Below, one piece after another: positions 1-64,000 of a DNA stretch of 64,000 bases. Source of the DNA: Clostridia bacterium (GTDB taxonomy: Bacteria > Bacillota > Clostridia > Oscillospirales > Acutalibacteraceae); assembly GCA_017379935.1 (NCBI GenBank), contig JAFNVC010000025.1:44217-108216 (forward strand). The letters run 5' to 3'. Positions within the stretch are counted from its first letter, which is position 1. The number at the start of each line of letters is the position of its first letter. A program made the translations under genes and the position numbers. Under the pieces are notes generated by a model. That model was not told the DNA's origin, did no database searches, and saw nothing but the letters and a program-made list of their open reading frames with translations.

Positions 1-629
1 TGATTAACGTTGCACTGCCTAAGGGCAGACTCGGCGAAAAGGTTTATGCAATGTTTGAAAAGGCAGGCTATGAATGTCCCTCCATCAAGGAAGTCAACCG
101 CAAGCTCATCTTCGAAAACGAGGAGGCAGGCGTGCGCTACTTCTGGGTAAAGCCGTCCGACGTTGCAATCTACGTTGAAAGAGGCGCGGCTGATATCGGC
201 GTTGCGGGCAAGGATATTCTCCTCGAATACGCCCCCGACGTTTACGAGCTGCTCGACCTCAACCTCGGCAAATGCAGAATGGCTGTTGCGGCAAAAAAGG
301 ATTTTCGTGACAATACGGAAAACACCCTGCGCGTTGCAACCAAATTCACAAGCATTGCAAAGGATTATTACAGCAAAATGGGCAGAGATATCGACATCAT
401 CAAGCTTAACGGCTCGATTGAGATTGCCCCCATCCTCGGTCTTTCCGATGTTATCGTTGATATCGTCGAAACGGGCAAAACCCTTCTCGAAAACGACCTT
501 GAGCCGAAAGAGACAATCGTTCCCATCAGCGCAAGGCTCATTGCCAACAAGGCGAGCTTCAAATTCAAAATGGAGCAGATAGAAAACATCAAAAACGGTC
601 TGAAAGCTCAGGTGAAAACAGATGATTAA
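1..629 (+). CDS. hisG: ATP phosphoribosyltransferase, short (HisZ-dependent) form; 5' end clipped by the window edge
   Basis: The frame of the 51..629 ORF stays open back to nt 3 and reads INVALPKGRLGEKVYAMFEKAGY, a canonical HisG N-terminus. Nt 1-2 'tg' look like the end of the ATG. About 209 aa, i.e. short-form HisG. First gene of a contiguous his string. Confidence 0.9.
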   Translation, partial: INVALPKGRLGEKVYAMFEKAGYECPSIKEVNRKLIFENEEAGVRYFWVKPSDVAIYVERGAADIGVAGKDILLEYAPDVYELLDLNLGKCRMAVAAKKDFRDNTENTLRVATKFTSIAKDYYSKMGRDIDIIKLNGSIEIAPILGLSDVIVDIVETGKTLLENDLEPKETIVPISARLIANKASFKFKMEQIENIKNGLKAQVKTDD

Positions 630-1899
630 AATTATGAAATACGGCGAGGTCGACAACAAGGACATCTTTGCGCGCGGTACGGCGGCAACGAGCGTTGAGG
701 ACATCGTCACCGGTATTATAGAAAATGTTAAGGCTAACGGCGACAAGGCTCTTTTCGAATACTGCGAAAAATTCGATAAAGCAAAGCTTTCATCCCTCGA
801 GGTTTCCGCTGAAGAAATCGATGAGGCCTTCAACACCGTTGAGCCGAAATTTGTTGAGATTATCCGTGCGGCGGCGGAAAACGTACGCGAATTCCACTCC
901 CGTCAGGTAAGAAACAGCTTCATCCTTAACGAAAAAGACGGTATCGTTATCGGTCAGAAGGTTATCCCGATTGAAAAGGTCGGTCTTTATGTCCCCGGCG
1001 GCACGGCGGCTTATCCTTCAACAGTGCTTATGGACAGCATCCCCGCAAAAATCGCAGGCTGTAAGGAAATCGTTATGGTGACACCTCCTAATGCAGAGGG
1101 CAAGGTCAATCCCGTTATCCTCGCGGCGGCTAAAATCGCAGGCGTGGACCGCATCTTCAAGGTCGGCGGCGCTCAGGCAGTTGCCGCTCTTGCATACGGT
1201 ACCGAAAGCGTGCCTAAGGTTGACAAGATTGTCGGTCCCGGCAATGCATTCGTTGCAGAAGCTAAAAAGCAGGTTTTCGGTATAGTTTCCATCGATATGA
1301 TTGCAGGCCCTTCCGAAATTCTCGTTGTCGCTGACAAGACCTGCAACCCGAAATTTGTTGCAGCCGACCTTCTTTCTCAGGCTGAGCACGACAGGATGGC
1401 AAGCGCCGTTCTTGTTTGTGACGATATGGATTTTGCTCAGGCTGTCAGCGCAGAGCTTGAAAGACAGATTCCCCTCCTCCCCCGTGAGGAAATCGCAAGA
1501 ACATCTATCGACAACAACGGAAAGATTATCGTTGCCGACGACCTTCTGAAGGCTATCGATATTGCCAACGAGATTGCTCCCGAGCATCTCGAGCTTTGTA
1601 TGGATAATCCGTTCGATTATCTTGATAAAATCAAGCACGCAGGCTCAATCTTTATGGGCAAGTATTGTCCCGAGGCTCTCGGTGACTACTTTGCAGGCCC
1701 GAACCACACCCTGCCGACAAGCGGAACGGCCCGCTTCTCAAGCCCGCTTTCCGTTGACGATTTTGTCAAGAAGACACAGTACACCTACTACACAAGAGAG
1801 GCTCTTTCAGCAGTTGCCGATGACATTGCCTTCTTCGCAGAAAAGGAAGGTCTTTCAGCACATGCACGAAGCGCAACTATCAGATTTGAGGAAGACTAA
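622..1899 (+). CDS. hisD: histidinol dehydrogenase
   Basis: 425 aa with 'GPGNAFVAEAKK', 'AGPSEILVVAD', 'SQAEHD'. RBS AGGTGA lies 6 nt upstream. Start overlaps the hisG stop by 8 nt. Confidence 0.95.
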   Translation: MIKIMKYGEVDNKDIFARGTAATSVEDIVTGIIENVKANGDKALFEYCEKFDKAKLSSLEVSAEEIDEAFNTVEPKFVEIIRAAAENVREFHSRQVRNSFILNEKDGIVIGQKVIPIEKVGLYVPGGTAAYPSTVLMDSIPAKIAGCKEIVMVTPPNAEGKVNPVILAAAKIAGVDRIFKVGGAQAVAALAYGTESVPKVDKIVGPGNAFVAEAKKQVFGIVSIDMIAGPSEILVVADKTCNPKFVAADLLSQAEHDRMASAVLVCDDMDFAQAVSAELERQIPLLPREEIARTSIDNNGKIIVADDLLKAIDIANEIAPEHLELCMDNPFDYLDKIKHAGSIFMGKYCPEALGDYFAGPNHTLPTSGTARFSSPLSVDDFVKKTQYTYYTREALSAVADDIAFFAEKEGLSAHARSATIRFEED

Positions 1900-2960
1900 T
1901 GAGCAGATTTTTCAGTTCAAAATATTCATCCCTTGAGGCTTACACTCCCGGTGAACAGCCCAAGGATATGCAATACATCAAGCTTAACACAAACGAATCC
2001 CCCTTCCCTCCGTCACCTAAGGTAACGGAATATGCGAAGGCGGAGAGTGAAAAGCTCAACCTTTATTCCGACCCCGAAAGCCGCGCACTTACACAGACGG
2101 CGGCTGACCTCTTCGGCGTAAAATATGAAAATGTGCTGATGACAAACGGCTCGGACGAGATTCTCAACTTCGCCTTTATGGCTTTCTGCGACGAGAAAAA
2201 GGGCATCGCCTTCCCGTCAATCAGCTACGGCTTTTATCCCGTATTTGCAGAGCTCAATCATATCCCGTATAAAGAGATTCCTCTCAAGGATGATTTCAGC
2301 ATCAACGTTGAGGACTACTGCAATCTCGGAATGAACATAGTTATCGCAAACCCCAACGCTCCGACGGGACTTGCATTGACTGCCGAAGAAATCGAAAAAA
2401 TCGTCGTAACAAATGCGGACAGCGTGGTTATCATTGACGAGGCTTATGTCGATTTCGGCGCTCAGAGCGTTGTTGAGCTTACGAAAAAGTACGACAACCT
2501 TCTCGTGACACAGACTTTTTCAAAGTCACGCTCGCTTGCAGGTGCAAGACTCGGCTTCGGCATCGGTAACGAGGCGCTCATCGCAGACCTCAATACCATT
2601 AAATATTCAACAAATCCATATAACGTCAACCGTATGACCTCGGCGGCAGGTATCGCAGCCCTTGAGGATAACGGCTACTATATGGCAAACTGCAGAACAA
2701 TTGCAGAAAACAGAGAGTATACAAAGGCGGAGCTAGCAAGGCTCGGATTTGAGACTCTCGATTCAAAAGCAAACTTTATTTTCACACGAAGCGATAAAAT
2801 CGGCGGCGAGGAATACTACCTCACCTTGAAGAAAATGGGCATCCTTGTCCGTCACTTTTCAAAACCGATTATCAGCGACTATGTCAGAATCACTATCGGC
2901 ACAAGAGAGCAGATGGATGCACTTCTGACAGCTACAAAAGAAATACTGGGAGTGAAATAA
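1899..2960 (+). CDS. hisC: histidinol-phosphate aminotransferase
   Basis: 353 aa class-II aminotransferase. 'LNTNESPFPPSP' and the PLP-lysine motif 'TFSKSRSLAGARLG'. TAATG overlap with hisD. Confidence 0.93.
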   Translation: MSRFFSSKYSSLEAYTPGEQPKDMQYIKLNTNESPFPPSPKVTEYAKAESEKLNLYSDPESRALTQTAADLFGVKYENVLMTNGSDEILNFAFMAFCDEKKGIAFPSISYGFYPVFAELNHIPYKEIPLKDDFSINVEDYCNLGMNIVIANPNAPTGLALTAEEIEKIVVTNADSVVIIDEAYVDFGAQSVVELTKKYDNLLVTQTFSKSRSLAGARLGFGIGNEALIADLNTIKYSTNPYNVNRMTSAAGIAALEDNGYYMANCRTIAENREYTKAELARLGFETLDSKANFIFTRSDKIGGEEYYLTLKKMGILVRHFSKPIISDYVRITIGTREQMDALLTATKEILGVK

Positions 2961-3548
2961 ATGAGAACAAGTGAAATTAAAAGAGATACCGCAGAGACAA
3001 AAATCGCACTCACGCTCGACCTTGACGGTACAGGCAAGAGCGACATTGCGACGGGCTGCGGCTTCCTTGACCATATGCTTACGCTTTTTGCAAAGCACGG
3101 CCGCTTCGACCTGACGGTTGACTGCGACGGCGACATCGACGTTGACGACCACCACACCGTTGAGGATATCGGTATCTGCCTCGGCAAGGCATTCAACGAG
3201 GCTCTCGGCGACAAGAAGGGCATCATCCGTTACGGCAGCTTCACTCTTCCTATGGATGAGGCACTTATTATGTGCGCCGTTGATATCTCGGGCAGAGATT
3301 ATCTTGCATACCGTCTCGAAATTCCGACAGAGAAGGTCGGCACATTTGATACAGAGCTTGTTGAAGAGTTTATGCTCGCCTTCACACGTAACGCGGAACT
3401 CAACCTGCACATCATCCAGCTGAGCGGAACAAACTCCCACCACATCATTGAGGGTACCTTCAAGTGCCTCGCAAGAACGCTCCGTCAGGCTGTAAACATT
3501 GACGAAAAATTCAAGGACGAGATCCCGTCCACAAAAGGTGTTTTATAA
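2961..3548 (+). CDS. hisB: imidazoleglycerol-phosphate dehydratase
   Basis: 195 aa with IGPD metal motifs '[11 protein letters not shown]' and '[11 protein letters not shown]'. RBS GGGAGTGA. Confidence 0.95.
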
Positions 3549-4168
3549 TGATAGCAATAATCGACTACGGTGTCGGCAATCTTTTCTCTCTGAAAAGCTC
3601 ATTCGGCGCCATCGGCGCTGACGTAATTGTCACCGACAGCGAAGAGAAAATCCGCTCGGCGGATAAGATAATCCTCCCCGGTGTCGGCGCTTTTTCGGAC
3701 GCGATAGCAAAGCTGCGTGCAACGGGACTCGACAAGGTCCTCATTGACGAGGCAAATAAGGGCAAGCCCGTTATGGGTATCTGCCTTGGTATGCAGATGC
3801 TTTTTGAAAAAAGCTTTGAGTACGGTGAATACGACGGACTCGGACTTCTCAAGGGCAGCGTTGTTACGATGCAGGATGTTATCCCCGCGGAGCTTAAGAT
3901 TCCGCACATCGGCTGGAACGCACTCATTTTCAAGCAGAAGGACTGTCCGCTTTTCAGGTACATCAAGGAGGGTGACTGCGTTTATTTCGTCCACTCCTAC
4001 TTCGCGGAGAATTGTGACGAGAGCGTTGCCGCAACAACGGAATACGGCGCAGAGCTGACCGCAGCCGTTGCATATAAAAATATTTTCGGCTGTCAGTTCC
4101 ACCCCGAAAAAAGCGGTGAGGTCGGACTGAATATATTAAGAGCATTTTGTGAAACGGAGGCACTCTGA
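3548..4168 (+). CDS. hisH: imidazole glycerol phosphate synthase, glutamine amidotransferase subunit
   Basis: 206 aa class-I GATase. Cys nucleophile 'GICLGMQML' and 'FHPEKSG'. TAATG overlap with hisB. Confidence 0.95.
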   Translation: MIAIIDYGVGNLFSLKSSFGAIGADVIVTDSEEKIRSADKIILPGVGAFSDAIAKLRATGLDKVLIDEANKGKPVMGICLGMQMLFEKSFEYGEYDGLGLLKGSVVTMQDVIPAELKIPHIGWNALIFKQKDCPLFRYIKEGDCVYFVHSYFAENCDESVAATTEYGAELTAAVAYKNIFGCQFHPEKSGEVGLNILRAFCETEAL

Positions 4169-4881
4169 TGAATATTTTTCCCGCTATTGACCTTTATGAG
4201 GGTGCTGCCGTCCGTCTTTTCAAGGGCGACTACAATCAGATGACGGTTTACGATAAAAACCCTCTTAATATCGCAAAAAAATTCGAGGACTGCGGTGCAG
4301 AGTTCCTGCATATGGTTGACCTTGAGGGCGCAAAAACAGGTCTCACCCCCAACCTGGAAACAATTAAAAATATTGTAGAAAACACATCGCTTTTCGTCGA
4401 GCTCGGCGGCGGTATCCGTTCAATGGAAACGATTAAAAAATACCTTTCAATCGGTGTCAGCCGCGTAATTCTCGGCACGGCGGCGATCACGGACGAGACG
4501 CTCCTCGACGAAGCAATCGCGAAATACGGTGAAAAAATCGCCGTCGGAGTTGATATAAAGGACGGCTATGTCGCAATCAAGGGCTGGACGGAAAAGTCCG
4601 CTTTCACCTTTGAGGCTTTCTGCAAAAAAATGCAGGATAAGGGAGTTAAGACACTCATCTGTACCGATATCTCCAAGGACGGCGCGATGAAGGGCACCAA
4701 CCGTGAGCTTTACAAGCAATTAAGCGAGCAGCTCGACCTTGACATCATCGCATCGGGCGGTGTTTCAAGCATAGACGACATTAAAGCCCTGCGCGAAATG
4801 AACCTTTACGGCGCAATCATCGGCAAGGCTTACTATACGGGCGCAATCGACCTTAAGGAAGCAATCGAGGTGGCAGAATGA
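4168..4881 (+). CDS. hisA: ProFAR isomerase
   Basis: 237 aa with 'IFPAIDL', 'LGGGIRS', 'IASGGVSS'. TGATG overlap with hisH. Confidence 0.95.
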   Translation: MNIFPAIDLYEGAAVRLFKGDYNQMTVYDKNPLNIAKKFEDCGAEFLHMVDLEGAKTGLTPNLETIKNIVENTSLFVELGGGIRSMETIKKYLSIGVSRVILGTAAITDETLLDEAIAKYGEKIAVGVDIKDGYVAIKGWTEKSAFTFEAFCKKMQDKGVKTLICTDISKDGAMKGTNRELYKQLSEQLDLDIIASGGVSSIDDIKALREMNLYGAIIGKAYYTGAIDLKEAIEVAE

Positions 4882-5636
4882 TTACAAAAAGAATTATCCC
4901 CTGCCTCGACGTTAAGGACGGCAGAGTTGTAAAGGGAGTCAACTTCCTCGGACTCGCGGACGTCTCCTCCCCCATCAAGCTCGCTGAATTTTATTCTCAG
5001 TGCGGTGCGGACGAGCTTGTTTTCTACGATATCACAGCTTCCGCTGAGGGCAGAAGGCTCTTCACAGACATTCTGACCGAGGTTGCAAGCAAAATCTTCA
5101 TTCCCCTTACCGTCGGCGGCGGCATCAACACCGTTGATGACTTTGACCGCGTGCTCAAGTGCGGAGCGGATAAGGTCAGCGTCAATTCGGGGGCAATCCG
5201 CAACCCTGACCTCGTGCGCGAGGCGGCACAGAAATACGGCGATCAGTGCGTCGTGCTTTCAGCCGATATCAAGCGCGTTGACGGTGAATTCCGTGTCTTT
5301 GCCAAGGGTGGCAGAGAGGACACGGGAATGGAAGCAATTTCGTGGATTAAAAAGTGCGTCGGTATGGGCGCAGGCGAAATTGTTGTCAACAGCATCGACA
5401 CGGATGGCGTGAAGAAGGGCTTTGACCTCGAAATGCTTGAGGCAGTCTGCGACGCGGTCAATGTTCCCGTTATCGCATCGGGCGGCGCAGGCGGAATTGA
5501 CGATTTCACAAAGCTTTTCAAGGCACTTCCCAAGGTTGATGCAGGTCTTGCGGCATCAATTTTCCACTTCGGCGAGGTGCAGATAAAAGATCTTAAGCAG
5601 GAACTCAGAAACAACTCAATAGTAGTGAGGTTATAA
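4878..5636 (+). CDS. hisF: imidazole glycerol phosphate synthase, cyclase subunit
   Basis: 252 aa with 'RIIPCLDV', 'GADKVSVNSGA', 'IASGGAGG'. ATGA overlap with hisA. Confidence 0.95.
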   Translation: MITKRIIPCLDVKDGRVVKGVNFLGLADVSSPIKLAEFYSQCGADELVFYDITASAEGRRLFTDILTEVASKIFIPLTVGGGINTVDDFDRVLKCGADKVSVNSGAIRNPDLVREAAQKYGDQCVVLSADIKRVDGEFRVFAKGGREDTGMEAISWIKKCVGMGAGEIVVNSIDTDGVKKGFDLEMLEAVCDAVNVPVIASGGAGGIDDFTKLFKALPKVDAGLAASIFHFGEVQIKDLKQELRNNSIVVRL

Positions 5637-5638
5637 AA

Positions 5639-6292
5639 ATGAATCTTGATGAATTAAAATTTGACGAAAAAGGACTTATCCCTGCGGTTGTGGTTGACGC
5701 TAAGAGCAAGAAGGTGCTCACCGTCGCATATATGAACAGAGAAAGTCTTGAAATAAGCATTAAGGAGAAGCGCACCTGCTTCTGGTCACGCTCACGTCAG
5801 GAGCTCTGGCGCAAGGGTGAGACAAGCGGCAATGTGCAGAAAATCGTAAGCATCACAGCTGACTGTGACAAGGATGCACTTACGGTTGTTGTTGAAAAAT
5901 CGGGCCCCGCATGCCACCTCGGCACGGATTCCTGCTTCAACAACACCGTATGGGAAAACGATGAGCTTCACGAATTCTCCTACGAGGGACTTATGAAGCT
6001 TATCGAAGGCAGAAAGACCGACAAGCAGGAGGGCTCCTACACAACCTACCTCTTTGAAAAGGGTCTTGACAAGATTCTCAAAAAGATCGGTGAGGAGTCA
6101 ACCGAGGTTATCATTGCGGCAAAGGATAACGATAAGCGCGAGACAATCTATGAGGTTGCTGACCTTGCATATCACGTAATGGTTATGATGATTGAAATGG
6201 GCATTTCGCTCGAGGATATCTTCGACGAGCTTGCATCACGCCACGTTATCGACCATAAGGTAAAGCAGGAAAAAAGTACCGCTTCCAAATAA
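5639..6292 (+). CDS. hisIE: bifunctional phosphoribosyl-AMP cyclohydrolase / phosphoribosyl-ATP pyrophosphatase
   Basis: 217 aa. The N-terminal half carries 'VAYMNRESL...CFWSRSRQELWRKGETSGN' (HisI). The C-terminal half carries 'EESTEVIIAAK...ADLAYHVMV' (HisE). Confidence 0.93.
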   Translation: MNLDELKFDEKGLIPAVVVDAKSKKVLTVAYMNRESLEISIKEKRTCFWSRSRQELWRKGETSGNVQKIVSITADCDKDALTVVVEKSGPACHLGTDSCFNNTVWENDELHEFSYEGLMKLIEGRKTDKQEGSYTTYLFEKGLDKILKKIGEESTEVIIAAKDNDKRETIYEVADLAYHVMVMMIEMGISLEDIFDELASRHVIDHKVKQEKSTASK

Positions 6293-6300
6293 AAAAATAA

Positions 6301-6337
6301 CGGAGAAACTTTTCGAAGTTTCTCCGTTTAATTTTTG
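6301..6337. terminator. bidirectional intrinsic terminator between hisIE and the convergent transporter gene
   Basis: Stem CGGAGAAAC / GTTTCTCCG with an 8-nt loop. An A-run lies on the left and TTTAATTTTTG on the right. Confidence 0.8.
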
Positions 6338-6345
6338 CTTTGCTT

Positions 6346-7755
6346 TTATGCCGCTTTCTTTGCGAATTCCTCTTCTTCCTTCTTGCCGATGTTGTAGATA
6401 AACTTCATCGAAAGGAATGAGATTACGGAAGCAACCATAAGGAGGATGATGTAAAGCATCTTTACCTTATCGCCGAAGCCTGCTTCCTGAACAGCGTTTT
6501 CGCCTTCCTTAAAGTTGATAGCAACAAGTCCCCAGGAAACAACAGCCTGACCGATACCCTGAGCGAGCTTGCGGAAGAAGGAATAGATAGCGTAAAGTGA
6601 GCCTTCCTCGCTCTTGCCTGTCTTTCTTGCGCTGACCTCGATACAGTCGGCAATGATTGCCCATACCGAAATCTGGAAAACAGCGTTACCGACATTAAGA
6701 CCCATAAGGCAGAGGATATAAATAATCATACCCTTGCCGTCGGGAGTCATCGGTACGAAAAGCGAGAGAATACCTGCAACTGCGCCGATGAACATAGCGG
6801 TTACAAGAACGTTCTTTTTGCCGAACTTCTTTGTAAGCTTGCCGATGAGTGCCATAACGACGATCATCGGAGCGTAGCTGCCGACCATTGCGATACCTGT
6901 CTTATCAGCAGCATTAAAGAAATACTGGAAGACCATATTGTTAAGTGACATTGTCGAGTTGATAAGACCGACAGATGCAACAGTTGCGATAGTTGCACCG
7001 ACCATAGCGCGGTTTGTAAAATATGACCTTGCAGACGACATAATCGCCTTGAAGCCGGTAACGTTGTCTGCTGTATCGCGGTGAACACGTTCTTTAACGA
7101 GCTTTGTTGTTCCCCAGAGCACGAAGAACGCAAAAACTGACATTGCTGCCGCAACGGGAAGAAGTGTCTCACCCTTAAGAACGTCGATTTCCTCGCCGAG
7201 TGCATTAGTCTGCTTGTTGTAAACAATGGGAGGAAGAGCGATCATAACGATCATTGCGGGAAGAGCAGCGCCGATGCTGCGGAAGGTTGAAAGTGTAACT
7301 CTCTGCTGAGGGTCGTCCGTGATTACAGAATGGAGAGAGCCGTAGGGCACATTTACCATTGTATAAGCGATTGACCACAAGCAGTAGGAAATAAGACACC
7401 ATGCATATTTACCTGCATAGGGCAAGCCCTTGACGGGTGCAAAGAGCATAACGTTGAAGATAACAAGCGTTACTGCGCCAAGGATAATCCACGGCATATA
7501 CTTACTCTTTTTACCGATACGCTTTGTATCAACAAGGTTACCGATAACGATATCGTTGATCGCATCAAAAATCTTTGAAATAAGGATGATTGTTGCATAA
7601 TGCTTGGCTTCAATTCCGATGTACTGCAGATAGAACAGCTGCATAAAGGTTGAAACAAGCTGGAACGAGAAGTTACAGCCCATATCGCCCATTGAATAGC
7701 CGAGCTTATCCTGCCAGCCGAAGGGGCGGACTGCATTCTGCGGTGCTTTGCTCAT
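6346..7755 (-). CDS. glycoside-pentoside-hexuronide (GPH) family sugar:cation symporter
   Basis: 469 aa, about 12 predicted TM segments. N-terminus 'KLGYSMGDMGCNFSFQLVSTF' resembles the MelB/XylP-type GPH signature. Confidence 0.8.
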   Translation of the reverse strand: MSKAPQNAVRPFGWQDKLGYSMGDMGCNFSFQLVSTFMQLFYLQYIGIEAKHYATIILISKIFDAINDIVIGNLVDTKRIGKKSKYMPWIILGAVTLVIFNVMLFAPVKGLPYAGKYAWCLISYCLWSIAYTMVNVPYGSLHSVITDDPQQRVTLSTFRSIGAALPAMIVMIALPPIVYNKQTNALGEEIDVLKGETLLPVAAAMSVFAFFVLWGTTKLVKERVHRDTADNVTGFKAIMSSARSYFTNRAMVGATIATVASVGLINSTMSLNNMVFQYFFNAADKTGIAMVGSYAPMIVVMALIGKLTKKFGKKNVLVTAMFIGAVAGILSLFVPMTPDGKGMIIYILCLMGLNVGNAVFQISVWAIIADCIEVSARKTGKSEEGSLYAIYSFFRKLAQGIGQAVVSWGLVAINFKEGENAVQEAGFGDKVKMLYIILLMVASVISFLSMKFIYNIGKKEEEEFAKKAA

Positions 7756-7810
7756 TTTTTCATCTCCTAAAAAAATAAATATAAATCCTTCAAGGATTCT
7801 CCTTGTTAAT

Positions 7811-7839
7811 ATATTAACTTATATCCGCAATAAAATCAA
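7811..7839 (-). promoter_or_regulatory. SigA-type promoter for the GPH transporter gene (TTGATT-17-TAATAT)
   Basis: Read on the minus strand: -35 at 7834-7839, 17-nt spacer, -10 at 7811-7816. A small palindrome AATCCTTGAAGGATT lies between it and the RBS. Confidence 0.45.
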
Positions 7840-7841
7840 GC

Positions 7842-7874
7842 AAAAAATAAACCGTCAGCAATTGCCGACGGTTT
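7842..7874 (-). terminator. intrinsic terminator after the lipoprotein gene
   Basis: Minus-strand hairpin AAACCGTCGGCAATTGCTGACGGTTT followed by TTTTTT. Confidence 0.75.
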
Positions 7875-7889
7875 ATCTGTTGATTTAAG

Positions 7890-8696
7890 TTAAGCTTCAA
7901 CTTCCTCTGTTTCGGGGTTATCCCAGTTGAGGTCGTAGTGAGCTGTTGAGTTGTAGTCGAAGGACATCGGAACTGTACCAACGCTTTCAAGTGTACCGTG
8001 GCCTGTAACCTCTGTCTCAACTCTTACGTCACGGCTGAGCTCAAGCTTGATAATGTGGTCTGTTGTCTTGTCAACAATAGCCTTGATTGTGCCTGTGCCG
8101 TATGTAGCGCTGTATGACTCAGCTGTCATAAAGTCCTTAACAACATCGAAGTGAGCAAGGATATCCTCATCCTTTTCGATCTTGTAGAGCTTACCGTAGA
8201 TGCTGTTATCCTGATCGGGGTTAGTCTCGGGATTAAGCTTGATGATGATTGTATAGTTCTGGTCGCCCTTGTTGTCTGTGATGATCGCTGAACGGATATC
8301 TGTAAGAGCAAGTGCAGCAGCCTCATCTGTACCCATAAGCGGGAAGATATCGGTTGTCGGCTGACCGTACTCTGTTGACATTGCAAAGTCGTTATTTGTA
8401 ATCTTGTTTGCGATAGTCTTGAAGCCACCCTTGATAGTAGCGTTTTCGCATTCGCAGCCACCTGCGCCCTGACCGAGAGAGTAAGAAATAGCAGGCTTAC
8501 CTTCCTTAGCGGTCTTGATTACCTCATTAAATCTTGCAAGAACCTCAGTCTTGCCTGAAGGAATTTCAGAAGCATACTGGATTTCGGGCTCCTCTTCTTC
8601 CTCAGCTGTGTTGTTTGCACAAGAGCAAAGAGAGAAAATCATAAGAACGGCCAATGTAAGTGAGAAAAATCTCATAAGTTTTTTATTCACGCACAA
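7890..8696 (-). CDS. putative lipoprotein, unknown function
   Basis: 268 aa. The N-terminus has a KK n-region, a hydrophobic core and an 'LCSC' lipobox-like site, then an acidic linker (EEEEEPE). AAGGAG RBS. The start is TTG at 8696 or GTG at 8690. Confidence 0.6.
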   Translation of the reverse strand: MCVNKKLMRFFSLTLAVLMIFSLCSCANNTAEEEEEPEIQYASEIPSGKTEVLARFNEVIKTAKEGKPAISYSLGQGAGGCECENATIKGGFKTIANKITNNDFAMSTEYGQPTTDIFPLMGTDEAAALALTDIRSAIITDNKGDQNYTIIIKLNPETNPDQDNSIYGKLYKIEKDEDILAHFDVVKDFMTAESYSATYGTGTIKAIVDKTTDHIIKLELSRDVRVETEVTGHGTLESVGTVPMSFDYNSTAHYDLNWDNPETEEVEA

Positions 8697-8776
8697 TCCA
8701 CTCCTTAAATAGATTAGGTATATTGTAGATTATATCATAATCATTTGAAAAAGCCAATAGTTTTTTGTAAAAATTA

Positions 8777-10021
8777 TCAAATTCCCTGCTCGTCGAACAA
8801 AAACGCTGTTTCAAGAGCAATTTTAAGTCCTGTTTCAAGCATTTTCGGATCAAGATTATCCTCTGTGTCAAGACGGGTGTGGTAATATCTTGCGGGAGAG
8901 GGATCCATTGCCGTGAAGGCTGATGCAGGGATACCTGCCTGCGACATTGCGGCAGCATCCGTTGAGCCGAGCTCGATTGCCTTTACAGGCACGTCGTGGC
9001 CGACATTTTTAGCCGCCTGCTGAAGAAGAGCTGCAACGCGCTTGTCGTTCTTCACCATACCTGTCATATCCTTATCATAAATCGCCATAAAGTCGATTTC
9101 GCGGATTGTATCAAGAGAGATAAATACCGTTTCAACACCGTCTGACTTCATTTCGTCAGCGTGAGCCTTTGCCCATGCCTTTGAGCCTCGAAGGCCTGCC
9201 TCTTCACCGCCTGCCATAAGTGCAACAACCTCTGTATTCTCAAAGCGGATGTTGTTCGCATCCATAAACTTGAGCACAGCCGCAGAAACCATACAGCCCG
9301 AAAGGTCATCGTTTGCACCTGTTACGGGGCGCTTGTAGTTACAGAAAAACAATGCCGCAGCCATAACGGGAACAGTAACGTACATAACAACCGCAATAAT
9401 CTTCATTGCGAGGTTATCGTCTGTCCAGACGATGCCGTCACCTGCGATAATACCGTAGATTCCGCCGCCGATGCTAAGAAGAACGGCAATAACTGCAGTT
9501 ACGATAATGCCCGCAACAACGGGTCTGCCGCCGTGATAGGTGTAAGTCCATTCGAACGCGGAGTCAACGTGACCTGAGAAGATGATTCTTCTTTTTGTCT
9601 CGCCCGTTGCCTTGCGGATACCCGTTACATTCATCGACTTTTTCTTCGGGAAGAAGATGTCGAGAACAGGCTTGTAGAAAATAAACTCTGCAAGGATAAG
9701 GAAAAGAGTCACACAGCCCGCAACGAGTGAAACAACCGGAAGACCGAGAGTGAAGAAAATTGTTGAAAGAATAATTGCAACCGCACCGATGGGCACCCAT
9801 GACATAAAAGCCTTGTCAGAGCACTTATAATCCTCCTTAAGAACCGTATCGCAGGTTGTCGAAAGCTCGTTTGCAAGATATTCCTGCGCACTAAGCTCAG
9901 CCTCACTGCCGACAGGGCGCGGACCGAAATTCTTACACATCGTTTTGATGTGCTTGATTGCATAGTTGGTGTAAAGTCTTACTTCAGAATCGTATCTTGC
10001 GACACTTTCATTCGGTTTCAT
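8777..10021 (-). CDS. M28-family zinc aminopeptidase with inserted transmembrane segments
   Basis: 414 aa. Metal-ligand motifs are in M28 order: 'SGHVDS', 'ANDDLSG', 'GGEEAGLRGS', 'ISLD', 'YYHTRLD'. Four to five hydrophobic helices are inserted between the first motifs. Confidence 0.7.
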   Translation of the reverse strand: MKPNESVARYDSEVRLYTNYAIKHIKTMCKNFGPRPVGSEAELSAQEYLANELSTTCDTVLKEDYKCSDKAFMSWVPIGAVAIILSTIFFTLGLPVVSLVAGCVTLFLILAEFIFYKPVLDIFFPKKKSMNVTGIRKATGETKRRIIFSGHVDSAFEWTYTYHGGRPVVAGIIVTAVIAVLLSIGGGIYGIIAGDGIVWTDDNLAMKIIAVVMYVTVPVMAAALFFCNYKRPVTGANDDLSGCMVSAAVLKFMDANNIRFENTEVVALMAGGEEAGLRGSKAWAKAHADEMKSDGVETVFISLDTIREIDFMAIYDKDMTGMVKNDKRVAALLQQAAKNVGHDVPVKAIELGSTDAAAMSQAGIPASAFTAMDPSPARYYHTRLDTEDNLDPKMLETGLKIALETAFLFDEQGI

Positions 10022-10062
10022 TGTGTAACCATTCCTTTCTTATGAAAAGTTTATACTCTTTC

Positions 10063-10091
10063 TTGACAATATCAGAAATACTGAATAAAAT
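10063..10091 (+). promoter_or_regulatory. SigA-type promoter for the VanY-like gene (TTGACA-17-TAAAAT)
   Basis: -35 at 10063-10068, 17-nt spacer, -10 at 10086-10091. About 45 nt upstream of the ATG. Confidence 0.55.
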
Positions 10092-10138
10092 ATAATAAAG
10101 GACATAAGTCCGTATTTTTAAAGCTAAGGATTGAGATT

Positions 10139-11023
10139 ATGAATAAAAAAATGACTTCAAAGGTTATCCGCACGATTGTTATTCAGGCGGTGCTGGTAAT
10201 CGTAACGATAACGGTTGTCGGCGGTGCGGTGATCACTCACCAGAAATATAAAAGCACTCCCGACCCTGACAGCACCACTTCCTCCGTGCAGGATTCAACA
10301 TCACAGTCCACCGAGGTGACCGACACGCAAAGCACATCCTCTTCAACCTCTCAGCAGCCGACACAGTCCGATGAAGAAGAAGCATCATCAACCGAGCCGA
10401 CCTACGACAGCAACAAGTACCCCTACGGTTACGCCGGCTTTATGCCCGAAATCACGGACACAAGCGTTGATATTTCAAAAATTCTCGTCAACGGAAAATA
10501 TTCTCTGCCGGAAAACTACAAGCCGACTCTTGCTGAGGCGGTCAAGGGCTCAGGAGTAATGCTGGACTACCGCGTTGCGCCTTACTATCAGGCGATGTAC
10601 GATGCCGCAAAGGCTGACGGAATCACTCTTACTCCCGTTTCTGGCTACCGCTCCTATCAGCGTCAGACAAACAACTTTGAAAACCGTATCAAGGAAAATA
10701 TGAACGCCGGTCTCGACCGCAAGGAGGCTACAATCAAGGCGGCAACCGTAATTATGGTTCCCGGCTCGAGCGAGCACAACGCAGGTCTCGCAATGGACAT
10801 CTGCTCACTTTCGGAAAGCTTTGAAAACACAAAGGAATTCGAATGGCTTAACGAAAATGCGGCAAACTACGGCTTTATCCTCCGCTATCCCAAGGATGCA
10901 GAATCCAGGGAGATTACGGGCGTTGTATATGAGCCGTGGCACTACCGCTACGTCGGCATTGAGACCGCAAAGGACATCAAGGCCAAGGGTGTTACTCTCG
11001 AGGAATATTTAGGAAAGGCTTAA
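10139..11023 (+). CDS. D-alanyl-D-alanine carboxypeptidase, VanY / peptidase M15B family, membrane anchored
   Basis: 294 aa. N-terminal TM, a Ser/Thr-rich linker, then 'SGYRSYQRQ', 'SEHNAGLAMD', 'EPWHYRYVG' (M15B zinc and catalytic motifs). Confidence 0.85.
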   Translation: MNKKMTSKVIRTIVIQAVLVIVTITVVGGAVITHQKYKSTPDPDSTTSSVQDSTSQSTEVTDTQSTSSSTSQQPTQSDEEEASSTEPTYDSNKYPYGYAGFMPEITDTSVDISKILVNGKYSLPENYKPTLAEAVKGSGVMLDYRVAPYYQAMYDAAKADGITLTPVSGYRSYQRQTNNFENRIKENMNAGLDRKEATIKAATVIMVPGSSEHNAGLAMDICSLSESFENTKEFEWLNENAANYGFILRYPKDAESREITGVVYEPWHYRYVGIETAKDIKAKGVTLEEYLGKA

Positions 11024-11619
11024 TCAGCATCCTTTATATCCGCACGCTTGAGAACCTTTATAAAGGTTTTAAAAATAATTTCTATATCGAACTTAAAGCT
11101 CTGTTTTTCGACATATTCCTTGTCGAGCAGAGCTTTTGTTTTGTCATCAATGTTATCTCTGCCGTTAATCTGGGCAAGTCCCGTGATGCCGGGAAGCACA
11201 CTGTAAACACCGTATTGCTCACGAAGCTCACGGATTTCCTTTTCCGCGGGAATAAGCGGACGCGGTCCGACGATGCTCATCGTTCCGTTAAGAATATTGA
11301 ACAGCTGCGGCAGCTCGTCGATGCTCGTAAGTCGGAGAAATCTTCCCGTTTTCGTGATTTTTTCGTCCGCATCGGAAAGCTCCGACGTCGCAATGTCACC
11401 GATTCCGTTACGCATCGTGCGGAATTTATAAACAGTGAAAATTTTATTATCCTTGCCGACACGCTCCTGTCTGAACAACACGGGCGCACCGTCAGTTACA
11501 AGGATTAAAACCGAAACAACAAGAAACAGCGGGGACAGTAAAATCACCGCAACAAGACTTGCCGTAAAATCAAAAATTCTTTTCACCCGCGCACCTCCGT
11601 TCAGTGCAGTCTGTTCCAC
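11020..11619 (-). CDS. small monotopic phosphoglycosyl (bacterial sugar) transferase
   Basis: 199 aa with 'PVLFRQERVGKDNKIFTVYKFRTM' and 'DELPQLFNILNGTMSIVGPRP' (PF02397-type motifs). Overlaps the upstream gene by 19 nt. Confidence 0.85.
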   Translation of the reverse strand: MEQTALNGGARVKRIFDFTASLVAVILLSPLFLVVSVLILVTDGAPVLFRQERVGKDNKIFTVYKFRTMRNGIGDIATSELSDADEKITKTGRFLRLTSIDELPQLFNILNGTMSIVGPRPLIPAEKEIRELREQYGVYSVLPGITGLAQINGRDNIDDKTKALLDKEYVEKQSFKFDIEIIFKTFIKVLKRADIKDAD

Positions 11620-12206
11620 AGAATATAATCGTCAATAAGTACCGCCCTCACAGGTGCGCCGTCGATAGCACCCATTTTTACAGGAAGGGCAATCAGGTAA
11701 TAATCGCCCGGCTCAACCTCGGAGAGGTCGAGGTTTTCAAGTATGGCAACATCATTCTGCAAAAAAGCCTTGTGCGGCTTGAGCTGGTCGCCCGACTTGC
11801 CGATAGAATCGGCATCCGTTCCGATAAGACAGATACCTGTATCGACCGCCTCGTAAGCGGCGCTTTCCATAAAGAACGACTGTCCGTCACCCTTTATGAG
11901 AAGTCTCGCGCAATGCTTCGGAAAATACTTGTTGACGTATTCACCCGTGATTATTCCCGGAGGAACCTCAATAACCGTGCACTGACCGATGTATTTGTTA
12001 AGATCAGCCTCTTCAATCGTCTCTCCGCCCTCGAGGAAATGGCACGGCGCATCAGCGTGAGTCGCAGTATGCACGCATGCGTAGACTGCCGACAGGTTGC
12101 AGACATCGCCTTTTTCGATGCTCATCACCGTATCAAGCCTTGTTTCGGGATCTCCCGGATATTCGATTGTTGTCAGCAGCGGTCTGGAAATGTCAACAAT
12201 ATTCAT
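11601..12206 (-). CDS. cyclase-family protein (kynurenine formamidase-like metal hydrolase)
   Basis: 201 aa. 'VHTATHADAPCHF' fits the HxxTHxDxPxH cyclase/arylformamidase motif. Confidence 0.7.
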   Translation of the reverse strand: MNIVDISRPLLTTIEYPGDPETRLDTVMSIEKGDVCNLSAVYACVHTATHADAPCHFLEGGETIEEADLNKYIGQCTVIEVPPGIITGEYVNKYFPKHCARLLIKGDGQSFFMESAAYEAVDTGICLIGTDADSIGKSGDQLKPHKAFLQNDVAILENLDLSEVEPGDYYLIALPVKMGAIDGAPVRAVLIDDYILWNRLH

Positions 12207-12227
12207 AAATCAACATCCTTTGATGTT

Positions 12228-13346
12228 TTATTTGTTCTGCTCAGCAAGCGAAATCTGCTTTAAATAAGCGTTGATGAAGCCGTCGATATCGCCGTCCATA
12301 ACTGCATTGATGTTACCCATTTCGTAGCCCGTACGATGATCCTTCGCAAGGGTGTAGGGCATAAAGACGTAGGAGCGGATCTGGCTGCCCCAGCCGATTT
12401 CCTTCTGCTCGCCCTTGATGTCTTCAATCTTGTCAAGATGTTCTCTTTCCTTGATTTCAAGAAGCTTTGACTTAAGCATACGCATAGCAACCTCGCGGTT
12501 CTGATGCTGGCTTCGCTCAACCTGACAGGAAACAACGATATTAGTCGGAATATGGATAAGACGGACCGCAGATGAGGTCTTGTTAACCTTCTGTCCGCCC
12601 GCACCGGATGCGCGGTAAACCTCCATCTTGATATCGTCGGGGCTGATATTGACCTCGATTGTATCATCGATTTCGGGCATAACCTCAAGAGATGCGAAGG
12701 AAGTGTGTCTTCTTCCCGAGGAGTCGAACGGAGAAACACGGACAAGACGGTGAACGCCAGCCTCACTCTTCATATAGCCGTAAGCGTTTTCACCCTCGAT
12801 GCGAAGCACTGCAGATTTGAGACCTGCTTCATCGCCGTCAAGAAAGTCAATCATACTCACCTTGAAGCCGTGCTGCTCGCCCCAACGCATATACATTCTG
12901 ACAAGCATCTGATTCCAGTCCTGAGCCTCTGTTCCGCCCGCACCTGCGTGGAAGGTAAGAACAGCGTTCTTTGCGTCATATTCACCCGAAAGAAGCGTGC
13001 TGAGAGTCTGCTTATCAAGCTCTGCCACAAAATCGTTAACGCTTGAACGGCACTCGTCAAACATATCAAGATCCTCTTCCATATCTGAAAGCTCGATAAG
13101 AGTGACTGTGTCGCTGAATGTTGACTTCAGATTTTCATACTTTGAAATTTTATTTTTAAGACCTGCAATCTTCTGAAGGACAACCTGAGTATTTGCAATA
13201 TCATCCCAGAAGCCGTCCTGTGCGGTCTGCTCCTCAAGGGAGGCAACCTCCGCCTTCATTCCGTCGAGACCGAGTGCCTCGCCGAGCTCCTTAAGCTTAT
13301 CCTCGTAACCGAGCAATTCAAGTCTTAACTCTTCAAACTGTACCAT
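12228..13346 (-). CDS. prfB: peptide chain release factor 2 (no programmed frameshift)
   Basis: RF2-specific 'SPF' (VSPFDSSGRRHTSFA) and GGQ (RASGAGGQKVNKTSSAVR). The likely start is the ATG at 13346 (MVQFEEL), 9 nt after GGAG. The track start at 13361 is a TTG overlapping that RBS. Confidence 0.93.
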   Translation of the reverse strand: MVQFEELRLELLGYEDKLKELGEALGLDGMKAEVASLEEQTAQDGFWDDIANTQVVLQKIAGLKNKISKYENLKSTFSDTVTLIELSDMEEDLDMFDECRSSVNDFVAELDKQTLSTLLSGEYDAKNAVLTFHAGAGGTEAQDWNQMLVRMYMRWGEQHGFKVSMIDFLDGDEAGLKSAVLRIEGENAYGYMKSEAGVHRLVRVSPFDSSGRRHTSFASLEVMPEIDDTIEVNISPDDIKMEVYRASGAGGQKVNKTSSAVRLIHIPTNIVVSCQVERSQHQNREVAMRMLKSKLLEIKEREHLDKIEDIKGEQKEIGWGSQIRSYVFMPYTLAKDHRTGYEMGNINAVMDGDIDGFINAYLKQISLAEQNK

Positions 13347-13510
13347 TTCATACCACTCCAAATTAAAAGTACATATTTTAACTCCATAATTATACAGTAA
13401 AATTATCCTTATGTAAAGAATTCTTTTTATTTGTTTTAAAAATATTCAAAAATACTCTACACTATTGTAAAATGTTGTGATATAATATAGGTGTAAAAAT
13501 TTACAGACTG

Positions 13511-14494
13511 GTGAGAAATTTGTTTTTTGACGGAAAAATTTGTGACGGCTGTGCCGAGGTAATGAACGACAGCGAGGATATCGTTGTCTGCCCCGAATGC
13601 GGTACACCCCAGCACAGAGAATGCTATAAAAAGAATAACGCTTGTGTGAACGAGCATCTGCACGCTGAGGGCTTTGACTGGCGCGAGGCTAACATCAAGC
13701 CAGAGGAGTCGAAGAATGAGGATCTGCCCAAGCCCGAGGAGGCTGTCGGCAACTCCGCACCCTTGTTTAACGCAAACGGCGGCATCCCCGAGACCGCCCT
13801 CCCGATGTTCAACGTGCAGTCGGTCGTAATTGACGGCAAGACGGTCAGCACAAGCAAGCGCTTCAACGGAATCAGCGTCAAGGATGCAATGACATACCTT
13901 CAGATCAACGCAAACAGATATCTTGCAAAGTTCATCAAGAACGAGCATAAGAAGAACTTTATTTCGTGGAACTGGGGCGCATTCTTCTTTACCCCCGCAT
14001 GGTTCTTCTACCGCAAGCTTTACAAGGCGGGCGCATTCTTCCTGAGCTTCATTATCGCTGCAACCCTCATCGCTATGCCGTATTCGGGCATCATCGCGGA
14101 ATCGGCAGAGGTGCTCGAGCCTCTGGGTGAGAATCTCCGGACGGCAACGACCGCTTATATTGAGGATCAGAACGAGAATAACGAGGCGGCTGTGCTCGCC
14201 GCGTCAGATGCTTATATGGCGGAGGCACGAAAGGTTCTGCCCTACGTACTCGCCGTTGATGCAGTTACGTTTCTTATTCCCTGCACGCTCGCGGCAATTA
14301 TGGCGAACAGCCTTTACCGCAACAAGATGCTCGAGGACATCCGCATCGCACGCCAGGCTACGAGAGACCCGAACATTCAGCGATATTCACTTATTCGCCG
14401 CGGCGGCGTCTCAATTGTTGCAGGTCTTGCGGCAATTATGGCAGAAAGCTATCTGCCCTCCATTATTATGTCAGTTATTAAAAGCTTTATATAA
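13511..14494 (+). CDS. membrane protein with N-terminal RING/PHD-like zinc finger and DUF2628-like TM domain
   Basis: 327 aa. 'CDGC-x12-CPEC-x4-H-x2-C-x6-C' Cys/His cluster, then 'WNWGAFFFTPAWFFYRKLYK' (DUF2628-type) and more TM helices. Start uncertain: GTG at 13511 or TTG at 13520. Confidence 0.55.
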   Translation: MRNLFFDGKICDGCAEVMNDSEDIVVCPECGTPQHRECYKKNNACVNEHLHAEGFDWREANIKPEESKNEDLPKPEEAVGNSAPLFNANGGIPETALPMFNVQSVVIDGKTVSTSKRFNGISVKDAMTYLQINANRYLAKFIKNEHKKNFISWNWGAFFFTPAWFFYRKLYKAGAFFLSFIIAATLIAMPYSGIIAESAEVLEPLGENLRTATTAYIEDQNENNEAAVLAASDAYMAEARKVLPYVLAVDAVTFLIPCTLAAIMANSLYRNKMLEDIRIARQATRDPNIQRYSLIRRGGVSIVAGLAAIMAESYLPSIIMSVIKSFI

Positions 14495-14519
14495 CAATTG
14501 TTTATAGGAGGAGTTTACA

Positions 14520-15407
14520 ATGAAAATCAAAAAGGCTATTATCCCCGCAGCAGGTCTCGGCACAAGAGTTCTGCCCGCATCAAAGGCAGTGCCGAAGGAA
14601 ATGCTCAACATCGTTGACAAGCCGGCTATCCAGTACATCGTTGAGGAAGCTGCCGCTGCAGGTATCGAGGATATCCTTATCATCACAAACCGCGGTAAGG
14701 GTGTTATCGAGGATCACTTCGACCACAGCTACGAGCTCGAAGACAAGCTTTCAAAGAATCCCTCAAAGAAGGATCTCTACGAGGACGTTCTCGCTTGCTC
14801 AAATATCGCAAACGTTTATTTCATCCGTCAGAAGGAAACAAAGGGTCTCGGCCACGCTATTATGTGCGCTAAGAGCTTTGTCGGCAACGAGCCGTTCGCA
14901 ATTCTCTACGGTGATGACGTTATCATCAACAACGAATACCCCGTTACAAAGCAGCTCGTTGACATCTACGAGCAGACAGGCAAGGGTGTTGTAGGCGTTA
15001 AGGAGGTTCCGAGAAAGGACGTTTCCAAGTACTGCTCACTCGACATCACTCATCACGAGGATAACGAGAAGGTTATGGACGTTCACAACATCATCGAGAA
15101 GCCGACAGACGATCAGATTATGTCCTGCTACTCAATCCTCGGCAGAGTTGTTGCTCCTCCGCAGGTATTCGACTATCTTGCAGAAGACCTTGCAAACACT
15201 CCCGAAGGCGAAGAACTCTACTTCACAGATACTCTTACACGTCTCGGTAAGGAAGGTAACCTTCTTGCTCTTGATTTTGACGGCATCCGTTACGATATGG
15301 GTAACAAGCTCGGCATTATGAAGGCAAACTGCGAGGTTGCTCTTGACCACGACGAAATCGGTGAGGACTTCAAGGCATACATCAAGGAGCTTGCTGCTCA
15401 GCTTTAA
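14520..15407 (+). CDS. galU: UTP-glucose-1-phosphate uridylyltransferase
   Basis: 295 aa with 'IIPAAGLGTRVLPASKAVPKEML' and 'QKETKGLGHA'. RBS AGGAGGAG. Confidence 0.93.
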   Translation: MKIKKAIIPAAGLGTRVLPASKAVPKEMLNIVDKPAIQYIVEEAAAAGIEDILIITNRGKGVIEDHFDHSYELEDKLSKNPSKKDLYEDVLACSNIANVYFIRQKETKGLGHAIMCAKSFVGNEPFAILYGDDVIINNEYPVTKQLVDIYEQTGKGVVGVKEVPRKDVSKYCSLDITHHEDNEKVMDVHNIIEKPTDDQIMSCYSILGRVVAPPQVFDYLAEDLANTPEGEELYFTDTLTRLGKEGNLLALDFDGIRYDMGNKLGIMKANCEVALDHDEIGEDFKAYIKELAAQL

Positions 15408-15421
15408 TCTGAACATAACTG

Positions 15422-15452
15422 TGGCACACTTCGCGAGGAGTGTGCCATTTTA
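15422..15452 (+). terminator. intrinsic terminator after galU
   Basis: TGGCACACT / AGTGTGCCA stem, 8-nt loop, then TTTTAT. Confidence 0.75.
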
Positions 15453-15469
15453 TCAAGAGGTAGATTTAT

Positions 15470-16777
15470 ATGCATAAAAAATTAGCACCTACTCCCCCTA
15501 TGGGATGGAACAGCTGGGACTGCTACGGCGCCGCTGTCAACGAGGAGCAGCTTCTTGCCAACGCGGACTATATGGCGGAGCATCTTAAGGACTACGGCTG
15601 GGAATATATCGTATGTGACATCCAGTGGTCCGAGCCGACAGCAAACAGCTTTTATTATCACTATTTTGCACCGCTTTGTATGGACGAGTATTCGCGTCTC
15701 ATCCCCTCGGTTGAGCGCTTCCCCTCCTCCGCGGGCGGCAAGGGCTTCAAGCCGATTGCAGATTATATCCATTCACTCGGACTTAAATTCGGCATACATA
15801 TAATGCGAGGCATTCCACGTCAGGCGGCGCATCAGAACACAAAAATCAAGTGCGAGGGTGTAACAGCAAGAGATATTGCCAATCCGTCCTCAATCTGTCT
15901 GTGGAATCCCGATATGTACGGTCTTAACACAAACAGCAAGGGCGCGCAGGAATATTACGATTCAATCTTTGAGCTTTATGCCTCCTGGGGCGTTGACTAC
16001 ATCAAATGCGACGATATCGCAAACACGGAAATCTTCCCCCACAATCCATATTCCGCACGAAAAGAAATCGAAATGCTCCGCAAGGCTATCGACAAATGCG
16101 GCAGACCGATGGTTCTCAGCCTTTCTCCCGGCCCCGCACCCGTATGCGAGCACGAGCATCTCGCGGCTAACGCTAATCTCTGGCGTATGACGGGCGATTT
16201 CTGGGACGAGTGGGAGAAGCTCCACTCGATGTTTGAACGTTGCTACGCATGGCAGGAGTACGTTCAGCCGGGTGCATGGCCTGACTGCGATATGCTTCCC
16301 CTCGGAAGAATCCAGAAAACCGAGGAGCTCGAGGAATACAGAAACCGCTACACACGCTTCACTCACGATGAGCAGATAACGATGATGACTCTCTGGGGCA
16401 TCTTCCGCTCACCGCTGATGATGGGCGGTGAAATGCGCGAGAATGACGAATTCACGCTCTCCCTTCTGCAGAACAGAGAGCTTATCGATATGCACAAGCA
16501 CTCACACGGCGCAAGACAGTTCAGCCGTGAGGAGGAAGACGGCAAGGGCAAGATTATCTGGACATCCACTGGCGAGGGCTGTAAGTACGTTGCGCTCTTC
16601 AACACGGATGACAAGAAGAGAGACATCTCTTTCGATATCACCAAAATCTCAATCGGCGGTGTAAAATACAGCGTTTGGGATATGTGGTCACACGAGGAGC
16701 ACGCCGTGACCGACGGAGAATTTGCCGCAAGCGTAAATCCCCACGGCGCAAGACTTTTCAAAATTACAATTAAATAA
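15470..16777 (+). CDS. alpha-galactosidase, GH27-like (no signal peptide)
   Basis: 435 aa. 'PPMGWNSWDCYG' N-terminal motif and 'VDYIKCDD' nucleophile motif, both typical of GH27. Confidence 0.8.
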   Translation: MHKKLAPTPPMGWNSWDCYGAAVNEEQLLANADYMAEHLKDYGWEYIVCDIQWSEPTANSFYYHYFAPLCMDEYSRLIPSVERFPSSAGGKGFKPIADYIHSLGLKFGIHIMRGIPRQAAHQNTKIKCEGVTARDIANPSSICLWNPDMYGLNTNSKGAQEYYDSIFELYASWGVDYIKCDDIANTEIFPHNPYSARKEIEMLRKAIDKCGRPMVLSLSPGPAPVCEHEHLAANANLWRMTGDFWDEWEKLHSMFERCYAWQEYVQPGAWPDCDMLPLGRIQKTEELEEYRNRYTRFTHDEQITMMTLWGIFRSPLMMGGEMRENDEFTLSLLQNRELIDMHKHSHGARQFSREEEDGKGKIIWTSTGEGCKYVALFNTDDKKRDISFDITKISIGGVKYSVWDMWSHEEHAVTDGEFAASVNPHGARLFKITIK

Positions 16778-16791
16778 GATAAATAAGAAAA

Positions 16792-16819
16792 CGGTGTAGC
16801 CCCGAGGGGTTACACCGTA
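16792..16819. terminator. bidirectional terminator between the GH27 gene and folT
   Basis: ACGGTGTAGCCCC / GGGGTTACACCGT hairpin, flanked by an A-run on the left and ATTTTTAT on the right. Confidence 0.75.
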
Positions 16820-16823
16820 ATTT

Positions 16824-17336
16824 TTATCCTGCCATATTTTTAAGCTTCTTTGCAACCTTGAGGCGGTTGAAGAAGATCTCTGCAAAAACAATCTGAACCA
16901 CGGAAAGTGCAATAACCTGCCAGACACGGACCGAGATAAGGGCTTTGAAATCCGAGCTGTACATAATTGACAGCCACAGTGTATTGAGAATACCGCTGCA
17001 GAAAAACTCGTTGAAAACAACACCCACAATGATTTTCCACGTTGTGCAGTTTTTATGAAAGGCGAAGCCGTAAATCAATCCCGAAAGTGCCGCCGTCACC
17101 GTAAAGCCCGGAAAAAACGCTCCTGAAGGAAAGGCAATCGCACCGATAAGGTCGCTGATTGTTGCAACCGCAACACCGCCTGCCGGCCCGAAAAGGTATG
17201 CGGCAAACATAATCGGAATAAAGGAAAAACCGATCTTAAGGTGCTGCAGATTTATTGATAAGAAGCGGGAAAGCACAACCTGCATCGCGATAAAAAGCGC
17301 GCAGAGAACAATCTTTACCATAGTTTTCTTTCGCAT
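16824..17336 (-). CDS. folT: ECF-transporter S component, folate family
   Basis: About 170 aa with 5-6 TM helices ('IVLCALFIAMQVVLSRF', 'IPIMFAAYLFGPAGG'). A THF riboswitch lies directly upstream. Start ambiguous: the TTG at 17351 is only 3 nt from GGGAGG, so TTG at 17345 or ATG at 17336 is more likely. Confidence 0.75.
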   Translation of the reverse strand: MRKKTMVKIVLCALFIAMQVVLSRFLSINLQHLKIGFSFIPIMFAAYLFGPAGGVAVATISDLIGAIAFPSGAFFPGFTVTAALSGLIYGFAFHKNCTTWKIIVGVVFNEFFCSGILNTLWLSIMYSSDFKALISVRVWQVIALSVVQIVFAEIFFNRLKVAKKLKNMAG

Positions 17337-17401
17337 TGTATTCAAAATCAAAAACCTCCCATCATCCGTAATGAATAATAGAGAGGCTTATCTCGGTACT
17401 A

Positions 17402-17483
17402 TTCAGCGGGATGCGACAGTGGCTGCAAACGCCGACGGACAACTCCCCGTCCCGTCGGAATATAAGCAACTGTCTACTCTGAA
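17402..17483 (-). promoter_or_regulatory. THF (tetrahydrofolate, folT-motif) riboswitch aptamer
   Basis: Minus-strand RNA UUCAGAGUAGACAGUUGC..CCGACGGGACGGGGAGUUGUCCGUCGG..GCAGCCACUGUCGCAUCCCGCUGAA. It has the conserved AGAGUAG, P1 UUCAG/CUGAA, P2 ACAGU+UGC/GCA+ACUGU and P3 CCGACGGAC/GUCCGUCGG. The 3' GCAUCCCGCU can pseudoknot with the G-rich P3 loop. The layout is collinear with the crystallised E. siraeum THF aptamer as I recall it. A downstream CCUCUC could mask the GGGAGG SD. Confidence 0.8.
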
Positions 17484-17590
17484 AATAATTTTTCGAATTA
17501 TGCTTACATTATATACCTGTTTTCTGAAAAGTAAAGTGTTTTTAACAGAAAAAACCCGTATGCCGTCAACGACATACGGGAAATTTTCAA

Positions 17591-18736
17591 TTACATAAGG
17601 CTGTTGTAAAGAGCTGTGATTTCTTCAACGCTTGTGTCGCGCGGATTGCCCGGACGGCAAGCATCGTCGAATGCTGACTGTGCAAGGAACGGGATATCCT
17701 CTGCCTTAACGATTTCCTTAAGGTCTGCGGGGATACCTACGTCTGCTGAAAGCTTCTTAACAGCGTCAACTGCTGCCTTGCGGTACTCTTCAACTGTCAT
17801 TGTCTCTGTGCCCTCAACGCCCATAGCCTTTGCGATTTCTCTGTACTTCTCGCCTGTTTCGGGTGCGTTGTATTCCATAATTGTGGGAAGAAGAATTGCA
17901 TTAGCAACACCGTGAGGTGTGTCATAAAGTGCGCCGAGCGGATGAGCCATTGAATGAACGATGCCGAGACCTACATTTGAGAAGCCCATACCTGCAACGT
18001 ACTGACCGAGTGCCATACCCTCTCTGCCCTCGTCTGTGTTTTCAACTGCACCGCGGAGGCTCTTTGCGATGATTTCGATAGCCTTGATGTGGAACATATC
18101 AGAAAGCTCCCAAGCGCCCTTTGTGATGTAGCCCTCGATAGCATGTGTAAGAGCGTCCATACCTGTTGCTGCTGTAAGACCCTTGGGCATTGATGCCATC
18201 ATATCGGGGTCAACAACTGCTACAACGGGGATGTCGTGAACGTCAACGCAAACCATCTTGCGGTTCTTTTCAGCGTCTGTGATAACGTAGTTGATTGTAA
18301 CCTCAGCTGCTGTACCTGCTGTTGTGGGAACTGCGATGATGGGAACGCACTTGTTTGTTGTCGGAGCTACGCCCTCAAGTGAGCGGACATCTGCGAAATC
18401 GGGGTTTGTAATGATGATACCGATTGCCTTTGCTGTGTCCATTGAAGAACCGCCGCCGATAGCAACGATGCAGTCTGCGCCTGCTGCCTTGAAAGCCTCA
18501 ACGCCTGCCTGAACGTTTTCGATTGTCGGGTTCGGCTTGATTTCGCTGAACATTGCATATTCAATGCCTGCAGCCTCGAGGATATCCGTTACCTTCTTGG
18601 AAACGCCGAACTTGATAAGATCGGGGTCAGAAGCAACAAAAGCCTTCTTGAAGCCGCGTGCCTTAATCTCGTCAGGGATAGCGTTGATAGCGCCCTTACC
18701 GTGATATGATGTTTCGTTAAGTACAAATCTGTTCAT
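17591..18736 (-). CDS. fucO: lactaldehyde reductase / 1,2-propanediol oxidoreductase (iron-containing alcohol dehydrogenase)
   Basis: Collinear with E. coli FucO as recalled ('NRxxLNET', 'IAIGGGS', 'PTTAGTAAEVTINYVITD', 'GYITKGAW', 'HSMAHPLG', 'HGVANAILLP'). The ATG at 18736 is correctly spaced from AAGGAGA, whereas the track start at 18745 abuts the RBS. Confidence 0.85.
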   Translation of the reverse strand: MNRFVLNETSYHGKGAINAIPDEIKARGFKKAFVASDPDLIKFGVSKKVTDILEAAGIEYAMFSEIKPNPTIENVQAGVEAFKAAGADCIVAIGGGSSMDTAKAIGIIITNPDFADVRSLEGVAPTTNKCVPIIAVPTTAGTAAEVTINYVITDAEKNRKMVCVDVHDIPVVAVVDPDMMASMPKGLTAATGMDALTHAIEGYITKGAWELSDMFHIKAIEIIAKSLRGAVENTDEGREGMALGQYVAGMGFSNVGLGIVHSMAHPLGALYDTPHGVANAILLPTIMEYNAPETGEKYREIAKAMGVEGTETMTVEEYRKAAVDAVKKLSADVGIPADLKEIVKAEDIPFLAQSAFDDACRPGNPRDTSVEEITALYNSLM

Positions 18737-18934
18737 TGGTTTCATTCTCCTTTTGCCGTTTCGGCTAAAATTACAACTATATTATAATACGGTTTCCTGC
18801 AAAATTCCATTGACAATTTGTTAACAATCCGTATGTTTTTTATGTTAATTTTGCCGATTTTTACAAAGCCCACAACATCTTGTAGATAAAGGAATTCCGC
18901 CCGACTAATCCGCTAAAAAAGATAAGAAAAAGCC

Positions 18935-18963
18935 TTGACTTTATTCACTTTTATATGTATAAT
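18935..18963 (+). promoter_or_regulatory. consensus SigA promoter of rpsF-ssb-rpsR (TTGACT-17-TATAAT)
   Basis: -35 at 18935-18940, 17-nt spacer, -10 at 18958-18963. Confidence 0.7.
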
Positions 18964-18969
18964 ATCAAG

Positions 18970-19030
18970 GCTGTGAAATTTTCAACACAGCATCCTTGCC
19001 ACTTCGGTGGCCAAAAGACCAGAAGGAGGT
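18970..19030 (+). promoter_or_regulatory. structured rpsF 5' leader (possible S6:S18 autoregulatory element)
   Basis: Two hairpins sit between the promoter and the SD: GCUGUG-loop-CACAGC and GCCAC-UUCG-GUGGC. The position matches the known Firmicute rpsF leader, but the motif identity was not verified. Confidence 0.3.
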
Positions 19031-19038
19031 GCTTTTAG

Positions 19039-19323
19039 ATGGCAGTATGTAACTATGAGGCAATGCTCGTTTTCTCAGTTAAGGAGAGCGAGGACGCAGC
19101 TAAGGCTTTGGTAGAGAAGTTCAAGGCTCTTATAGAGAAGAACGGTACTGTTGAAAGCGTTGAGGAGTGGGGCAAGAGAAAGCTCGCTTACGCAATCAAC
19201 TACGAGACAGAAGGCTACTACGCTCTTTACAACTTCAGCTCTGAGCCGGAATTCCCTGCAGAGCTCAGCCGTGTTCTTAACATTACAGACGGCGTGCTTC
19301 GTTCACTTATACTCAATAAATAA
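19039..19323 (+). CDS. rpsF: 30S ribosomal protein S6
   Basis: 94 aa, 'YEAMLVF...WGKRKLAYAINYETEGYY'. RBS GAAGGAGG. Confidence 0.95.
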   Translation: MAVCNYEAMLVFSVKESEDAAKALVEKFKALIEKNGTVESVEEWGKRKLAYAINYETEGYYALYNFSSEPEFPAELSRVLNITDGVLRSLILNK

Positions 19324-19336
19324 GGGAGGAAGCGAC

Positions 19337-19777
19337 ATGATTAACAATGTAGTATTGATGGGTAGACTTGTCGCAACTCCTGAGTTGCGAAATACCCAGA
19401 ACGGAATTGCTGTTACAACCTTCACACTTGCTGTTGAGCGTTCATTCGCTCGTGCAGGTGAGCAGAGACAGGCTGATTTCATCAACTGTGTTGCTTGGAG
19501 AAATTCTGCTGAATTTATCTCAAGATATTTCCAGAAGGGCTCAATGCTCGCAATCACAGGCTCACTTCAGACCCGTAACTATGAAGACAAGAACGGCAAC
19601 AAGAGAACAGCAACGGAGGTTATCGTTGACCAGGCAAGCTTCTGCGGCTCAAAGGCAGAAACAGGCACATCAGGTTATTCCGCTCCGGCTGCTCCGATGC
19701 CTGCAGCTCCGTCATTCTCAACAGCTTCTGAGGGTGACTTCGAGGAGATCTCAGGCGATGACGATTTGCCGTTCTGA
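19337..19777 (+). CDS. ssb: single-stranded DNA-binding protein
   Basis: 146 aa from the ATG at 19337 (RBS GGGAGGAAG). OB-fold 'NNVVLMGRLVATPELR', 'FINCVAWR', and the acidic tail 'DDDLPF'. The track start at 19151 runs inside rpsF. Confidence 0.93.
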   Translation: MINNVVLMGRLVATPELRNTQNGIAVTTFTLAVERSFARAGEQRQADFINCVAWRNSAEFISRYFQKGSMLAITGSLQTRNYEDKNGNKRTATEVIVDQASFCGSKAETGTSGYSAPAAPMPAAPSFSTASEGDFEEISGDDDLPF

Positions 19778-19814
19778 GCAGATCGTTCCTAATTAAATAA
19801 GGAGGTATTTCGAA

Positions 19815-20060
19815 ATGGCTTATGATAAGAACAACGGCCGTCCTAACAGAAAGGGCCGCAAAAAGGTTTGTTCATTCTGCGTAGATAAAGTTGAGTGCAT
19901 CGATTACAAGGATGTAAACAAGCTCAACAAGTACACATCAGACAGAGCGAAGATTCTTCCTCGCCGCGTTACAGGTACTTGCGCAAAGCATCAGAGAGAG
20001 CTTACAACAGCTATCAAGCGTGCACGTCACGTTGCTCTCATTGCTTACACAGCAGACTAA
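19815..20060 (+). CDS. rpsR: 30S ribosomal protein S18
   Basis: 81 aa, 'KKVCSFC...[26 protein letters not shown]'. Confidence 0.95.
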
Positions 20061-20072
20061 TCAGATCAATCG

Positions 20073-20106
20073 CACCGCAGACTTCACCGTCTGCGGTGTT
20101 TTTTTG
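20073..20106 (+). terminator. intrinsic terminator after rpsR
   Basis: CACCGCAGA / TCTGCGGTG stem followed by TTTTTTTG. Confidence 0.85.
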
Positions 20107-20119
20107 TCCCTGTGACTGA

Positions 20120-20148
20120 TTGACTTTTATACGATATTTCGGTATAAT
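20120..20148 (+). promoter_or_regulatory. consensus SigA promoter of the alanine/glycine symporter gene (TTGACT-17-TATAAT)
   Basis: -35 at 20120-20125, -10 at 20143-20148. This excludes the ORF-track start at 20120. Confidence 0.65.
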
Positions 20149-20176
20149 TTCCGTATTGTGTTTAAAGGAGATTTTT

Positions 20177-21607
20177 ATGTCAGAAATTTTAAAAACAGGA
20201 TTAAGTTGGTTTGAAAACGCAGTTGATATTACCAACACGGCACTTTACACTTACATTCTCATTGTCCTTCTTGTTCTTACAGGACTTTATTTTACCGTAA
20301 GAACACGTTTTGCGCCCTTCCGCCTTTTCGGCGAGCAGATTCGCGCCGTTATGGAAAAGCCGTCAGACGGCAAGAGTGTTTCTTCCTTCCAGGCGCTTAT
20401 GGTCTCCACCGCATCGCGCGTAGGCACGGGCAACATCGTCGGTGTTTCAACGGCAATCTGTCTCGGCGGCTTCGGCTCGGTTTTCTGGATGTGGGTTATC
20501 GCTATTATCGGCAGTGCTTCCGCTTTCGTTGAAAGCACACTCGCACAGATTTATAAAAAGAAGGGACCCGAAGGCTGTTACGGCGGTCCCGCTTACTACA
20601 TTCAGTCGGCACTTAAAAACCGTCCGCTCGCAGTCATTTTCTCCGTGCTTCTTATTGCAACCTACGGTGTCGGCTTCAATATGCTCGCATCGTACAACCT
20701 GCAGTCAACCTTTTCGGCATACAGCTTCTATGATGCAAAAACGACACCCTGGATCATCGGTGCAATCGTTGCCGCTCTCGTTGCGGTCTGCCTTTTCGGC
20801 GGCGGCAAAAGAATCGTAAAAATCACAAGCTTCCTCGTTCCGATTATGGGCGTTGCATATATTCTGGTTGCTCTGGCGATCACGCTTATCAACTTCAAGC
20901 TTCTCCCCTCGGTTTTCGGTAGAATTTTCACAGAGGCATTTGATTTCCAGGCGATTTTCGGCGGATTCACAGGCTCTTGCGTTATGTACGGTATCAAGAG
21001 AGGTCTCTTTTCGAACGAAGCAGGCGTCGGTTCTGCACCGAACGCTTCTGCATCCGCTGACGTAAGCCACCCCGCAAAGCAGGGTCTCGTTCAGGTGCTT
21101 TCCGTTTTTATTGATACAATTCTTATCTGCTCGGCAACAGCCTTCCTTTGTATGTGCTCGGGCGTTGAGCCGACGAAAGAGCTTTCGGGTGCCCCCTACG
21201 TTCAGGCGGCGCTGAGTCAGACCTTCGGCACCTTCGGTCCGATTTTCATTACGGTTGCGATGATTCTTTTTGCATTCACAACTCTCCTCGGCAACCTTTA
21301 CTACGTTGACCAGGGTATTGCATTCATTAACGGCAAGGTGCCCGGCAAAAAGTTTACCGCGTTTTACAGAATCGTTGCATCTGCCCTTATTCTTCTCGGC
21401 GCGGGACTCAACGCAGGTCTTCTCTGGAACATCTCCGACGTGCTTATGGGTGCGATGACAATTATCAACATCCCCGTCATCATAATCCTCGGCAAGTACG
21501 CGCTCCGTACATTAAAGGATTATGAGAAGCAGAAAAAAGAGGGTAAAGAACCCGTATTCAAGGCAAAGAATATCGACCTTCCGCACGAGGTTGATTATTG
21601 GAAATAA
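20177..21607 (+). CDS. alanine/glycine:cation symporter (AGCS family)
   Basis: 476 aa from the ATG at 20177 (RBS AAAGGAG). 'SSFQALMVSTASRVGTGNIVG', 'FWMWVIAIIGSASAFVESTLAQIYK', 'GLFSNEAGVGSAP' are typical AGCS motifs. Confidence 0.85.
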   Translation: MSEILKTGLSWFENAVDITNTALYTYILIVLLVLTGLYFTVRTRFAPFRLFGEQIRAVMEKPSDGKSVSSFQALMVSTASRVGTGNIVGVSTAICLGGFGSVFWMWVIAIIGSASAFVESTLAQIYKKKGPEGCYGGPAYYIQSALKNRPLAVIFSVLLIATYGVGFNMLASYNLQSTFSAYSFYDAKTTPWIIGAIVAALVAVCLFGGGKRIVKITSFLVPIMGVAYILVALAITLINFKLLPSVFGRIFTEAFDFQAIFGGFTGSCVMYGIKRGLFSNEAGVGSAPNASASADVSHPAKQGLVQVLSVFIDTILICSATAFLCMCSGVEPTKELSGAPYVQAALSQTFGTFGPIFITVAMILFAFTTLLGNLYYVDQGIAFINGKVPGKKFTAFYRIVASALILLGAGLNAGLLWNISDVLMGAMTIINIPVIIILGKYALRTLKDYEKQKKEGKEPVFKAKNIDLPHEVDYWK

Positions 21608-21625
21608 ATTTGTGGAGAAATAAAA

Positions 21626-22348
21626 ATGAAAAAAAGGAAATCTGACCGCAAGCTAACCCGTGGAATAGTTCTCGACATTCTTTTTATAATCGTACCTTTC
21701 ATTCTGTTTGTATTTATTTTTATGTTTCTTGAGGATCTCGGTGCTATATTAATAAGACTGTTTGCAGATACTGAGCTATTTTATGTCTCTATTGATGTGT
21801 CGGTTTTTGTTATACTCTTTTATGTCTTCCACATTCTTTCGATGTTGCTTTTTGGCAGTCTTATATGTAGCTCTTTTGGCAAAAAGCATAAGCCCTTCAA
21901 AATCTTTATCTCCGAGAAAAATCATAGAAACCTAATCGTTTTATTATGCCTTTTTGTTTCTCTCACCATTTCATTTATAAGCTTTTTCCCGATGTGTGAG
22001 TATAACTTTGCTGCCGATGACAAAAGCTATAAACAAAACACCTTGTTTCATAAAAATGAAACCGTTTTTGATTACGAATCTGTCACTTCGGCAAGAGTAT
22101 ATGTTTCCGAAGAGTTTGATGCAAAAACTCAAGGTTCATCATACGAGGTATATATCGATATTTCAGCAGACACAACTTATACTTTTGTCCCTGAAGGCTT
22201 CGGTTATAAATTTAAAAATATGTATAACCTCTTGAGCAAAATTGACAAGAACAAAATCACCTTTGACACTACCGATGTTGAATATGCTTTCAAGTCGAAC
22301 AAGGAGCAGGATAAATACCTGCAACAAATGATTGATGAATACAGCTAA
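21626..22348 (+). CDS. hypothetical membrane protein (3 TM plus C-terminal soluble domain), AT-rich gene
   Basis: 240 aa with no recognisable motifs. The gene is visibly more AT-rich than its flanks and uses many TTA/ATA/AAA-type codons. Confidence 0.5.
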   Translation: MKKRKSDRKLTRGIVLDILFIIVPFILFVFIFMFLEDLGAILIRLFADTELFYVSIDVSVFVILFYVFHILSMLLFGSLICSSFGKKHKPFKIFISEKNHRNLIVLLCLFVSLTISFISFFPMCEYNFAADDKSYKQNTLFHKNETVFDYESVTSARVYVSEEFDAKTQGSSYEVYIDISADTTYTFVPEGFGYKFKNMYNLLSKIDKNKITFDTTDVEYAFKSNKEQDKYLQQMIDEYS

Positions 22349-22351
22349 TCA

Positions 22352-22381
22352 AAAGCAGAGAGAAATCTCTGCTTTTATTTA
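22352..22381 (+). terminator. intrinsic terminator after the AT-rich gene
   Basis: AAAGCAGAGA-GAAA-TCTCTGCTTT followed by TATTTATT. Confidence 0.75.
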
Positions 22382-22453
22382 TTCACAAATAACTCTTTTA
22401 TTTTTCACAAATATGGTGTATAATCTAAATATCATTTATTAAGGAGAGTTTCT

Positions 22454-23455
22454 ATGAAGAACATTCTCGTTACCGGTGGCGCAGGCTTCATCGGCAGTAA
22501 TTTCATTTATTATATGCAGCGCAAGCATCCCGACTACCGTCTGGTTTGTATTGACGCTCTTACTTATGCAGGCAACCTTTACACCCTCGACGGTGCAAGA
22601 GGCGACAATTTCCGCTTCGTGCTCGGCGACATCTGCGACCGCAAGCTCGTTTTCGACCTTTGCGAGGAGGAAAAGTTTGACGTAATCATCAACTTTGCGG
22701 CAGAAAGTCACGTTGACCGTTCAATCGAAAATCCCGAGGTTTTCCTTAAGACAAACATCCTCGGCACTCAGGTTCTGCTCGACGCCTGCAACAAATATAA
22801 CATCCCCCGTTATCATCAGGTTTCAACCGATGAGGTTTACGGCGATCTTCCGCTTGACAGACCTGACCTCTTCTTCACAGAGGATACACCTATCCACACA
22901 TCCTCGCCCTATTCGGCAAGTAAGGCTTCGGCTGACCTTCTCGTAATGGCTTATCACCGCACCTTCGGCACACCTGCTACGATTTCCCGTTGTTCAAACA
23001 ACTACGGTCCGTATCAGTTCCCCGAAAAGCTCATCCCCGTTATGATTGCGAAGGCACTTGCTAACGAAAAGCTTCCCGTTTACGGTGAGGGACTCAATGT
23101 GCGCGACTGGCTCTATGTTGACGACCACTGCAAGGCTATTGATATGATTGTTGAAAACGGAAAAATCGGTGAGGTTTATAATATCGGCGGTCACAACGAA
23201 AAGGCTAACATTGACGTTGTAAAGACAATCCTTAAGGCGGTCGGCAAGGACGAGAGCCTTATCACCTTTGTAAAGGACCGTCCCGGTCACGATATGCGTT
23301 ATGCTATCGACCCCGCTAAAATCCACGCCGAGCTCGGTTGGGAGCCCGAAACACTCTTCAACGAGGGTATTCAGAAAACAATCGAATGGTATCTCAACAA
23401 CCGCGAATGGTGGGAGAAGATCCTCAGCGGCGAGTATCAGAATTACAGAGGTTGA
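22454..23455 (+). CDS. rfbB: dTDP-glucose 4,6-dehydratase
   Basis: 333 aa with 'VTGGAGFIGSNF', 'STDEVYGD', 'YSASKASADLLV' (SDR YxxxK), 'NNYGPYQFPEKLIP'. Confidence 0.92.
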   Translation: MKNILVTGGAGFIGSNFIYYMQRKHPDYRLVCIDALTYAGNLYTLDGARGDNFRFVLGDICDRKLVFDLCEEEKFDVIINFAAESHVDRSIENPEVFLKTNILGTQVLLDACNKYNIPRYHQVSTDEVYGDLPLDRPDLFFTEDTPIHTSSPYSASKASADLLVMAYHRTFGTPATISRCSNNYGPYQFPEKLIPVMIAKALANEKLPVYGEGLNVRDWLYVDDHCKAIDMIVENGKIGEVYNIGGHNEKANIDVVKTILKAVGKDESLITFVKDRPGHDMRYAIDPAKIHAELGWEPETLFNEGIQKTIEWYLNNREWWEKILSGEYQNYRG

Positions 23456-23459
23456 TTTT

Positions 23460-23918
23460 ATGAAAAAATTAGTTTCAATTTTGCTTCTTGCTGTAATCTG
23501 CTTTACCTTCTTTGCCTGCGACGGCAAGGACGGCGACCTCGGCAAGCAGACAACCGTTAACAAGGATAACGGCTACACCCTTGTTCAGGAGGTAAAGCCC
23601 TTCAAGTTTTCCGCAGAAGAGGATGAGCTCGAAAGCATCAAGGGCATCCGCACGGAGGGCTTCAAGGTTTCCAAGGATAACCCGAAGGGTTCAATCAAAA
23701 CTAAGGATGACGTTATCGAAATCGCTCGCGGTGAGGCTTCGGCTGAATATAATCAGATTCAGGTCTACTACGACCGCACGACGGGTATATGGAAGACGGT
23801 TTTTTCCGTCACTACGGAAGCAACAGCTGAGGACGGCACGGTAACGCGCGACAGCGTTGTTAAAGAGACCGTTTACGTTGACGAGGACGGCTATACCCTT
23901 CTCGCATTCAAGCAGTAA
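23460..23918 (+). CDS. small lipoprotein, unknown function
   Basis: 152 aa from the ATG at 23460. 'MKKLVSILLLAVICFTFFAC|DG' is a signal peptide with a lipobox. The track start at 23301 lies inside rfbB. Confidence 0.6.
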   Translation: MKKLVSILLLAVICFTFFACDGKDGDLGKQTTVNKDNGYTLVQEVKPFKFSAEEDELESIKGIRTEGFKVSKDNPKGSIKTKDDVIEIARGEASAEYNQIQVYYDRTTGIWKTVFSVTTEATAEDGTVTRDSVVKETVYVDEDGYTLLAFKQ

Positions 23919-23924
23919 AAAATC

Positions 23925-23953
23925 ATCGCCCGAGTTTTCGGGCGATTTTGTTT
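23925..23953 (+). terminator. intrinsic terminator
   Basis: ATCGCCCGA-GTTT-TCGGGCGAT followed by TTTTGTTT. Confidence 0.8.
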
Positions 23954-23963
23954 AGGTGAAGTT

Positions 23964-24632
23964 ATGAAAGTAATCGCAAAAATCAGAACAGATTTTCCGA
24001 CAAAATTCGGCATACCGCGGCAAAGCGGACTTGTAGAAGAGCTGAAGGGAACAATCATATTTGAACCGACATACCGCAACGCGGACTCCCTGCGCGGACT
24101 CGGAGATTTCTCTCACATCTGGCTCGTATGGAAATTTTCCACAGGCGGAGGAGATGAATGGTCGCCCACCGTCCGACCGCCGAAGCTCGGCGGTAACACA
24201 AGAGTCGGCGTTTTCGCATCGCGTTCACCCTTCCGACCGAATTCGCTCGGACTTTCGTGTGTAAAGCTCGAGGGTATCGAAGAAACCGAAAAGCACGGAA
24301 CGGTTCTGCACGTTTCGGGCGCAGACCTTATGGACGGCACGGAAATTGTTGACATCAAGCCGTATATCCCCTATGCGGACTGCCACCCCGATGCAACGGG
24401 CGGATTTTCGAAGGATTCATCCGCACCAAAGCTGAAGGTTGAATGTCCCGAGGCTATGCTCGCACCCCTGCCCGAGGAAAAGCGTACGGCTCTCATAAAG
24501 GTGCTTGAGCTTGATCCGAGACCCGCATATCAGGATGATGAAAGCCGCGTTTACGGCTTCGGCTTTGCGGGCTTTGAGATTAAATTCTCGGTCAACAGCG
24601 ACACACTTTACGTCCGTGAAATAACAAAATAA
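23964..24632 (+). CDS. trmO: tRNA (N6-threonylcarbamoyladenosine37-N6)-methyltransferase TrmO/TsaA family
   Basis: 222 aa with 'FPTKFGIPRQSG', 'FASRSPFRPNSLGLS', 'GADLMDGTEIVDIKPY'. Confidence 0.8.
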   Translation: MKVIAKIRTDFPTKFGIPRQSGLVEELKGTIIFEPTYRNADSLRGLGDFSHIWLVWKFSTGGGDEWSPTVRPPKLGGNTRVGVFASRSPFRPNSLGLSCVKLEGIEETEKHGTVLHVSGADLMDGTEIVDIKPYIPYADCHPDATGGFSKDSSAPKLKVECPEAMLAPLPEEKRTALIKVLELDPRPAYQDDESRVYGFGFAGFEIKFSVNSDTLYVREITK

Positions 24633-24641
24633 AGCAAGAAA

Positions 24642-24670
24642 AAAGACCGTTGGAAAACCAACGGTCTTTA
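24642..24670. terminator. bidirectional terminator between trmO and rplL
   Basis: AAAGACCGTTGG-AAAA-CCAACGGTCTTT with A/T runs on both sides. Confidence 0.85.
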
Positions 24671-24690
24671 AAAATCCATTTTGAGAGAGA

Positions 24691-25062
24691 TTATTTAATC
24701 TCGATCTGTGCGCCAACTTCTTCGAGCTTAGCCTTGATTTCCTCAGCCTCGTCCTTAGAAACGCCTTCCTTAACAGCCTTGGGAGCGCCATCAACAAGAG
24801 CCTTAGCTTCTGCAAGACCAAGACCTGTGATGTCCTTAACAGCCTTAACAACCTTAATCTTCTGGTCGCCAGCGCCTGCAAGGATAACGTCAAACTCTGT
24901 CTTCTCCTCTGCTGCCGGGCCTGCTGCTGCGGGACCTGCTACAACTGCTGCTGCAGCTGATACGCCGAACTCATCCTCTACTGCGTGTACGAGCTCTGAA
25001 AGCTCAAGAACTGAAAGAGTCTTCAACTCTTCAACGATTGCCATAATTTTCTCTGATGCCAT
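24691..25062 (-). CDS. rplL: 50S ribosomal protein L7/L12
   Basis: 123 aa. Ala-rich hinge, then '[36 protein letters not shown]'. Confidence 0.96.
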
Positions 25063-25114
25063 GGTTATTTACCTCCATAATAAATTTTAGAATTTTTAAA
25101 TTAAGTTTGCTGAC

Positions 25115-25624
25115 TTAAGCCTCAGCGGGAGCCTCTGCCTTATCGGCAATAGCCTGTACAGCTCGTGCAAAACCAGCGATAGGTGCGCTGAATACATTTG
25201 CAACCATAGAGAGCAATGTCTCTCTTGACGGAAGTGTTGCGAGCTCCATAAGCTTATCCATGCTGATAACTTCACCGTCGATGTAACCTGTCTTGAGGTT
25301 GAAGTTTTCGTGACCCTCAGCATACTTGTTGAGGATACGAGCAGCTGCTACGTAATCGTCCTTACATGTTGCGATAGCTGAAGTACCGTCAAGAACGTCG
25401 CTCATTGACTCAAGAGCTGTGCCCTGAATTGCGAGCTTGATAAGAGTGTTCTTAACAACAGTGTACTCAACGCCTGCTTCACGAAGTTCACGACGAAGAG
25501 CTGTATCGTCAGCAACGGAGATACCCTTGTAATCTACGATTACACCTGCGCATGAATTGCTGATTCTGTCAGCAACCTCTGCAACTATCTTCTTCTTCTG
25601 TTCCAATACGCTTGCACTTGGCAT
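25115..25624 (-). CDS. rplJ: 50S ribosomal protein L10
   Basis: 169 aa from the ATG at 25624 (RBS GAGAGGTGA). The GTG at 25633 overlaps the RBS. 'GVIVDYKGISVADDTALRRELREAGVEYTVVKNTL'. Confidence 0.93.
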   Translation of the reverse strand: MPSASVLEQKKKIVAEVADRISNSCAGVIVDYKGISVADDTALRRELREAGVEYTVVKNTLIKLAIQGTALESMSDVLDGTSAIATCKDDYVAAARILNKYAEGHENFNLKTGYIDGEVISMDKLMELATLPSRETLLSMVANVFSAPIAGFARAVQAIADKAEAPAEA

Positions 25625-25818
25625 TTTTTTCACCTCTCAAAAATGGGATACGGTGCTATAACGAAAATAATCCCTGCCCACAAACCGTGGACAGGGAACA
25701 AACATACATTTTAAGGATTTGCAGACTTTCGCCTGAAAATCTTGTATGCTCCTATCCTCGGCAGGTGGTTAAAAACCGTTACGCATAAAGCACCTGCTGT
25801 CTTTGAATAAAGAACAGC
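25625..25818 (-). promoter_or_regulatory. rplJ (L10) leader with terminator-type attenuator hairpin
   Basis: About 190-nt 5' UTR. Minus-strand hairpin UCCCUGUCCAC-GGUUU-GUGGGCAGGGA (25671-25697) is followed by UUAUUUUCGUU, about 45 nt before the start codon. This fits the Firmicute L10-leader attenuation mechanism. Confidence 0.5.
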
Positions 25819-25824
25819 TTAGAT

Positions 25825-25853
25825 ATAATACCACACGATTCTCACCGTGTCAA
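25825..25853 (-). promoter_or_regulatory. SigA-type promoter for rplJL (TTGACA-17-TATTAT)
   Basis: Minus strand: -35 at 25848-25853, 17-nt spacer, -10 at 25825-25830. Confidence 0.6.
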
Positions 25854-25871
25854 GTATTAACGAAAAATAAA

Positions 25872-26573
25872 TCAGTCTGTGATAACAGCCTTAGCGGGGT
25901 TGATACGCACGCCGGGGCCCATTGTTGAAGCAACAACACAAGATCTGATGTACTGACCCTTTGCAGCAGCCGGCTTTGCCTTCTCGATAGCAGCAAGGAG
26001 AGTCTTGTAGTTCTCGCCAAGCTTCTCTGCACCGAAGGAAACCTTGCCGATGGGGCAGTGGATGATGTTTGTCTTGTCAAGACGGTACTCGATCTTACCA
26101 GCCTTAGCCTCTTCAACAGCCTTAGCTACGTCAGGAGTAACTGTACCTGCCTTCGGTGAGGGCATAAGACCACGGGGGCCAAGAACCTTACCGAGACGAC
26201 CAACAAGACCCATCATGTTGGGAGCAGCGATTGCAACGTCGAAATCAAGGAAGCCTTCGCCCTGAATCTTAGCAACAAGGTCTTCAGCACCTACGATCTC
26301 TGCACCTGCAGCAGCTGCAGCGTCAGCAGCCTCGCCCTTAGCGAAAACTGCAACTCTTACTTTCTTACCTGTACCGTTGGGGAGTACAACAGCGCCTCTG
26401 ACCTGCTGGTCAGCGTGACGTGAGTCAACACCAAGACGAACGTGTACTTCAACAGTCTCATCAAACTTTGCGGAAGAAGTCTTGATTGCGAGCTCAAGAG
26501 CTTCTGCCGGCTCATAGAGTGTAGCTCTGTCTACGAGCTTTGCACTCTCTAAATATTTCTTACCGTGTTTCAT
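25872..26573 (-). CDS. rplA: 50S ribosomal protein L1
   Basis: 233 aa with '[14 protein letters not shown]', '[13 protein letters not shown]', '[16 protein letters not shown]'. Confidence 0.96.
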
Positions 26574-26628
26574 TAGTTAATTCCTCCCTGAAAAGTGGTT
26601 AATCGGATTTTTCCTCCCACGCGGGAGA

Positions 26629-27054
26629 TTAGTCTACAACAGTAACACCCATGCTGCGTGCAGTACCTGCGATCATAGACATAGCTGTCTCGATGTTAGC
26701 TGCATTCAAGTCGGGCATTTTCTGTTCCGCGATTTTTCTAACCTGCTCGCTTGTGATTGTTGCTACCTTTGTCTTGTTCGGTACACCTGAACCGCTTTCG
26801 ATGCCACAAGCCTTCTTGATAAGAACAGCTGCGGGCGGTGTCTTTGTAACGAATGTGAATGTACGGTCTGCATAAACTGTGATTACAACGGGGATGATAA
26901 GACCTACGTCGTTCTTTGTACGCTCGTTGAATTCCTTAGTGAATGCCATGATGTTAACACCATGCTGACCTAAAGCAGGACCAACCGGGGGAGCCGGTGT
27001 TGCTTTACCTGCAGGGATCTGAAGCTTAATAAAGCCTACTACCTTCTGAGCCAT
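26629..27054 (-). CDS. rplK: 50S ribosomal protein L11
   Basis: 141 aa with '[28 protein letters not shown]'. Confidence 0.96.
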
Positions 27055-27189
27055 TTTTGCACCTCCAAAAATATGTGGTTCGGCGGAGCAATTGAAAAGT
27101 TTTTTGCTCCTCCCACGGGGAACCGGAGTTCCATACCCAAAGGGGTATATAATTAAAGCGAAACCGCTTAATTATCACGTAACACTAAC

Positions 27190-27750
27190 TTAATCGGCAA
27201 CGGGTTCTACCTGATCAAGCTCAAGCTCAACCAAGGTTTCCTTACCGAACAAAGCAGAAACTGTAACCTTAACCTTGTTATTATCAAGGTCGATTTCTTC
27301 AACAGTTCCTGAGAAACCTTCAAAGATTTCATCAATGATGTTGACTGTATCGCCAACGCTGTAACGAACCTCGACAACCTTCTTTTCAACGCCGAGTCTG
27401 TAAACCTCCTCCTCAGTAAGGGGAACGGGCTTACCCTCGGGACCTACGAAGCCTGTCGCACCGCGTGTTCCGCGGATAATAAGCCAAGCCTCATCGCTGA
27501 TTTTGGGCATATCGTTTTCGTCAAGGAAAGTTGCGATTTTAACCATAACGTAGCCGGGGAAGATTTTACGCTCAACCTCACGTGTCTTACCGTCCTCGCG
27601 GACCTCGACAACAGTTTCGGTCGGGATTTTAACCTCGAAAATCTCGTCCTGCATCTTACGGTTTTCCGTAGCTTTCATAATGTTCGATGCTACTTTGTTC
27701 TCGTAGCCTGAGTAGGTATGCACAACATACCATCTGGAGTCATTAGACAT
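27190..27750 (-). CDS. nusG: transcription termination/antitermination factor NusG
   Basis: 186 aa. 'WYVVHTYSGYENKV', 'FPGYVMVK', and the KOW element 'GDTVNIIDEIFEGFSGTVEEI'. Confidence 0.95.
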   Translation of the reverse strand: MSNDSRWYVVHTYSGYENKVASNIMKATENRKMQDEIFEVKIPTETVVEVREDGKTREVERKIFPGYVMVKIATFLDENDMPKISDEAWLIIRGTRGATGFVGPEGKPVPLTEEEVYRLGVEKKVVEVRYSVGDTVNIIDEIFEGFSGTVEEIDLDNNKVKVTVSALFGKETLVELELDQVEPVAD

Positions 27751-27774
27751 TGCCTTTCCTCCGTATACTCTGAA

Positions 27775-28152
27775 TTATTCAGCAGCCGCAGTAGTTGTAG
27801 TTGATGTTGCTGCTGTTGTAGTCGTTGTAGTTGTAGTTGAAGCCTCTGTTGTTGTAGTTGTTCTGTTCTCGGCAACGGTGCGAAGAGCATCGATACCGTT
27901 AGTAAGACCAAAGTCAACAAGGAAAACTGCAATACCGATTACAGCGATACAAGCGATTGTGATAGCTGTTCCCTTGAGAACATCCTTTGCGCCGGGCCAA
28001 GTGATTTTCTTGACTTCGCCCTTGAGATCCTTGAAGAAGCGTGCGATTACCTTGAAGATATTCTTCTTATTCTTCTTCGGCTTATTAGCTGTCTTATCCT
28101 TTTCAGCCTTGGCAATCTTCTTTGCTGCTTCTGAACTTTCTTTGTTAGCCAT
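27775..28152 (-). CDS. secE: preprotein translocase subunit SecE with Lys-rich N-terminal extension and Thr-rich C-terminal tail
   Basis: 125 aa. Core 'FFKDLKGEVKKITWPGAKDVLKGTAITIACIAVIGIAVFLVDFG' (SecE motif plus a single TM). Lies between rpmG and nusG as usual. The tail reads 'NRTTTTTEASTTTTTTTTAATSTTTTAAAE'. Confidence 0.85.
   Translation of the reverse strand: MANKESSEAAKKIAKAEKDKTANKPKKNKKNIFKVIARFFKDLKGEVKKITWPGAKDVLKGTAITIACIAVIGIAVFLVDFGLTNGIDALRTVAENRTTTTTEASTTTTTTTTAATSTTTTAAAE
27785..27865 (-). repeat. low-complexity Thr/Ala-codon tract (GTTGTAGTT-like units) encoding the SecE tail
   Basis: The plus strand reads gcagtagttgtagttgatgttgctgctgttgtagtcgttgtagttgtagttga...gttgttgtagttgtt. 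Confidence 0.7.
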
Positions 28153-28171
28153 AGCAGTTAATCCTCCCAGC

Positions 28172-28321
28172 TTACTTCGTCTCTTTGTGGAGAGTATGCT
28201 TCTTGCAGAATCTGCAGTACTTGTTCATCTCCAACCTGTCGGGTGAGTTCTTCTTGTTCTTCATTGTGTCATAATTGCGCTGTTTGCATTCTGTGCATGC
28301 GAGTGTAATTTTAACTCTCAT
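28172..28321 (-). CDS. rpmG: 50S ribosomal protein L33 (Cys4 zinc-ribbon type); absent from the ORF track (<60 aa)
   Basis: Manual translation: [59 protein letters not shown] lies 8 nt upstream. The gene sits directly upstream of secE. Confidence 0.92.
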
Positions 28322-28444
28322 TCTTTCGGCACCTCCATTTAACCGGTAAATCCGGAATTATAAGCCTCCCTCGTAACGGAACAAACACCCTGTAAGTTCC
28401 TAAAAGAGGGCACAAAAAAAGAACCCTCTACAAGAGGTAGAGAT

Positions 28445-28473
28445 ATTCTAGCAGATATATCAAGTTTTGTCAA
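28445..28473 (-). promoter_or_regulatory. SigA-type promoter of rpmG-secE-nusG (TTGACA-17-TAGAAT)
   Basis: Minus strand: -35 at 28468-28473, 17-nt spacer, -10 at 28445-28450. Confidence 0.6.
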
Positions 28474-28577
28474 GCGTTTTTGTGCAATATTTTCAAAAAG
28501 AGCCTTGATTTTACGGGCTTTCGCGATTTTCGCAAGCAGTAGTGGAAGCATTGCTCTTTTGCCACAAAATGTACGAA

Positions 28578-28606
28578 TTGACTTTAGCGTTATGATTTGA
28601 TAAAAT
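28578..28606 (+). promoter_or_regulatory. SigA-type promoter of the FAD-protein gene (TTGACT-17-TAAAAT)
   Basis: -35 at 28578-28583, -10 at 28601-28606. The track start at 28597 lies inside the promoter. Confidence 0.55.
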
Positions 28607-28644
28607 ACTCCGTGACAAAAAATATTTTGCGTGGCGATAAATTT

Positions 28645-30246
28645 ATGATAAGAATTAACGAAATCAAGCTCCCGCTCGAGGGTACACCTGAGGATCTGCT
28701 CGCGGCTGCTGCAAAGGCACTCCGTATCCCCAAGAGAAGGATAACCTCACTCGACGTTGCGAAAAAATCACTCGACTCGAGAAAGAAGGATAATCTCTTA
28801 TTCGTTTTCAGCGTCGATGTAACCGTCGACGGCGACGATGCGGAGATCCTCGAAAAAAGCAAGTGCAAAAAAGCACAGCTCACTGAGCCCTTTTATTATA
28901 GTATACCTGAAAACAAGAGAAAAAGCAACCTCCGACCGATTGTCGCAGGCTTCGGACCGGGCGGTATCTGGGCGGCACTCACGCTCGCACGCGCAGGACT
29001 TCGTCCGATTGTTCTCGAGCGCGGACGCGACGTTGACTCAAGAACGGCAGATGTCAACCGCTTCTGGCAGACAAAGGTCATTGACGAGACCTCGAACGTT
29101 CAGTTCGGCGAGGGCGGTGCAGGCACATTCTCGGACGGCAAGCTGACAACAGGCATCAAGGACAAGCTTTGCAGAAAGGTTTTTCTTGATTTCGTCGAAT
29201 TCGGCGCACCTGAGGAAATACTTTACTCGTGGAGACCGCACATCGGTACGGACAAGCTCGGCCAGGTTGTTAAAAATATGCGTGAGGAAATTAAGCGTCT
29301 CGGCGGCGATGTGCTTTTCTCGTGCAGGCTGACAGATATCATCATCGCGAACGGCGTTGTTCACGGCGTGACATATATAAATGAAAAGGGCGAGACTATC
29401 GACCTTGAGACGGACAGCGTTATCCTTGCCGTCGGCCATTCCGCAAAGGACACCGTCGAGATGTTATATAATAAAGGTATAGACCTTATGCAGAAGCCGT
29501 TTTCCGTCGGTGCAAGAATCGAGCATCCCAGAACGATGATTGACCGCGCACAGTACGGCGATTTTGCAGGACACCCCGCACTCGGTGCAGCAGACTACAA
29601 GCTCGCGTGCCATCCGCCCCACGGCAGAGGCGCGTACACCTTCTGTATGTGTCCCGGTGGTACGGTCGTTGCCGCGGCAAGTGAAAACGGCGGTGTTGTT
29701 GTTAACGGAATGAGCGACTTTGCGCGAAATAAGGAAAACTCAAACTGCGCACTCCTCGTCGGCGTTGAGCCCGAGGATTTCGGCAGCGAGCATCCGCTGG
29801 CAGGCTTTAAGCTCCAGCGTGAGATTGAGGAAAAGGCATTCCGTTGCGGCGGCGGAGATTTCACCGCACCCGCACAGCTTGTCGGCGACTTTTTGCAGGA
29901 TGTGAAATCGACACAGCTCGGAAGCGTCAACCCCTCCTGCCCGACAGGCGTTAAGATGGGTGACATCCGCGAGGTTCTCCCGAAGAAGGTGACGGACACC
30001 ATGGCGGACGCGATTGTAAAAATGGGCACACAGCTCAAGGGCTTTGACCTTCCCGATGCGGTGCTGACCGCACCCGAAACACGCTCCTCCTCCCCCGTCA
30101 GAGTTCTGCGTGATGAATTCTATCAGGCACTCAAGGTAAGGGGTCTCTATCCCTGCGGTGAGGGCGCAGGCTACGCAGGCGGAATCGTCTCCGCGGCAGT
30201 TGACGGCATCCGCTGTGCACATGCTGTGCTGAGTGATGAGTTTTAA
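28645..30246 (+). CDS. FAD-dependent oxidoreductase of the uncharacterised COG2509-like family
   Basis: 533 aa from the ATG at 28645. The 'MIRINEIKLPLEG' N-terminus is typical of this family. Rossmann 'VAGFGPGGIWAAL' and the C-terminal 'GEGAGYAGGIVSAAVDG'. Confidence 0.65.
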   Translation: MIRINEIKLPLEGTPEDLLAAAAKALRIPKRRITSLDVAKKSLDSRKKDNLLFVFSVDVTVDGDDAEILEKSKCKKAQLTEPFYYSIPENKRKSNLRPIVAGFGPGGIWAALTLARAGLRPIVLERGRDVDSRTADVNRFWQTKVIDETSNVQFGEGGAGTFSDGKLTTGIKDKLCRKVFLDFVEFGAPEEILYSWRPHIGTDKLGQVVKNMREEIKRLGGDVLFSCRLTDIIIANGVVHGVTYINEKGETIDLETDSVILAVGHSAKDTVEMLYNKGIDLMQKPFSVGARIEHPRTMIDRAQYGDFAGHPALGAADYKLACHPPHGRGAYTFCMCPGGTVVAAASENGGVVVNGMSDFARNKENSNCALLVGVEPEDFGSEHPLAGFKLQREIEEKAFRCGGGDFTAPAQLVGDFLQDVKSTQLGSVNPSCPTGVKMGDIREVLPKKVTDTMADAIVKMGTQLKGFDLPDAVLTAPETRSSSPVRVLRDEFYQALKVRGLYPCGEGAGYAGGIVSAAVDGIRCAHAVLSDEF

Positions 30247-30266
30247 TAATATATAATGTACAACAA

Positions 30267-30308
30267 AACGGACTGTCTCAGGCGAGATAGTCCGTTGTAT
30301 TTATTTTT
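30267..30308 (+). terminator. intrinsic terminator
   Basis: AACGGACTGTCTC-AGGC-GAGATAGTCCGTT followed by GTATTTATTTTT. Confidence 0.8.
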
Positions 30309-30364
30309 CAGCAAAGCCCTTATATACTTGTATAAATGTATATCCTGTTTTTAAACGGCGGCAC

Positions 30365-30393
30365 TTGAAAATTCCGTCAAAACATAGTAAAAT
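30365..30393 (+). promoter_or_regulatory. SigA-type promoter of the radical-SAM pair (TTGAAA-17-TAAAAT)
   Basis: -35 at 30365-30370, -10 at 30388-30393. Confidence 0.55.
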
Positions 30394-30425
30394 ATTTTTA
30401 TTATTTAATCAGCGAGGATTTAACT

Positions 30426-32276
30426 ATGCTTTCGGAAAAAATTCAGAAAATTTTGCTTGAGGTGCAGAAGCCCGGACGTTACGTCGGCGGCGAGCTCAAC
30501 AGCGTTATCAAGGATAAGGACAGCGTAGCGGTACGCTATGCCTTCTGCTTCCCCGATACCTACGAGATCGGTATGTCGCACCTCGGAATGAAAATACTTT
30601 ACTCCGTTGTCAACGACCGTGACGATGCGTGGTGCGAGCGAGTTTTCGCGCCCGATAACGATATGGAAGAAAAGATGCGAGAGCAGGGCATCCCCCTCTG
30701 GGCACTCGAAAGCGGAGACAGCATTAAAGACTTCGACCTTATCGGCTTTACCCTGCAGTATGAGCTGAGCTTTTCAAATGTTCTTAATATGCTCGACCTT
30801 GCAGGCGTTCCCCTTTATTCAAAGGACAGACCCGACCTTTCTCCGATCGTTGTCGCGGGCGGTCCGTGCGCGTGTAACGCGGAGCCGATGGCTGATTTTA
30901 TTGATATCTTTATGCTCGGCGACGGTGAAGAGACAACTGACCTTCTCATTTCTCTTATCAAAAAGCACAAGGAGCTCGGCTCATCGAAGCTCGATTTCCT
31001 TCGCGAGGTTGCACAGCACAAGGGCTTTTACATTCCTGCCTTCTACGACGTTGAATACAACGAAGACAATACAATCCGGAGCGTGACCGCAAAGGAAACT
31101 GCTCCCGCAAAGGCGGAAAAGGCTATCGTTTCGGATATGGACAAGGCAGTTTATCCCGAAAAATTCATCGTACCCTCAATCGAGGTTGTTCACGACAGAG
31201 TTACGGCGGAAATCTTCCGCGGCTGTATCCGCGGCTGCCGCTTCTGTCAGGCAGGCTTCCTTTACAGGCCTATCCGCGAAAAATCTCCCGAGGTGGTCGA
31301 AGAGCAGTGCAAAAAGCTCTGTGAGACATCGGGCTATGACGAAATCTCTCTCTGCTCCTTAAGCACAAGCGACTATACGGGACTTCAGCCCCTTCTCAAC
31401 TCGATGCTTGACTGGACAACAAAGGAAAAAATCAACATCGCTCTCCCCTCTCTGCGCGTTGACAATTTCTCCGACGAGCTTATGGAAAAGCTAGCAGTTG
31501 TCCGCAGAAGCTCGCTGACCTTCGCCCCCGAGGCAGGTACACAGCGACTCCGCGACGCTATCAACAAGAACGTCACCGAAGAGGACGTTATGTCCACCGT
31601 TGATAAGGCATTTATGGGCGGCTGGACTGCGGTCAAGCTTTACTTTATGATCGGACTTCCGACAGAAACCCTCGACGATGTTGCAGGCATTGCACAGCTC
31701 GGCCAAAAGGTTGTTGACGAATTCTACCGTCTGCCCGACAGACCGAAGGGCAAGGGTGTTCAGGTCAGCATCAGCGCATCCTCCTTCGTGCCGAAGCCGT
31801 TCACTCCCTTCCAGTTCGAGCCGCAGGACACTCAGGAAATGCTTGCAGAGAAGCAGGAGCACCTGATGAACAGCGTTACGACAAAGAAAATCAAAATTTC
31901 TACCCATACAACACAGACGAGCTTTATGGAGGGTGTTCTCGCACGAGGCGACAGAAGACTTTCCAAGGTTATCGAGCTCGCGTGGAGAAAGGGCTGCAAA
32001 TTCGACAGCTGGGACGATCAGTTCAAATATGACAAGTGGATGGAGGCCTTCGAGGAGACGGGCATCGACCCCGCCTTCTATGCTAACCGCCGCCGTGACT
32101 ACGACGAAATCCTCCCGTGGGATCACCTCGATTACGGCATCAGCAAGTCCTTCCTTATAAACGAAAACAAAAAGGCTCACGAAAGTGTGACAACACCGCA
32201 CTGCAGAATCAAATGTGCAGGCTGCGGCTCAAACAAGCTCAACGGAGGTAAGTGTGATGCGCTCAGTAAGGCTTAA
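30426..32276 (+). CDS. radical SAM protein, TIGR03960-like (B12-binding-like N-domain), function unknown
   Basis: 616 aa. CxxxCxxC cluster in 'FRGCIRGCRFCQAG'. Size, N-terminus 'VQKPGRYVGGELN' and the DUF2344 partner downstream all match this conserved family. Confidence 0.75.
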   Translation: MLSEKIQKILLEVQKPGRYVGGELNSVIKDKDSVAVRYAFCFPDTYEIGMSHLGMKILYSVVNDRDDAWCERVFAPDNDMEEKMREQGIPLWALESGDSIKDFDLIGFTLQYELSFSNVLNMLDLAGVPLYSKDRPDLSPIVVAGGPCACNAEPMADFIDIFMLGDGEETTDLLISLIKKHKELGSSKLDFLREVAQHKGFYIPAFYDVEYNEDNTIRSVTAKETAPAKAEKAIVSDMDKAVYPEKFIVPSIEVVHDRVTAEIFRGCIRGCRFCQAGFLYRPIREKSPEVVEEQCKKLCETSGYDEISLCSLSTSDYTGLQPLLNSMLDWTTKEKINIALPSLRVDNFSDELMEKLAVVRRSSLTFAPEAGTQRLRDAINKNVTEEDVMSTVDKAFMGGWTAVKLYFMIGLPTETLDDVAGIAQLGQKVVDEFYRLPDRPKGKGVQVSISASSFVPKPFTPFQFEPQDTQEMLAEKQEHLMNSVTTKKIKISTHTTQTSFMEGVLARGDRRLSKVIELAWRKGCKFDSWDDQFKYDKWMEAFEETGIDPAFYANRRRDYDEILPWDHLDYGISKSFLINENKKAHESVTTPHCRIKCAGCGSNKLNGGKCDALSKA

Positions 32277-32931
32277 TTTTTCCAAGACAGGCAGAGCGAT
32301 TTACATCTCTCACCTTGACGTAAACAGAATGATGACACGTGCCGTGCGCCGTGCTCAGCTTCCGATGTGGTACACCGAGGGCTTCAACCCTCACCCGTAC
32401 ATCGCCTTTGCTCTGCCCCTCTCCCTCGGTCAGGAAAGCGACTGCGAATATATGGATATCCGCATCGAGGGCGATATGACAAATGCTGAAATTATGAAGC
32501 GTCTCAACTCCACTCTGCCCGAGGGCATAAAAATCCTTTCCGTCGGCTCTCCCGTACACGATGCGAAGGATATCGCCGCCGCGCAGTATTTCGTGAAGCT
32601 CGTTTTTGAAAACGAGGAGGAGGCTTCTCTCTTCTGTGAAAAGGCTGAGGAGCTGATGAATGCCGAGGAGCTTATCGCAGAAAAGCCGGGCAAGAAGGGG
32701 CACCGCAAGATCATGAAGCAGGTCAACCTTATCGAAATGATTTTCGACAAAAAAATCACCTGTGCAGGCAGCATTGTTAACCTTCAATGCTCTCTTGCGG
32801 CAGGAAATTCCACAAATCTCAACCCCACCCTGCTCGTGGAGACCATCGAAAATTGTGTAGGCATTCATCATAAGCAACAATATGTTGTGCGCAAAAAGCT
32901 CATCACAAAAAATAACGAAAATTTCCGCTGA
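32257..32931 (+). CDS. radical-SAM-associated DUF2344 (TIGR03936-like) protein
   Basis: 224 aa from the ATG at 32257 (RBS ACGGAGG). 'RLNFSKTGRAIYISHLDVNRMMTRAVRRA' is typical of the family. Overlaps the radical SAM gene by 20 nt. Confidence 0.7.
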   Translation: MRSVRLNFSKTGRAIYISHLDVNRMMTRAVRRAQLPMWYTEGFNPHPYIAFALPLSLGQESDCEYMDIRIEGDMTNAEIMKRLNSTLPEGIKILSVGSPVHDAKDIAAAQYFVKLVFENEEEASLFCEKAEELMNAEELIAEKPGKKGHRKIMKQVNLIEMIFDKKITCAGSIVNLQCSLAAGNSTNLNPTLLVETIENCVGIHHKQQYVVRKKLITKNNENFR

Positions 32932-32947
32932 TTTTTTCAAAAAAACC

Positions 32948-32976
32948 TTGCAATCCTCAATGGTTTGTGATAGTAT
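32948..32976 (+). promoter_or_regulatory. promoter of rplS (TTGCAA-17-TAGTAT with TG extension)
   Basis: -35 at 32948-32953, 17-nt spacer ending in gTGa, -10 at 32971-32976. Confidence 0.55.
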
Positions 32977-32982
32977 ATATGA

Positions 32983-33095
32983 GCATTTCTGACCACCACG
33001 GGATAAGTATGCCCTGTGGCGGGGTTTAATGCCCAACATTAAAGCGGACGGTCCTCTGAAGAGTAATCTTGTATGAACGCCTGAAATTCTATGGG
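32983..33095 (+). promoter_or_regulatory. structured rplS 5' leader (possible L19 autoregulatory leader)
   Basis: About 115-nt UTR with hairpins CCACCACGGG..CCCUGUGGCGG and UUUAAUG-CCCAA-CAUUAAA. The position matches the Firmicute L19 leader, but identity was not verified. Confidence 0.35.
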
Positions 33096-33106
33096 AGGTG
33101 TCTGTA

Positions 33107-33454
33107 ATGGACGCACTTAAGTTAATCGCACAGGACAGCCTCAAGTCTGAGGTATCCGAAGCAATCAAAGTCGGTAACACCATCAAAATCTGGGTTAAGA
33201 TCCGTGAAGGCGAGAGAGAAAGACTCCAGGCTTTCGAGGGTACTGTAATCGCTCGTAAGGGCAGCGGTGTTTCCGAGACCTTTACTGTTCGCCGTGTATC
33301 TTACGGTGTTGGTGTTGAGAGAGTCTTCCCGATTCACTCCCCCAACGTTGACAAGATCGAGCTTATCAGAACAGGTAAGGTACGCAGAAGCAAGCTCTAC
33401 TATCTGCGTGACAGAGTCGGTAAGGCAGCTAAGGTTAAGCAGCAGATCGGCTAA
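33107..33454 (+). CDS. rplS: 50S ribosomal protein L19
   Basis: 115 aa from the ATG at 33107 (GGGAGG 8 nt upstream; the GTG at 33098 overlaps the RBS). '[37 protein letters not shown]'. Confidence 0.95.
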
Positions 33455-33489
33455 TAAGCAAGAGCTGAGGGTACGCAACGTACCGTTGA

Positions 33490-33534
33490 GGGTATGGGAG
33501 GCTTACGGCTTCGCCATGCCCTTTTTCCTTTTTA
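33490..33534 (+). terminator. intrinsic terminator after rplS
   Basis: GGGTATGG...CCATGCCC stem followed by TTTTTCCTTTTT. Confidence 0.7.
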
Positions 33535-33568
33535 AAGGATTTTTAATTTTTTCACGGAGGTTGAGCTT

Positions 33569-34183
33569 ATGTTTTTAAGCAAGCGCCGCGTTCAGCTCGA
33601 ACGCACTCAATATCTTGCCGACGGTCTTACTCCCGAGCAGGCAAAAAAGAACAGGCTCAGATGGCTTCGTATTTTCGATCTTTGCAGCTCGGTTGCAACT
33701 GCAATTATTATAATATTTGTCGTGTTCACCTTCATCTGCCGTCCGACGAGCGTTGTCGGCGATTCGATGGTGCCCACTCTCCACAACGGCGACTGGCTCA
33801 TCACTATGCCGAAGGCTGAATACGTGTACGGTGACATTGTCGTCGTCACACAGCCGAACGTCCACAACGAGCCTCTCATCAAGAGAGTTATCGCAACCGA
33901 GGGACAGACGGTTGATATCAATTTCGCTTCCGGTCAGGTTTTTGTCAACGGAACAGAGCTCAACGAGCCCTACATCAACGATCTGACACACACCTCATCC
34001 GACGTAACCTTCCCGCTTATTGTTCCCAAGGGTCAGGTTTTCGTTATGGGTGATAACCGTAACCATTCCTCTGACAGCCGTTCAAGCGGCGTCGGCTTTA
34101 TCGATACAAGATATATCCTCGGCAAGGCACAGCTGAGAATCCTCCCCTTCGGCGAATTTGACATTTACGAAAACTTCAACTAA
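33569..34183 (+). CDS. lepB: signal peptidase I
   Basis: 204 aa with an N-terminal TM, 'GDSMVPTL' (Ser nucleophile), 'KRVIATEGQTV' (Lys) and 'GDNRNHSSDSR'. Confidence 0.92.
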   Translation: MFLSKRRVQLERTQYLADGLTPEQAKKNRLRWLRIFDLCSSVATAIIIIFVVFTFICRPTSVVGDSMVPTLHNGDWLITMPKAEYVYGDIVVVTQPNVHNEPLIKRVIATEGQTVDINFASGQVFVNGTELNEPYINDLTHTSSDVTFPLIVPKGQVFVMGDNRNHSSDSRSSGVGFIDTRYILGKAQLRILPFGEFDIYENFN

Positions 34184-34194
34184 GGTGAATTGAA

Positions 34195-34743
34195 ATGGAA
34201 AACAACGAGACAAAAAAAGAAAAGTACGGGTTAATAAACCTGGTTTTTGATGTTGTTTCAATTTTTGTTACAGCTCTTGTGTTCATTTCGATTCTTTTCA
34301 CCTTCATCATCCGCTTTGTCGGTGTTGACGGAGATTCAATGGAGCCCACGCTTCAGGATAACGACTGGCTTATAGTTTCCTCGGTCAATCCCGAAATCGA
34401 ACACGGCGATATCATCATCAGCACTCAGCCCAACGCCTTCAACGAGCCTCTCGTCAAGAGAGTTATCGCAACCGGCGGACAGACGGTTGACATTGATTTT
34501 GCCAAGGGCGAGGTTTACGTTGACGGTCAGCTTCTTGACGAGCCGTATATCGCCGAGCCCACACACACGACAGAGGGTGTCAGCTTCCCGATTCTTGTGC
34601 CCGAAGGCAAGCTTTTCGTTATGGGCGATAACCGTAACGAGTCCTCGGACAGCCGTTCACCAATGGTTGGCTGCGTGGACGAAAGATATGTTCTCGGCGT
34701 TGTCAAATACCGTGTTGCGCCCGATTTCACAAAAATAGACTGA
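34195..34743 (+). CDS. lepB: signal peptidase I (tandem paralog)
   Basis: 182 aa with 'GDSMEPTL', 'KRVIATGGQTV', 'GDNRNESSDSR'. Collinear with the upstream paralog. Confidence 0.92.
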   Translation: MENNETKKEKYGLINLVFDVVSIFVTALVFISILFTFIIRFVGVDGDSMEPTLQDNDWLIVSSVNPEIEHGDIIISTQPNAFNEPLVKRVIATGGQTVDIDFAKGEVYVDGQLLDEPYIAEPTHTTEGVSFPILVPEGKLFVMGDNRNESSDSRSPMVGCVDERYVLGVVKYRVAPDFTKID

Positions 34744-34793
34744 TCAATGGGGCTGCTCATCAGCCTCATTTTGCTTTATACAGGAGAAAAATT

Positions 34794-35663
34794 ATGAGTG
34801 ATACACAAAAACAGGTTGTTCAGTGGTTTCCCGGCCATATGGCAAAAACCCGCAGACTTATCAAGGAAAGTCTTTCGAGAGTTGACTGTGTGACGGAAAT
34901 TCTCGATGCAAGAATACCTCTCGCAAGCCGTAACCCCGAAATCGAGGAGATCACGGCATCGAAGCCGCGCATCATTCTGCTCAACAAATGTGATATGGCG
35001 GACGAGAAGGTCACCGCCGACTGGATAAGATATTTCAAGGCTCAGGGCTTTGAGGCTCTCGCGGTCGACTGCCGTACGGGTAAGGGGCTGAACGGCTACC
35101 ACGCTCTCGTGCGCAAGGTGCTTGCAGATAAAATCGAAGCCAACAATGCGCGCGGTATGGTCGGTAAGAGCCTGCGCGTTATGGTTATCGGCATTCCGAA
35201 TACGGGAAAATCATCCTTCATCAACAAAATGGCAGGCAGGGTCCGTGCAAAGGTTGCCGACAAGCCCGGCGTTACGACGAGCAATCAGTGGTTTTTTATC
35301 GGCAACGGCATCGAGCTTCTTGACACTCCCGGCGTTCTCTGGCCGAAATTCGACGATCCCCTCGTCGGCGACAGACTCGCCTTCATCGGCTCAATCAAGG
35401 ATGCTGTCCTCGACATTGAGACAATGGCAGTGCGCCTTATCGACGTTCTGCGCGAGGGATATCCCGACAGACTTGCGGAGCGATATAAGATCTCCGGCTT
35501 TGAGGATCTGCAGTCATGGGAGATTCTTGAGCTTATCGGCAGAAAAAGAGGAATGCTCATCAGCGGCGGCGAGGTCAACACGGAGAGAGCCTCCGTTATG
35601 CTTCTTGACGAATACCGCGGAGGCAAGCTCGGCAGAATTTCGATGGAATTCCCCGAATTTTAA
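34794..35663 (+). CDS. rbgA: ribosome biogenesis GTPase A (YlqF/RbgA)
   Basis: 289 aa. 'WFPGHMAKT'. Circularly permuted G motifs, with 'LLNKCDM' before 'GIPNTGKSSFIN'. Confidence 0.92.
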   Translation: MSDTQKQVVQWFPGHMAKTRRLIKESLSRVDCVTEILDARIPLASRNPEIEEITASKPRIILLNKCDMADEKVTADWIRYFKAQGFEALAVDCRTGKGLNGYHALVRKVLADKIEANNARGMVGKSLRVMVIGIPNTGKSSFINKMAGRVRAKVADKPGVTTSNQWFFIGNGIELLDTPGVLWPKFDDPLVGDRLAFIGSIKDAVLDIETMAVRLIDVLREGYPDRLAERYKISGFEDLQSWEILELIGRKRGMLISGGEVNTERASVMLLDEYRGGKLGRISMEFPEF

Positions 35664-35754
35664 ATTTATTTTTGATTAGTTCATAAATTAGACAAAATAA
35701 GACTTATAATAGTAAGTGTAAGCTTGACTAAAAACTTATCAGGAGGGAAAGATT

Positions 35755-36456
35755 ATGGCAACAGAAAAAATTCTTGTAGTTGACGACGATAATAACATCT
35801 GCGAATTGCTCCGCCTCTACCTCGAGAAGGAGGGCTATGCAGTAACTCTTGCACATACGGGAATGCAGGCCGTGCGCGTTTTTGCTGAGCAGCAGCCCGA
35901 CCTTATGCTTCTTGACATTATGCTTCCCGAGCTTGACGGCTGGCAGGTCTGCCGTGAAGTCAGAAAATATTCCAACAAGCCGATTATTATGCTCACAGCA
36001 AAGGGCGAAACCTTCGACAAGGTTCTCGGACTTGAGCTCGGCGCGGACGATTATATCACCAAGCCCTTCGAAGCAAAGGAGGTGCTTGCGAGAATCAAGG
36101 CGGTTCTCCGTCGTTTCTCGAACACCGCACAGACAGAGCTTGCGGAGGAGATCAAGCAGGTTTCCTACGACAATCTCACAATCAACCTTACCAACTACGA
36201 GCTGACAGTCAAGGGCAAGCGTGTTGACGCTCCGCCGAAGGAAATGGAGCTTCTCTACCACCTTGCAAGCAACCCGAACCGCGTTTACACCCGTGATCAG
36301 CTTCTTGACGAGGTGTGGGGCTTTGACTATTACGGTGACAGCCGTACGGTTGACGTTCATATCAAGAGAATCCGCGAAAAGCTCGAGGACGTCTCTGATA
36401 AATGGGAGCTCAAGACAGTATGGAGCGTCGGTTATAAATTTGAAACCAAGGACTGA
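35755..36456 (+). CDS. OmpR-family response regulator
   Basis: 233 aa with 'ILVVDDD', 'LMLLDIMLPELDG', 'MLTAKG' and the winged helix 'VWGFDYYGDSRTVDVHIKRIREKL'. Confidence 0.92.
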   Translation: MATEKILVVDDDNNICELLRLYLEKEGYAVTLAHTGMQAVRVFAEQQPDLMLLDIMLPELDGWQVCREVRKYSNKPIIMLTAKGETFDKVLGLELGADDYITKPFEAKEVLARIKAVLRRFSNTAQTELAEEIKQVSYDNLTINLTNYELTVKGKRVDAPPKEMELLYHLASNPNRVYTRDQLLDEVWGFDYYGDSRTVDVHIKRIREKLEDVSDKWELKTVWSVGYKFETKD

Positions 36457-36462
36457 TAGTCT

Positions 36463-37962
36463 ATGGGCAGAAACAAAGCAAAAAAAGGAACGAAGCTGTT
36501 CCGTAAATACCTGACGGTTATCACCTCAGTTATTCTCGCCAGTGTTATTCTTCTCTGCTCGGTTTACCTTTTTCTTGTAACAAGGCACTGGAATTCCGAA
36601 CAGATAAACACACTTCAGCACAATTCGAACATACTCGCACAGAATGCACAGGATCTGCTCAGTCACGCGAACGCTGACGGAAGCGGAGAGAAAACGGACA
36701 TCACGCCCCTGCTGATGATATGCAACACGATGCGGATTATGTCCGAGGCTATTGATGCCGATATTTTCATCACCGATATGAACGGTAAGGTTGTCGTTTG
36801 TAAGGATATGATGAATGACCGCTTTACATTCGAGGAAAACGCGCGGTGTATGCTTCACGACAGATACCATATCAGTGAAAGCATCATCACCGAGGCGGCA
36901 AAGGGCGGCTTTATTGACAATTCCAAGCTTGGCGGAACCTTTATGAACAGCCAGATAACCACCGCATCGCCGATCAAGGTCGGCGGGAAGCCCGTCGCAA
37001 TCGTCTTTGCGACCGAGCCGATAACAATAAGCTGGTACAGCTATGCAAAGCGGATTATGGAGGTCTTCCTCACCGCCGCAATGCTTGCTCTTGTCGTATC
37101 CTTCCTTATGGTATACTACCTTTCCTACCGCTTCACGCGGCCGCTTAAGGAAATGTCGCAGGCAGTAAGGCATTACGCGGAGGGTGATTTCAGCTTCAAG
37201 GTCAATGTGCGCGGTAACGACGAGGTTTCCGAGCTGGCGCAGGCATTTAACAGTATGGCGATGTCACTTTCCTCGCAGGAAAGCTCGAGACGAAGCTTCG
37301 TTGCCAATGTTTCACACGAGCTTAAAACGCCGATGACCTCTATCGGAGGCTTCATTGACGGTATTCTCGACGGCACAATCGGCGACGACAAGCGCGACTA
37401 CTATCTCCGCCTCGTCTCCGACGAGGTAAAGCGCCTTTCGCGTCTCGTGACGGGGATGCTGAATATGTCAAAGATCGAAGCGGGTGAAATGCAGATAAAC
37501 CTCAAGAGCTTCGACCTGAGCGCAGATATTTTCAAAACTCTTCTGAGCTTTGAAAGAAAAATAAACGAAAAGCAGATCGAAATCGTCGGTCTCGATGCAA
37601 TGCAGAGCATCACCCTGAACGCCGACGAGGATATGATAATGCAGGTTATCTACAACCTCATCGATAATGCGGTCAAATTTACGCCGCAGGGCGGATATAT
37701 ATTCATCAAGGATTACAAGGACAGCGAAAAAACCTTTGTCAGCATCCGTAACAGCGGTGACGGCATTGAAAAGGACGAGCTGCCGAAAATCTTTGAACGC
37801 TTTTACAAGGTTGACCGCTCGCGAAGCTACGACGTCAAGGGTGCAGGCCTCGGTCTCTTCCTTTGCAAGAGCATTATCGAGCTTCACGGCGGCGAAATCA
37901 GAGTAGACAGCAAGGTCGGGGAATACACCGAATTTGCTTTCTGGATTCCGAATAACATCTAA
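36463..37962 (+). CDS. sensor histidine kinase (2 TM, extracytoplasmic domain, HAMP, HisKA, HATPase)
   Basis: 499 aa. H-box 'FVANVSHELKTPMTSI', N-box 'YNLIDNAVKF', G-boxes 'RNSGDGI' and 'GAGLGLFLCKSI'. Confidence 0.92.
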   Translation: MGRNKAKKGTKLFRKYLTVITSVILASVILLCSVYLFLVTRHWNSEQINTLQHNSNILAQNAQDLLSHANADGSGEKTDITPLLMICNTMRIMSEAIDADIFITDMNGKVVVCKDMMNDRFTFEENARCMLHDRYHISESIITEAAKGGFIDNSKLGGTFMNSQITTASPIKVGGKPVAIVFATEPITISWYSYAKRIMEVFLTAAMLALVVSFLMVYYLSYRFTRPLKEMSQAVRHYAEGDFSFKVNVRGNDEVSELAQAFNSMAMSLSSQESSRRSFVANVSHELKTPMTSIGGFIDGILDGTIGDDKRDYYLRLVSDEVKRLSRLVTGMLNMSKIEAGEMQINLKSFDLSADIFKTLLSFERKINEKQIEIVGLDAMQSITLNADEDMIMQVIYNLIDNAVKFTPQGGYIFIKDYKDSEKTFVSIRNSGDGIEKDELPKIFERFYKVDRSRSYDVKGAGLGLFLCKSIIELHGGEIRVDSKVGEYTEFAFWIPNNI

Positions 37963-37985
37963 ACCTCATAAAAGGAGCAAGCTAT

Positions 37986-39446
37986 ATGAACGACAATGAA
38001 AAAAACTGGGATACACCCGAAAATCAGAACACGGAAAACGGATATTCCTCCGCAAGCTATTCTGATTTCGGCAAATACAGAGACCCTGTTGATGATACCC
38101 CGAAGGCAGATGCAGAGCCTGCATACAGCCCTTATTCCAATCAGAGCTATTCCCAGCCGAATTATTATACGAACGCTCAGAGCTTTGACAGCCGATCCGA
38201 GCAGAAGAAAAAGAACAAGGGCTTCAAGGGCTTCCTGATTGCGGTTGTTGCTGTTGTCCTTTGTGTCGGCATTCTTCTTGCCGTTTATCCCCGCCTTTCC
38301 TCCGGCGATGTCAGTAACACTCCGCCGAAGGGCGATGATACTCAGCTGAGCATCAGCAATACTCCGTCAGCCGACAAAAGCTCTGACAGCCTGAACACAA
38401 TCCAGATTGCAGAAAATGCGGAGAAAATCAACGTCGGTATTCTTATCTACGGTAAGGTTCAGTCCTTCCTTTCCAACGCCTCCAGCTCTCTTGTCGGAGA
38501 GGGATCGGGCATCCTTATGGGCGAGGACAAGAGCGGTAAATATACCTACATCCTCACCTGCGCCCATGTTATCAGTGAGGCAGCAAAGGACGGATATACA
38601 ATAACCGTTCAGGATGCTGACGGCAACACCTACGACGGAAATATGGTCGGATTTGATGTTAAGACTGACCTCGGCGTTATCAAAATCGCAAAAACAGGCT
38701 TGCCGAAGGCTGAATTCGGCGACTCCTCACAGCTTCGCAAGGGACAGAAGGTCTATGCAATCGGCAACCCCGGCGGTATGGAATTTTTCGGCTCCTTCAC
38801 GGACGGTATGGTTTCTTCAATTGACCGTCCCATCAGCAGTGAGAGCGGATACGAAATGAACTGTATCCAGCATACGACACCCATCAACTCAGGCAACTCG
38901 GGCGGCGCGCTGCTTAACGAGTACGGTCAGGTTATCGGCATCAACTCCTCAAAGATTGTCAGCACCGGCTACGAGGGTATGGCTTTCGCTATTCCCATCA
39001 GCGATGCAAAGCCGATTATCGATGACATCATCGCAAACGGCTATGTAACAAACAGACCGAAGCTCGGCATCACATATTCGTCGGCAATGGAGTTCCAGCA
39101 GTTCGCAATGCTCATAAAATATGAGAATCTGCCGACAGGCTCGCTCATCATCCGCGAGATTTCTCCCGACAGCTCACTCGCAAAAACCGAGGCTGAGGTA
39201 TATGACCTTATCGTTGCTGTCAACGGCGAAAAGCTCGACACGGCAGATGTACTCCTTGAAAAAATCGAAAACGGTAATGTCGGTGACAAGCTGACACTCA
39301 CTCTTTGCAGAATAGTTGACGATAAATACAACATCAAGGAATTCACAGTAACCGCAACCCTCGTAGAGGATACGGGAACGGGCACTGAGACTCAGGAGCA
39401 GCAGACACAGAACTACTGGGAGCAGTATTTTAACAACGGCTTCTGA
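37986..39446 (+). CDS. htrA: HtrA/DegP-family serine protease with PDZ domain, membrane anchored
   Basis: 486 aa. Disordered N-terminus plus a TM. Catalytic 'TCAHV', 'DLGVIKI', 'GNSGGALLN', and a C-terminal PDZ. Confidence 0.88.
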   Translation: MNDNEKNWDTPENQNTENGYSSASYSDFGKYRDPVDDTPKADAEPAYSPYSNQSYSQPNYYTNAQSFDSRSEQKKKNKGFKGFLIAVVAVVLCVGILLAVYPRLSSGDVSNTPPKGDDTQLSISNTPSADKSSDSLNTIQIAENAEKINVGILIYGKVQSFLSNASSSLVGEGSGILMGEDKSGKYTYILTCAHVISEAAKDGYTITVQDADGNTYDGNMVGFDVKTDLGVIKIAKTGLPKAEFGDSSQLRKGQKVYAIGNPGGMEFFGSFTDGMVSSIDRPISSESGYEMNCIQHTTPINSGNSGGALLNEYGQVIGINSSKIVSTGYEGMAFAIPISDAKPIIDDIIANGYVTNRPKLGITYSSAMEFQQFAMLIKYENLPTGSLIIREISPDSSLAKTEAEVYDLIVAVNGEKLDTADVLLEKIENGNVGDKLTLTLCRIVDDKYNIKEFTVTATLVEDTGTGTETQEQQTQNYWEQYFNNGF

Positions 39447-39501
39447 AAATAAATTCAAGCACCTGCCTTTCGGCGGGTGCTTTGCAAATGAGGAATAAAA
39501 A

Positions 39502-40455
39502 ATGATTGATATCATATCTCTCGGTGAAATTCTGATAGACTTCACCTCGCAGGGCAAAAACGGGCAGGGACAGCGTCTTTTCGCGCAGAATGCGGGCGGT
39601 GCGCCTGCAAACGTGGCGGTTGCCGTTGCAAGGCTCGGCGGGAAATCCGCATTCATCGGCAAGGCGGGCAACGATATGCACGGCAGCTTCCTTAAGGAAA
39701 CGCTCGAAAACGGCGGTGTCGATTGCACCTCACTCATTCTTGACGGAAATTATTTCACAACTCTCGCCTTTGTTGACCTTAAGGAAGACGGAGAAAGAGA
39801 ATTTTCCTTTGCGCGCAAGCACGGCGCGGATAAAATGCTGACAACGGAAGATATCCCCTGCGATATGCTCGAAAAAGGAAAAATATTCCATTTCGGCTCG
39901 GTATCGCTGACCGATGAGCCTTCGCGCCCGGCAACGCTTTACGCCGCCGAAAAAGCACGCGCGCTCGGGCTGACGGTTGCCTATGACCCGAATTACAGAG
40001 CATCCCTCTGGGAAAACGAAGAAAAAGCAATAAAAGAGATGCGAAACGGCGCAAGGCTCGCGGATTTAATTAAAATCTCCGACGAGGAGACCGCACTACT
40101 GACGGGCGAAGCCGACTGCGAAAAAGCGGCAGAAAAGCTGATTGAAGGCGGCGCAAAAATCGCCGTTGTAACTCTCGGTAAGGACGGCGCTTACGTCCGC
40201 ACAAAAGACGGCGGAGACTATGTAAAGGGCTTCGAGGTAAACGCCGTTGACTGCACGGGCGCAGGCGATGCCTTCTGGGGCGGATTTCTGCTCAAATTTG
40301 CTCAATGCGGTAAAAACACAGACGAAATCACGCTCGAAGAGGCAAAGACCTTTGCGCGCTTCGGCAACGCGGTCGCAAGCCTCTGCGTTGAAAAGCACGG
40401 CGCAATCCCCTCCCTGCCCGATTTGGGTGCGGTTGAAGAAAGATTAAACAGATGA
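39502..40455 (+). CDS. PfkB-family carbohydrate kinase (fructokinase-like)
   Basis: 317 aa with 'GGAPANVAVAVARLGG', 'DPNYR' and the signature 'TGAGDAFWGGF'. Confidence 0.8.
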   Translation: MIDIISLGEILIDFTSQGKNGQGQRLFAQNAGGAPANVAVAVARLGGKSAFIGKAGNDMHGSFLKETLENGGVDCTSLILDGNYFTTLAFVDLKEDGEREFSFARKHGADKMLTTEDIPCDMLEKGKIFHFGSVSLTDEPSRPATLYAAEKARALGLTVAYDPNYRASLWENEEKAIKEMRNGARLADLIKISDEETALLTGEADCEKAAEKLIEGGAKIAVVTLGKDGAYVRTKDGGDYVKGFEVNAVDCTGAGDAFWGGFLLKFAQCGKNTDEITLEEAKTFARFGNAVASLCVEKHGAIPSLPDLGAVEERLNR

Positions 40456-40500
40456 CAAAAACCCTGCTTACATCACTCGATGCAAGCAGGGTTGATTTTT
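40455..40500. terminator. bidirectional terminator
   Basis: ACCCTGCTTACAT...ATGCAAGCAGGGT stem, flanked by CAAAAA on the left and GATTTTTTAT on the right. Confidence 0.8.
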
Positions 40501-42911
40501 TATTTGTTCAGCACGGGCAAGCCGTTCTCGTCCCATTCGACGGGGCGGAATCTTGTGCTGCGGCACGGGTCATAGAGGGAATCCTCGTGAGAATATCCGC
40601 ATCTGCCCTTGTAGCAATCCTTGCCTCTTGAATGGTAAACGAACAGCCAGTTTCCGCATTCGTCCTTGACGAACGAGTTGTGGCCGGGGCCGTATTCCTG
40701 ATAAAGATCGTCCGATGTGAGAACCGGCTTTTCAAGCTTCGTCCAGCTTTCGGGCTTTGTAAGGTCGGCATTTTCGTCAGCATACATAAGACCTACGCAG
40801 TATTCGGGACCCGTTGCGGATGCAGAGAATGTAAGGAACACCCTTCCGTCAGCCTTGAGAACGGCGGGACCCTCGTTGACGGGAATATTCACTCTTTCCC
40901 AATCGTATTCGGGCTTTGTCAGAAGCACCGCAGGACAGGTCGTCTTCCACGGCTCGGCGGGGTCAACCGTCGCGATGTAGACGTTGGAGTTGACGTCATT
41001 CTGCGCCCACGAGACGTAGGATTTTCCGCCCGCCTCAAAATACGTCATATCGAGCGAGAACCAGCGGAAGGAGAAATTGTCACCCTCGCACGCCTGGAAG
41101 GTACCCTTATCAACCCACTTGTCTGTATAAGGATCGTCACCCTCGCAGGCGATAACGTGACAGCGGATATCCCAGACGTTATCCGCGCTGTTGCTCGCCG
41201 CAAAATAAACATACCACTTGCCGCCGATTTCGTGAATCTCGGGTGCCCAGATGTAGCGGTGTGCCGTCGGATTGTCCTTCTCGTCCCAGATTACGATTTC
41301 CTCTGCCGTTCTGAGATCCCACACCGTTCTTGCACGGCGGAGGATAATTCGGTCGTAGCCCTCGGGGTCAGCACCGCCGTACATCGGATACGATGCCGTG
41401 AAATAATACCAGCCGTCGCTTCCCTTTGTTATATACGGGTCTGCACGGTCAGCGATGAAAACATCGGTCTCGTTCTTTTTAAGAATGCCGCCGTTATCCT
41501 TGAAATCCTGAATATCCTTTACAAGATAATCAATCTTCGCGTAAATCCAGCCGATAACCTCAACAACCTTATAGAGAAGTCTCTTGAGCACGTTACTGAA
41601 GGACTTTTCATTATATTCCTCATTATGAATAATCGTGATTGTATCGAGAAGCTCGCTGTTGTCGCCTCTGCGGGTTTCAAGAATCATCTTGTCGCCGTCA
41701 AACTCGAGGGTCGAATATGTCGTAACGTCGTTTTCGAGGAAGCTGTAAGCGAGGTGGTCTGCCTCGTAGCTCTCGTTCGTCGGTCTGCCGCAGACCGAGT
41801 TGGAATTAAGATAAACAACGCCCTTCGGGTTCGTGAAAACTCCGCCGCTTTCAGCAGTCTGAACTACCTTTGTATCGCTCATAAAATGCGAGCGTCCCTG
41901 CGAATGAGTGTGTCCCGTGATAACAAGGTCAAGGTCGAAGGACTCAAAAATCGGGGCGAAAATTGTTTTGAGGAGGATCTCCGTCTCCATATCGCCGATT
42001 GAGTCACCCGCACCGTAGATGCCGTGGTGAATAACGCCTATACGCCATTTAGCATCCTGATTTTGCTCTACCGCCTCTTTCGTCATCGCTCTGTGGTCGG
42101 GTGCGTTACCCGAGGTTGAGTTGTAGAAAAGATAAAGCACATCACCGTAGCGGAACCAGAAATCGCGGTCAAGGCGCTCGAAATTCTTTCCGTAATATTC
42201 GTTGGGCATATTGGTGTAATATTCATACATCATACCCTTTTTATCGTGGTTGCCGATTGCCATTGCCATCGGAAGTGAGCGCATTGCCTCGGGCATAAGA
42301 ACAGTCTGCCATTCTGCCGCCGATGAGCCCGTCGAGGTGTTGTCACCGGGCGTTACAAGATAACTGATGTCAGGATTCTTTGCAAGTGCTTCCGCAAGGA
42401 TATTGTTCCAGCTGCGTCCGTCGTACTCCTGAGACGCACTGTCTACCCAATCCTCAGAAATCTGAATATCGCCGACAATCATCGCCTTATGTCTGCCGAA
42501 GGACTTTGTTTTGTATTCCTCAACAGCGCTCCAACCGTCTCCGAGATGCCAACGGTAATAATATGTTATATTTTCTTCAAGTCCCGTCAGCGTTACACGG
42601 CAGACGCGCTGAAATCCCGTTTCCGCGGGTGTAACCTCGCCCTCGAAAACAGTTGACTCTGTCATATCGGCATTCTTTGAAAGCTCGACCTTTGCCACCG
42701 CCTTCGATTTATCCGCATGCCAGCAGAGGCTGACCTGAGTTTCGTCCGCACCGACGTTGAGTGTCGGAAGCGTGTTGTCATAACGGTAATTTTCGTAAAC
42801 CGTATTCCATTCTTTTTCTGAAAGCTTCGGCGCATCAAAGGCTGCCGATGAATTAACACTAAGTTGCATAAGCATCATTACGCTCATAAAAACAGCAATA
42901 ACCCTTTTCAT
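40500..42911 (-). CDS. secreted fusion protein: purple-acid-phosphatase-like metallophosphoesterase (N) plus GH43 glycoside hydrolase (C)
   Basis: 803 aa with a signal peptide. The FN3-like region is followed by MPE motifs 'VGDIQ', 'PGDN', 'GNHD', 'VIHH', 'GHTH' (residues about 25-430). Residues about 485-803 carry 'RADPYITKG...YYFTAS', 'WAPEIHEIGGKWYVYFAAS', 'NEGPAVL' (GH43 beta-propeller). Confidence 0.75.
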   Translation of the reverse strand: MKRVIAVFMSVMMLMQLSVNSSAAFDAPKLSEKEWNTVYENYRYDNTLPTLNVGADETQVSLCWHADKSKAVAKVELSKNADMTESTVFEGEVTPAETGFQRVCRVTLTGLEENITYYYRWHLGDGWSAVEEYKTKSFGRHKAMIVGDIQISEDWVDSASQEYDGRSWNNILAEALAKNPDISYLVTPGDNTSTGSSAAEWQTVLMPEAMRSLPMAMAIGNHDKKGMMYEYYTNMPNEYYGKNFERLDRDFWFRYGDVLYLFYNSTSGNAPDHRAMTKEAVEQNQDAKWRIGVIHHGIYGAGDSIGDMETEILLKTIFAPIFESFDLDLVITGHTHSQGRSHFMSDTKVVQTAESGGVFTNPKGVVYLNSNSVCGRPTNESYEADHLAYSFLENDVTTYSTLEFDGDKMILETRRGDNSELLDTITIIHNEEYNEKSFSNVLKRLLYKVVEVIGWIYAKIDYLVKDIQDFKDNGGILKKNETDVFIADRADPYITKGSDGWYYFTASYPMYGGADPEGYDRIILRRARTVWDLRTAEEIVIWDEKDNPTAHRYIWAPEIHEIGGKWYVYFAASNSADNVWDIRCHVIACEGDDPYTDKWVDKGTFQACEGDNFSFRWFSLDMTYFEAGGKSYVSWAQNDVNSNVYIATVDPAEPWKTTCPAVLLTKPEYDWERVNIPVNEGPAVLKADGRVFLTFSASATGPEYCVGLMYADENADLTKPESWTKLEKPVLTSDDLYQEYGPGHNSFVKDECGNWLFVYHSRGKDCYKGRCGYSHEDSLYDPCRSTRFRPVEWDENGLPVLNK

Positions 42912-43007
42912 GATTTCCTCCTGTTAAAGTTATAATTATGTATTATACCAAAAATTCACATTGATGTAAACTAAAATCTGTCGTTTTTTTATATATTCCA
43001 TTCCGTA

Positions 43008-43036
43008 TTGATTTAAATTCTTACATCTGCTATAAT
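43008..43036 (+). promoter_or_regulatory. SigA-type promoter (TTGATT-17-TATAAT)
   Basis: -35 at 43008-43013, -10 at 43031-43036. This excludes the ORF-track start at 43037. Confidence 0.6.
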
Positions 43037-43066
43037 TTGTTAAGTACTTTTAACGGAGGGTTTCTA

Positions 43067-45130
43067 ATGAAGGTTATAATTTCACTCGTTCAGGCTTTTT
43101 TGCTTGTGTTTTCATCCCTTGCTGTTTCGGACTCCGATTTCAAGCTTCTTGTTGACCGTGCCGCTATGGGACTCGGTGCGACGTCAGATATTACCTTCGA
43201 GGCAATGAGTGCCGATAAATATAACGTTTCTGACGATGAAAGAGAGACTTGCCGTGATTGGTATGAGGAAAACATCCTCACAGCCGTGGCTCCCGCATAT
43301 AACTTCAGCGTCGGCACAAAGGATTTGCAGAGCTGTATCGACGACTGGTCATTTGATATCGGCAAGGAAAGTACCGAGAGCGCCGTTTACCGCGGAGGAA
43401 AGACAACCTATATCACTCTGACACATAAAAAGAGCGACCTCATCGCAACGGTTGAGGCTACAATCTACGAAAAGCACGCCACCTGTGACTGGACGGTATT
43501 CATTAAAAACACAGGCGACGGAAATTCGCCGAAAATTTCAGATTTTCTTGCCGCTGACTGTTCTCTCCCGACAGGAAAAAATGCCGATGTTTATTTCAGT
43601 AAGGGCAGTAACCCTGCGAACGATGATTTCGAGCTTCTCACCGCTCCCGTCAGCCTTACTCAGATGAAGTTCAGCGCTAACGGAGGCAGAACAGAATCCT
43701 TCCTTCCGTATTTCAATCTTATCGGTGACAACGGTGGTGTTGTTCTTGCAACAGGCTGGTCAGGACAGTGGTTCACCTCTCTTCAGCAGAAGGGCGAAGG
43801 CGTTAAAATCAAGGTTAAGCAGGAAAAGCTCAAGGGAAGCCTCAAGCCCGACGAAAGCATCCGCTCACCGCTCGTCAGCCTTTCCTTCTATAACACCGAC
43901 AACGCTCTCAAGGGCTTCAACACATACCGTAACTTTACGATTGACTGTGTTTACCCCGAGGGTACAAAACAGATTACAACATCGGGTGTCGGCGTAGAGT
44001 TCCCCGAATCGACAATCGACAGTCTTGTTGCCAATATTGAATCCATCCCCGATTGGTTTGCTGAAGCAGTTGACTACTACTGGGTCGATGCGGGCTGGTA
44101 TGAGATTAAAAACGACTGGGGCGACAGCGTAGGCAGCTGGTATGTTGACCCCAAAAAGTTTGACCGCCCGTTCAAGGAGGTTTCTGATGCCGCACACGAA
44201 AAAGGCATCGGCTGGCTTCTCTGGCACGAGCCTGAGCGCGCAGCAGAGGGAACCGAGGTTTACAACGAATGCATAAAGCATGACGGCTGGCTTGTTCTTA
44301 ACAAAAAGGACACCTCGCGCAATCAGGTCAACCTCGCAAACGAGGAATGCCTCGAATACATTACCGGCATTATGCAGCGTTCTATAACGGAAAACGGTGT
44401 AGACTATCTGAGAATTGACTCAATCCCCACCCCCGGTCCTTTCTGGGATGAGGCCGATAAGCTTTGGGAAAAGGGCAGAAAGGGCTTTACGGAAAATCAT
44501 TATGTCACTAATTTTTACCGTATGCTCGACACGCTGACCGAAAACAACGAGGGTCTGCTGATTGACAACTGCTGCTCGGGCGGAAAGAGACTCGATATCG
44601 AAATGTCCCGCAGAAGCATACCTCTCTGGAGAACCGACTACAACTGTATGGACGGCGAGGGTAAATCGAAGCCCGATATTCTCGAGGCAACTCAGGCGCA
44701 GACCTACGGCATTTCCTTCTGGCTTCCGTATAACGGCACCTGTGCTTACATCGAGGGCGAATATGCCGACAGAACAAACATCATCTCATGCTCGCAGAGG
44801 CTCGGCTATCAGGACGTCCGTCCGTATATGATCGGCAACTATTACCCCCTCACCTACGGCGGTCTTGACACCTCAAGATACCTTGCAATGCAGTTTGACA
44901 AGGATGCAACTGAGGGTACGGCACTTATCTACAAGCGCGAAAACGTGACGGATAACAAATATACACTCCGTCTTAACGGTCTCGACCCCGATAAGAACTA
45001 CGAGATTTCCGACTACGATAATCCCGAAGCAAAAATCATCCTTACGGGCGAAAAGCTGATGAGTGACGGTTATACAATCACAATCAACAAAACGCCGAAG
45101 GCAGTTATTATGCTTTACAAGGCTGTATAA
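43067..45130 (+). CDS. secreted GH36-like (clan GH-D) alpha-galactosidase-type glycoside hydrolase
   Basis: 687 aa from the ATG at 43067 (RBS ACGGAGGG). Signal peptide 'MKVIISLVQAFLLVFSSLAVS'. 'YWVDAGWY', 'DYLRIDS', 'CCSGGKRLD' resemble the GH36 'DDGWF / KWD / SGGGR.D' motifs. The family assignment is tentative. Confidence 0.55.
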   Translation: MKVIISLVQAFLLVFSSLAVSDSDFKLLVDRAAMGLGATSDITFEAMSADKYNVSDDERETCRDWYEENILTAVAPAYNFSVGTKDLQSCIDDWSFDIGKESTESAVYRGGKTTYITLTHKKSDLIATVEATIYEKHATCDWTVFIKNTGDGNSPKISDFLAADCSLPTGKNADVYFSKGSNPANDDFELLTAPVSLTQMKFSANGGRTESFLPYFNLIGDNGGVVLATGWSGQWFTSLQQKGEGVKIKVKQEKLKGSLKPDESIRSPLVSLSFYNTDNALKGFNTYRNFTIDCVYPEGTKQITTSGVGVEFPESTIDSLVANIESIPDWFAEAVDYYWVDAGWYEIKNDWGDSVGSWYVDPKKFDRPFKEVSDAAHEKGIGWLLWHEPERAAEGTEVYNECIKHDGWLVLNKKDTSRNQVNLANEECLEYITGIMQRSITENGVDYLRIDSIPTPGPFWDEADKLWEKGRKGFTENHYVTNFYRMLDTLTENNEGLLIDNCCSGGKRLDIEMSRRSIPLWRTDYNCMDGEGKSKPDILEATQAQTYGISFWLPYNGTCAYIEGEYADRTNIISCSQRLGYQDVRPYMIGNYYPLTYGGLDTSRYLAMQFDKDATEGTALIYKRENVTDNKYTLRLNGLDPDKNYEISDYDNPEAKIILTGEKLMSDGYTITINKTPKAVIMLYKAV

Positions 45131-45136
45131 AAAATT

Positions 45137-45170
45137 AACGCTGTTTCCGAACCGAAACAGCGTTTTTTAT
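45137..45170. terminator. bidirectional terminator
   Basis: AACGCTGTTTC-CGAACC-GAAACAGCGTT with AAAAAATT on the left and TTTTATTATT on the right. Confidence 0.85.
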
Positions 45171-45916
45171 TATTCTGCAAGCTCTTTTTCTATTAAATCC
45201 GTAACCTCGGGAACGATAAAATCGGCAAGCGCCTTTATCTCTTCAACGCCCGTTTCCATCGCATAGGAACGGAATTCGGCAATCATATCACGGTCATTGA
45301 TATTGTCGCCGACGGCTATGATATCCTCATATTTTGCACCGACAATATCCATCAGTATGTAAAGCCCTTTCGCCTTGTTCATATCAACGCGGATAATATC
45401 GAGACATTCGCCGTTCTGCAAGGGATTAAGCTCCTTGCAGAAAGTCTCACGGACACTTGCCGTAACCCCCGCCGACTCTTCAAAGGTGGGAAGCTGGGTG
45501 TTAATCTGAGTAAAATACGGGATTTCGGGCATCGTTTCAAGCGTATAATGCCACGGCTCGGTACAATCCTTTTCATCGAGAAAAACACGGCATTCAAAGG
45601 CTGTCTGCACGTGCGCCCAGGTGCATCCGACCGAAAAAAGATGCTCAAGAAGCGGAACGGCAAGCGAAGCATCGCACCGCGCCTCAAAAGCCGACACTCC
45701 GTCAGGCTTTAAAATCACCGCACCATTATTGGCGATAAGATAATCACAGCCGAACTGCTGTTCCTCGCGCAAGCAGAGAACTCCGTCGGGGCCTCTTCCG
45801 CTGACGAGCACAAAAAGATTGCCTGCATCACGCCATTTTTTGATTGCGTTTCTCTTTTTATCATCTATTCCGCCGTGATTGAGCGTTCCGTCGTAATCAC
45901 TGCCTATAATTTTCAT
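45170..45916 (-). CDS. HAD-IIB (Cof-type) phosphatase
   Basis: 248 aa from the ATG at 45916 (RBS TAGGAGAGG, ATGA overlap with the upstream gene). Motif I 'IGSDYDGTL', motif IV 'GDNINDRDM'. Confidence 0.8.
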   Translation of the reverse strand: MKIIGSDYDGTLNHGGIDDKKRNAIKKWRDAGNLFVLVSGRGPDGVLCLREEQQFGCDYLIANNGAVILKPDGVSAFEARCDASLAVPLLEHLFSVGCTWAHVQTAFECRVFLDEKDCTEPWHYTLETMPEIPYFTQINTQLPTFEESAGVTASVRETFCKELNPLQNGECLDIIRVDMNKAKGLYILMDIVGAKYEDIIAVGDNINDRDMIAEFRSYAMETGVEEIKALADFIVPEVTDLIEKELAE

Positions 45917-47925
45917 AAAACCTCTCCTAATGCACCCCTCGCCCACAGTATCCACTTCGAGCGGTCGAGCGGATTGACTCCTCGTCTCGGGCTGATATGC
46001 TCCTCCCCGTCACGGCATTCGCGGTAGCCGTAGAAGGACTGCGAAAGCACCGCCTTGCCCGAGGAAAGCGTTGCGAGACGCTCGGGGAAATTCATTGATG
46101 TTGCAACGGGCACTATTGCCTCAAGTGTTGCAATGCCCGAACGGATAACAGGCGCGTCATATTCTCCGCCCATTTTGATAATTTCCGAAAAGACCTTGCC
46201 CGAAAGCTCCTCGGGCGCGGTCACTCTGATTTTTAAGAGCGGCTCAAGGACAGTTGAGCCGATTTCCGACAGACCGTTCATAAATGCCATCGGCGTGCAT
46301 ACGAAAAAGTCGAGCGGATGCGTATGTATCGTATGGTGCTCACCGCCTACAAGCGTACATTTAAAGTCCGTTACCTCCCAGCCGTAAAGCCCCTGCTCAA
46401 GGCAGGAATTGAACGACGTACGGATATGCGACTGATACCTGTAAAAGCATTGATTTGACGGCAGTCTGCCGTGATACGAAACGCCGTATCCTCTCGGCAT
46501 CGGCTCGAACAAAAACTCGACAACCGCCCAGCACGGCTTCGGCATCGTGTACCTTGCCCTTGCAAAGCCCGTGCCTGACGGCGTTTCTTTATAAATGACC
46601 GTTGGCGGAGAAAAATCCGCCGAAAGGTCGTAGCGCTCCTTGAGAAGATTCGCAAGCACCTCGAGCTGAATTTTGCCCGTTGTGCTGATTGTGATTTCCT
46701 TTTGTCCGTTTTCCCATTTCGCATCGATGTAAGGCTCCTCGTCCGAAAGCTCAGCGAGTGCCGCCGCCAATGCAGGGATTTTAAGCGGATCTGAATCCGA
46801 CGGAGTCACCTTGACGCGCAAAAACGGATTGACAAGCCTTGCCGAATCGCTGACGGCAAGAGAGCCGATAAAATTACCTGTCCGCGCCGAAGGCAGACCG
46901 CAGACGGCGGCAACGTCACCGCCGACCAGAATACCCGTATCCGTACTGCGCGCGCCGCAGAATTTTTTAATCTGCGAAACCTTTTCCCTGACGGGCGGCT
47001 TCGCTTCAACCTCAACCGCATCCGTCTGAGCCGCCGATTTTTCCTCAGGTGTGAAAAGCTCGACCTCGTCACGGTTTGCGATTTCTCCGCCGAAAAGACG
47101 GATGTGCGAGATTTTTCCGAGCGTTTTGTCATGCTCAATTTTAAAAATTATTCCGCAAAGTTCATCGGTCGCCCTGCGGGTTGAATCGGGCATAAATTTC
47201 ACGAGAGTGTCGGCAAAATCCTCGATACCTATTGCGTATTTTGCACTGCCGAAAACAACGGGTGTCAGCCTGCACGCCGAAATCTCTTCGCGCACAAGCT
47301 CCATCGCCCTTTCGCAGGAAAGCAGCTCATCACAAAGAAAAGCATCCGCCGCCTCATCACATATATCGGCAAGCGCCTGCGTCGTGCGAAGGCGGAATTC
47401 TTCACCGTCAGCAAGGCTCACCCTCGGATTTTCCTGCCCCTCATTTTCAATATCGGACAGCACGAGATATGCCTGCGAGGTAATGCTTTTAAGCTCGTTT
47501 ATCACGCATTCGGTATCCGCGCCCGTTCTGTCAATTTTATTGATAAAAACAATTCTCGGCAGCTTTGCCGTGTCGAGTAATTTCAAGATGTTCTCCGTAT
47601 GAGCGCGCACGCCCTCAACAGCAGAAACAATAACAACGGCGTAATCGAGGGCAGAAATCGCACGCTCGACCTCACCCGCAAAGTCGATGTGACCGGGAGT
47701 GTCGATGATATTTATTGTAACACCCTTCCACTCGGCAGAGGCCGTCGCAGTACGCACGGAAATGCCCCTCTGCTTTTCAACAGAAAGGCTGTCAGTTGCC
47801 GCCGTGCCTGCATCAACGCTTCCCGCATTGCGGATTGCGCCCGTCAGATACAGCAGCTGCTCAGTCAGAGTCGTCTTTCCCGAGTCAACGTGAGCAAGTA
47901 TTCCTATATTGTGAAAGGTTGCCAT
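45913..47925 (-). CDS. TetM/TetO-family ribosomal-protection-like translational GTPase
   Basis: 670 aa. 'NIGILAHVDSGKTTLTE', 'GSVDAGTAATDSLSVEKQRGIS', 'DTPGHIDF', 'INKIDR'. Collinear RPP-type blocks: 'ELCGIIFKIEHD', 'PPTVIYKETP', 'EQGLYGWEVTD', 'VLEPLLKI', 'SPRRGVNPLDRSKW' (compare Tet(M) as recalled). Confidence 0.75.
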   Translation of the reverse strand: MATFHNIGILAHVDSGKTTLTEQLLYLTGAIRNAGSVDAGTAATDSLSVEKQRGISVRTATASAEWKGVTINIIDTPGHIDFAGEVERAISALDYAVVIVSAVEGVRAHTENILKLLDTAKLPRIVFINKIDRTGADTECVINELKSITSQAYLVLSDIENEGQENPRVSLADGEEFRLRTTQALADICDEAADAFLCDELLSCERAMELVREEISACRLTPVVFGSAKYAIGIEDFADTLVKFMPDSTRRATDELCGIIFKIEHDKTLGKISHIRLFGGEIANRDEVELFTPEEKSAAQTDAVEVEAKPPVREKVSQIKKFCGARSTDTGILVGGDVAAVCGLPSARTGNFIGSLAVSDSARLVNPFLRVKVTPSDSDPLKIPALAAALAELSDEEPYIDAKWENGQKEITISTTGKIQLEVLANLLKERYDLSADFSPPTVIYKETPSGTGFARARYTMPKPCWAVVEFLFEPMPRGYGVSYHGRLPSNQCFYRYQSHIRTSFNSCLEQGLYGWEVTDFKCTLVGGEHHTIHTHPLDFFVCTPMAFMNGLSEIGSTVLEPLLKIRVTAPEELSGKVFSEIIKMGGEYDAPVIRSGIATLEAIVPVATSMNFPERLATLSSGKAVLSQSFYGYRECRDGEEHISPRRGVNPLDRSKWILWARGALGEVL

Positions 47926-47937
47926 TGGTTTTGCTCC

Positions 47938-48267
47938 TTAAAAAATGCCTTTGTTATACTTCTTCATCGCGCGGAACATAATTACAAATCCTACCGCCAT
48001 GCCGATAATCATAACAACTGAACCGATTATCATAAAAAGCTGATTGCCCGTCTTAAGAGTAACGGCTGACATACCGCTGAAAAAGATAATCGATATTCCG
48101 ACGATAATCATTCCGATTCCGACCCTTTTCCCGAAGGGCAGAATATCCTCCTCTGCAACGCGGTTGCGGTGATAGGAATGAAGCATAGATATATTTCCTC
48201 GCATATTCATAATGCCGATAACAATACAAACAACACCGACAACAGCCGTCATTAAAAATTCTGACAT
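47938..48267 (-). CDS. small integral membrane protein (3 TM), unknown function
   Basis: 109 aa, hydrophobic. RBS GGAGGAG. No motif recognised. Confidence 0.5.
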   Translation of the reverse strand: MSEFLMTAVVGVVCIVIGIMNMRGNISMLHSYHRNRVAEEDILPFGKRVGIGMIIVGISIIFFSGMSAVTLKTGNQLFMIIGSVVMIIGMAVGFVIMFRAMKKYNKGIF

Positions 48268-48282
48268 AACGTCTCCTCCGAT

Positions 48283-48903
48283 TTAAAAGCCGTTTATTTC
48301 TCTGTACTTTCTTTCAAAAAGCGCCCTGTCCTGCAGGAGAGTATCTATATATTTTCTGAAAACGGTGTATTCCCCGTCCTCAACATAATGCTTCGCATAT
48401 CCCTCCCTGCCGTACTTGTCGAGCGTATGCGAGTAAGCGCGTTCAACAATCTGATCTGCCGTGCTTTCGGGGAAATATTTAAGCGTATATGCGTGAGTAC
48501 GGCGCAGAAACTCCTCAGCGTCGGTCGAACGGTCAGCGGAGGAAAGGATTTTTCCGTAATCACTCCGCGGCACTCCGTCAAGAGATGCGCGGTGATCCTC
48601 AATCGCTTCCTTGATGATAACGCGCTGTTCATCGGTAAAAAAACGCTTCATCTGCTCATCCGCAAAAAAGATTTCAGCAGAGAGCTTTTCGTGATTTTTC
48701 TTGTCGATATGATGCGCGATATCGTGATAAACCGCCGCCGCGTATACCATATCGGTATCTGCACCCTCGAGCTGTCCTGCAAAAGCAAGGCTTCGCCGTA
48801 TTACGTACTCTATATGCTCCGCCGAATGTCCGCTGTCGTTTTTCGCGTATTCGGGGAGGATTTTTTCTGTCAAATATTTCTGCAATTCGGGATTTATCTG
48901 CAT
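48283..48903 (-). CDS. HD-domain phosphohydrolase
   Basis: 206 aa from the ATG at 48903. 'HSAEHIEYV...VYHDIAHHID' is an H..HD metal motif. Confidence 0.7.
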   Translation of the reverse strand: MQINPELQKYLTEKILPEYAKNDSGHSAEHIEYVIRRSLAFAGQLEGADTDMVYAAAVYHDIAHHIDKKNHEKLSAEIFFADEQMKRFFTDEQRVIIKEAIEDHRASLDGVPRSDYGKILSSADRSTDAEEFLRRTHAYTLKYFPESTADQIVERAYSHTLDKYGREGYAKHYVEDGEYTVFRKYIDTLLQDRALFERKYREINGF

Positions 48904-48907
48904 AAAA

Positions 48908-49579
48908 TCACCACACAAAGGGTATCAGTCTGTATTTTACCTTGTTCTTATATTCCGCGTAGCCGTCAAGCTCTCTTGTCAGAAGCTCCTCCTCGTTTTT
49001 GATGCGCTTAGCGATGATGAACGGATACGCAAGGAAAATCACAAACGAAATCGCTGAGCCGAGAACGAGCGGCATCGAAAGAAACAGGAGCAGGGTCACG
49101 GCATACATCGGATGTCTCACGATGCCGTAAAGCCCCGTGTCGATAACCTTCTGCCCCTCCTGTACCTCAACCGTGCGCGAAAGATAGGTGTTCTCGCGCA
49201 GAACCTCGGCGTAAAGCGCATAAGCAGCAAGGAATACCGCCGCCGCGCCGATCGTAACGCCCTTAGGAAGAGGAAGCCATCCGAAGCGGAAATCCAGCCC
49301 CGCAATGATGAAGCCCGCAATAAACATCAGTCCGCTGAGCTTGACAACGAGGCTCTGCTCGTTTTCCTTTTCCTTCGCGTTGAGGCGTTTTTTAAGCAAA
49401 TCAGGATTTTTGAACATCATCACGATTCCCGCCAGGAGCATCGGCACGAAAAGCACACCCATAAACAGCCAGCCACCGAAAAATTTCAGCGTTCCTGCAG
49501 GCAGGAAAATCAATACGCCGACGAGAATGATGCCGAGCAAAAGCTTGGCAATCGCCTGCACGAATAATTTTTTGTTCAT
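48908..49579 (-). CDS. membrane methyltransferase of the ICMT / phospholipid methyltransferase family
   Basis: 223 aa from the ATG at 49579 (RBS AGGGTGA). 5-6 TM helices and 'GLYGIVRHPMYAVTLLLFLSMPLVLGS'. Confidence 0.7.
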   Translation of the reverse strand: MNKKLFVQAIAKLLLGIILVGVLIFLPAGTLKFFGGWLFMGVLFVPMLLAGIVMMFKNPDLLKKRLNAKEKENEQSLVVKLSGLMFIAGFIIAGLDFRFGWLPLPKGVTIGAAAVFLAAYALYAEVLRENTYLSRTVEVQEGQKVIDTGLYGIVRHPMYAVTLLLFLSMPLVLGSAISFVIFLAYPFIIAKRIKNEEELLTRELDGYAEYKNKVKYRLIPFVW

Positions 49580-49593
49580 AAAATCACCCTGAA

Positions 49594-51489
49594 TCAATGG
49601 AAAATGTTATAAACAAAGCCTAATGCCTTATAAAGTCTGATTGCAATCGGATTAAGGACATCCCAGAACCATTCCTCGTAAAGCGTTGTCCACTTTGACG
49701 GAACTCTGTAAAGATACAGCAGCTCGCAATCGGAAAGCGGCAATCCGCCCTCGGAAAACACTCTGACGCCCATTTCCTTTAAATCATTGTAAAGCCTTTC
49801 GCTCGCATTCATATAAACATACGGGAACTTCCATCTTGAAAATTCACCGCACTTGTTGGCGCATTTCCAATATCTCCACGAAAGCTCCGAGCGGAGTATC
49901 TGCTGAAGCTGTTCATCTGTCTGTGCCGCCGCCTTTGCCTTTTCCCAAAGCTCGTCACAATGACTGATATCCTTTTTCTTCATATCGTAAAGGGTTGCCG
50001 TCGACGCCTGATAAATCGAAAGATGCTTGCGATTTGTGACAGCGTGCGCTGTTGTAATGTCGATAAATTCGCGGATATATTTTCCGCCCTCACCGTAAAC
50101 AGCATTGAGGTAGCCGTCCATTTCCGCACTGTAATCAAGATACGGATTCTGCATAAGCTTTGAAAGAAGGTAGGTTCGCAGCTCACCGAACTCTGCATCG
50201 CAATCCGCGATGTAATAGTTGCCCTCTTCATAGACACCCTTTACGTTGTTCTCTGCAAAAATCTGAACGTTCCTCTGCATAACACCGAAATTGGGGAAAA
50301 TGCAGACTGTATCCCTGTAATTGTTGACATAGTCCCAGATATAAATTCTGTTACAGATTTTGCCCCATTCCTTAAGATCGTTCATAAAATCTGCATTCAG
50401 CTCACAGTCCTCATCGTCGAGCGTATGACCGAAGCAGCATTCAATCGAGCAAAGTCTGACGATAACGTCCTCACGTGGAACAACCTTCGTCGGAGCCTTT
50501 CTCGTATACTGATAAGCAAAGGTGTCAAAAACAATATTGTCATAACCGCCGTGTGCCTTGACTCTGCGCGCGATTTCGTTGACGAAGCTGATCATTGTGC
50601 CCGAATGTGAGCCGTTCTCCTCATCAACCGCCTTGCATTTATCACACTGGCAGAACATCTGATTATCGTGCTGAGTAAGAGACACAATCTGCATATCTGC
50701 ATCGGGATTGTGGTTTACCTCAAGAGCCGCAAGCACCTCAGCCGTAACGATATCCCTTACCTCTTCATTGGTAAGGCAAAGCTGCTTAGGAACTCTTTCA
50801 AGTCCGTGCAGGGCATAATACTCGGGATGCTCGTCGAAATAAAGCTCGGGCTTGCAATAAAAAGTCGCGAGCGTATGCGCAAAACTGCCGACATAGCCGA
50901 CGTGCGAGCCCTGCTCGGGGGTAAAGCTTCTGTAAACGCCGCCCGTAAGACCGTTTGCGAGCGAAAACTCGATATCGCGTGAGCTTGTGGTATCCGTTTC
51001 CGTGTATTCAAAATACGGGGTGTATTCAAAATCGATATCAGTCGGCACGGTAAGCGCTCCGTTTTCGGGAACAACGATAACCTCCGACTCGTACCAATGG
51101 CATCCGCAGTATTTTTCGAGGAAGGCATAAACGCCGTTTATCGTTCCCTTATTGCCCGCGCCGTCGATAATAATTTTATCCGACGATGATTTGATAATAT
51201 AGCTACCGTCCGCCTTGCCGGAAGGGTCAAAATCTGAGCGGTTTGTTGCGCCGACGCTGATTTCAAAAGAAGCCCCGTCGCCGTCGGTGATAATCGCGAT
51301 ATCGCCGCCGATGATTTCATCAAGGTAGTATTTAAGCCTTTGTGCGGCATATTTATCCGTCTGTGATGCGTTCTGCGCAATCACAATAACAGCATTCGCA
51401 ACGCCGAAGCCGTCAGCAGCTGTAGCCGCAACCGACAAACCGGCAGCCGCCGTCAATAATGCGAGTAAAACACTTATAATCTTCTTCAT
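49594..51489 (-). CDS. secreted DUF4838-like protein (GH20-b-like N-domain; putative glycan-active enzyme)
   Basis: 631 aa with a signal peptide 'LTAAAGLSVAATAADG'. 'GAGNKGTINGVYAFLEKYCGCHWY' is characteristic of DUF4838 proteins as I recall them. Confidence 0.55.
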   Translation of the reverse strand: MKKIISVLLALLTAAAGLSVAATAADGFGVANAVIVIAQNASQTDKYAAQRLKYYLDEIIGGDIAIITDGDGASFEISVGATNRSDFDPSGKADGSYIIKSSSDKIIIDGAGNKGTINGVYAFLEKYCGCHWYESEVIVVPENGALTVPTDIDFEYTPYFEYTETDTTSSRDIEFSLANGLTGGVYRSFTPEQGSHVGYVGSFAHTLATFYCKPELYFDEHPEYYALHGLERVPKQLCLTNEEVRDIVTAEVLAALEVNHNPDADMQIVSLTQHDNQMFCQCDKCKAVDEENGSHSGTMISFVNEIARRVKAHGGYDNIVFDTFAYQYTRKAPTKVVPREDVIVRLCSIECCFGHTLDDEDCELNADFMNDLKEWGKICNRIYIWDYVNNYRDTVCIFPNFGVMQRNVQIFAENNVKGVYEEGNYYIADCDAEFGELRTYLLSKLMQNPYLDYSAEMDGYLNAVYGEGGKYIREFIDITTAHAVTNRKHLSIYQASTATLYDMKKKDISHCDELWEKAKAAAQTDEQLQQILRSELSWRYWKCANKCGEFSRWKFPYVYMNASERLYNDLKEMGVRVFSEGGLPLSDCELLYLYRVPSKWTTLYEEWFWDVLNPIAIRLYKALGFVYNIFH

Positions 51490-51553
51490 AAAATCGCCTC
51501 CTGACTTAAAAATATAATACCATATAGGAATAATATTTTCAATTGAAAAAATG

Positions 51554-51581
51554 TTGACTTTTTCGTTGACTGTGCTATAAT
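51554..51581 (+). promoter_or_regulatory. SigA-type promoter of the ClC gene (TTGACT-16-TGcTATAAT)
   Basis: -35 at 51554-51559, extended -10 at 51573-51581. Confidence 0.6.
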
Positions 51582-51630
51582 TTCCGAGTTGCCGCTCAGG
51601 TAACGGATTTGCTTTTTTCAGGTGACTTGA

Positions 51631-52845
51631 ATGAAATTTAACGATAACAAAAATATATCCGAGGGCTTGCGCCGCTCTGCCGAATGCGCAGTGCTTCTCG
51701 GTGCCGCTATCCTTCTCGGCTTAATCGGCGGTGCAGTCGGCGGTTTGTTCGCACGGAGCATCACCTTTGTCAGTGATTTAAGAGCAGAAAACAGTTGGCT
51801 TATATATCTTCTCCCCGTCGGCGGTCTTGCTACCGTTGCGATATACAAGCTGACAAAAACCGAGGGTATCGGCACGGACCGTGCGCTCGAAAGCGCGCAG
51901 GGTGAGGCACGGACACCGATTCTGCTCATTCCCGCAATCTTCATTTCCTCCGTCATAACCCACCTTCTCGGCGGCTCAGCGGGCAAGGAGGGCGCGGCAC
52001 TCCAGCTCGGAAGCGGCTCGGCTGAGCTTGTTTCCAAAATAATTAAAGCGGACAGCAAAACCCGTTCAATTCTTACCATCTGCGGTATGTCGGCGCTTTT
52101 TTCCGCCGTTTTCGGAACACCTATCGGCGCCTGTGTTTTTGCACTCGAGGTTGCGGTAGTCGGTAGCTTCAACGCCGCCGCGATCTTTCCCGCGCTCGTT
52201 TCAAGCGTTACCGCTCATCTGATTTCAACGGCAATCGGTGCCGCGCACGAGAATTTTCTCCCCGAGGCAGTACCCGACACCTCACTTATTCCGCTCTTAA
52301 AAACTCTGGCAATCGCGGCGATCGTCTCGCTTGCAGCCAATGTCTTCTGCCGTCTTATGCATGGCGGTAAAAAGCTTTTTGCAAGCACGTTTAAAAATCC
52401 GTTTTTACGTATTTTCGTCGGCGGATGCGCAGTAATCGCGCTGACGCTTATCTTCGGAACAGATTATAACGGCGGCGGATTTTTTGTAATCGAGCGCATT
52501 TTCGAGGAAGGCACGGTTCGCCCCGAGGCTTTCCTTCTGAAAATTCTTTTCACCGTTATCACTATCAGCGCAGGCTACAAGGGCGGTGAGATTGTACCGT
52601 CATTTTTCATCGGTGCAACACTCGGCGCAACGCTTTCGGGACTTTTCGGCTTGCCGATGAGTTACTGTGCGGCTATCGGAATGACCGCATTTTTCGGCGG
52701 TGTAACGAACTGTCCGATTGCATCTGCGGTGATTGCGGTTGAGCTTTTCGGCGCAAACGGATTTATACTCTTTACCGCCGCGGCATTCGCAACGCGGGTA
52801 TTCTCGGGCAAGGTCAGCCTTTATAACAAACAGAAAACCGCTTAA
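51631..52845 (+). CDS. ClC-family voltage-gated chloride channel / anion:proton antiporter
   Basis: 404 aa, polytopic. 'GGSAGKEGAALQLG', 'FGTPIGACVFALE', 'GYKGGEIVPSFFIGA' match ClC selectivity-filter segments. Confidence 0.8.
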   Translation: MKFNDNKNISEGLRRSAECAVLLGAAILLGLIGGAVGGLFARSITFVSDLRAENSWLIYLLPVGGLATVAIYKLTKTEGIGTDRALESAQGEARTPILLIPAIFISSVITHLLGGSAGKEGAALQLGSGSAELVSKIIKADSKTRSILTICGMSALFSAVFGTPIGACVFALEVAVVGSFNAAAIFPALVSSVTAHLISTAIGAAHENFLPEAVPDTSLIPLLKTLAIAAIVSLAANVFCRLMHGGKKLFASTFKNPFLRIFVGGCAVIALTLIFGTDYNGGGFFVIERIFEEGTVRPEAFLLKILFTVITISAGYKGGEIVPSFFIGATLGATLSGLFGLPMSYCAAIGMTAFFGGVTNCPIASAVIAVELFGANGFILFTAAAFATRVFSGKVSLYNKQKTA

Positions 52846-52856
52846 AAAGCCGAAAG

Positions 52857-52884
52857 CGGAGACCGCTGAAGCAGTCTCCGTTTT
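52857..52884. terminator. bidirectional terminator
   Basis: CGGAGAC-10 nt-GTCTCCG followed by TTTTC. An A-rich run lies on the left. Confidence 0.7.
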
Positions 52885-52889
52885 CAATA

Positions 52890-53201
52890 TTATTTGCGTA
52901 TCAGATCTTTAACAAGTGTCGCGATTGTATCGAGCTGTTTATCGTCAAGACACTTGAGGTCTTTTATAATCGAATCGAGCTTTGTCGGATTTTTAGACTC
53001 CGTATCAAAAAATTCAGCGGGAGTTACACCGAGAAAATGACAAATGTAAAAAAATACCGTCATTGACGGGAAATTAACACCGTTCTCAACATTGTTAATA
53101 TAACCTGCACTCTGCCCTATCGATAAACTCATATCTCGTGCGGATACACCTTTGTTCATTCTTAATTCAACCAATCGTTTGATGAACTGCTCTTTCTCCA
53201 T
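52890..53201 (-). CDS. XRE-family HTH transcriptional regulator
   Basis: 103 aa from the ATG at 53201 (RBS AAAGGTGGGTGA, which the track start at 53222 would include). 'RLVELRMNKGVSARDMSLSIGQSAGYINNVENG'. Confidence 0.85.
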   Translation of the reverse strand: MEKEQFIKRLVELRMNKGVSARDMSLSIGQSAGYINNVENGVNFPSMTVFFYICHFLGVTPAEFFDTESKNPTKLDSIIKDLKCLDDKQLDTIATLVKDLIRK

Positions 53202-53220
53202 ACAACTCACCCACCTTTGC

Positions 53221-53232
53221 ATATAATTATAC
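53221..53232. promoter_or_regulatory. operator-like palindrome ATATAATTATAc (11/12), overlapping a minus-strand TATAAT for the XRE gene
   Basis: Read directly. Its centre lies 63 bp from the second copy. The minus-strand TATAAT is at 53226-53231, 25 nt upstream of the XRE ATG. Confidence 0.45.
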
Positions 53233-53276
53233 TAAACATATCGCTCATATTCGTCTAATTAAATCATCAATATGCA

Positions 53277-53305
53277 TTGACACATATAATTATATTAGAT
53301 ATAAT
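53277..53305 (+). promoter_or_regulatory. perfect consensus SigA promoter TTGACA-17-TATAAT with no annotated plus-strand gene downstream
   Basis: -35 at 53277-53282, 17-nt spacer, -10 at 53300-53305. Confidence 0.6.
53284..53295. promoter_or_regulatory. operator-like perfect 12-bp palindrome ATATAATTATAT inside the spacer of the plus-strand promoter
   Basis: Read directly. It lies between the -35 (53277-53282) and the -10 (53300-53305). Confidence 0.45.
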
Positions 53306-53311
53306 AGATAT

Positions 53312-53445
53312 ATATTCTATTTCAATTAGTATTATATGCAAAAGCTGTTATTTAAATCTTATTCGACGGCTATACACACGGTTGCTTTGATAGCGCGCTC
53401 GATAAGATAGCCCGACGAACTTCAGAAGTCCGTCGGGCATTTTTT
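53312..53445 (+). ncRNA. candidate transcript of about 130 nt (sRNA, or leader with a 24-codon ORF lacking an SD)
   Basis: Bounded by the consensus promoter and a strong plus-oriented terminator. Contains ATG 53336..TAG 53410 (MQKLLFKSYSTAIHTVALIARSIR) with no SD. The upstream CGACGG (53362-53367) could compete with the terminator 5' arm. Confidence 0.3.
53410..53445. terminator. intrinsic terminator (best U-tract on the plus strand; also ends the convergent HTH-SOR gene)
   Basis: GCCCGACG..ACT-loop-AGT..CGTCGGGC followed by ATTTTTT on the plus strand. On the minus strand it is followed by UAUCUUAUC. Confidence 0.75.
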
Positions 53446-54028
53446 ATATCCTTTTTTTCATCAGTCCGTGCTTGTTGCAGTAAATGAACAGATATCCTCT
53501 GCCTCGGAGCTGAAGGCGCGTTTCCGCATTACCCTCGGGATAGAGCTTCACGAACTGTACCCTGTCCGACGTCAGATGCGCGATGAAGGAAATGAAATGT
53601 GTTTTCGTCATCTCGTGCCTGACCGTAACGAAATATTCGTCCTCTACCCTCTCAACGGTGACCTCGTGAGCATCGTCGGTTTCCTCCGCCTCGAGCGGCG
53701 GCAGAGTAATTCCGCAGCAGCTGATAGCCGCCTCACCTGTCGAGCGGATGATGTTACCGCACACGGGACAGACATAAAACCTCGAGCGCAGTATGTTTGC
53801 GGAAATATTTTTATTGTTGACCGTGTCGCCCGACATAAGCTCCATAACAGACACCCCCAGCGCCCTCGCAAGCGGTTCAATCAGAGTGATGTCAGGCAGT
53901 CCCTTCGCCGTCTCCCACTTCGAAACAGCCTTGCTGCTGACGCCGATTTTTTCGGCAAGCTGTGTCTGCGTTATTCCCTTTGCCTCGCGCAGACGCTTTA
54001 TCGTCGCACCTGTGATGTAGTTATCCAT
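53444..54028 (-). CDS. XRE-type HTH fused to a desulfoferrodoxin (2Fe superoxide reductase)-like domain
   Basis: 194 aa. Residues 1-65 read 'TIKRLREAKGITQTQLAEKIGVSSKAVSKWETAKGLP'. Residues about 85-194 carry 'FYVCPVCGN..SCCG' (centre I Cys4) and 'AHEV', 'RHEM', 'THF', 'YCNKHG' (centre II His4Cys), in Dfx order and spacing. Confidence 0.7.
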   Translation of the reverse strand: MDNYITGATIKRLREAKGITQTQLAEKIGVSSKAVSKWETAKGLPDITLIEPLARALGVSVMELMSGDTVNNKNISANILRSRFYVCPVCGNIIRSTGEAAISCCGITLPPLEAEETDDAHEVTVERVEDEYFVTVRHEMTKTHFISFIAHLTSDRVQFVKLYPEGNAETRLQLRGRGYLFIYCNKHGLMKKRI

Positions 54029-54049
54029 TCAGATCACTCCTTTGCAACG

Positions 54050-54078
54050 ATTATAAGCTCTCCCGTTAAAACATACAA
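54050..54078 (-). promoter_or_regulatory. SigA-type promoter of the HTH-SOR gene (TTGTAT-17-TATAAT)
   Basis: Minus strand: -35 at 54073-54078, -10 at 54050-54055. RBS AAAGGAGTGA follows. Confidence 0.55.
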
Positions 54079-54104
54079 CCTACGCTTCGTGGAATAGGAT
54101 ATTC

Positions 54105-55511
54105 TCAGAATCTTGTCCAGAAATCAACACCCCACGGGTGTGACTGCTCCTGCCATTCGTCGCGGTGGCGGAGCAATTTTTCGCGCATCTGAGCAACCTT
54201 GTCGGCATATTTTTCGTCGTCGGCAAGATTTTTTGTTTCCCACGGATCGTTTTCGATATCATAAAGGAAGGTCCACTTGTCCTCTTCCCCGTCGCCGTTG
54301 CGGTATTCGATGAGCTTGTATTTTTCATCCTTCACACCGCGGACAAATTTATCAAAAATCAGATAAAGCTCGTCGCGGAAGCGGTCGCCGTGTTCACCGT
54401 CGAGAAGGTGTGCAAAGCTCCTTCCGTCAACTGAGGACGGCACGTCAATGCCGATTTTTTCACACAGCGTGGGGAAAATATCGTAAAGATAAACGTAGGC
54501 GTCGTTGCGCGCATTTTCCGCAATTCCCGGCCCCGCCATAATCAGCGGAATACGGACACCGTGCTCGTAAATATCCTCCTTACCGAGCCAGCCGTGCTGA
54601 CCGACGGCAAGACCGTTGTCGCCCGTAAAGACAATAATAGTGTTGTCCTCCTCGCCCGAAGCGTGAAGAGCATCAAGAAGTCTGCCGATTTCGTGGTCGA
54701 GGTGAGTTATCATCGCGAAGTATTCCGCTATATGTCGTCTTACCTCCCTTTCGTCACGCGGATATGCCGCGAGATGCTCGTCGCGGTGCACCATAAGGGG
54801 GTAGTTCGTGTCGATAATCTCCTGAAAATTCGGCGGCAGCTCGATTTTTTCGGGATCGTACATCTCACGGAAGCTGTCGGGCATCGTGCGCGGATCGTGA
54901 GGCGCAAGATAAGCAAGGTACATAAAAAACGGCTTTTCCCCGTTTGCGTTTTCACCGAGCAGCTCTATCGCCGCATCCGTCAGCAGAGTGCTTGAATGCT
55001 TGCCCGGGTCGAACTCGTCGCAGTGCTGTGACTGCGGATGATTGTCGCTGTAAAAATCCACCACAAAATTGATCACATTGTCATATTTGCCCGTCGGATC
55101 ATATCGGCAGGTCGGCACATTCCAATGGTCCCACATTCCGCCAAAAAATATCTTTGCGCCCTGCGTAAAGCTTCGCGCATAGGCAGGACAGCCGTTATGC
55201 CATTTGCCGAGTCCGATTGTCTCGTAACCGTTATTTCTGAACGTTTCGGCAAGGGTTTTGTGTGCCTCGGGGATATTTCCGCCAAGCTCCTCAAGGTGAA
55301 AGGGATTTCTGCCCGAAAGAATCATCGCACGGCTGGGCATACATACCGCACCGCAAGTTCCGCCCGCAATATGCGCACGGACAAACGACATACCACGTCC
55401 CGCGAGCCTGTCGAGATTCGGCGTAATAATCTCCTTGTTGCCGAGAGCGTGAATCGTATCAAAGCGCTGATCGTCGGTAACGATAAACAGCACGTTTGGC
55501 TTTTTGTTCAT
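54105..55511 (-). CDS. Cys-type (formylglycine-dependent) sulfatase, no signal peptide
   Basis: 468 aa from the ATG at 55511 (RBS GGGTGGTG). 'NVLFIVTDDQR', 'CMPSRAMILSGR' (C-x-P-x-R), 'GKWH', 'TGDNG'. Confidence 0.85.
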   Translation of the reverse strand: MNKKPNVLFIVTDDQRFDTIHALGNKEIITPNLDRLAGRGMSFVRAHIAGGTCGAVCMPSRAMILSGRNPFHLEELGGNIPEAHKTLAETFRNNGYETIGLGKWHNGCPAYARSFTQGAKIFFGGMWDHWNVPTCRYDPTGKYDNVINFVVDFYSDNHPQSQHCDEFDPGKHSSTLLTDAAIELLGENANGEKPFFMYLAYLAPHDPRTMPDSFREMYDPEKIELPPNFQEIIDTNYPLMVHRDEHLAAYPRDEREVRRHIAEYFAMITHLDHEIGRLLDALHASGEEDNTIIVFTGDNGLAVGQHGWLGKEDIYEHGVRIPLIMAGPGIAENARNDAYVYLYDIFPTLCEKIGIDVPSSVDGRSFAHLLDGEHGDRFRDELYLIFDKFVRGVKDEKYKLIEYRNGDGEEDKWTFLYDIENDPWETKNLADDEKYADKVAQMREKLLRHRDEWQEQSHPWGVDFWTRF

Positions 55512-55627
55512 AAGAGCACCACCCATAAAATGCAGAATGAGAATTTACAGAAAAAATTATATCACATACCTGCATCCGTTTTCAACCAAAAACGAAGCAC
55601 GGGAGCTTGTAAAAATACAAAAACCTC

Positions 55628-55658
55628 TTGACTATGACGTTACGTTATGGTTTATAAT
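55628..55658 (+). promoter_or_regulatory. MerR-type promoter: TTGACT-19 nt-TATAAT with dyad ATgACGT-T-ACGTtAT in the spacer
   Basis: -35 at 55628-55633, 19-nt spacer at 55634-55652, -10 at 55653-55658. A 13/15 palindrome is centred in the spacer. Confidence 0.65.
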
Positions 55659-55677
55659 GATCCTGCGAGGTGAGGAT

Positions 55678-56409
55678 ATGTATATCAAAGAATTCGCAAA
55701 GCTGACAGGTGTCAGCGTCAGAACATTGCACTACTATGACGAAATCGGGCTTCTCTCGCCCGCGTCCGTTGACGGGCAGAACAGATACCGGGACTATGAC
55801 GAACAATCGCTCGGAAGAATGGCGGAAATTCTTTTTTACCGCGAGCTTGATTTTCCGCTCAGCAGTATAAAATCGATTCTTTCGTCACCCGATTATGACA
55901 AAGCAGATGCCTTCCGCAAGCAGAAGGAGCTGTTGACACTCAAAAAAGAACGTCTCGAAGCGCTGATTTCGGCACTCGAGCAAGCAGAAAAAGGAGTAAT
56001 ATCTATGAACACTTTTAACAATAATGAATACGAGAGAGCGCGCAAGCAGTATGCCGACGAGGCAAAGCAGCGCTGGGGCGCCACGGATGCATACAAGGAA
56101 TACGAGCAGAAAGCTGCAGAATATTCCGACGAAAAAAAGACGGATGCAGCCGACGGAATGAACGCAATTCTTGCTGAATTTGCGGCGGCGCGCGCTGAAG
56201 GAGCAACACCCGACAGCGAAACAGCGCAGACGCTCGTCCGCAGGCTTCAGGCTCATATAACCGATAATTTCTACACCTGCACGAAGGAAATTCTCGCAGG
56301 TCTCGGGCAGATGTACGTTGCCGACGAACGCTTCAAGGCAAATATCGACAAGAACGGCAACGGCACCGCCGAATTCATATCCAAAGCAGTTAAGTCTTAC
56401 TGCAGATAA
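55678..56409 (+). CDS. MerR-family regulator with TipAS-like C-terminal effector domain
   Basis: 243 aa from the ATG at 55678 (RBS GAGGTGAGGA). 'IKEFAKLTGVSVRTLHYYDEIGLL'. C-terminal 'QRWGATDAYKEYEQK' is typical of TipAS/Mta-type domains. The track start at 55504 lies inside the sulfatase gene and the promoter. Confidence 0.85.
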   Translation: MYIKEFAKLTGVSVRTLHYYDEIGLLSPASVDGQNRYRDYDEQSLGRMAEILFYRELDFPLSSIKSILSSPDYDKADAFRKQKELLTLKKERLEALISALEQAEKGVISMNTFNNNEYERARKQYADEAKQRWGATDAYKEYEQKAAEYSDEKKTDAADGMNAILAEFAAARAEGATPDSETAQTLVRRLQAHITDNFYTCTKEILAGLGQMYVADERFKANIDKNGNGTAEFISKAVKSYCR

Positions 56410-56414
56410 AAATA

Positions 56415-56452
56415 CACCCGCAATCGTTCTGATCGCGGGTGATTTCTTTTTT
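56415..56452. terminator. bidirectional terminator
   Basis: CACCCGC...GCGGGTG stem followed by ATTTCTTTTTTCG. Confidence 0.75.
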
Positions 56453-56455
56453 CGT

Positions 56456-57580
56456 TTACTCCCCGAAAACTTCCTTTATCGCTTCGAGGTAGCCGTAGCC
56501 GTAGAGGTCATCGGGCTGGAGGTAGCTCGTCTCCGTCCACTCGTTCCAGCTGTTCACCGTGATGAACGGTGCTTTCATTATACCATTTTTCATCGATTCG
56601 TCCGCGAAGGATTTGACCTTTTCGCACGCATCCTTGAAAAGCTCAGGCGGATTGTTCCGCACAACGCCCGGCATAAAATCATAAAAACGAACGTTGTTGT
56701 CCCAGCCGACGGAAATGTTCGGATAATACGGCACGCTTATCTTCTCCGCTTCGCCTGCAAGGTTTTTAAGGTAATCCTCCGTTACGTCCGCATACTCACC
56801 GTCAAAGTCGGCGCATCCGCCCCAGTTATAATTCGTTACGGAATCAATACCGAGGTAGTCGTAAAGCTCTGCGGAGGTCATTCCCTTGCAGTCGTCGCCG
56901 TCATTGAGCCAGTTATAAACCCTTCCTCGCCAATGAACAACCTGAAAATGCAGACCGTTGAAGCCTGCCTCGGCTGTCTTTTTACGGAATTCGTCGAGCG
57001 CCTTTTTGCACTCCTGTGTCGTACCGAAGGAACGGATGAAATTATCAATTTCAAAAATCATATAGACGGGACAGCCGTCGATCGTATAATAATTCTCTTT
57101 TTTGAAATATTTTTCAATCGTTCTGTCGCAGATACCCGAAAAAACATCGGGCGTAACAACTCCGCTCCAGATGACCGTCGAAAGGTCGCGGTCGGAATTG
57201 CGCTTATCCCAGAGATGTGTTGCATCATGGTTCGCCCACATCAGCATAAATTTCATATCCTTATTGTTACGCGCCTTAAGGAAGCCGTCGTTCAGGCAGT
57301 TTTCAAGAAACGGACGGTTATCGTACCAATACCAGTCATAGATAAACACATTGACACCGTGCGACACGGCACAGTCAATCTGCATTTCCATAACACGGCT
57401 GTCCGCCTCGTTGACATAGCCCCACGTCGGGATTCTCGGCCAACGGCAGCCCTCGTAGCCCTTATTTGTCATCGCCTTTACTGTCTGCCACTCGCCGTAG
57501 CCCTCGGGCCAGAAAATGCGTGTGCGCGGCTCGTCACCCGTATATGACGGCCAGATAAATGCCGCAATATCATATTTCAT
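56456..57580 (-). CDS. GH99-like / WbsX-family glycan-active protein (cytoplasmic)
   Basis: 374 aa from the ATG at 57580 (AGGAGG 7 nt upstream). 'AAFIWPSY...FWPEGYGEWQTV' and 'FIYDWYWY' resemble the PF14307 pattern. Confidence 0.55.
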   Translation of the reverse strand: MKYDIAAFIWPSYTGDEPRTRIFWPEGYGEWQTVKAMTNKGYEGCRWPRIPTWGYVNEADSRVMEMQIDCAVSHGVNVFIYDWYWYDNRPFLENCLNDGFLKARNNKDMKFMLMWANHDATHLWDKRNSDRDLSTVIWSGVVTPDVFSGICDRTIEKYFKKENYYTIDGCPVYMIFEIDNFIRSFGTTQECKKALDEFRKKTAEAGFNGLHFQVVHWRGRVYNWLNDGDDCKGMTSAELYDYLGIDSVTNYNWGGCADFDGEYADVTEDYLKNLAGEAEKISVPYYPNISVGWDNNVRFYDFMPGVVRNNPPELFKDACEKVKSFADESMKNGIMKAPFITVNSWNEWTETSYLQPDDLYGYGYLEAIKEVFGE

Positions 57581-57673
57581 AAGCATACCTCCTGATTTTG
57601 TTATAACACCTCAGAGAGATTTTGTCAATAAAGTAAAGCTCCCCACCGAGGTGAGGAGCCGTATATCCAAAGC

Positions 57674-59656
57674 TTAAGCAATCGTTTTGGGTTTATCTTT
57701 AGTTAAGAATTTCTGCACGATGAGAATAACTGCGATAGCAACAACGCCGATGATATCCGTTGTGATTCCCGGGATAATCATACAAAGTCCGCCTGCAAGA
57801 GCAAGTAATCTCTGCCACCACGGCATATTTTTAAGAAGGTAGCCCTCCATACCTGCGGAGACAAGGAAGATACCGCAGAGCGCCGTAATAACAAGAAGCA
57901 CGATTTCGTACCACGGCTTATCCGAGCCGACGATAAGCATCTCGGGGCTGAAGGCGAAGATGTACGGAACAATGAACGCTGTGATAGCAAGTCTCGTTGC
58001 CGTAACGCCCGTCTTCATCGGGTTGGACTTTGCGATAGCGGAGCCCGCATAGGCTGCAAGAGCAACGGGCGGTGTGATATCCGCAACGATACCGAAATAG
58101 AACACGAACATATGAGCCGCGAGAACGGGAATGCTCAGGCTTCTCATAAGAATCGGTGCTACCATTGACGCCATAATAACGTAGTTTGCGGTTGTCGGAA
58201 CACCCATACCGAGTACGATACACATAAGCATCGTAAGAAGAAGTGCAAAAATCGGATGGAGTCCTGCCGCAGACTGAACGAGTGACGAAAGCACGTTAGC
58301 AAGACCTGTCTGCTGAACCATAGCTGAAATACAACCCGCAACAGCACAAGCGAGTGCAACGCCGATTGCATTTTTCGTGCCGTTTGCAAGAGACTGAAGA
58401 TAAAGACCGAAGTCCATTTCAAATTTCTTATGAACGACAGATTTTACGATACCCTCAACGAGCTTTACGGCAATCGCACAGAAGATTGCGAGAATAGCCG
58501 ACTTTGCGGGAGAGTAATGGTTCATTGCAACAACAAGTGCAACAACGGGGAGAAGAAGATATCCCTTTGAAATAATAAGCTTGAAGAAATTCGGAATGGA
58601 TTCCTTCGGAAGACCCTTAAGTCCGAGCTTCTTTGCCTCAAAGTGAATCATCATAAAGATGCCCGTGAAATAAAGAACGGCGGGAAGGATTGCCGCAATA
58701 GCAATCTGTGCATACGGCATACCTGTATACTCCGTCATAAGGAACGCCGCCGCACCCATAATCGGGGGCATAATCTGACCGCCGGTTGAAGCAGCCGCCT
58801 CAACAGCTGCAGCGAATTCGGGCTTGTAGCCGCAACGCTTCATTGTGGGGATTGTAACGGAGCCGCTGCCGACAGTATTTGCAACGGATGAGCCCGAATA
58901 CATACCCTCCATTGCGCTGGAGATAACTGCAACCTTTGCAGGTCCGCCCGTTGACTTACCTGCGATGGAGTTCGCAAGGTCAACGAAGAATGCACCGATA
59001 CCCGACTGCTCGAGGAAGGATGCAAAAATGATAAACAGCACGATGAAGGAAGCGCAGACATTAAGCGGTGTACCTGCAATACCCTCCGTTGTATAGAAGA
59101 GCTTATACATAATCATTCTCAGCGGATGATTAGTCTCGTTGATAATGAAGGCATAAGCGATGAATGCGCCTGAAACGCAGACAATCGGCAGACCGACAAC
59201 TCTTCGGCATGCCTCAAACAAAAGAAGCGTACCGACGATAGCGATTGCGATATCAACCTCGTTGATTCTTGATGCTCTGTCAACGATAGCCTGACAGTTG
59301 ATTGCATAATAGAAGAACGAGCCTGCGCCGAGAAAAGCAAAAATATAATCATAGAACGGAACGCGGTTGACTCTTTTCTTTTCCTTTTTGCTGACGGGGT
59401 AGATAATAAACGCCATAAAGACGATTATACCGATGAACCACGACATCTTCTGTCTTTCCTCCATCGTTCCCGTCCAGCCGTCGAACATAACATAAACAGA
59501 GAAAAGAATCATTGCGATCTTGATGATTTTTTCAAATATACCTTTAAAATGACGGGTGTTTGACTCCTTGTCAAAGTCCGCCATCAGCTGGTCAACGTCA
59601 ATAACCTCATCCTCGTCAACCGACATAGTGATGGGCTTTGTGTTTGTGTCTGACAT
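57674..59656 (-). CDS. TRAP transporter fused permease (TAXI-type 4TM/12TM)
   Basis: 660 aa, highly polytopic. Follows DUF1850 and a TAXI binding protein. TAATG overlap with the upstream gene. Confidence 0.85.
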   Translation of the reverse strand: MSDTNTKPITMSVDEDEVIDVDQLMADFDKESNTRHFKGIFEKIIKIAMILFSVYVMFDGWTGTMEERQKMSWFIGIIVFMAFIIYPVSKKEKKRVNRVPFYDYIFAFLGAGSFFYYAINCQAIVDRASRINEVDIAIAIVGTLLLFEACRRVVGLPIVCVSGAFIAYAFIINETNHPLRMIMYKLFYTTEGIAGTPLNVCASFIVLFIIFASFLEQSGIGAFFVDLANSIAGKSTGGPAKVAVISSAMEGMYSGSSVANTVGSGSVTIPTMKRCGYKPEFAAAVEAAASTGGQIMPPIMGAAAFLMTEYTGMPYAQIAIAAILPAVLYFTGIFMMIHFEAKKLGLKGLPKESIPNFFKLIISKGYLLLPVVALVVAMNHYSPAKSAILAIFCAIAVKLVEGIVKSVVHKKFEMDFGLYLQSLANGTKNAIGVALACAVAGCISAMVQQTGLANVLSSLVQSAAGLHPIFALLLTMLMCIVLGMGVPTTANYVIMASMVAPILMRSLSIPVLAAHMFVFYFGIVADITPPVALAAYAGSAIAKSNPMKTGVTATRLAITAFIVPYIFAFSPEMLIVGSDKPWYEIVLLVITALCGIFLVSAGMEGYLLKNMPWWQRLLALAGGLCMIIPGITTDIIGVVAIAVILIVQKFLTKDKPKTIA

Positions 59657-60180
59657 TATTTCATTCCTTTCGTCAGAATTTCGAAGCCCGTGACGATTTC
59701 AAAAGCAACCCTTGCATTTCTGCCGCACATATCGCGCAGGCTGATTTCCTCGCCGCCGAGCGTTAGTATATGGTCGGAGACCGTACCGACAATATACCGC
59801 AACGGGTCATAGGTGATATCAAAACCCGTTATAATCATATTCCCCTCTTCATCGTAGGACATTTTCTGGTCGCCCTCGAGTGCCGTCTGCACTCCCGCGC
59901 CGAAGGAGCGGTAAAGAGTGGAGTGAGCACGGATTTCTCCGTTTTCGATAATATAAGTATCTCTCAGGGGAGTCTGATTTACCGAATGGATAAATTCCAC
60001 GGAAAACAGCATTCCCTCCTCTGCCCTTTCGGTTATATGCACCTTACCGGTATCGGTATCGTATAACATCAGATAATCCCGAGACAGAGCTTTGACAGAA
60101 ACAGCAGCCGCTGTAATGAATATCATTAAAACGGCTGCTACGATTAACTTTCCGGTTTTACGCGAAAGCCTTTGGCTCAT
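59656..60180 (-). CDS. DUF1850-like protein associated with TAXI-TRAP systems
   Basis: 174 aa with an N-terminal TM. The position between the TAXI SBP and the fused permease is the usual DUF1850 context. TAATG overlaps on both sides. Confidence 0.6.
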   Translation of the reverse strand: MSQRLSRKTGKLIVAAVLMIFITAAAVSVKALSRDYLMLYDTDTGKVHITERAEEGMLFSVEFIHSVNQTPLRDTYIIENGEIRAHSTLYRSFGAGVQTALEGDQKMSYDEEGNMIITGFDITYDPLRYIVGTVSDHILTLGGEEISLRDMCGRNARVAFEIVTGFEILTKGMK

Positions 60181-61163
60181 TATTTAATAGCGCCAACCTC
60201 TTTGAAGTATTTTTCTGCACCGGGGTGGAACGGAACGGAGATGCTTGAAACAGCATACTCAAGGCTCATTTCCTTAGCCTTGTCGTGTGTGTACTCGTCC
60301 TTGTTCTCAAAGATAGCCTTTGTAAGCTCGTAAACAACCTGCTCTGAAAGGTTGTTGCTTACGATGAATGTAGCCTTAACTGCAACAGTCTTAGCGTCCT
60401 TGTCAACGCCCTTATATGTGCCTGCAGGGATTGTGTACTCAGCATAGAAGCCGTAATCCTGCTGAAGAGCTGCAAGATGCTCAGCATCAATTTCAACGAT
60501 TACGATTTCTGTTGTTGTTGCAAGGTCTGTGATAGCAACTGTCGGAGCACCTGCTGTGCAGAAGAATGCGTCGATCTTGCCGTCCTTGAGAGCATCTGCT
60601 GATGCCTGGAAGCTGAGGTTCTGCTTGTCGATATCCTCGAATGTGATGTCGTAAGCGCCGAGCATCTGCTGAGCGTTGAATTCAACACCTGAGCCGCTGT
60701 CGCCTACAGAAACCTTCTTGCCCTTGAGGTCAGCAAGTGTCTTGATGCCTGAATCAGCTCTTGCGATAACCTGGCAAACCTCAGCGTAAACTGCGCCGAG
60801 AGTTGAGAATGACTTGATAGCGCCGTCCTTCTCGAAGAGAGAAGTTCCGTTGTAAGCGTAGTCCATAACGTCGTTCTGAACGATAGCCATATCAACGATA
60901 CCGTCATCAACGTCAAGGATATTAGCCTTTGAAGCACCTGATGACATAACTGTAAGCTGTGAGCCGACCTTCTCGTTAAGAACGGTTGCTACTGTGTTAC
61001 AGAAACCGTAGTATGTACCTGTTGTGCCGCCTGTACCAACGTTGATTTTAACTGATGAGAGACCCTGTGCAGGATCAACGTCGGGAGTTTTTGTGCAAGC
61101 TGTGCAGAAGAGCGTTGCAAAAACAAGTACGAGAGAAATTACGATTGCTAACTTTTTCTTCAT
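60180..61163 (-). CDS. TAXI-family TRAP transporter solute-binding lipoprotein
   Basis: 327 aa from the ATG at 61163 (GGAGGA 8 nt upstream). 'LVFATLFCTAC' lipobox. 'GTGGTTGTYYGF' and 'PFHPGAEKYFKE' are TAXI hallmarks. Confidence 0.85.
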   Translation of the reverse strand: MKKKLAIVISLVLVFATLFCTACTKTPDVDPAQGLSSVKINVGTGGTTGTYYGFCNTVATVLNEKVGSQLTVMSSGASKANILDVDDGIVDMAIVQNDVMDYAYNGTSLFEKDGAIKSFSTLGAVYAEVCQVIARADSGIKTLADLKGKKVSVGDSGSGVEFNAQQMLGAYDITFEDIDKQNLSFQASADALKDGKIDAFFCTAGAPTVAITDLATTTEIVIVEIDAEHLAALQQDYGFYAEYTIPAGTYKGVDKDAKTVAVKATFIVSNNLSEQVVYELTKAIFENKDEYTHDKAKEMSLEYAVSSISVPFHPGAEKYFKEVGAIK

Positions 61164-61229
61164 AAAAATTTCCTCCATATTTTATTATTTTGAAACCGAG
61201 CGAACATGGTTTCATAAAATATTTAGCCT

Positions 61230-61258
61230 ATTATAAACTATATTTTATTTTTTTGCAA
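61230..61258 (-). promoter_or_regulatory. consensus-like promoter of the TAXI-TRAP operon (TTGCAA-17-TATAAT)
   Basis: Minus strand: -35 at 61253-61258, -10 at 61230-61235. A 7-bp inverted repeat TGAAACC..GGTTTCA lies between it and the RBS. Confidence 0.55.
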
Positions 61259-61351
61259 GACTTTTGCAATTTAAAGCATACAACAATTATCAAAAAGGCG
61301 TCTTTTTTATACAAAAGTGCTTAAAAATCTATACTTTAAGCATCAACAATC

Positions 61352-61380
61352 AAAAAAGAAACGCCCTTTTCGGACGTTTC
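61352..61380 (-). terminator. intrinsic terminator after the membrane-protein gene
   Basis: Minus strand GAAACGTCC-GAAAA-GGGCGTTTC followed by TTTTTTG. Confidence 0.75.
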
Positions 61381-61386
61381 AATGTT

Positions 61387-62244
61387 TTATATTATCCGCG
61401 TTGCTCTTGCGATCTCCTGACTGTCAACGAAAAGAAGCACATTCGTCATACCGTCAAATACCGCCTCGAATTTCTGTCCGCCGATACATGCCGTAAGGGT
61501 GTGCGCCGACTCTGCCAGCGCCTCGTATTCATCATAAACCATGCCGTTGATAACAAGCTCGTTCGTACGCTTGACACGGCGGAACTCGATATGCTTTCCG
61601 TTATAATCCGCCTGAACGAAAATCCTCGCCTTTGCCTCGGTGTCCGCCATTCTCAGAACAGATGTGTCAGGCTGAAAAGCTGTTTCGCTAACAACTTCAG
61701 CACCGAAAACCTCAGTAACAGGCTCCTCATCAGGCAGATTTTTCATCTTGTTAAATGCATAAACACCCCTGCCGAGCGAAACGAGCACCCAGACGTGGAA
61801 AACGATATCGAAAATCGAATCTGTTCCGATTTCTATTAAAAAGAACATACCTATGGTATCAATTACAAAAAACACAAGTGCAAAAACCAACCAGCCGATC
61901 TTTTTCTTTTTAGCAAAAATCCAGCTGATGAGATAAAGACCAATCATAACCGCCGCCACGGCTATCATCGCAAACAAAAATGCTTTATCATAAAAAATCT
62001 CGTCGCCGTAATAATACTCTGCAGGATACATTCCGCAGAAATACATTCCGTAGTCAACCGCGGCATAGGGCAGAATCGCAGAAAACAAAAAGTATGTATT
62101 TGAATTTAGCAAAAGAAACACAGAGTTAACCGCCGTAAAAGCAACCACAAGAAGTATGTTTGCAATACTGCTTTTATACTGATTTTCAAGAATAGCCTTC
62201 TGAGTCATCGGTGCGGAGGCATTACCCTTTTTAAATAATGACAT
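61387..62244 (-). CDS. hypothetical membrane protein (about 5 TM plus C-terminal soluble domain of about 110 aa)
   Basis: 285 aa with no motif recognised. Driven by two tandem strong promoters in the region shared with the divergent XRE gene. Confidence 0.5.
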   Translation of the reverse strand: MSLFKKGNASAPMTQKAILENQYKSSIANILLVVAFTAVNSVFLLLNSNTYFLFSAILPYAAVDYGMYFCGMYPAEYYYGDEIFYDKAFLFAMIAVAAVMIGLYLISWIFAKKKKIGWLVFALVFFVIDTIGMFFLIEIGTDSIFDIVFHVWVLVSLGRGVYAFNKMKNLPDEEPVTEVFGAEVVSETAFQPDTSVLRMADTEAKARIFVQADYNGKHIEFRRVKRTNELVINGMVYDEYEALAESAHTLTACIGGQKFEAVFDGMTNVLLFVDSQEIARATRII

Positions 62245-62273
62245 TTTTCTCTCTCCTTTGTTTTTATATCCCC

Positions 62274-62302
62274 ATATTAGACCCGTTTTTATAAATTGTC
62301 AA
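62274..62302 (-). promoter_or_regulatory. promoter P1 for the membrane-protein gene (TTGACA-17-TAATAT)
   Basis: Minus strand: -35 at 62297-62302, -10 at 62274-62279. Confidence 0.55.
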
Positions 62303-62333
62303 GATATCAGCATAAAGGGCAACGCCTTTGCAA

Positions 62334-62352
62334 ATATCCCATATCGGGATAT
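62334..62352. promoter_or_regulatory. inverted repeat ATATCCC-ATATC-GGGATAT (operator candidate)
   Basis: 7-bp arms read directly. Further half-sites are ATATCCC at 62266-62272 and GGGATAA at 62370-62376. Confidence 0.45.
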
Positions 62353-62356
62353 TTTA

Positions 62357-62385
62357 ATTATACCAAAGTGGGATAATATTGTCAA
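62357..62385 (-). promoter_or_regulatory. promoter P2, perfect consensus TTGACA-17-TATAAT, back-to-back with the XRE gene
   Basis: Minus strand: -35 at 62380-62385 (touching the XRE RBS), -10 at 62357-62362. Confidence 0.55.
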
Positions 62386-62396
62386 GAGGTGACGAT

Positions 62397-62603
62397 ATGA
62401 GGCTCAAAGAACTGCGCACAGCAAAGGGAATATCACAGCTCAAGCTGGCACTCGACCTTAATATGAATCAGAACAGCATCAGCCGTTATGAAAACGGAAT
62501 ACGCGAGGCTGACTATGCGACACTGATAAGGTTTGCCGATTATTTCAATGTTTCAATCGACTATCTGCTCGGAAGAACAGACAACCCGACCTTTCATAAA
62601 TAA
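62397..62603 (+). CDS. small XRE-family HTH regulator
   Basis: 68 aa from the ATG at 62397 (RBS AGAGGTGA). 'LKELRTAKGISQLKLALDLNMNQNSISRYENG'. Confidence 0.85.
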   Translation: MRLKELRTAKGISQLKLALDLNMNQNSISRYENGIREADYATLIRFADYFNVSIDYLLGRTDNPTFHK

Positions 62604-62606
62604 GTA

Positions 62607-62639
62607 AAACCGTACTCGACCGAGTACGGTTTATTTTTT
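62607..62639. terminator. bidirectional terminator
   Basis: AAACCGTACTCG..CGAGTACGGTTT followed by ATTTTTT. Confidence 0.8.
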
Positions 62640-63627
62640 AAGTGATGTCCGCTTCAAAAATGCCGATGCTTTCTCTGCCCGTGAGGTTGTTTGAAACGTT
62701 GCGCGCGTTGAAATAAAGACGGAGCTTATTTTCGTGATAAGTCAGACAGCAGGCATAAACATACTGTGCCATCCATTTGCTGTCCCCGCATTTCTGCGGA
62801 ACGAGAAATGGCTTTACAAATTCGAATTTTTCTCCGTCCTCGCTTTTAAGAAGCATAATCGCGGAATGGCTTTTGCCGTCCTTCTCGAAAAGTCCGTTCT
62901 GCAGACCGATGTAGCAATCCCGCAGCTTATAGACCTTAAGACAGCCCGAGCATAAATTCAGCCATTCGACATTTTTATCGGGCGATATAATCGGCTCATT
63001 TCTCGCGGTATAGTCTTTGTTTATCCTTTCACTTTCGGCGAAGCTGATGTGCCTCGGCTCGCAGAAGCCGCAATCCTTGATAAATGTCTGTCCGCAGGAA
63101 TAATAAAGGCGGTAGCCGTTATCCTTTTTTATCAGAAACGGATTGGAAAGCGCCGTGCCGTTTTCGTCGCGCTCATAGTCTCGCGTATTTCTGAGAACAG
63201 GATAAGGCTCGCCCCAGCTGACAAGATCAACACTCTCAACGCAGTAGATTTCGCTTTTCCATTTTACACCGAGAAGCGTCATCGCATTGAGTATAACCGG
63301 TCGCGTCCTCTCATAGAAGAGATAATATCTGCCGTCGATATAATTGATATTCGGGCGCATCGCTCTGCGGACGATTTTACCGCGCTTTTTAAAGTTAATT
63401 CCGTCTGTTCCGTCATAATGAAAAACGCCGAAAAAGGTGTGGCAGAAAAGGTGCCATTTTCCGTCGTGGCTCTCGTCGGGCGTAAGCACGCTCGGGTCCG
63501 CGATAACGAAGCTCGACGGCGGATTGTGAATTATGGGATTACCCTCGTAAAGCTTAAATTCAGCGTTGTTTATATCGTCAAAGCAAAGATTTTTCAAGTT
63601 AATCCCCCTAAACCGCATACAGCACAT
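62638..63627 (-). CDS. predicted beta-propeller glycosidase-like protein (GH43/GH130-like fold), family uncertain
   Basis: 329 aa. Repeated 'hydrophobic-x-DP / W-H-L-F / YYLFY / YRLYYS' blade-like segments. No confident family motif. Start uncertain (63627 or 63618). Overlaps the upstream gene. Confidence 0.35.
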   Translation of the reverse strand: MCCMRFRGINLKNLCFDDINNAEFKLYEGNPIIHNPPSSFVIADPSVLTPDESHDGKWHLFCHTFFGVFHYDGTDGINFKKRGKIVRRAMRPNINYIDGRYYLFYERTRPVILNAMTLLGVKWKSEIYCVESVDLVSWGEPYPVLRNTRDYERDENGTALSNPFLIKKDNGYRLYYSCGQTFIKDCGFCEPRHISFAESERINKDYTARNEPIISPDKNVEWLNLCSGCLKVYKLRDCYIGLQNGLFEKDGKSHSAIMLLKSEDGEKFEFVKPFLVPQKCGDSKWMAQYVYACCLTYHENKLRLYFNARNVSNNLTGRESIGIFEADIT

Positions 63628-64000
63628 GCAGATTGCGGATGTTGTTATCCTTTATTTTATCGTTGACCGAATACGCGTGCATTTCCAGCTCGTTCGACGG
63701 TGCCTTCGTAAGGCTCTGAATCCGCAGCTCCTCGACAACCTGAGCGGAAATATCCTCGATTATTTTCTGCTTTTTCTCCGCCTCGTCCGCCGTGTTTCCG
63801 CTCGAAATAAGATACTCGAGATTTTCGTGCAGACCGCCGAGGATTTCAAGCTCCCTGAGCGCACGGAAGGTCCACTTATAATAAGGTATATATTTTTTAT
63901 TAAGAAGAAAAATCACCTTAAGCGCCGCGTTCACAAACTCACCGACCGCAAGCTGTGCCGCCGCAGTCTCTCCCCTCGCGATGCACCGGCTGTAATTATA
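63608..64000 (-). CDS. DUF4037-like protein, C-terminal part (N-terminus beyond the window)
   Basis: The frame stays open to nt 64000 (..YNYSRCIARGETAAAQLAVGEFVNAALKVIFLLNKKYIPYYKW..). The 'M' at 63934 in the track is an internal GTG. Confidence 0.5.
   Translation of the reverse strand, partial: YNYSRCIARGETAAAQLAVGEFVNAALKVIFLLNKKYIPYYKWTFRALRELEILGGLHENLEYLISSGNTADEAEKKQKIIEDISAQVVEELRIQSLTKAPSNELEMHAYSVNDKIKDNNIRNLHVLYAV

Follow-up and report, generated by a model that had tools for sequence, protein, structure and literature searches.

A repressor-type domain fused to a two-iron SOR fold

The minus strand of the DNA analyzed here (64 kb, hereafter the window) carries, at positions 53444–54028, a listed open reading frame with an ATG start that encodes a protein of 194 amino acids and ends in a stop codon. 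The identical protein is found in public MAG records, where it is named only 'helix-turn-helix domain-containing protein'. The analysis confirms that the gene, which comes from a gut anaerobe, is a fusion of a phage-repressor-type helix-turn-helix (HTH) with a complete two-iron superoxide reductase (SOR) fold. Six nucleotides past the stop codon, at 53410–53438, a terminator scan picked up a GC-rich hairpin (inverted repeat I5) resembling a bidirectional terminator, with 14-nt arms of 93% complementarity, an A-tract on the side of the gene, and a T-run on the plus strand. A search of Rfam with 52800–54200 gave nothing near threshold.

Residues 1–66 (53831–54028, minus strand) make up a Cro/C1 (XRE)-type HTH with the five helices of that family. 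Pfam HTH_3 matches residues 10–64 (E 5e-16), and in the AlphaFold2 model of the 194-aa protein (pLDDT 86.7), Foldseek places the N-terminal part on the P22 c2 repressor with TM 0.92, rmsd 0.9 Å, and 33% identity. The earlier note on this DNA had read such a domain at residues 1–65, and the reading stands. The recognition helix, at about residues 32–39 (SKAVSKWE), is conserved between clades, and R14, Q21, S36, W38, E39, G43, P45, and D46 are invariant among diverse members of the family. There follows an inter-domain linker (residues 67–82; 53783–53830, minus strand), delimited by AlphaFold2 pLDDT and by conservation: G67, N72, and N78 are conserved, and residues 71–75 are modeled with pLDDT below 50.

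The rest of the protein is in two parts. Alignment to desulfoferrodoxin (Dfx) defines a desulforedoxin-like center I (residues 83–110; 53699–53782, minus strand), with the four cysteines C87, C90, C104, and C105 in the arrangement CPVC-x13-CC. Dfx alignments and Foldseek together define the beta-sandwich of SOR center II (residues 111–194; 53447–53698, minus strand), with ligands H121, H138, H144, C184, and H187. Of the other two profiles that the earlier note proposed, Pfam Desulfoferrodox (PF01880) was, at 23.3 bits, just over its gathering score of 22.2, and Desulfoferrod_N fell below (15.9 bits, cut-off 23). NCBIfam TIGR00320 (dfx_rbo) matches residues 83–191 with an E of 5e-12, yet its 46.1 bits are below the equivalog cut-off of 146.9. 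A phmmer search of the PDB finds the desulfoferrodoxins of D. baarsii and D. desulfuricans (E 2e-7, residues 81–191), and a profile of the family matches the whole Dfx chain (E 7e-18). When the AlphaFold2 model is superposed, its C-terminal part fits Dfx (2ji2, 1dfx) with TM 0.74 and rmsd 2.7 Å over 121 columns, and T. pallidum SOR with TM 0.81. The five ligands of center II align to H49, H69, H75, C116, and H119 of D. baarsii Dfx, and those of center I to the Dfx cysteines. Each ligand named in the earlier note thus falls on its Dfx counterpart, both in the phmmer and profile alignments and in the superposition, where all nine lie within the aligned columns. Model and alignments together confirm residues 81–194 as a full 2Fe-SOR (desulfoferrodoxin) fold with nine metal ligands.

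The Glu-Lys-His motif of SORs, whose Lys steers and protonates superoxide, is absent. At the first His ligand the protein has D119-A120-H121 (DAH for EKH, as the earlier note had seen), and an acidic loop, 113-EAEETDDA-120, within the center II region (53447–53698, minus strand), takes the place of the Glu-Lys loop. The loop before this His is acid-rich (EAEETDDAH) and three residues shorter than in Dfx. Canonical SOR spacings are CxxC-x15-CC for center I and H-x19-27-H-x5-H-x40-63-C-x2-H for center II (PMC11980386). Those of the protein (x13 in center I; H-x16-H-x5-H-x39-C-x2-H in center II) are close to these ranges, yet outside them.

Distribution and conservation of the family

The architecture was catalogued in 2011, when SORGOdb (Lucchetti-Miganeh et al. 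2011; PMC3116461) defined, by domain content only, a class 'HTH-Dx-SOR' of 19 proteins. The SORGOdb entry comes without a function, an operator, a survey of ligand variation, or a distribution among gut MAGs. Some JGI and NCBI records also bear the name 'XRE family transcriptional regulator/desulfoferrodoxin'. The claim of novelty in the earlier note therefore holds for function, which is uncharacterised (no functional study of the HTH-Dx-SOR fusion was found in a literature search), but not for the architecture. Nor did the literature search find a report of a transcription factor with a SOR fold. Two candidates for a counterpart in the literature were set aside, C. difficile OseR as an Spx/YusI-like protein and T. 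denticola TrtA because this XRE protein of 104 aa has no SOR domain.

The family extends to at least 577 species-level genomes, mostly of gut Clostridia but including Treponema, and to thousands of metagenomic protein clusters. Its members are usually annotated as 'helix-turn-helix domain-containing protein' and nothing more, for in Pfam the SOR module at best just reaches threshold; PF01880 has E <0.01 in no more than 11 of 25 diverse members. The survey of the architecture suggested in the earlier note also speaks to its concern that a sequencing error may have merged two genes: the same architecture of about 194 aa is found repeatedly, in hundreds of species, and so the gene is not a merge. 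Some relatives of 115–120 aa appear to stand alone. They begin at a conserved internal Met, that of NMxRxxFYVCP, and are probably truncated gene calls rather than a separate family lacking the HTH. An origin of the gene in phage or plasmids was rejected, as matches were few (three in unannotated 'Bacteriophage sp.' fecal contigs and five in PLSDB, two of these ordinary Dfx) and no prophage context was seen.

In the clade to which this gene belongs, none of the 224 members departs from the set of nine ligands, which indicates that the metal sites are under purifying selection. Among diverse members of the family, center I keeps C87, C90, and C104 without exception and C105 in at least 90%. Center II is more variable: H187 is replaced by Asp in about 20% of family members, and a few have lost several of its ligands. 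In some members C105 is replaced by His. Just before the first His ligand (position -1), 6 of 129 family sequences have a Lys and the 224 of this clade all lack it, so that the loss of Lys remarked on in the earlier note is a property of the family, not of this protein alone.

Related loci were retrieved with an alignment of eight closer family sequences, and the ORFs lying within 4 kb on either side were clustered for 83 loci. No family of neighbors was present in more than six of the 83. The sulfatase gene, the 'switch region' of palindromes (53221–53295), and a small XRE gene are hence neighbors specific to the lineage, and a connection of the gene with the sulfatase gene or the palindromes, which the earlier note places beside it, is not supported; the relevant cis element lies instead at 54076–54092. 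In clade B, genes for a CAT-like acetyltransferase, an isochorismatase, and a glycyl-radical enzyme recur near the gene, in too few cases to call any of them a partner.

A conserved motif at the promoter

The promoter proposed in the earlier note, TTGTAT-17-TATAAT, is present and is conserved in register over the family. Its -35 hexamer, TTGTAT, lies at 54073–54078 (minus strand), with TTG in the same register at 60–78 of 78 loci. The -10 hexamer, TATAAT, follows 17 nt later at 54050–54055 (minus strand); TAnAAT is conserved in register, and about half of the family promoters have a TG extension. A ribosome-binding site, AAGGAG (54037–54042, minus strand), stands 8 nt ahead of the ATG and is kept in alignments of the upstream regions.

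Directly against the -35 box of this promoter lies a motif whose family consensus is TCTACG-N3-CGTAGGTTG, in short form TCTACG-N3-CGTAG. In the window it takes the form CCACG-AAG-CGTAG followed by GTTG (54076–54092, minus strand), one mismatch from the consensus, and may serve as an autoregulatory operator. The palindrome proper (54080–54092, minus strand) is centered at about -43 from the predicted transcription start. The motif is found with up to three mismatches at 78 of 82 loci and with at most one at 50 of 82, and its register to the -35 box, the -10 box, and the ATG is fixed, though the flanking DNA is unrelated.

The motif is nearly confined to this position. The site at 54076–54092 is the only one in the window, and all 50 matches with at most one mismatch in 720 kb of loci are on the family's own promoters. 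A scan of metagenomes gave 123 exact matches, 56 of which precede a family gene, with another four or five doing so on truncated contigs; nearly all the rest have no -10 box. The motif also accompanies the gene into Treponema. In a distant clade only about 45% identical, the left half is kept, but the right half is CGTTT rather than CGTAG and the site is not palindromic, hence simple binding by a symmetric dimer is not certain. The analysis has brought to light a conserved promoter-linked motif that is specific to genes of the HTH-Dx-SOR family and almost absent elsewhere. Its presence at the promoter of the gene itself makes it very probable that the HTH is a DNA-binding one. We infer that the protein itself binds the motif; whether it represses or activates, what it responds to, and whether it has a distal regulon are likewise matters of inference.

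A search for a regulon, made with the composite motif and with a degenerate palindrome in the window, in 720–784 kb of loci, and in metagenomes, yielded, beyond the family's own promoters, one credible promoter, before an isochorismatase-like gene (locus L114), and matches at the level of chance, such as that at window position 28427.

Regulator or enzyme

The reading we prefer, giving it about an even chance, is that the protein is a one-component transcription factor of the HTH-Dx-SOR class which regulates its own gene and responds to oxidants or redox state. With a conserved candidate binding site on its own promoter, the protein would probably switch its own expression in response to oxidants. 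A flexible linker would join an HTH like that of P22 c2 or lambda cI (residues 1–66) to the two-iron desulfoferrodoxin module, which would serve both for dimerization and as the redox-active input of the signal. The reduced (ferrous) protein would bind TCTACG-N3-CGTAG at the sigma-A promoter of its own gene, directly beside the -35 box, and would most likely repress its own transcription. The solvent-exposed Fe(His)4Cys center would be oxidized by O2, superoxide, H2O2, or NO, the oxidation being balanced by re-reduction through center I and cellular reductants. The oxidized center might then change the acidic loop before His121, so that binding to DNA is released or remodeled. With its center near -43, the site is placed as the cI site OR2 is at lambda PRM, so that activation rather than repression is also possible. 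The more general proposition, that the SOR fold, so far known only from a detoxifying enzyme, is the sensory module of a directly oxidant- or redox-sensing transcription factor, acting through TCTACG-N3-CGTAG, widespread in strictly anaerobic gut Clostridia, and transferred to Treponema, we hold with slightly less assurance, just short of an even chance.

A serious though less likely rival is that the protein is a trigger enzyme, a genuine if atypical SOR whose HTH only tunes its own synthesis. Reduced enzyme would sit on the operator; oxidation by superoxide would take it off the DNA, and more enzyme would be made until reductants restored the ferrous state. The gene would thus be a self-contained detoxification cassette, horizontally portable. 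Such a cassette would account for the sole conserved site being on the gene's own promoter, for the lack of conserved neighbors, and for the joint travel of gene and operator between phyla, e.g., into Treponema; and within this clade neither iron site has lost or changed a ligand, in a module that matches the Dfx chain from end to end. Against a regulator, the only target found is the gene itself; without distal sites, a protein that is purely a sensor would have no gene to act on, which is hard to make sense of. The full set of ligands is equally what a working SOR needs. Moreover, SORs of Ignicoccus hospitalis and Nanoarchaeum equitans are catalytically active without the canonical Lys or Glu (structures of such SORs, 4brj and 6gq8, are among the Foldseek matches of the model). 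However, the rarity of Lys at position -1 throughout the family, the shortened and acidic loop, the low score against TIGR00320 (46 vs 146.9 bits), and the failure of most of the 25 diverse members to reach PF01880 argue against efficient steering of superoxide, and similarity to catalytic Dfx is very low, at 23–29% identity. Obligatory catalysis is hard to reconcile with the persistence in the family of H187D, C105H, and variants degenerate in center II, and few copies are made of a repressor that sits on DNA, a poor arrangement for an enzyme. The earlier note's judgment, a sensor rather than a detoxifying enzyme, is therefore favored by the family-wide absence of Lys but not settled, given the active SORs lacking Lys or Glu and a sole target that fits a self-regulating enzyme equally well.

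It is rather improbable that the protein regulates in response to metal with no redox sensing, the Dx-SOR fold being a dimerization domain loaded with iron or zinc, and binding to DNA either reporting the metal or being constitutive. 2Fe-SORs are indeed dimers, center I is the best conserved part of the module across the family, and the ligands of center II vary in other clades. But a purely structural role would not require five center II ligands to be invariant throughout this clade, an Fe(His)4Cys site that is open will by its nature undergo redox reactions and react with ligands, and anaerobes of this sort normally sense iron with proteins of the Fur/PerR type. Weakest, and very improbable, is the idea that the N-terminal domain is an XRE-like structural domain, some other factor binding the motif and the protein being an iron enzyme or electron carrier: Foldseek does recover HppE, MPnS, and HEPD, whose XRE-like domains are fused to mononuclear iron cupin enzymes and show that such fusions can be non-regulatory, but with rmsd of 13–15 Å and TM of about 0.3, as against the close fit to P22 c2 and the conserved recognition helix, and the site of an unrelated global regulator would be expected before other genes too, not exclusively at promoters of the family.

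Sensing of O2 and reactive oxygen species is largely unknown in strictly anaerobic gut commensals (Oscillospiraceae, Acutalibacteraceae, Lachnospiraceae). If the protein is a sensor, it would represent a new class of iron-based regulator of oxidative stress in such organisms, and if the iron module controls binding to DNA, the first transcription factor built on a SOR fold. Should it instead be a SOR that regulates itself, trigger enzymes would gain a new example, in the form of a compact and portable cassette for detoxification. The promoter-linked motif provides a defined DNA probe, making the idea directly testable.

Comparison with known systems

The protein has the HTH, the four-Cys center I, and the four-His-one-Cys center II of the HTH-Dx-SOR class of SORGOdb, in the same order (N-terminal HTH, CxxC...CC center, SOR center II ligands), and nothing structural sets it apart. 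With the 2Fe-SORs of Desulfoarculus baarsii and Desulfovibrio desulfuricans (PDB 2ji1-3, 1vzg, 1dfx) it shares the two-domain fold and nine aligned ligands, but unlike them it carries an N-terminal HTH and misses the TIGR00320 cut-off. Three-residue deletions precede both the first and the second His ligand, Asp-Ala in an acidic loop replaces the pair Glu47-Lys48, and center I has x13 in place of x15.

The HTH resembles those of the P22 c2, 434, and lambda cI repressors, superposing on that of P22 c2, and the candidate operator abuts the -35 box at a position close to that of lambda cI at OR2 relative to PRM. In contrast to these repressors, however, the protein has as its C-terminal domain a metalloprotein fold in place of one of LexA/S24 type for dimerization and cleavage, the context is not a prophage, and the half-sites are of 5 bp with a 3-bp spacer.

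SoxR, PerR, FNR, and NorR, which sense oxidants or NO through iron centers, are functional analogs only. Their folds and metal sites (a MerR-type protein with [2Fe-2S], a Fur fold with Fe-His, a CRP fold with [4Fe-4S], and Fe in a GAF domain, respectively) are unrelated to those of the protein described here; the concept in common is a redox-active iron center and DNA binding in one polypeptide. The trigger enzymes PutA and BirA likewise have no homology to it, but may share its logic, in which the catalytic or redox state of a protein controls its own binding to DNA and hence its autoregulation.

Domain structure and iron ligands

The HTH-Dx-SOR gene (53444-54028, minus strand) encodes a protein of 194 aa that an earlier note had described as a helix-turn-helix fused to a complete desulfoferrodoxin (Dfx) module. 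Profile searches and a structural model bear this out. HTH_3 of Pfam matches residues 10-64 clearly (E 5e-16), Desulfoferrodox (PF01880) is marginally over its gathering score (23.3 vs 22.2 bits), and Desulfoferrod_N falls under its threshold. The desulfoferrodoxin equivalog of NCBIfam, TIGR00320, aligns to residues 83-191 (E 5e-12), scoring 46 bits where the cut-off is 146.9. Searches of the PDB by phmmer matched residues 81-191 to the desulfoferrodoxins of D. baarsii and D. desulfuricans (E 2e-7 to 5e-7), and a profile made from 25 diverse family members matched the whole Dfx chain at E 7e-18.

An AlphaFold2 model made with 30 homologues (mean pLDDT 86.7) has two well-folded domains joined by a linker of low confidence (residues 71-75). 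Superposed by Foldseek, its C-terminal 120 residues fit Dfx (2ji2, 1dfx) with a TM of 0.74 and an rmsd of 2.7 Å, and the superoxide reductase (SOR) of T. pallidum with a TM of 0.81 and an rmsd of 1.9 Å, while the N-terminal 63 residues fit the P22 c2 repressor (TM 0.92, rmsd 0.9 Å, 33% identity). Since the ligands of centre I (C87, C90, C104, C105) and centre II (H121, H138, H144, C184, H187) map one to one, the observation is confirmed, with residues slightly renumbered; nor is the ORF an artefact of two genes merged by a sequencing error.

The module departs from catalytic Dfx in several ways. According to the profile alignment, its centre I loop is two residues shorter (CxxC-x13-CC rather than x15), the Glu47-Lys48 loop is shorter by three residues, and three residues are deleted ahead of the second His. 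The centre II spacing, H-x16-H-x5-H-x39-C-x2-H, lies marginally beyond the canonical SOR ranges quoted in PMC11980386. The EKH of Dfx is DAH here, within the acidic stretch 113-EAEETDDAH-121, and this loss of the catalytic Lys, seen earlier in the one protein, extends across the family: Lys precedes the first His in 6 of 129 family sequences and in none of the 224 cluster representatives of the window's own clade, and an Asp or Glu occupies position -3 in at least 90% of sequences. Lombard et al. are said to have found in 2001 that Lys48 draws superoxide and aids protonation of the intermediate. Given that role, the acidic, shortened loop argues against efficient catalysis of superoxide reduction, although activity itself may persist. 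The SORs of Ignicoccus hospitalis and Nanoarchaeum equitans, whose structures were among the Foldseek matches of the model, are reportedly active without the canonical Lys and the canonical Glu, respectively.

Family and ligand variation

Proteins identical to that of the window occur in MAGs, labelled merely "helix-turn-helix domain-containing protein". When the C-terminal 120 residues served as query, an exhaustive search gave 511 clusters (50% identity) at E ≤1e-10, many of them 190-200 aa in length and matched at residues 76-194. Within a species-representative genome set, at least 599 stretches matched and at least 577 were confirmed relatives, mainly in Acutalibacteraceae, Faecousia, Oscillospiraceae, and Lachnospiraceae, with several in Treponema; the closest among the matches listed, from an Acutalibacteraceae MAG, is 87% identical. 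A second, distant clade, about 45% identical, is found in cultured Clostridia (C. formicaceticum, Peptoclostridium litorale, Crassaminicella, Vallitalea), and a few of its records bear the name "XRE family transcriptional regulator/desulfoferrodoxin". Of 25 diverse members, just 11 match PF01880 at E <0.01, hence the uninformative names in databases. Many "standalone" Dx-SOR-like proteins of 115-120 aa (P0174-P0177, P0193, P0230, P0232, and similar) start exactly at a conserved Met of the internal linker (NMxRxxFYVCP) and are probably N-terminally truncated calls of fusion genes, not a separate family lacking the HTH.

The nine ligands are invariant in all 224 cluster representatives of the window's own clade. 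Among 129 diverse sequences, 62% retain all nine, about 19% have Asp in place of H187, often paired with C105 to His in a Lachnospiraceae subgroup, and a few lack several ligands of centre II. In that subfamily (loci L055, L068 from Roseburia porci, and L078), the CC of centre I is CH (C105H), H187 is Asp or Ser, and the protein carries a conserved C-terminal tail of about 30 aa (KGIDDR..GYDD..ERR.LE..A..LFG). These changes to the metal sites of centres I and II point to a diverged function.

A candidate operator and its surroundings

The gene's upstream 160 nt, aligned across 82 loci, yielded a motif, T-C-[T/C]-A-C-[G/T]-N3-C-G-T-A-G-G-T-T-G, amid unrelated flanks, with at most three mismatches in 78 of the 82 and at most one in 50. 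Its register is fixed: the palindrome CTACG-N3-CGTAG, one base, a -35 TTG, 17 nt, and TAnAAT, with a TG extension at -10 in about half of the loci and the ATG 47-50 nt downstream of the motif. The window has a single site in 64 kb, CCACGAAGCGTAGGTTG (54092-54076, minus strand), and its palindrome is centered at about -43 if transcription starts, as predicted, 7 nt past the -10.

Matches with at most one mismatch, on both strands of 720 kb of loci, were own promoters without exception, and a degenerate form of the palindrome gave 35 own sites against one other in 784 kb. An exact-match scan of metagenomes gave at least 123 matches. Among those listed, 56 precede a family gene, 4-5 more lie on truncated contigs, and nearly all the rest lie on GC-rich environmental contigs with no -10 box at the correct spacing. 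One exception, the single non-family promoter with both the exact motif and the correct -35/-10 geometry, precedes an isochorismatase-like gene (locus L114, 8768-9340). Treponema copies of the gene also carry the motif. The distant clade keeps the left half and CGT (AACTCTACG-N3-CGTTTATTGAA), its right half being no longer palindromic, and the recognition helix S-D/S-K-A/T-V/I-S-K-W-E is conserved between the clades. Since the element belongs to one gene family alone and travels with the gene, it is most simply read as a putative site for the family's own HTH protein, which would make the gene autoregulated. Elsewhere in the window, TCTACAAGAGGTAGA (28427-28441), intergenic and upstream of a 549-aa ORF, has a 5-bp inverted repeat like the operator core; matches of this kind are at chance level (2 found, 1.9 expected).

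A sulfatase gene on that strand precedes the fusion gene by 76 nt, and the fusion gene itself runs towards a small minus-strand XRE gene of 110 aa with an AT-rich repeat region. The proposed link to this adjacent palindrome switch region found no support: when all ORFs within 4 kb on either side were clustered at 83 loci, no conserved neighbour emerged, no family occurring at more than six. The fusion gene usually forms a unit by itself. The small XRE gene is divergent from a perfect sigma-70-type promoter, TTGACA-17-TATAAT (53277-53305, plus strand), and the stretch between them has CATATAATTATA boxes in repeated copies as well as several inverted repeats rich in AT (52890-53303 overall), a cI/Cro-like layout seen in same-species contigs alone (L001-L003) and not conserved with the family. 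The promoter aims at the 3' end of the fusion gene; about 105 nt past it lies a strong hairpin (53410-53438) with a T-run, predicting a transcript of about 135 nt (53277-53447, plus strand). The transcript has no match in Rfam, its fold z-score of -2.95 is mostly owed to the terminator, and an ATG at 53336 opens a possible ORF of 24 aa. Opposite the fusion gene, an ORF of 209 aa (53468-54097, plus strand) exceeds the real gene in length and is within reach of a length-based gene caller; since comparable antisense ORFs recur at homologous loci (clusters 1-3 of the ORF clustering), it is likely a spurious call.

A few neighbours recur in the distant clade. At two loci the fusion gene overlaps at its stop codon with a gene for a CAT-like acetyltransferase, and isochorismatase-family genes recur nearby (L210 2792-4600; L213 6001-7247; L215 4376-4900). 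The gene behind the motif promoter of L114 is isochorismatase-like as well, but with so few cases these are at most possible partners. In two species, Clostridium formicaceticum and Peptoclostridium litorale (L212 2322-5598; L214 7150-10292), the fusion gene adjoins genes for a glycyl-radical enzyme and the corresponding radical-SAM activase, both highly oxygen-sensitive, perhaps by coincidence. In Acetoanaerobium noterae (L211), the gene is preceded by an ORF of 117 aa, and inverted arms, GTCTACGG and CCGTAGAC, lie 13 nt apart upstream of this two-gene unit. The record, NZ_CP154629.1 ("plasmid pTPELB2" in PLSDB), is 2.63 Mb long with just four annotated features, hence a replicon of chromosome size that has been entered as a plasmid.

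Sensor, enzyme, and known systems

The earlier note read the fusion as a sensor rather than an enzyme. That interpretation is plausible and partly strengthened, because the Lys is lost family-wide and the own-promoter motif is conserved, while the enzyme stays a rival. We prefer an autoregulated one-component regulator, giving it about an even chance. The Dx-SOR module would serve for dimerization, 2Fe-SORs being dimers, and as the redox-active input. In its ferrous form the protein might bind beside the -35, most likely as a repressor; once the open Fe(His)4Cys site was oxidized, a change in the linker or in the acidic loop could relieve DNA binding.

The main rival, appreciably less probable, holds that the protein is a trigger enzyme: a true SOR adjusting its own synthesis. 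In its favour, the gene is its own only detectable target and the iron sites are complete; against it, the Lys is missing, the loop is acidic, and some relatives have variant ligands. It is rather unlikely that the iron module serves a purely metal-dependent or structural role. Least credible of all is an XRE-like domain that does not bind DNA, as in HppE, HEPD, and MPnS, which were among the Foldseek matches but only at an rmsd of 13-15 Å.

The class "HTH-Dx-SOR" was defined in SORGOdb (2011, PMC3116461) by domain content alone, for 19 proteins, in a paper that makes no statement on regulation or DNA binding. No functional study of the class was found in open-access full texts, so the view that such a regulator was uncharacterized holds for its function but not for its architecture, catalogued since 2011. 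OseR, which is Spx-like, and TrtA, a 104-aa XRE protein, were rejected as related regulators. The new element is the own-promoter motif, a concrete, testable candidate target for the fusion protein. Activation in place of repression would also be compatible with a site near -43 abutting the -35, since lambda cI has this geometry when it activates PRM from OR2; a conserved acidic patch on helix 2, of the kind that would suggest activation, was not found.
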